From: Pseudobdellovibrionaceae bacterium | GTDB lineage: Bacteria > Bdellovibrionota > Bdellovibrionia > Bdellovibrionales > Bdellovibrionaceae | Direction of reading: 5' to 3' | Assembly (NCBI GenBank): GCA_039810425.1 | Contig: JBDHWW010000058.1 | Span: forward strand, 1 to 17,665 | Length of the DNA stretch: 17,665 nucleotides | Shown: in pieces, positions 1 to 17,665 of the stretch | Position numbering within the stretch: the first letter of the stretch is position 1 | Layout: each line of letters begins with the position of its first letter | Made by a program: the position numbers and the translations under genes | Notes under the pieces: model-generated | The model's database searches: none | Told to the model about the DNA's origin: nothing | The model's input: the letters and a program-made list of their open reading frames with translations, nothing else

Positions 1-71
1 CATCGCTATCTTGTTTTACTGTGGTAAACTGGAACTCTACCCTCTATAGGCACAAGAAAGTCGGAAGAACC
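1..71 (+). mobile_element. Right end of an ISL3-family insertion sequence (continues beyond the left window edge)
   Basis: Frame +2 (2..49) reads IAILFYCGKLELYPL*, resembling the ISL3 transposase C-terminus (AIYFHCGGLDLYP-like). It is followed by ...AAAGTCGGAAGAACC, which reads GGTTCTTCCG inward like ISL3 terminal repeats, and then by an AT-rich flank AAAAATAT (72-79). Confidence 0.75.
2..49 (+). CDS. ISL3-family transposase, C-terminal 15 aa (partial)
   Basis: atc gct atc ttg ttt tac tgt ggt aaa ctg gaa ctc tac cct cta TAG. Not in the ORF track because it is truncated by the window edge. Confidence 0.7.
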   Translation: MAILFYCGKLELYPL

Positions 72-256
72 AAAAATATATATTCAGGCGCTAAATGGAT
101 TTTAGCGGGCTCATAGGCTGCAGATGGTTTTGCATACGGAAAGGCAACGCGCAAAACGCCGGGCTCAGTATTTTTTTGTTTCATCGTCATAAAAAGACCT
201 CCGGCGACCAGCCGAACTGCACTTCCAATAGCAACCAATTTAGAGTTACGCTTCAT
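72..256 (-). pseudogene. N-terminal fragment of a membrane-anchored/exported protein, probably an ABC-type solute-binding protein, interrupted by the IS
   Basis: GGAG RBS, then ATG at 256. Basic N-terminus plus hydrophobic stretch, then LRVAFPY...YEPAKIHLAPEYIF. The last residues of the track ORF (VLPTFLCL*) are read from the IS end. The SBP identity rests on recalled resemblance only. Confidence 0.55.
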
Positions 257-277
257 GGCTCCACCAACATCATCTAC

Positions 278-571
278 TTAGTTGCAGATGGAGTCTTGGC
301 CCATCTTTTCAGTGGACAGACGACCCTTGCGGTTGAGTGCCTCGATGAAGGAGTTCTTTACTTTAACTTCTCCATATTCGGTAACATCTAAGGCGCCCAT
401 CGTGTGAAGGCGTCTAAGAAGCTCCGCAATCTCAATCAATCGCTTGGCATCTCGTGCCTTAAGTTCAATGACGAACTCTGGCGGCGGTGGTTGATTAGGT
501 TCTGCGTTTGCGCCACTTGCTACGGTTATCATTGCCACGAGTAGCGATGTAATCAAGACGTGTTGTTTCAT
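278..571 (-). CDS. Small secreted protein (97 aa), signal peptide, single Cys in the C-terminal ..DSICN
   Basis: Sec-type signal MKQHVLITSLLVAMITVASGANA|E; PPPP linker; GAAGGGG RBS; ATGA overlap with the upstream regulator stop (568-571). Confidence 0.85.
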   Translation of the reverse strand: MKQHVLITSLLVAMITVASGANAEPNQPPPPEFVIELKARDAKRLIEIAELLRRLHTMGALDVTEYGEVKVKNSFIEALNRKGRLSTEKMGQDSICN

Positions 572-1998
572 ACCAATTCCCCTTCTTTTTTCTGGTTTGT
601 GTTAGCAAATTCAATTCCTAAAGATTTAAGTCGCCCCTGTAGGGTGCTGTTGCTGACTTTTAATATGTCCCGTGCAAGTTCTCGGATCGAGCGGGCACTT
701 TTTGATTTCTCGGCCAAAAATTTTCGTTCTTCATTTTCATTTCGGATACGCTGATGATCTTTGAACATTTGGTAATCCAAATTGAAACTCAGTGGTCCAT
801 GCGTGGCTTTCTCGATGGCTTCACGGATTTTCGGGTCGAGGTCGTCAGGTGTGATTTTAGTGGCTGGTGCAAGCAGCATCATACGTTTGACCTCATGTTC
901 AAGCTCGCGCACGTTTCCGGGCCACTCATAGCGCATCATGAGTTTCACGGTTTCTTCGAGAAACTCTTTTTCAATAGTTTTTTCTTTGGCAATGATCCTA
1001 GAAAATCGATGCACCAATGGCTTGATGTCCTCGGGGCGGCGGCGAAGTGGCAAAAGATTAATCGGCAGCCCTTTGATTCGATAAAAAAGATCCTGCCGAA
1101 ATCGTCCCGCAGGGACCGCTTCATCCAAGTTGACGTTGGTCGCAACGATGACCCTGGTGTTCACCTTTTTAGATTCATTGCTACCGACAGGGCGCACTTC
1201 GCTTTCTTGTAAAAAGCGAAGCAGCTTTACTTGTAGCAAGAGCGGAAGGTCACCAATTTCATCTAGAAAAATCGTTCCGTTGTCAGCCGCATTCACAAGT
1301 CCAACTTTGTTTCGGAGTGCGCCGGAGAATGCACCTTTCTCGTGACCAAAGAGTTCACTTTCAAGTAGGTCCGGCGGGATTGCTCCGCAGTTGACCGGAA
1401 TGAATGGACCTCGACGCCCGGATAAATTGTGAAGGGCGCGAGCGATTTTTTCTTTGCCGGTCCCATTTTCTCCGGTGATCAAAACGGTTTCATCTTGCGG
1501 AGCGTATTTTGAAATCAGATCGGCCACTTCTACCAAGTGGCGTGAGCAACCTGTAATACAGATGGTATTGATTTTAGCGATATCGGAAGCGGACACAGGT
1601 TCGATTTTTATCGTCTTGTTGGACTCTTCAAAGCGGTTGCAAAACATCTTAACGATTGCCAGAAGTTTGTCGGCTTCCATGCCTTTGGGAATAAAATATT
1701 GAGAGCCCGCCGAGAGAGTATTTCCCAGAGCGTCGGCGCTGGTGTCGCCAGAGTAGGTAGCAATTTGTAAATCGGGATCGAGTGCTGAGAGAGTCTCGGC
1801 GACCTTTGCCCCGCTTAGGCCGGGCATATGATAATCAACAATGGCGAGTGAAATTGCGCCGCGATTTTGACGAACGTATGCGATGCCTTCATCAGAATCC
1901 GTGGTGGCCCTGACTTGAAAGTCTTGACCCTCAAGCAAAAACTCAAGCCCTTGGAGATCCAGCTCGCAGTCGTCAATGATAAGGATTTTGTGTTTCAT
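568..1998 (-). CDS. Sigma-54-dependent response regulator (NtrC/AtoC-like REC-AAA+-HTH enhancer-binding protein)
   Basis: REC: ILIIDD, IVDYHMPG, IPKG. AAA+: GENGTGKE Walker A, VNCGAIP, ESELFGHEKGAFSGA, FLDEIGD, GRFRQDLFYR, WPGNVRELEH. C-terminal HTH: IRELARDILKVSNSTLQGRL. Confidence 0.97.
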   Translation of the reverse strand: MKHKILIIDDCELDLQGLEFLLEGQDFQVRATTDSDEGIAYVRQNRGAISLAIVDYHMPGLSGAKVAETLSALDPDLQIATYSGDTSADALGNTLSAGSQYFIPKGMEADKLLAIVKMFCNRFEESNKTIKIEPVSASDIAKINTICITGCSRHLVEVADLISKYAPQDETVLITGENGTGKEKIARALHNLSGRRGPFIPVNCGAIPPDLLESELFGHEKGAFSGALRNKVGLVNAADNGTIFLDEIGDLPLLLQVKLLRFLQESEVRPVGSNESKKVNTRVIVATNVNLDEAVPAGRFRQDLFYRIKGLPINLLPLRRRPEDIKPLVHRFSRIIAKEKTIEKEFLEETVKLMMRYEWPGNVRELEHEVKRMMLLAPATKITPDDLDPKIREAIEKATHGPLSFNLDYQMFKDHQRIRNENEERKFLAEKSKSARSIRELARDILKVSNSTLQGRLKSLGIEFANTNQKKEGELV

Positions 1999-2024
1999 TT
2001 CTTTATACCCCTGGCCATTCCCTG

Positions 2025-2040
2025 AGCAACCCAGGTGCCA
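2025..2040 (-). promoter_or_regulatory. Sigma-54 (-24/-12) promoter of the regulator-peptide-SBP operon
   Basis: Minus strand reads TGGCAC-CTGGG-TTGCT, matching TGGCAC-N5-TTGCW. Predicted start is about 2014, followed by an AGGGG RBS and ATG at 1998. Confidence 0.85.
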
Positions 2041-2137
2041 GTTGGAGTACGAAATTCGGATCAGAGGTAACCTATCGGAATGAGATAAAAATCTGGCGCG
2101 TGGGCAGCCTTTGTAAACAACGCTTGGTTACCAAAGG

Positions 2138-2155
2138 TGACCGGAGAGCCGGTCA
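2138..2155. promoter_or_regulatory. 18-bp palindrome copy 1 (candidate upstream activator site)
   Basis: TGACCGG-AGAG-CCGGTCA, about 125-140 bp upstream of the predicted sigma-54 start. Confidence 0.6.
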
Positions 2156-2241
2156 GCTCAAGCCTTTCAAGGAAAATGCAAGCTGAGTATAACTTAGCGA
2201 AATTATAAATCTTTTTGCTTAAATTTTTAGCTGAGTTGAAG

Positions 2242-2259
2242 TGGCCGAAACTCAGGTCA
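2242..2259. promoter_or_regulatory. 18-bp palindrome copy 2 (degenerate)
   Basis: TGGCCG-AAACTC-AGGTCA; extends to AAGTGGCC-N8-GGTCACTT. Confidence 0.45.
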
Positions 2260-2324
2260 CTTTATGAGGTGCGAAATGTTACTAAGGTTAACGTACTGAA
2301 ACTATTTGAAAAACAGACGAAAGT

Positions 2325-2346
2325 CGTGACCGGAGCGTCGGTCACG
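2325..2346. promoter_or_regulatory. 18-bp palindrome copy 3 (could also serve as a hairpin downstream of the TA operon)
   Basis: CGTGACCG-GAGCGT-CGGTCACG; the core at 2327-2344 is 16/18 identical to copy 1. Confidence 0.55.
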
Positions 2347-2405
2347 GTGATTCTATTCCGATTACCGAGTAAATTTTACGCAAAAAATGAGATGTGAATA
2401 CGAGG

Positions 2406-2759
2406 TTAATCCTCGTCAGATTCATGAGTCATCTGGAATTGGCGAAGTTGTCTAGGGTATTTTGAGTCGATGAATTCAAGCAGTGTGATTATTTTTTTTG
2501 TTTCATCAGTGGTCCAAGTAACCAAATAACGACCGCCATAAAGTGGGAACCGTCGCACGCCCGAGATTTCATCGGCCTGTCCAATACGGGGAGTTTTTTT
2601 GAGATGGCTTTTTAAGCCATTCACTTCTTGCTGAAGCTCATAAAGTTTTTTATCAGCGAAATCCTGAGACTGCTCAAGGTTGTGAGAGTATAGCCAAAAT
2701 ATAGCCTCCTCCATCTCAACCTTGAATTTGTCGGATTCTTGAATTGCAAACCCTTCCAT
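2406..2759 (-). CDS. Type II toxin, RelE/ParE-like
   Basis: 117 aa, coupled to the antitoxin by a TAATG overlap. ParE-like C-terminal pattern LKKTPRIGQ...GVRRFPL..RYLVTW...IITLLEF. Confidence 0.75.
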   Translation of the reverse strand: MEGFAIQESDKFKVEMEEAIFWLYSHNLEQSQDFADKKLYELQQEVNGLKSHLKKTPRIGQADEISGVRRFPLYGGRYLVTWTTDETKKIITLLEFIDSKYPRQLRQFQMTHESDED

Positions 2760-3055
2760 TAACCGACGGCTTTCTTTGATTTTCTACCGGCGAGTGCTCG
2801 TTGTTTTGCTCGTGCAAATACGTCTGCTGTAGAGTTCTCAGTTGCTGGCGTAACACGACCTTGAGCGACATCCATCAAACTCGCGGTGAGTCCCTCTAAC
2901 CGTGCAAGATCGAGTTGCATCTTCTCAAAAATATCGGCGTTGAGAAGAACGAAAGCCTCACCACTTTTACGAGTGATTTTTACTGGCTCATTTCGAGCTG
3001 CTTCCATCCACTCCTTCATGTTTGATCTAAATTGGTCTGCACTTGTTCTGTCCAT
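2759..3055 (-). CDS. Type II antitoxin, Phd/YefM family
   Basis: N-terminal SADQFRSNMKEWMEAARNEPVKITRKSGEAFVLL is Phd/YefM-like; AGGAGG RBS. Confidence 0.9.
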   Translation of the reverse strand: MDRTSADQFRSNMKEWMEAARNEPVKITRKSGEAFVLLNADIFEKMQLDLARLEGLTASLMDVAQGRVTPATENSTADVFARAKQRALAGRKSKKAVG

Positions 3056-3071
3056 ACTGACCTCCTATAAT

Positions 3072-3103
3072 CAAACAGTACAATTAACCGTACTGTTTGT
3101 CAA
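3072..3103 (-). promoter_or_regulatory. Sigma-70 promoter of the TA operon overlapped by its operator
   Basis: TTGACA (3103-3098)-17 bp-TACTGT (3080-3075). Perfect 10-bp inverted repeat CAAACAGTAC-N8-GTACTGTTTG (3072-3099) with GTAC cores, as in Phd/YefM operators. Confidence 0.85.
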
Positions 3104-3164
3104 TAGCTAAACATAACCCACTGTAAACACTAGACAAATACAAACACCGTATTGCGGTAAATTA

Positions 3165-3374
3165 TTAGCGATAGTTTTTAGGGTTATACTCCTTGCAGGC
3201 GTTTTTGTTTACGATCGACGGGCAACCCCAGCTCGATGAAGCGCCAGCAAGAGCCTTGCCTCGAAGCTCGGCAATCATCTTCCACGGAATGTCGGCGCGT
3301 CCGACCATCGCGCACGCGATATAGAATCCCAAAAACACTTTCGCTAAATTTTCGATAGAACCTTGAATGCCCAT
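3165..3374 (-). CDS. Small hypothetical membrane protein (69 aa)
   Basis: AAGGAG RBS before ATG at 3374, a better start than the 3488 given in the track. One hydrophobic segment (VFLGFYIACAMVG); C-terminal WGCPS...C. Confidence 0.7.
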   Translation of the reverse strand: MGIQGSIENLAKVFLGFYIACAMVGRADIPWKMIAELRGKALAGASSSWGCPSIVNKNACKEYNPKNYR

Positions 3375-3406
3375 GGCAGTCTCCTTGTTAAAAAGGGTTT
3401 GTTGTG

Positions 3407-3454
3407 TGACCGAATGCTCGGCCAGATTTTTATTTTTGACCGAAAAGTCGGTCG
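3407..3454. promoter_or_regulatory. 18-bp palindrome copies 4 and 5
   Basis: TGACCG-AATGCT-CGGCCA (3407-3424) and TGACCG-AAAAGT-CGGTCG (3437-3454), exactly 30 bp apart, upstream of the 69-aa gene. Confidence 0.55.
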
Positions 3455-3579
3455 ATTTGCCGATGCCGCAAAAATGCAGAATCGGCACGATTTGTGTCCG
3501 GTCTCTGTCCGAAAATGGAAGAAAACGGGCTAAAATGGAGAAAAGTAGGAAACACCCAACTCATAGAGTCTTCGGTGTT

Positions 3580-3626
3580 AAAGCGTCTTCTAACGCTTTG
3601 AAAGCATTCAAAAATTAAATGCTTTC
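3580..3626. repeat. Two abutting inverted repeats
   Basis: AAAGCGT-N6-ACGCTTT (3580-3599) directly followed by GAAAGCATTCAA-AAA-TTAAATGCTTTC (3600-3626, 11/12 arm match). Confidence 0.7.
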
Positions 3627-3668
3627 GAAGATTTAGAAAACTCAGTTCAAAAGTCTCAAAAAACCATC

Positions 3669-6600
3669 GTGCCTAACGTCGGCATTGGGACGACGACTCC
3701 AGATCCAAATTATAAAATGGATATTGCCACCACTTCAACAGCCACAACAGGCAGCATTGCCGGGCAGCATACTAAGATAACTCACTCACCTACAGCATCT
3801 GCGACTGGGGCTAAAGTTTACGGTTCATACACCGAGGCAACAACAGCTGCGTCTCAGGATCTCTTCCAGCTAACTGGTTCATATACAAACACAAACTACA
3901 GCACATCAGACATGACTAATTCGGTTTGGTCTGTTGATGGCTCTAATGCAAATGTAACTGTGGCAGGCGCAGGGAGTTTCAATTACGTTGCAGGTATGAC
4001 GTCGAACGCTACATTTTCTGCGTCAGGTACGGGCAATGGCTATGGAATCAAGGCTGATTTTCTTATGGATGGAACTGGCACCCTAGCTACTGCTGCCGGT
4101 GGAAAATTTACTAGTACAACTAATAAGACTCTCGCATATGTGGCCAATTCTTACGGCGTTTTCGCTGAATCAAAAACAGCACTTGGAACGGTGACAGACG
4201 CATACGGTATCTATAGTATGGTTACTCAAACTGGTGGTACCACTACGAATGCATACGGCGTATATATAGGCCACGTACAGGGCTCAAACGCTAATAGTAA
4301 ATGGTCCCTTTATACATCGGACAGCGCAGCGCCCAGCTATTTCGCGGGTAACGTCGGGATCGGGGTGCCTCTTCCAGCTACGAAGCTTGATGTCAACGGC
4401 TCTGTTCGCGTGGGCGCGGATGCAACCTCATGCGCTGCCGGTATTGCCGGTGCGATTCGATATAACGGTGGCAACGTCGAATATTGTAATGGCACCGCCT
4501 GGACTCCGCTGGCCGCTTCGGGTGCTGGTATTACTTCACTCAATGGCTTGACTGGTAATACCCAAACCTTTGCAACGCCTGGCACTTCGGGTAATGCTCC
4601 AAATTGGTCTTTCGCTGGCTCGACTCACACACTGAATATTCCAATGGCTGCAGCGTCGGGTTCCGTCACGGCAGGTCTTATCAGTAATGCTGACTACGCT
4701 TCAATGATGGCAAAACAGTCCAATGCTTTAGCTAACAACAAAGTGTGGATCGGAAATGCTTCCGGCGGAGCTGAGGCTCACACCCTTTCAGGGGATGCTA
4801 CGATTGATAATACGGGTCTTGCGACCTTGAAATCCGTGGGCACTGCCGGAACATATTTTAAAGTCGTCACCGATGCCCAAGGCCGCGTGACTTCCGGATC
4901 TGCCCTTGCTGGTTCTGATGTAGCCGCAGCTCTGGGTTACACTCCGGTGAATAAGGCTGGCGACAGCATGGGTGGTGATTTGATCACTCAGAACCTCAAT
5001 ATCACTAACGGTAAATACTTAGGCCTTGGTACTACCAGCACGGCCGGTACTGTGGCTGGTCAGATGTGGTTTGAATCCGGATTCATCAAGTACTTCGACG
5101 GTACTGCGACGCAATCTTTAGGTGTTTCGGGTGCTGGGATCACAAGTCTTAATGGCCTCAATGCAGTCACTCAGTCTTTTGTGACCGGCTCTGCCGGGAA
5201 TGCCCCTGCGATTGCCTCTGCCGGTAGCACTCACACACTGAATATCCCAATGGCTTCTGCGGGTTCCGTCACGGCGGGTCTTATCAGCAATGCTGACTAT
5301 GTGGCATTTAATAGTAAGCAAAGCAGTGCTTTGTCTGATTCCTATGTATGGATCGGTAACAGCACTAATGGCGCTGAGGCTCACGCGCTTTCTGGAGATG
5401 CGACGATTTCAAATGCGGGACTGGTTACGGTTGATAAAACTCAGACCGGGAATGCGCTTAAAATACAGCAACTAGATAGCAGCGGTGTTGCTAAATCCTT
5501 GGGTATTGGTCTTATCAACAGCGGGACTGTCCGTCTCTTGCCGGGAACTCCTGCTACGGCGTCTTATGATTTGAAATTGCCCATTGTTGCTCCGGCTAAT
5601 AATCAGATCCTAAAATCCGATGCGACGGGAAGCCTTTCTTGGGTGACGTACCTCGCCCAAGTTTCTGATTCCGCGCCTTTGGCGGATGGTAAAATGTGGA
5701 TCGGTAACGGCTCTAACATCGCTGTTGAGCAGACGATGTCAGGAGATGCGACGATTTCAAATGCCGGTCTTTTGACTCTGAAATCCGTGGGCACTGCCGG
5801 AACATATTTTAAAGTCGTCACCGATGCCCAGGGCCGCGTGACTTCTGGATCTGCCCTGGCTTCCGGAGACGTGACAACTGCGTTGGGTTACACCCCGGCC
5901 AATGGTGGCAACTATGTGGCCAAATCCGGCGATACTATGACGGGCGCATTAAATTTACCAAGCGACGGTTTAAGTGTAGGCACGTCACAATTGGTGGTCA
6001 GTGGTGGCAATGTCGGCATTGGGACGGCGACTCCAAATTACGCCTTGGATGTTGCTGGCGTCTACGTCCCTATTCGCGCGAAAGCCTCCGCCCTCACCGC
6101 GGACGTATTGCGTCTAGAGGGGCACGGTGATCCTTCTGCCGTATTTAAGATGGACAATCCTTACGGCAGCACCACGGATACATTTAGGCTGCGCTTCACC
6201 GGCGTGGACACTAATCCTCAGGATGTTGATCTTGCCACTATTACAGGAGCCCAAACTCAAAATGGAGTGGGGAATCACGCCGGCTATATGGCTTTTTCGA
6301 CAGCAAAATCGGGTGCACTTCATGAGCGCGTACGTATTTCAGAGGGTGGCAATGTCGGCATTGGTACTACCGGGCCGAATGCAGCAGCCCTTTTAGATCT
6401 GACCAGTACAACCCAAGGCTTTTTGTTACCACGAATGACCGCGGTTCAGCGTAACGCAATCACGACTCCGCCTGCAGGATTGCAGATTTACAATACGGAT
6501 TCAAGCTCTGTGGAGTTTTATAACGGCACGGTCTGGACCGCACTGGCAGCCAGTGTCACTAATAAAGCATCTCTCACAAACGGCAGCATTTGGATTGGTA

Positions 6601-7184
6601 ATGGTTCAGGGATCGCCGGCGAACTGGTCCCAGGCACTGCAAATAATATCCTTTACGGATCTTCTACTTCGGCTTGGGCTTCAGGAACTGCCAATACGGC
6701 GGGCCTCGTTGACAAGACGACTGCTCAAACCATCGCTGGCGTGAAGACATTCTCTTCAACAATTACTAGTAACATCGCTTCGGGATCAAATGCCGTTGAC
6801 GCCGCTAACGGTAATATCAGAGCAGGAACTGGTGGCTCTTCTGTTGCCGGCGGTGGTCAGATCTACGCCGCTGCATTCGATGCCACGGCGAGTGGAACTA
6901 TCGACTTCAATAAGGGTAATATCCAAACTACCACCTACGATTGCACCGGCTCCGGCGCCGCATCGAAGATCAATCTGACGAACATGCAGTCCGGTGGTAG
7001 CTATACTCTTGTAGTGACCGGTGGTACGGGCGGTAAATGTACCTTGCAACACGCAGGGACAGATATTGCCGATACCCAGTACGCGCCGACGAACGCTGCT
7101 CGTACTTCTGGCAAGACGACTATCTACACGATTATCAAAGTCGGTAACGTGGTATATATCTCTTGGATCCAAGGCTTCGGATAA
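3669..7184 (+). CDS. Bdellovibrio-type trimeric fibre/adhesin (MAT-like, phage-tail-fibre-like), apparently lacking its 5' end
   Basis: 1171 aa, G/S/T/A-rich. (G)NVGIG motifs at 3675, 4347, 6006 and 6348; GAIRYN..EYCNGTAW and LPRMT..QRNAI..P.AGLQIYNTD motifs; TDAQGRVT repeats. It starts at a GTG two codons before NVGIGT with no signal peptide or RBS, and there is an in-frame TAA at 3591. Confidence 0.85.
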   Translation: MPNVGIGTTTPDPNYKMDIATTSTATTGSIAGQHTKITHSPTASATGAKVYGSYTEATTAASQDLFQLTGSYTNTNYSTSDMTNSVWSVDGSNANVTVAGAGSFNYVAGMTSNATFSASGTGNGYGIKADFLMDGTGTLATAAGGKFTSTTNKTLAYVANSYGVFAESKTALGTVTDAYGIYSMVTQTGGTTTNAYGVYIGHVQGSNANSKWSLYTSDSAAPSYFAGNVGIGVPLPATKLDVNGSVRVGADATSCAAGIAGAIRYNGGNVEYCNGTAWTPLAASGAGITSLNGLTGNTQTFATPGTSGNAPNWSFAGSTHTLNIPMAAASGSVTAGLISNADYASMMAKQSNALANNKVWIGNASGGAEAHTLSGDATIDNTGLATLKSVGTAGTYFKVVTDAQGRVTSGSALAGSDVAAALGYTPVNKAGDSMGGDLITQNLNITNGKYLGLGTTSTAGTVAGQMWFESGFIKYFDGTATQSLGVSGAGITSLNGLNAVTQSFVTGSAGNAPAIASAGSTHTLNIPMASAGSVTAGLISNADYVAFNSKQSSALSDSYVWIGNSTNGAEAHALSGDATISNAGLVTVDKTQTGNALKIQQLDSSGVAKSLGIGLINSGTVRLLPGTPATASYDLKLPIVAPANNQILKSDATGSLSWVTYLAQVSDSAPLADGKMWIGNGSNIAVEQTMSGDATISNAGLLTLKSVGTAGTYFKVVTDAQGRVTSGSALASGDVTTALGYTPANGGNYVAKSGDTMTGALNLPSDGLSVGTSQLVVSGGNVGIGTATPNYALDVAGVYVPIRAKASALTADVLRLEGHGDPSAVFKMDNPYGSTTDTFRLRFTGVDTNPQDVDLATITGAQTQNGVGNHAGYMAFSTAKSGALHERVRISEGGNVGIGTTGPNAAALLDLTSTTQGFLLPRMTAVQRNAITTPPAGLQIYNTDSSSVEFYNGTVWTALAASVTNKASLTNGSIWIGNGSGIAGELVPGTANNILYGSSTSAWASGTANTAGLVDKTTAQTIAGVKTFSSTITSNIASGSNAVDAANGNIRAGTGGSSVAGGGQIYAAAFDATASGTIDFNKGNIQTTTYDCTGSGAASKINLTNMQSGGSYTLVVTGGTGGKCTLQHAGTDIADTQYAPTNAARTSGKTTIYTIIKVGNVVYISWIQGFG
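4519..5420 (+). repeat. Internal ~100-aa module duplication (about 4519-4820 and 5128-5420)
   Basis: Both copies: GAGITSLNGL...AGSTHTLNIPMA...GSVTAGLISNADY...KQS.AL...VWIGN...GAEAH.LSGDATI.N.GL, with visible nucleotide similarity. Confidence 0.9.
4828..5861 (+). repeat. 83-bp near-identical in-frame direct repeat (4828-4910 and 5779-5861)
   Basis: First 52 bp identical; 3 mismatches in total, all at synonymous third positions; offset 951 bp (317 codons); encodes KSVGTAGTYFKVVTDAQGRVTSGSALA. Confidence 0.95.
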
Positions 7185-7251
7185 TGGAATAAAAAAGGAT
7201 TAGATTTGTCCGCCGCCTAGTACTATACCGAATTGTCGGAGGAGTACTATC

Positions 7252-7611
7252 ATGGTGAAAATCAAACGAGTTTATGCGTCACCAACGGCGGCCGATGGGT
7301 ATCGGGTCCTGGTTGATCGCCTGTGGCCGCGCGGAATGAAGAAAACCGCGCTGATTTTCAATCTTTGGCCTAAAGAACTCTGCCCCAGCACTGAATTGAG
7401 AAAAAGTTTCGGACATGATCCTGCCAAATTTAAAAGTTTTCGCGCGGGCTATAGGAAAGAACTTCATAATCCGTTGGCCGAAAAAGCCATCAATGAGCTG
7501 GCTCAAAAATCGAAAAAAAGAACGGTGACTCTCCTTTATGCCGCTCACGATGAAAAAATAAATCACGCCGTCATTTTAAAAAAAGTTATCGAAAGCGCGG
7601 CTAAAAAATAA
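7252..7611 (+). CDS. DUF488 / YeaO-family protein
   Basis: KIKRVY...DGYRVLVDRLWPRG, W.KELCPSTELRKSFGHDP, VTLLYAAHDEKINHAVIL; GGAGGAG RBS. Confidence 0.93.
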   Translation: MVKIKRVYASPTAADGYRVLVDRLWPRGMKKTALIFNLWPKELCPSTELRKSFGHDPAKFKSFRAGYRKELHNPLAEKAINELAQKSKKRTVTLLYAAHDEKINHAVILKKVIESAAKK

Positions 7612-7614
7612 AAA

Positions 7615-8634
7615 CTATACTCGATCGCTTTTCGCCCACAGAAGATGGTCCGCGAGCACCAACCACGTCATAGATTCCAGCACTGGAATCGCGCGGGTTA
7701 CGATGCAGGGATCGTGACGGCCTTTTTTTGCGACATCGAGGATTGATGATGTCGGTTTGAACTGCACTTTCAGCAAAATCTCTTCGCCGGTGGAGATACC
7801 TCCACGGATACCGCCGTAGTTCTCAGATTGAGACGATGCATGAAAGGTTGTGCCTTTCCCGTTCGGTGCTGCTTCGCTGCCCGCCCCCAGCTCCACGCCT
7901 GAAGTCGCTCCGACGCTCATATAGGCCTGCGCCAGGTCCGCCTTCAACTTATGGAACACGGGCTGCCCTATGCCGCCAGGTACGCCCTTAATACGAATCT
8001 CCGCCGTCCCTCCGTAGCTTTCCCCTTGAGACTGTGCAAGCGTTAATAGCTCTTTCACCTTCTCATGCTGAGCCGACGGAAATCTGGCGGTGAAGCTATC
8101 AACGTCTTGGGTCCAAACTTGCGCGCGTTCAGTTTCAGACAGCCTGTAGATACCAACTTGGCCTGCATACACTTTGAGCTGCAAGCCCGGAACAAGCTGC
8201 TTACACAACATTTGTGCGACAGCCCCCGCCATCACCCGGGCCACAGTTTCCCGACCCGAAGAGCGGCCACCACCACGATGATCGCGATGACCAAACTTCA
8301 TCTGCCACACATCATCCGCATGACCCGCTCGCGAAGAGTTTTTAATCTGATCGTAGTCCTGCGGCTTTTGATCCTTGTTGCGAACCATGATCGCTATGGG
8401 AGTGCCAATCGTTTGACCTTCAAAGACACCACTCAGCACTTCAGGAGCATCTGCTTCCTGACGTTGAGAAACCAGGCGTCCACCGGGACGGCGACGTTCG
8501 AGTTCTTTCACTAAGAGGGCTTCGTCGAATTTGAGTCCGGCGGGACAGCCGTCGATCACGACACCCAAAGCCGTGCCGTGGGATTCGCCGAAGGTTGTGA
8601 TGACAAACCTCGATCCGAAGGAACTTGCACTCAT
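7615..8634 (-). CDS. aroC: Chorismate synthase
   Basis: TTFGESHG, RRRPGG, GGGRSSGRET, GGIRGGISTG, FKPTSSI, GRHDPCI. ATG at 8634 overlaps the upstream stop (ATGA). Confidence 0.98.
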   Translation of the reverse strand: MSASSFGSRFVITTFGESHGTALGVVIDGCPAGLKFDEALLVKELERRRPGGRLVSQRQEADAPEVLSGVFEGQTIGTPIAIMVRNKDQKPQDYDQIKNSSRAGHADDVWQMKFGHRDHRGGGRSSGRETVARVMAGAVAQMLCKQLVPGLQLKVYAGQVGIYRLSETERAQVWTQDVDSFTARFPSAQHEKVKELLTLAQSQGESYGGTAEIRIKGVPGGIGQPVFHKLKADLAQAYMSVGATSGVELGAGSEAAPNGKGTTFHASSQSENYGGIRGGISTGEEILLKVQFKPTSSILDVAKKGRHDPCIVTRAIPVLESMTWLVLADHLLWAKSDRV

Positions 8635-10436
8635 GGCTGAATCTCCCAAAATTCTCGTTGATGTTGGGCCTGCGTCCGAAACATTTTTACACCTGAACGA
8701 TATTCCGCTCCGATTCTATGGGCATATTCGCGGCCTGCGGAATCGTCGGTATAATTTAAATCAAGAACCAGTTTTGGCTTCCACTCAGGCTTCGGCCATT
8801 TCATATCACCTTTTCTCGGCGCCGCCCACACCAACACATCGGGCATGACTTCCTGGCTCCAGCGTGCCTGGTCTTCTTCACGAACCTCGCCACGGGTTGC
8901 CGAGAAGCAATACGACTGTGGCAATACTTTCTTCATTATGTTCAGCGTCCCGCCGCCGCCCCAAAGCACGACGGTGTCTTTCTCACTAATCCCCTCGGCC
9001 AAATCCCGGAATCCCGCAAAGTCCGTATTGTGACCCGCCCAGCGTTTTTGGGCTGAATTGTAGTAGAGCGTATTCACGGAACGTAGAAGCTCCGCTTCAC
9101 TGGTTTTTTCCTTACTGCTATGAAATGCTTCTTCTTTCAAAGGAGACGTCACCGCCGCTTGCTTTAAACCCAACACTGAAAGAGTGCGTAAGGCCGACTC
9201 CCACTCACGCTGATCAACCTCGATACGGAAAACGGGCTCATTACGCTCTTCAAAAAAAGCCTTCTGCTCCATTGGCGTCCAACTTTGCTTGATGGGTTTA
9301 CCCAAGACCGCCGCGAACTGAGTTTTAATAAAGTGAACACTGAGCCACTCGTAAACCGTCGGTTGGTCGGCGGCGCTGCCATCGCCCTCCCGCCAGAAGT
9401 TCAAGAGCTGTCGACCCTTCATCCACAAACGGAACCAAGCCCATCGGCCATTCACCGATCGCGGCAAGAAACTGCGATTGTGCGGATCCACTTGCTGCCA
9501 GAGATAGCCCACCAAAAGCTCGTCGTAGGTTTCAACAACCGGAGCCAACTTCAGGTGCGCACACTTGCCGGTTTGATCATTCAAACGCGAAATGGCCTCT
9601 TCGAGGGACTCGCCCGCGATGCGATCATGTAAAGAGATAATAAGCCGCTGCTTTAAAAAACGCACCGGTTGCGGCATCTCGCCGAGCTCCACGGCCCAAT
9701 CATAGTAAGCAATCTGACCGCCCTGTGGGTAGTTCCCGGTCTTTCCGGTGCGGAATGAGAAAATGAATTTCTCCGAAAACAGCGAACCCAAGCAAGTTTG
9801 GACCTGATCATGGTTTAAAAGATCGTCACGCATTTCAAAAAACTCAACACCATGGTTCGCGTGACTCTCAATAAATCCATGCCAGCGATTTTTCTTCAGG
9901 AAAACCTCAGGCAAAATCGTCACGCCGCCCGCAAGAGCCCTTGTCTGCCGCACCAGAATTTGCTCTTCCATTGTATCGACTTCCGTGAGGCCTTCCGGCA
10001 TCATATAAATCTGATCGTAGACATTACGGAACTGGAATTCCCGAGCCTTCGCGCGCTTCTCGTACTCTTCAAGGGGTGGCAAATCACTTTCCAAGCGTGG
10101 CCGATCTAAGAAAATGCGCCCGGCGTGATCGGTCGCTCTTTGCACCCAAAGCACGCGCGCATGCTCGGGAATCACCCCGACCGGAAAACCACCGCCGACC
10201 GCGATCCAGCAACTTGGCTGAGAAAGGATGATCTCATGAAAGATCCGCTTCTCAAGATCGCGGAAAGCAGGCTCACCCTCTATTTCGAAGATCTCACGAA
10301 TGGTTTTCTTTGCACGCTTCTCGATTTCTTGATCAAGATCAAAACAAGGGACTGTCGAAGAATCGGTGTAGCGATGGATGCGTTTGAGCAACTGGGTTTT
10401 ACCGACACCTCTCTGGCCAACAATCACATTGATCAT
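8631..10436 (-). CDS. Trifunctional shikimate kinase / type I 3-dehydroquinate dehydratase / shikimate dehydrogenase (AroK-AroD-AroE fusion), 601 aa
   Basis: AroK: GQRGVGKT, DLDQEIE, IFEIEGEPAFR, VGGG, RPRL. AroD-I: EMRDDLL, IFSFR, IISLHD, HLKLA. AroE: VLGKPIKQS, VTSPLK, VNTL, NTD, GGGGT, DLNY, QA. ATG at 10436 overlaps the aroA stop (ATGA). Confidence 0.88.
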   Translation of the reverse strand: MINVIVGQRGVGKTQLLKRIHRYTDSSTVPCFDLDQEIEKRAKKTIREIFEIEGEPAFRDLEKRIFHEIILSQPSCWIAVGGGFPVGVIPEHARVLWVQRATDHAGRIFLDRPRLESDLPPLEEYEKRAKAREFQFRNVYDQIYMMPEGLTEVDTMEEQILVRQTRALAGGVTILPEVFLKKNRWHGFIESHANHGVEFFEMRDDLLNHDQVQTCLGSLFSEKFIFSFRTGKTGNYPQGGQIAYYDWAVELGEMPQPVRFLKQRLIISLHDRIAGESLEEAISRLNDQTGKCAHLKLAPVVETYDELLVGYLWQQVDPHNRSFLPRSVNGRWAWFRLWMKGRQLLNFWREGDGSAADQPTVYEWLSVHFIKTQFAAVLGKPIKQSWTPMEQKAFFEERNEPVFRIEVDQREWESALRTLSVLGLKQAAVTSPLKEEAFHSSKEKTSEAELLRSVNTLYYNSAQKRWAGHNTDFAGFRDLAEGISEKDTVVLWGGGGTLNIMKKVLPQSYCFSATRGEVREEDQARWSQEVMPDVLVWAAPRKGDMKWPKPEWKPKLVLDLNYTDDSAGREYAHRIGAEYRSGVKMFRTQAQHQREFWEIQP

Positions 10437-11608
10437 GGACGAACTCCTACATACTTCCAAAACTCAGGAAAACTTTTACGAACGACATCGGGATCAAGGA
10501 TCTGAATATCTTCGCCGAAATATTTTAACAAGGCCGCGGCAAATGCCAGGCGGTGATCTTTATCAGGATCGAAACGGAAACTCTTTGCCTGGAAGACACG
10601 GCCCCGGCCCAAGACCTCCATGCCATCTTTGCGTTCTTTGACGGAGACACCGGCTTTTTGCAATAGCTCTGCGGTTTTCTGAATGCGATTGGACTCTTTA
10701 AACGCCAACTGAGGAGCCCCATACAACACAGACCGTCCCTCTGCAAAACTGCAAAGAACCGCAAGCACCGGAAACAAATCCGGCGAATTCCGCAAATTTG
10801 CTTTTACCGGTTTTAACCTCTTGGATGACTTTACGATCAGCCGCCTTGAACTCCGTGCTTCGCCAACGCCCATCTTTTTCAGGATGCGCGTAAATGCCAG
10901 ATCCGGTTGCAGGCTCTTTGCTGGAAAATCCTGAAAAGTCGCTTGGCCGGAAACTGCCGCAAACACAGCTACGCTAAAGAGCGAGCTCAAATCGGACTCA
11001 ACCGCATACTTCGTGAGCTTTATCGCCTGCCCGCGTGGAATCGTATACATATTTCCACGGCAAGAGTATTTCAAACCAAGATCTTTCAAAACCCGCAAAG
11101 TCATTTTAAAATAGCCCGCCGAAGTGATGGATCCCGGCACTTTGACTTGCAAATCAAAATCGAGATTCCAGGCATTAAGAAACAGCGCCGACAAAAACTG
11201 ACTCGACTCGTTGGCCCTCACCGAAAGAGCTTTTGCGGGCGCCTTCCAGCCGCTGGAAATAATTCGCAGGCCTTTCTTTTCAAAGCGCACTTCAACACCA
11301 AGCTGCCGCAGAATCCGCGGAATTTCTTGCTGCGGACGACTGAATAAACGCGGAGTTCCTTTTAACAAAAATTCACCCGGCAGGCGCGATACCCGAAACG
11401 CCAAGAAACGCAATGTCGTTCCACCCTCGCCGCAATCAAGCACGGAGCTTTTCCCCAGCTTCTTTAAGTTGGCCTTCATATGAATGACGTCGTCGCAGCT
11501 CGAGTCCCCAACGAGCTTCAAACGTGGTTCGTAGCTCTGAGCAATCAGCGCACGATTCATCAACGATTTGGAGGCAGGAATGCGGCCATGGAACTTGAAG
11601 ACTTTCAC
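10433..11608 (-). CDS. aroA: EPSP synthase (3-phosphoshikimate 1-carboxyvinyltransferase)
   Basis: PASKSLMNRAL, GEGGTTLRF, SSQFLSAL, KESNRI, DHRLA, KSFPEFW; GTG start. Confidence 0.97.
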   Translation of the reverse strand: MKVFKFHGRIPASKSLMNRALIAQSYEPRLKLVGDSSCDDVIHMKANLKKLGKSSVLDCGEGGTTLRFLAFRVSRLPGEFLLKGTPRLFSRPQQEIPRILRQLGVEVRFEKKGLRIISSGWKAPAKALSVRANESSQFLSALFLNAWNLDFDLQVKVPGSITSAGYFKMTLRVLKDLGLKYSCRGNMYTIPRGQAIKLTKYAVESDLSSLFSVAVFAAVSGQATFQDFPAKSLQPDLAFTRILKKMGVGEARSSRRLIVKSSKRLKPVKANLRNSPDLFPVLAVLCSFAEGRSVLYGAPQLAFKESNRIQKTAELLQKAGVSVKERKDGMEVLGRGRVFQAKSFRFDPDKDHRLAFAAALLKYFGEDIQILDPDVVRKSFPEFWKYVGVRP

Positions 11609-11613
11609 CCTAT

Positions 11614-12681
11614 CTACCCCCAGAACGATTGCTGTCGTGCCATCTCAGGAACGAAGTCCGCCAAAGGAACTTCGGCAATAACCGGCTTGCCGGGGCGTTT
11701 TAAGAAAATGAAGCGTAATTCCTTGGAACTCGTTTTCTTTTTATCCTGCTCGAGGTAGTGCAGGAAGCTGCCAGGTTTCTCGCTCAGCAAAGCCATCATG
11801 CTTAGATTTTTCCAAATACTTTTCTGCTTGGCTTGAACAGCCTTTTTCCAAAGCTTTGCTTGCATCAGCTTCAAGTAGTCCCGTTGGCTCATGAAACCTT
11901 TTTCGTAACTCCACTCTAACGCAAACTGCAACCCCGCCAAGACCGCCACGCCATGCGGAAGGCCATAGTGGGCTTCCACGACATGCCCCATCGTATGGCC
12001 GAAGTTCAGGACATGGCGGAGGCCATTTTTTTCTTCAGGATCTTTGGTGACGATCTTATACTTCTCGCGAACAACATCCGGAAGAAGTTTCCAAAGCGCG
12101 GCGCCATTCAGCGCGCGCACACCATTCAGTTTGGCAAACAAACGTCCGCCAGAAAGCAAAGCCATCTTGATCAGTTCGCCCAGAGCTTCAAACCCGCGCT
12201 CCTCCGGTTGGGCCAAAAGCAACGGCCTTACGAGATAAATATCTTTTGCTGGATAGAAAGTGCCGATTTGGTTTTTCGCTCCACGCGCATTCAATGCGGT
12301 CTTTCCACCATGGGCGGAATCCATCGCCGACAACCAAGTGCTCGGAATATGCACGAGTTCAACGCCGCGTTTGTAGACACTGGCGACAAAGCCACCGAAG
12401 TCGCCGACACTGCCGCCTCCCAAAACAATGATCGTCAGCTTGCGCGGCGAAAAGGATCGCGTCTTTTCAAGAATCACCTCCATGTGCCGGGGAAACTCAC
12501 GCAGGCTCTTTAGCTCTTCGCCGGAAGCCACAGCATAACGCGCTGGAAACTGTTTCACCCACGCCGCCACCTTCGGATGACGGTCGAAGATGCGGTCGTA
12601 GATCAATAAAACCTCATCTCCGAACTTCTTCGGGGATGGCCACTGGCTTACGTAATGAAGTTGAGATTGAAATCGAGCCAC
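11614..12681 (-). CDS. aroB: 3-dehydroquinate synthase
   Basis: LGGGSVGDFGGFVAS..KRG, DSAHGGKT, KNQIGTFY, LNFGHTMGH, HGVAV, DKK; GTG start. Confidence 0.97.
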   Translation of the reverse strand: MARFQSQLHYVSQWPSPKKFGDEVLLIYDRIFDRHPKVAAWVKQFPARYAVASGEELKSLREFPRHMEVILEKTRSFSPRKLTIIVLGGGSVGDFGGFVASVYKRGVELVHIPSTWLSAMDSAHGGKTALNARGAKNQIGTFYPAKDIYLVRPLLLAQPEERGFEALGELIKMALLSGGRLFAKLNGVRALNGAALWKLLPDVVREKYKIVTKDPEEKNGLRHVLNFGHTMGHVVEAHYGLPHGVAVLAGLQFALEWSYEKGFMSQRDYLKLMQAKLWKKAVQAKQKSIWKNLSMMALLSEKPGSFLHYLEQDKKKTSSKELRFIFLKRPGKPVIAEVPLADFVPEMARQQSFWG

Positions 12682-12703
12682 TTGGAAATTTTACTCCGAT
12701 GAA

Positions 12704-13129
12704 CTACTTGTGTTTGATATCTTCGAACTCTTGCTTTGCCTTCTTGTAAGAATCAGAAATACTATCCATCGCTTTAATCATGCCGTCCTTCATCTGATTC
12801 CAGGCTTTGCCGGAACTATCTTTCAAGCGGTCATAATCTTTTTTAAGCTTGGCTTGTTTCTTTTCAAGAGCTTTCACCTGCTTGTCGAGCTCATCTTTGG
12901 CGTGACCCGTTGCGGTCGAGGCGTCTTTCTTGAGATCCGCGATCTCATCAGAAACCTTCTGCATCTTTTCACTCAGAGCTTTCTGAATTTCTTCTTTGTG
13001 TTCCTTGGTGTATTCGCCTGCTGCTTGCACGGTCTCTGACGCTTTTTGTTTTACCTCTTCGCCCTTATCCGTTGCGTAAACGACTGAACCAATCAACCCC
13101 AATGCAAAAAGAAACTTAAAGATTTTCAT
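12704..13129 (-). CDS. Secreted/periplasmic Lys/Glu-rich coiled-coil protein
   Basis: Signal peptide MKIFKFLFALGLIGSVVYA; heptad-like charged helices; AAGGAG RBS. Confidence 0.85.
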   Translation of the reverse strand: MKIFKFLFALGLIGSVVYATDKGEEVKQKASETVQAAGEYTKEHKEEIQKALSEKMQKVSDEIADLKKDASTATGHAKDELDKQVKALEKKQAKLKKDYDRLKDSSGKAWNQMKDGMIKAMDSISDSYKKAKQEFEDIKHK

Positions 13130-13192
13130 GAGTGGACTCCTTGCTAATTGCGAAGTCCATTTTCCGTGAGTTTCCGAGTGATGTCTAGGGCT

Positions 13193-13882
13193 TTACGGTA
13201 AAAACCAGTCTATTTCTTGAATGTCATGGTCGCGTAAGTACTTATTAATTTTCGAGAATGGTTTTGAGCCAAAAAATCCACGATATGCGGAGAGAGGTGA
13301 CGGATGCGGCGACTCCAGCACCAGGTTCTTAGAACGGTTTACGAATGCCGCCTTCTTCTGTGCGTAACTTCCCCACAACAAGTAGACAACGTGCTCGCGA
13401 TTCTTGCTCAGCGCCGCAATCACTTGATCTGTAAATTGCTCCCAGCCCTTGCCCTGATGGGCCGCCGCTTGTCCCTGCTCAACCGTGAGCACGGCATTCA
13501 AAAGAAGCACGCCTTGCTCCGCCCAGTGCGTAAGATCACCACTTTTCGGCATGGCCACACCGACGTCATCGTGAAGCTCTTTGAAAATATTCTGAAGCGA
13601 TGGAGGAAAGCGGACTCCTTTACGCACCGAGAAGCTCAAACCATGCGCTTGCCCCGGTCCATGATAGGGATCCTGACCGATAATCACAACTTTCACTTTG
13701 TCGAGAGGAGTCAGATTCAGAGCAGCAAAATATTCTTCGCCTTTTGGGAATATCACCTTGTTAGCTTGTTTTCGCGTGAGAAGAAATTTTCGCAATCCTT
13801 TCATATAGTCTTTTTCAAACTCTGGTTGCAGGTATTGAAGCCAGGATTTCTCTAATTTCGGTGTCGTGGTCGTTTCGCTCAA
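13193..13882 (-). CDS. ung: Uracil-DNA glycosylase (family 1)
   Basis: GQDPYH, GLSFSV, PPSL, GVLLLN, LLWG, HPSPLS; TTG start with a GGGAG RBS. Confidence 0.98.
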   Translation of the reverse strand: MSETTTTPKLEKSWLQYLQPEFEKDYMKGLRKFLLTRKQANKVIFPKGEEYFAALNLTPLDKVKVVIIGQDPYHGPGQAHGLSFSVRKGVRFPPSLQNIFKELHDDVGVAMPKSGDLTHWAEQGVLLLNAVLTVEQGQAAAHQGKGWEQFTDQVIAALSKNREHVVYLLWGSYAQKKAAFVNRSKNLVLESPHPSPLSAYRGFFGSKPFSKINKYLRDHDIQEIDWFLP

Positions 13883-14021
13883 AGTCGCTCCCAGCGCAGG
13901 TTTGCGGTATTTAATTCAGGTCTCAAACCGAGACTAACATCCTCTAAACAAGTCCAAGGTCGGGATTTTAAAACAAATATATTCCAATTCAAATATATTT
14001 TTTATTTCTTCCGCACTTGAC

Positions 14022-14050
14022 CTGACAGTTCCGCAACTCATTGTTACAAT
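14022..14050 (+). promoter_or_regulatory. Sigma-70 promoter
   Basis: CTGACA-17 bp-TACAAT with an extended TG and an AT-rich upstream tract. Confidence 0.6.
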
Positions 14051-14085
14051 ATAAGAAAAGAGTCTTTAACGGAATAGGAGGATCT

Positions 14086-14499
14086 ATGTCTGACCTTCTG
14101 AACCCCGGAATTGAGCTGATCGAAGTCGCGATCGAAGATAGTCCTGAAGTAAAATCATATATTTATCAAATGATCTCGGAGTTCGAACCCTATATCACTC
14201 CGCAGACGGTCGTGGCGGTTATCGCGAAAGATCCTTTGAAGCTGGCGCTCCAATATGAAGCGGCTGGCAAAGAATTTGATGAAAGGGACTTGAAATCTCA
14301 TTACAGGATTTCGATCACCTTGAAAGAGGGCGACGCGAAGATCGCGGCGGAAGGTGTCGACAAGGACATCTACACGGCGATTCGCCTAGCTAAAGATTCC
14401 CTGCTGCAAAAGTTGATTGCGATCCAAGACAGAATTGTTACGCAACAGGAACGCAACATGGAGATTCACCATGCTCTGCAGAACACAATGATTCATTAG
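14086..14499 (+). CDS. HPF/RaiA-like ribosome-associated protein (divergent), 137 aa
   Basis: AGGAGG RBS before ATG at 14086. C-terminal ISITLK...IAAEGVDKDIYTAIRLAKDSLLQKL resembles the HPF DLYAAID..KL helix. Confidence 0.6.
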   Translation: MSDLLNPGIELIEVAIEDSPEVKSYIYQMISEFEPYITPQTVVAVIAKDPLKLALQYEAAGKEFDERDLKSHYRISITLKEGDAKIAAEGVDKDIYTAIRLAKDSLLQKLIAIQDRIVTQQERNMEIHHALQNTMIH

Positions 14500-14533
14500 C
14501 CCTCGCCGAATACTTTTTAACCGGAAACGCCCC

Positions 14534-15418
14534 TTAGCGGTAAGGCTCCGCGAAGGTCTTTACGATCTTCGCGGGCTCTTGAGCATCGGCGCGTCTGGGC
14601 TTGATCTCAAGTTTCACAAGAGTTCCAATCACGTCTTGCAGCTTTTCCAGTGGCTGCAAAGTGGCGGGCAAATCTTCGCGCAGCTCTGTCGTCAAAACCG
14701 GCGTCTGACGCTCGAACCACATGTATCTTCCCAAACTGCCGGGAAAATGCCCCAAAGACCTCCACGGAAGATAGTCATACTTCGGAAACGTCACCTTCGG
14801 CCCGTCAAAGTCCAAAACTTTCAATGGCGTATGGACTGAAACGATGAAGTCCGGATTGAACTCCTCAAGATGCTTCATTGCACACCTTGTTTCAATTTCG
14901 CTGGCCGCGTGGTCACCAGGGTTGCGGCGGGGATTCGACTTTGTCGATTTCTGCCAATACGTTTTTGCCTGGGCGTCCCAATCTTTTGTGGGGAAGTTAC
15001 GATTCAAATCAATATTGTTCGCGTTTGTACGAGTCTTTGCTTGAACCCCGTCCGGATTCAAGACAGGCACCACACGCCAAGAATTGCGCGGATCAAAGGA
15101 TTCCAGGCGTTCCATCCAATAGCGCCCTACGGTGCCCGCATGCGTTTCGTCGCCATGGATAAGACTGAACACTAAGACTTTTTTTGCATCCCCATTAGAG
15201 GCCATTTTATCGTAATGAAAAATGGGACGGCCTTCGACGCTCGTGCAACCTTCATCGACTTGCGCTTTCTCACAAGCTTTTTGCAAAAGCGCATCATCGC
15301 TTTTCCCCGGAAACGCTTTGAGCGCCTCCATGCACTTCTTTGGCAAATCCGTGAAGTCCGTCGCATACGCTTGAGAATTCAAAATCATGCCCAAAACTAA
15401 GACAGCAGCAATTTTCAT
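14534..15418 (-). CDS. Secreted M14-family zinc carboxypeptidase (MpaA / murein peptide amidase-like)
   Basis: Signal peptide; IHGDE, NPDG, RTNANNIDLNRNFP, SVH, PGSLG, TTEL. Confidence 0.9.
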   Translation of the reverse strand: MKIAAVLVLGMILNSQAYATDFTDLPKKCMEALKAFPGKSDDALLQKACEKAQVDEGCTSVEGRPIFHYDKMASNGDAKKVLVFSLIHGDETHAGTVGRYWMERLESFDPRNSWRVVPVLNPDGVQAKTRTNANNIDLNRNFPTKDWDAQAKTYWQKSTKSNPRRNPGDHAASEIETRCAMKHLEEFNPDFIVSVHTPLKVLDFDGPKVTFPKYDYLPWRSLGHFPGSLGRYMWFERQTPVLTTELREDLPATLQPLEKLQDVIGTLVKLEIKPRRADAQEPAKIVKTFAEPYR

Positions 15419-15589
15419 AAAATCCTTTTTTTATTATTATTGCCAGTCCTTTGCGCACTCTCAAGGCGAGATTTCCCCGGTTAAGAATTTTTCTTTGTCT
15501 CAGAATGAGAACTTTCGATTTCGGACTAAGGTCCTGGACCACTTATTCCGTAGAATAGAAAGATAACAAAGTTCTATTGAGGAGGATTC

Positions 15590-15847
15590 ATGCTCGAGCG
15601 GGGCGGGTTTAGTTTCGTGGCCCTACTGGTCATTAACCCAGTAGCAATTTTACTCTACCAAAACTGCACTTTCTTACCGGCTGCACAAAGTGAACTGGCA
15701 TCGCGGGACATGCTTCCCCAGAAGCGCGTAATCAGTTCAATGAACGCCCCTGAAAAGGTGGACCTCAACAAATTGAAAGTCGCAAAGCCTTCCATTGCCG
15801 ATTGCAAAGCCGGGCACGACAACTGCCCAATCAACGACATCGAATAA
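15590..15847 (+). CDS. Small putative lipoprotein (YQNC motif), 85 aa
   Basis: GAGGAGG RBS; hydrophobic N-terminus ending in LLYQNC, like the F/YQNC lipobox-type motif common in Bdellovibrio; C-terminal C-x6-C. Confidence 0.7.
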   Translation: MLERGGFSFVALLVINPVAILLYQNCTFLPAAQSELASRDMLPQKRVISSMNAPEKVDLNKLKVAKPSIADCKAGHDNCPINDIE

Positions 15848-15856
15848 TCCCAAATC

Positions 15857-15877
15857 CGGGGCTTTTATTAAGCCCCG
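15857..15877 (+). terminator. Hairpin, probable terminator
   Basis: CGGGGCTT-TTATT-AAGCCCCG, 9 nt after the stop; the U-tract is weak. Confidence 0.55.
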
Positions 15878-15908
15878 CAATAATTTTCCTAGACCCTCAA
15901 AATCCTTT

Positions 15909-15949
15909 TTGACTTACACATATTTTACATATGTAATCCATATGTAAGT
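15909..15949 (+). promoter_or_regulatory. lexA promoter with autoregulatory operator
   Basis: TTGACT (15909-15914); perfect palindrome TTACATATGTAA (15925-15936); outer arms ACTTACACAT/ATATGTAAGT. Confidence 0.75.
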
Positions 15950-15951
15950 TT

Positions 15952-16623
15952 ATGGTTGAAAATTCGCTCCTCCCCCTTACCGCGAAAGAAAAGGCTTTCC
16001 TCGAATTCGTCGAAAGCTTTCAAAAGAGTTCTGGAATTTCTCCGTCCTATCAGGAGATTAGGGATCATTTTGGATTTGCGTCGTTTAACTCGGTCCAAAA
16101 TTACCTGAAGCAACTGATACGCAAGGGATACGTAAAGAACCACGCCAATCAGAAACGGGCTATTCAGATAGTCACATCGACAGGATCTTCTCCCCAATCG
16201 CTCCTCCAAAGCACGGAGGAGGTCCTGTCTCTTCCTCTGCTCGGCAAAGTCGCGGCAGGATCCCCGATTGAATCTTTAAAGCACGATGAATATGTGCAAG
16301 TGCCGAATCATATGGTTCGGAATCCCAATAAGACGTTCGCCCTGCGGGTGCAGGGCGATTCAATGATTAACGAAGGCATTCTGGAGGGCGACACCATTTT
16401 GGTGCAGCAACAAAACAACGCTTCTAACGGCGACCTTGTTGTCGCAACGATCGAGAACGAAGCGACGGTGAAACGCTTTTTTCTCCGCACCCCTCCGCGC
16501 GGCAGCCATGATGAACTCATGGTCGAGCTCCGCCCGGCCAACGAAAACTTACAATCCATGTGGTATTCGCCGCTGGAAGTGAATATTCAGGGTATTCTCG
16601 TCGGCTTGCTTAGAAAATTCTAA
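15952..16623 (+). CDS. lexA: LexA repressor
   Basis: Winged-helix LTAKE...PSYQEIRDHFGFAS; VAAG cleavage site; GDSM catalytic Ser; TVKR catalytic Lys. Confidence 0.98.
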   Translation: MVENSLLPLTAKEKAFLEFVESFQKSSGISPSYQEIRDHFGFASFNSVQNYLKQLIRKGYVKNHANQKRAIQIVTSTGSSPQSLLQSTEEVLSLPLLGKVAAGSPIESLKHDEYVQVPNHMVRNPNKTFALRVQGDSMINEGILEGDTILVQQQNNASNGDLVVATIENEATVKRFFLRTPPRGSHDELMVELRPANENLQSMWYSPLEVNIQGILVGLLRKF

Positions 16624-17357
16624 GGCCTTTTCTTAAGGACGTTCATAATAGAATACTGCCAAGGGCGATAAGCAAAAAGGACGCCGTATTCCTTATCCGT
16701 GCTCTCCATCTGCAGCTCGTAGTTGGCTTCTTCTTCGAGTTCAAGATAGATCTTTTCGATCTTGAGCTTCAGTTTCGCCAGAGCCGCCGGACTCAGCTTG
16801 CGCATTCCGAACCGAATAAACTCGTCGTTGGCCTTGAAATCAGAAAATAAGAAACCCTCTTTTAGCTGCTGAAACACCACTTTTCCGACAGGGCCGTCAC
16901 GACGAAAACGGAAGAGACCATTTTTAATGAGCTTCACTTTGTCTTTTGGGTGAAGCTCAATCAAATTGCACTTATCAAGCGCAAATAAGAACTTCTTGCT
17001 CTCGGCGACCGCGATCTGAAATTCTCTTTCAATCTTTTGCGGCTTGTATCCCTCGGTCAGCAACGTGAAGTAATGAAGCAACCGCGGATTCTCCGAAAGA
17101 ATCTTCTCTTGTTCAAAAGAAAGAATAAGGTAGGGGTCTTCATCCTGCCACTCGGCGAGCTTGCAGACATCGGCAAAACTTATTGCCGTGGCATCACAGA
17201 TTTTTTCAATGCGATCAAGGCTGATTTTCTTATTGCTCAACAGTCGTTTGACGCTGGATTCACTGATGCTCAGGGCTTCAGCGACTTGTTTATAGTTCCA
17301 TTGTTTATTCTTTAAAGCCCGCTTGAGTGCGGTCAGAAACTGATCAATCTGAGACAC
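16620..17357 (-). CDS. XRE/Cro-type HTH transcriptional regulator with C-terminal extension, 245 aa
   Basis: LKRALK...YKQVAEALSISESSVKRLLS...ISLDRIEKIC; AAGGAG RBS before GTG at 17357; convergent 4-bp overlap with lexA. Confidence 0.88.
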   Translation of the reverse strand: MSQIDQFLTALKRALKNKQWNYKQVAEALSISESSVKRLLSNKKISLDRIEKICDATAISFADVCKLAEWQDEDPYLILSFEQEKILSENPRLLHYFTLLTEGYKPQKIEREFQIAVAESKKFLFALDKCNLIELHPKDKVKLIKNGLFRFRRDGPVGKVVFQQLKEGFLFSDFKANDEFIRFGMRKLSPAALAKLKLKIEKIYLELEEEANYELQMESTDKEYGVLFAYRPWQYSIMNVLKKRP

Positions 17358-17438
17358 TAGACTCTCCTTAAGGAACAGCCGAAAAGTTTCGCCACGTAAG
17401 GCAGCAGTACCGCCGAACAGCACTTCTTTGCCTGGTAT

Positions 17439-17465
17439 TGAATTATAGCACCCTTCCGCCGAAAG
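17439..17465 (+). promoter_or_regulatory. Possible sigma-28 (FliA)-type promoter
   Basis: TGAA-N15-GCCGAAAG compared with the consensus TAAA-N15-GCCGATAA. Confidence 0.35.
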
Positions 17466-17490
17466 TAAATAAAGCAGAAGGAGGTCCCCG

Positions 17491-17665
17491 ATGAGATTCT
17501 TATTAAGCCTTTTCCGTCCCAGAGCTCAAAATCCCGGATTCTTCTATTTATGGGAACAGACGCTTTACGAGCGCAGGATTGAAACCCTTGGTAGCGTAAG
17601 AAAATGTGTGTCCAGCACGCCGAGTCTAAGTGACCGGCAGAAGGACATAGGCTATGCAGTTCCGT
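17491..17665 (+). CDS. Hypothetical protein, partial (open to the window end)
   Basis: AAGGAGGT RBS, ATG at 17491, 58 open codons (MRFLLSLFRPRAQNPGFFYLWEQ...). Not in the ORF track. Confidence 0.55.
   Translation, partial: MRFLLSLFRPRAQNPGFFYLWEQTLYERRIETLGSVRKCVSSTPSLSDRQKDIGYAVP

Follow-up and report, generated by a model that had tools for sequence, protein, structure and literature searches.

At one edge of the analysed stretch of DNA (17,665 nt in all, here called the window), positions 72 to 2,346 hold what we take, on balance, to be the part next to the promoter of a conserved sensory operon of five genes, which is associated with mobile elements, has an autoregulated circuit and is cut here by an insertion sequence (IS). 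The gene order in relatives is activator, small secreted protein, orphan solute-binding protein (SBP) of the SBP_bac_5 family, a small YcaO-like protein (mini-YcaO) and histidine kinase. An intact operon probably makes a secreted protein with a cysteine in its tail and senses it via the SBP, the kinase and the sigma-54 activator, and we infer that a secreted protein or peptide modified by YcaO is at the core of the circuit. Gene content, gene order, their conservation, the promoter and the upstream palindromes are direct observations, laid out below.

The truncated operon in the window

The features of the region are as follows.

1..70, no strand assigned: terminal segment of a multi-copy IS at the contig edge, recognised by repeated contig ends and read depth; boundary at about 68-72
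74..256, minus strand: membrane-anchored family-5 SBP gene, first 61 codons, cut by the IS; predicted from identity to full-length homologues
278..571, minus strand: secreted small protein of 97 aa, with signal peptide, linker, small helix-hairpin-helix domain and flexible tail ending in DSICN
568..1998, minus strand: NtrC-type sigma-54 enhancer-binding response regulator of 476 aa (Pfam REC, Sigma54_activat, AAA_lid_14)
2025..2040, minus strand: sigma-54 (-24/-12) promoter TGGCAC-N5-TTGCT, exact motif match
2137..2156, no strand assigned: palindrome 1, GTGACCGG-AGAG-CCGGTCAG, candidate activator-binding site about 100 nt 5' of the promoter
2241..2260, no strand assigned: palindrome 2, GTGGCCGAAACTCAGGTCAC, a degenerate copy by motif comparison
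2326..2345, no strand assigned: palindrome 3, GTGACCGGAGCGTCGGTCAC, matching the motif perfectly, about 290 nt 5' of the promoter

The first-pass annotation, made from the sequence letters alone, had described a phosphorylatable sigma-54 activator, and the domain content bears this out. Response_reg (PF00072) covers residues 5-116 with E = 1.8e-16, and Sigma54_activat (PF00158) and AAA_lid_14 match at 8.6e-64 and 7.2e-21. The receiver carries D9/D10, the acceptor Asp55 (in VDYHMPG) and K105; Walker A spans residues 176-183, and the GAFTGA-type loop reads GAFSGA at residues 222-227. Over its full length the protein is 37-45% identical to the activators of intact modules. HTH_8, the C-terminal Fis-type helix-turn-helix, finds no match in its last 77 residues even at E ≤ 10, which counts against the circuit proposed below; two homologous activators that align with it full length do carry the domain (L013, 4e-8; L014, 9e-11). 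It is not a LuxO equivalog, since the LuxO model NCBIfam NF041946 gives 261 bits against a cut-off of 800.

The promoter sequence TGGCACCTGGGTTGCT runs from 2040 to 2025 on the minus strand, and the activator ATG (1998) follows 26 nt further on. TGGCAC-N5-TTGCW has this single exact match in the window, where 0.01 are expected and 2 of 200 shuffles contain one; genome-wide there are 13 exact matches versus approximately 3.3 expected from composition. The genome encodes rpoN (contig C31, 219 bits). The consensus promoter reported in the first pass is thus exact, and the three related palindromes upstream of it are likewise real: each is 20 bp long, they differ from GTGACCG-N6-CGGTCAC by 1, 2 and 0 mismatches, respectively, and they are spaced by 104 and 85 nt. 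With up to two mismatches the motif occurs four times in the window versus 0.02 expected, a number reached in none of 200 shuffles. The whole 3.54-Mb genome holds only four matches at ≤1 mismatch and 26 at ≤2. One might read the arrangement as a chance juxtaposition and the promoter and palindromes as chance matches, and a sigma-54 motif taken alone with one mismatch tolerated is indeed expected 0.69 times per window and hence not significant. We consider this reading barely credible in view of the expectations for the exact promoter and for the palindromes; the gene order conserved across many genomes contradicts it as well.

Regulatory signals of this kind recur in relatives. A sigma-54-type motif lies 5' of the activator gene in eight loci (the window, L013, L014, L016-L019 and L022); ten loci carry an activator, and for two of these hardly any 5' sequence, or none, is available. 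Upstream there are also palindromes whose half-sites are of a related GTGACC type, and the upstream blocks are conserved. The earlier suggestion that the activator drives its own operon is therefore plausible, although most relatives have a non-canonical -12 element, TTGT instead of TTGC, which speaks against the model.

Translational coupling of the activator to a small exported protein could be traced to a 4-nt overlap (ATGA) between the activator stop and the small-protein start, followed by a signal-peptide-like N-terminus ending in ASGANA/EP. The third gene, previously noted as membrane-anchored, starts at 256, 21 nt 3' of the small-protein gene, and its product has a hydrophobic N-terminus. 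The 61-aa fragment alone has no Pfam match; it is 84, 80, 62, 58 and 57% identical to the N-termini of 515-518-aa PF00496 proteins, and the full-length homologue P0009 matches PF00496 at 2.1e-9. The predicted identity of the truncated gene as a family-5 binding protein (SBP_bac_5), for which the first pass had given a solute-binding protein, is thereby borne out through the full-length homologues. No ABC permease or ATPase was found among the SBP neighbours in three fully scanned loci (L013, L014 and L018). Since YcaO and kinase genes come next instead, the SBP would be an orphan of the sensor type.

An IS at the window edge had been proposed before, and the assembly agrees. The first 68-72 nt recur identically at the ends of contigs C3, C18, C70 and C102, and read depth over the segment is 513 versus 15.7 elsewhere (run X1). 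Contigs C33, C55 and C110 carry another IS end, which has the 16-nt CACAAGAAAGTCGGAA in common with the first; none of these contigs continues the SBP gene. The IS body is unassembled, and the assembly has no contig under 2.5 kb. In run X1 no contig leads from the operon across position 72 into contiguous DNA other than the IS, a result that is silent on an IS-free allele; the contigs of runs X2 to X4, approximately 90-95% alike, are short and end before the IS junction.

The rest of the SBP gene, a YcaO gene and a cognate kinase gene were found nowhere in this genome's assembly. For YcaO, the genome (G000) was searched with a profile, with the protein of locus L018 and with that of the closest relative, and none of the three gave a match. 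The kinase that the first pass had placed beyond the IS is thus linked to the operon in relatives but not found here. Because these parts are absent from the assembly, this copy of the operon is probably defunct, the surviving activator and precursor genes being most likely a dead or orphaned remnant, and nothing could be sensed in this genome by the route proposed below. As far as the window's own host is concerned, this weighs against the model.

The five-gene operon and its mini-YcaO in relatives

Two sets of loci were compared, 11 at family level picked by SBP similarity and 19 at phylum level picked by YcaO similarity. All 11 family-level loci have a small signal-peptide ORF with a C-terminal Cys, a YcaO-like gene and a kinase gene, and ten have the activator. 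The association of activator, small Sec protein, family-5 SBP and kinase that had been predicted from the window is therefore a recurrent one. At phylum level the SBP gene is directly upstream of the YcaO gene in 13 of the 19 loci, a kinase lies downstream in 13 and an activator upstream in nine; of the 15 loci inspected for a small ORF with a Cys tail, 11 have one. In L003, the closest relative that could be read, we see the SBP gene, a 331-aa YcaO and the start of the kinase. The kinase (HisKA/HATPase_c) has two transmembrane (TM) segments, which are separated by a loop of about 90 aa. Some genomes contain several divergent copies of the module, three in G014 and two each in G057 and G036. 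Of 401 genomes sampled from the phylum, 70 encode the mini-YcaO; neither this enzyme nor the small protein is annotated.

Modelling shows that the fourth gene in relatives codes for a predicted YcaO fold. The AF2 model of the mini-YcaO (pLDDT 83.7) retrieves YcaO structures as its top Foldseek matches (6ci7, 4q86, 6peu, 4v1v and 6gos; E about 1e-8, TMq 0.57-0.66). Sequence models reach it more faintly: Pfam YcaO (PF02624) matches four of the five proteins tested at E 4.9e-6 to 0.013, one of the five above the 25.7-bit cut-off; TIGR03604 gives 2e-9 for one mini-YcaO, with 36.8 bits versus a cut-off of 219; and the mini-YcaO profile hits the MJ1094 YcaO in the PDB at 0.001. The E-x-x-E-R motifs are invariant. 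At 265-331 aa the proteins are smaller than the matched solved YcaO structures (360-750 aa). Pfam families of the usual YcaO partners, namely an E1-like/RRE protein, TfuA and a dehydrogenase, were absent from the loci scanned.

The first pass had envisaged an unmodified Cys-tail peptide. Since intact operons contain the mini-YcaO as a fifth gene, this part of the picture has to be given up in favour of a peptide that is probably modified.

The small secreted protein and the proposed circuit

The AF2 model of the small protein is confident for residues 39-81 (pLDDT about 87-90), and the tail falls below 50-70. A profile search extends the family to 176 representative clusters, whose hallmark is a C-terminal (S/T)-(I/V)-Cys. 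A Cys stands within the last 16 residues in 144 of 148 members, and in 128 of these 144 the residue before it is Ile or Val; 71 of the 148, roughly half, have only one Cys. Across 16 aligned sequences the Cys is the sole invariant residue of the mature protein. Mean pairwise identities of 29.0% for the small protein and 32.1% for YcaO, versus 49-51% for SBP and activator, make these two the fastest-diverging components of the operon.

The fold search with the small protein returned nothing significant (best E 0.43, weakly resembling winged-helix parts of DtxR/IdeR), and a protein-atlas look-up gave a single 0.75 match to an unnamed cluster. A search of the genomes of 60 relatives with this one sequence as query gave no match outside its own genome, because the family is too divergent for such a search; members were found by position and profile. 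The small-protein alignment found no matches in metagenome contigs. In genome contigs it had one match, rejected as a false positive, an aminodeoxychorismate-synthase-like ORF that shares YGEVKVKN.

We propose the following circuit. In the cytoplasm the mini-YcaO would alter the backbone of the small protein within its (S/T)-(I/V)-Cys tail, a thiazoline being one conceivable product, and the modified protein would leave the cytoplasm by Sec. In the periplasm the orphan SBP would bind the small protein, or a tail peptide set free from it, and signal to the kinase, which would phosphorylate the activator; the activator in turn would bind the upstream palindromes and fire its own operon's sigma-54 promoter, so that the feedback is positive. 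The substrate of YcaO, the ligand of the SBP and the output of the circuit are proposed assignments. The bufferins (PMC11626156) offer a precedent for Sec-signal precursors that are Cys-modified in the cytoplasm and then exported.

Several points weigh against this model. We only infer its chemistry and binding parts. The YcaO gene is not adjacent to the small-protein gene, because the SBP gene sits between them, and none of the usual YcaO partners was seen in the scanned loci. A folded periplasmic protein of 73 aa cannot easily exit a Gram-negative cell, so a diffusible signal would require further processing. Furthermore, the SBP is relatively conserved (49%) while the small protein diverges, which is unlike a specificity-matched receptor, unless the conserved S-I-C tail is the ligand. 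When the SBP that is probably cognate (P0009 alignment) was co-folded with the mature small protein (P0007 alignment), the scores were 0.02 and 0.00, the mark being 0.32; the result counts neither way.

The same conservation pattern suits a different explanation, in which the small protein acts in the periplasm as an accessory to, or modulator of, the SBP/kinase pair and is kept in the producer cell. The module would then either sense a ligand from outside, for instance foreign peptides or peptides of the cell wall, or work cell-autonomously as a bistable switch of the mobile element. The confidently folded domain of about 43 aa together with the Sec signal indicates that the protein reaches the periplasm, and conservation is far higher in the SBP than in the small protein. 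Family-5 binding proteins in general bind peptides. The operon also adjoins conjugation genes of a type IV secretion system (T4SS) in eight of the 11 family-level loci, where an on/off switch would be useful. An accessory role leaves unexplained, however, why YcaO is retained in all 11 family-level loci and why the Cys of a flexible tail is the only invariant feature; we regard it as unlikely, while giving it serious weight.

A non-signalling function is improbable in our judgement. Here the small protein would be a YcaO-modified periplasmic effector, binding for instance a metal or another stressor in the manner of bufferins, and SBP, kinase and activator would regulate it on stress. Bufferin precursors are Sec-signal proteins of 80-120 aa whose Cys residues become heterocycles before export (PMC11626156). 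The NikA/Opp family includes binders of metal complexes, and nickel-type SBP models of NCBIfam match here only weakly (E 0.0012, far below the cut-off). The single Cys of 71 of the 148 members is poorly suited to metal chelation, and location on conjugative elements with several divergent copies per genome fits element-specific control better than a housekeeping stress role.

Relation to known systems and to conjugation

The staphylococcal autoinducing-peptide circuit agr consists of AgrD, AgrB, AgrC and AgrA. The proposed operon resembles it in combining a Cys-bearing precursor, a possible modifying enzyme, a membrane histidine kinase and a self-activating response regulator in one autoregulated operon. 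It differs in its folded precursor with a Sec signal, the cytoplasmic mini-YcaO as candidate modifier, the interposed orphan family-5 SBP, the sigma-54 activator as regulator, the kinase with two TM segments and the Gram-negative-type host with a periplasm. Pfam scans of three full loci detected no AgrB peptidase, no AgrC-type multi-TM receptor and no LytTR regulator.

In the LuxP/LuxQ/LuxO route of Vibrio, a periplasmic binding protein and a histidine kinase lead to a sigma-54-dependent response regulator. The operon shares the partnership of a binding protein with a kinase and the sigma-54-dependent output regulator; the LuxP route differs from it in that its ligand AI-2 is not gene-encoded, it has neither precursor nor YcaO, and LuxP belongs to another SBP family. 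Given the LuxO route, quorum signalling via sigma-54 is not new as such. Of the peptide circuit wired through sigma-54 that the first pass had put forward, the conserved gene set stands and the sigma-54 wiring in itself is not a novelty.

PrgZ of pCF10, the enterococcal pheromone-responsive conjugation system, is an OppA-like binding protein. As there, a family-5 peptide-binding protein is encoded on a conjugative element near transfer genes and, in our proposal, tied to a small gene-encoded peptide signal; PrgZ, however, passes its peptide to the Opp permease and an intracellular receptor, whereas the operon has a kinase and no adjacent permease genes. In Agrobacterium, ChvE/VirA/VirG controls a T4SS in response to plant sugars and phenolics through an OmpR-type regulator. 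The likeness lies in a periplasmic binding protein, histidine kinase and response regulator encoded beside T4SS genes, the difference in the plant ligands, the OmpR-type regulator and the lack of an encoded precursor.

With YcaO pathways for ribosomally made, modified peptides (RiPPs), such as the azol(in)es of microcin B17 and the thioamidation enzymes, the operon shares the YcaO fold, the E-x-x-E-R motifs and a Cys-bearing C-terminal core behind a recognition-type N-terminal region; a small ORF with a C-terminal (S/T)-(I/V)-Cys, the candidate precursor with a Cys/Ser/Thr core, is co-encoded with YcaO in all 11 family-level loci and in 11 of the 15 phylum-level loci examined. Unlike in those pathways, the enzyme is smaller, no partners were seen, the precursor has a signal peptide, and the genes lie within a two-component operon rather than in a biosynthetic cluster with a transporter. 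Bufferins are alike in precursor size and Sec signal, in being small folded proteins, in cytoplasmic Cys modification (which we assume here) and in periplasmic export. They are reported to be unlike the operon in using MNIO and DUF2063 proteins, in having several Cys, in buffering copper and in the absence of an SBP, kinase or activator (PMC11626156). A search of the published literature found no paper describing the present gene combination. ICE-like elements in Bdellovibrio are mentioned in the accessible part of PMC3539863, without this module.

The ChvE/VirA/VirG comparison does not extend to T4SS control. Candidate sigma-54 sites lie 5' of T4SS genes in only two of seven loci (L016 and L021), and on this genome's own T4SS contig (C61) there is no candidate sigma-54 site before the T4SS genes and no palindrome motif nearby. 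Consequently, control of transfer genes by the operon is not supported.

A more specific version of the proposed circuit is possible, though doubtful, and we offer it tentatively. The operon may encode a RiPP-type autoinducer, made from a Sec-exported precursor whose (S/T)-(I/V)-Cys tail is activated by the partner-less mini-YcaO, heterocyclised or otherwise, then released and sensed outside the cytoplasm by the orphan OppA-like protein and the kinase, with positive feedback through the sigma-54 activator, in Gram-negative predatory-type bacteria; each divergent copy would then be a private channel for timing the transfer of its own conjugative element. If so, the window copy would be a natural sensor-less 'producer only' variant or a dead one.

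In Gram-positive bacteria it is textbook knowledge that a kinase can sense peptide signals that are encoded by genes and modified by enzymes, but such signals are rare where an outer membrane is present. YcaO enzymes are known for antibiotics and cofactor-like modifications and are not known for signalling. If the proposed circuit is true, a mini-YcaO in a two-component operon beside DNA-transfer genes would tie RiPP chemistry to the control of horizontal transfer, and would provide a YcaO that is small, easy to work with and directed at one defined site. By the numbers of genomes and clusters given above, the family is sizeable. The window holds a decayed copy, which indicates that the module comes and goes with mobile DNA.

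Operon remnant and IS boundary

The window represents an entire contig of 17,665 bases (C58) from a 149-contig assembly. Positions 1-7200 are accessory DNA, and from 7252 on the contig carries ordinary chromosome with aro genes, UDG and LexA.

Features of the window (position; strand; description)
Start 256; minus; third ORF, 21 bases after the small ORF, with a hydrophobic anchor at the N-terminus
278-571; minus; small ORF, 97 aa, signal-peptide-like N-terminus, start overlapping the activator stop (ATGA)
568-1998; minus; activator, 476 aa, receiver, sigma-54 interaction AAA+ and lid domains, start 26 bases downstream of the promoter
2040-2025; minus; sigma-54 promoter TGGCACCTGGGTTGCT, sole exact match in the window
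2137, 2241 and 2326; upstream of the promoter; three related 20-bp palindromes with spacings of 104 and 85 nt
2406-2759; minus; 117-aa ORF, no Pfam match, one-base overlap with the antitoxin gene
2759-3055; minus; Phd/YefM-type antitoxin gene (PF02604 at 1.8e-8)
3669-7184; plus; 1171-aa ORF, long internal repeats, no Pfam family
8631-10460; minus; 609-aa ORF, N-terminal shikimate kinase domain and shikimate dehydrogenase N-domain near residue 385

Promoter, activator, coupled small ORF, anchored third gene and palindromes, as described by the first-pass annotation, were all confirmed in the sequence. The exact sigma-54 motif occurs once in the window against 0.01 expected (2 of 200 shuffles contained any match) and 13 times in the genome, which encodes sigma-54, against approximately 3.3 expected from base composition. 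With one mismatch allowed, 0.69 matches are expected per window, and such a match is unremarkable. The activator contains an acceptor residue, Asp55, along with a Walker A motif and the GAFSGA loop. Pfam detected no Fis-type HTH in its last 77 residues; homologous activators aligning over the full length do contain one. At up to two mismatches the palindrome has four matches in the window (0.02 expected), and at up to one mismatch only four in the whole genome, two of them in the window. Read in minus direction, the fourth copy in the window (3406-3425, two mismatches) precedes by about 145 nt a sigma-54-like site (9 of 11) at 3261 (about 3246-3261), which is aimed at the antitoxin gene; the activator could have another target here, or the arrangement could be due to chance.

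As to the remaining contig, the accessory block includes, at 2406-3055 on the minus strand, two ORFs that probably make up a type II toxin-antitoxin pair. The 1171-aa ORF, with recurring blocks ...SGDATI.N.GL... and ...TAGTYFKVVTDAQGRVTSGSAL..., resembles repetitive proteins of surface or fibre type; the large proteins encoded ahead of the module in two relatives' loci, L013 and L018, are not similar to it. The 609-aa ORF is an unusual fusion within an aroC/aroA/aroB cluster.

Window positions 1 to approximately 70 are identical to the ends of four further contigs of the same genome (C3, C18, C70, C102), while the opposite IS end is found on C33, C55 and C110; both termini share the 16-nt repeat CACAAGAAAGTCGGAA. 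Five contig ends, including the window, carry one IS terminus and three the other. In the likely source run, depth is 513 for the IS segment and 15.7 for the rest, approximately 33 times that of flanking DNA. Positions 1-70 are the end of a multi-copy IS whose body is unassembled, and the third gene is consequently cut after 61 codons. Five proteins of 515-518 aa carrying PF00496 match this fragment at their N-termini with 57-84% identity; these homologues bear out the proposed identity as a family-5 solute-binding protein (SBP), which the first-pass annotation could not demonstrate. The remainder of the gene was not found in the assembly, even with the closest relative's sequence as query. 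The assembly is 99.9% complete by marker genes; since it contains no contigs under 2.5 kb, a short stranded piece may lie outside it. A kinase had been postulated beyond the IS, but the sensing half of the operon was not found in this genome's assembly. The window therefore holds a truncated module: it keeps an intact promoter, activator and putative precursor gene, but has lost the putative receptor and modifier and the kinase.

The intact module in relatives

A search of 60 relatives' genomes with a full-length SBP homologue provided 11 loci for analysis, which bear out the proposed co-occurrence of activator, small Sec protein, SBP and kinase. The activator is located directly upstream in 10 of the 11, with 37-45% identity to that of the window; one of these ten is cut by a contig end. 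The gap of approximately 300 nt between activator and SBP contains a small ORF in every locus (89-108 aa in ten, 139 aa in one), whose product begins like a signal peptide and carries a Cys a few positions before the C-terminus. 3' of the SBP, all 11 loci encode a soluble protein of 262-325 aa, followed by a kinase of 417-660 aa with two TM segments, a loop of approximately 90 aa, HisKA/HATPase_c and sometimes a weak receiver domain. Full scans of three loci showed neither an ABC permease nor an ATPase close to the SBP. In L003, the closest relative that could be read, the SBP is 96% identical to P0009 (a full-length homologue carrying PF00496) and is accompanied by a soluble-protein homologue of 331 aa and by the beginning of a kinase gene.

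A profile of the small protein retrieved 176 representative clusters at E <= 0.001. Among 148 listed proteins of 160 aa or less, 144 have a signal-like N-terminus and 144 a Cys among the final 16 positions, preceded by Ile (105) or Val (23), with Ser or Thr at -2 in 101 and usually one, or four to six, residues following. Across 16 aligned sequences only Met1, one Leu and the tail Cys are invariant. In the AF2 model, residues 39-81 form a helix-hairpin-helix domain with good confidence, and the Cys sits on a floppy tail. Five phylum-level loci (L024, L025, L029, L031, L032) have small ORFs of about double length (138-171 aa), composed of two helix-hairpin-helix units and a single C-terminal ...(T/I/V)C tail.

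The soluble protein, a fifth gene product beside these four, is predicted to be a mini-YcaO. Weak Pfam YcaO matches were obtained for four of five proteins tested, one of the four exceeding the cut-off, a SagD-family match reached 2e-9, and YcaOs ranked first in a profile search of PDB sequences. The AF2 model (10-sequence alignment, pLDDT 83.7) has as nearest structures thioamidating archaeal YcaOs, E. coli YcaO, LynD and McbD (E approximately 1e-8, TMq 0.57-0.66), all of which are much longer. GRG and two E-x-x-E-R motifs are among the positions that never vary; they would correspond to the ATP/Mg site.

Regulatory DNA, transfer genes and distribution

The motif GGCA[CT]-N5-TTG[CT] was found 23-77 nt before the activator start in L013, L014, L016, L017, L018, L019, L022 and the window, i.e., in eight loci counting the window. 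Ten loci carry an activator; for two of them, L020 and L021, hardly any upstream sequence was available, or none. In five loci the motif reads GGCAC-N5-TTGTA, with a non-canonical -12 element. Alignment of five regions upstream of the activator revealed, besides the promoter, a conserved GGTGGCGG...CCGCCACC palindrome near -207 and a GGTGAC-AAA-(g)TGACC element near -150; the GTGACC-type half-sites of the window are different but related. From these motifs we infer that self-activation via sigma-54, as suggested earlier for the activator and its own operon, would be a conserved design.

T4SS genes (VirB2-type pilin, TraL, VirB4/TraC) follow within few kb downstream in 8 of the 11 family loci. 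In the window's genome, pilin, TraL, VirB4/TraC and two more conjugation genes lie on contig C61 (279-6612), 62-82% identical to those adjoining the intact module in L018; upstream of them is a serine recombinase, not the sensory operon. Of seven loci examined, only two have candidate sigma-54 sites ahead of the transfer genes, and C61 has none; control of conjugation is therefore not claimed.

Of 401 genomes sampled across the phylum, 70 contain a match to the mini-YcaO profile; the window's genome has none. Among 19 diverse mini-YcaO loci, 13 have the SBP directly upstream, 13 the kinase downstream and nine the activator upstream; 11 of 15 examined for a Cys-tail small ORF contain one. T4SS genes occur within approximately 7 kb in only 2 of the 19; thus, the conjugation-gene link is strong in the window's family, but not general. 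In two variant modules (L026, L030) the activator is directly followed by mini-YcaO and kinase, with no adjacent SBP and no obvious small Cys-tail ORF.

A putative precursor-sensing circuit

Taken together, the parts suggest a circuit with a positive loop. The cytoplasmic YcaO would modify the (S/T)-(I/V)-Cys tail of the precursor, which would leave via Sec and be sensed by the orphan SBP and the kinase, and the activator would close the loop. This reading is favoured by the fast divergence of small protein and YcaO (mean pairwise identities of 29% and 32%, against 39% for the kinase and 49-51% for SBP and activator; seven modules, 21 pairs) and by the several divergent module copies per genome in relatives. 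A published precedent exists in the bufferins, whose precursors carry a Sec signal and undergo modification at Cys ahead of export (PMC11626156). Several points weaken the circuit: it is not obvious how a folded periplasmic protein of 73 aa would diffuse, the SBP shows more conservation than expected of a receptor that sets specificity, the SBP gene separates the YcaO gene from the small gene, and none of the usual YcaO partner proteins was seen in the loci scanned. In the main rival explanation, the small protein would act in the periplasm as modulator of an external-ligand sensor, or would be part of a cell-autonomous switch.

A full-text literature search found no description of this gene combination. 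The module would represent an autoinducing-peptide-like two-component circuit, which is of a known kind, with the YcaO and the orphan SBP as its new elements.
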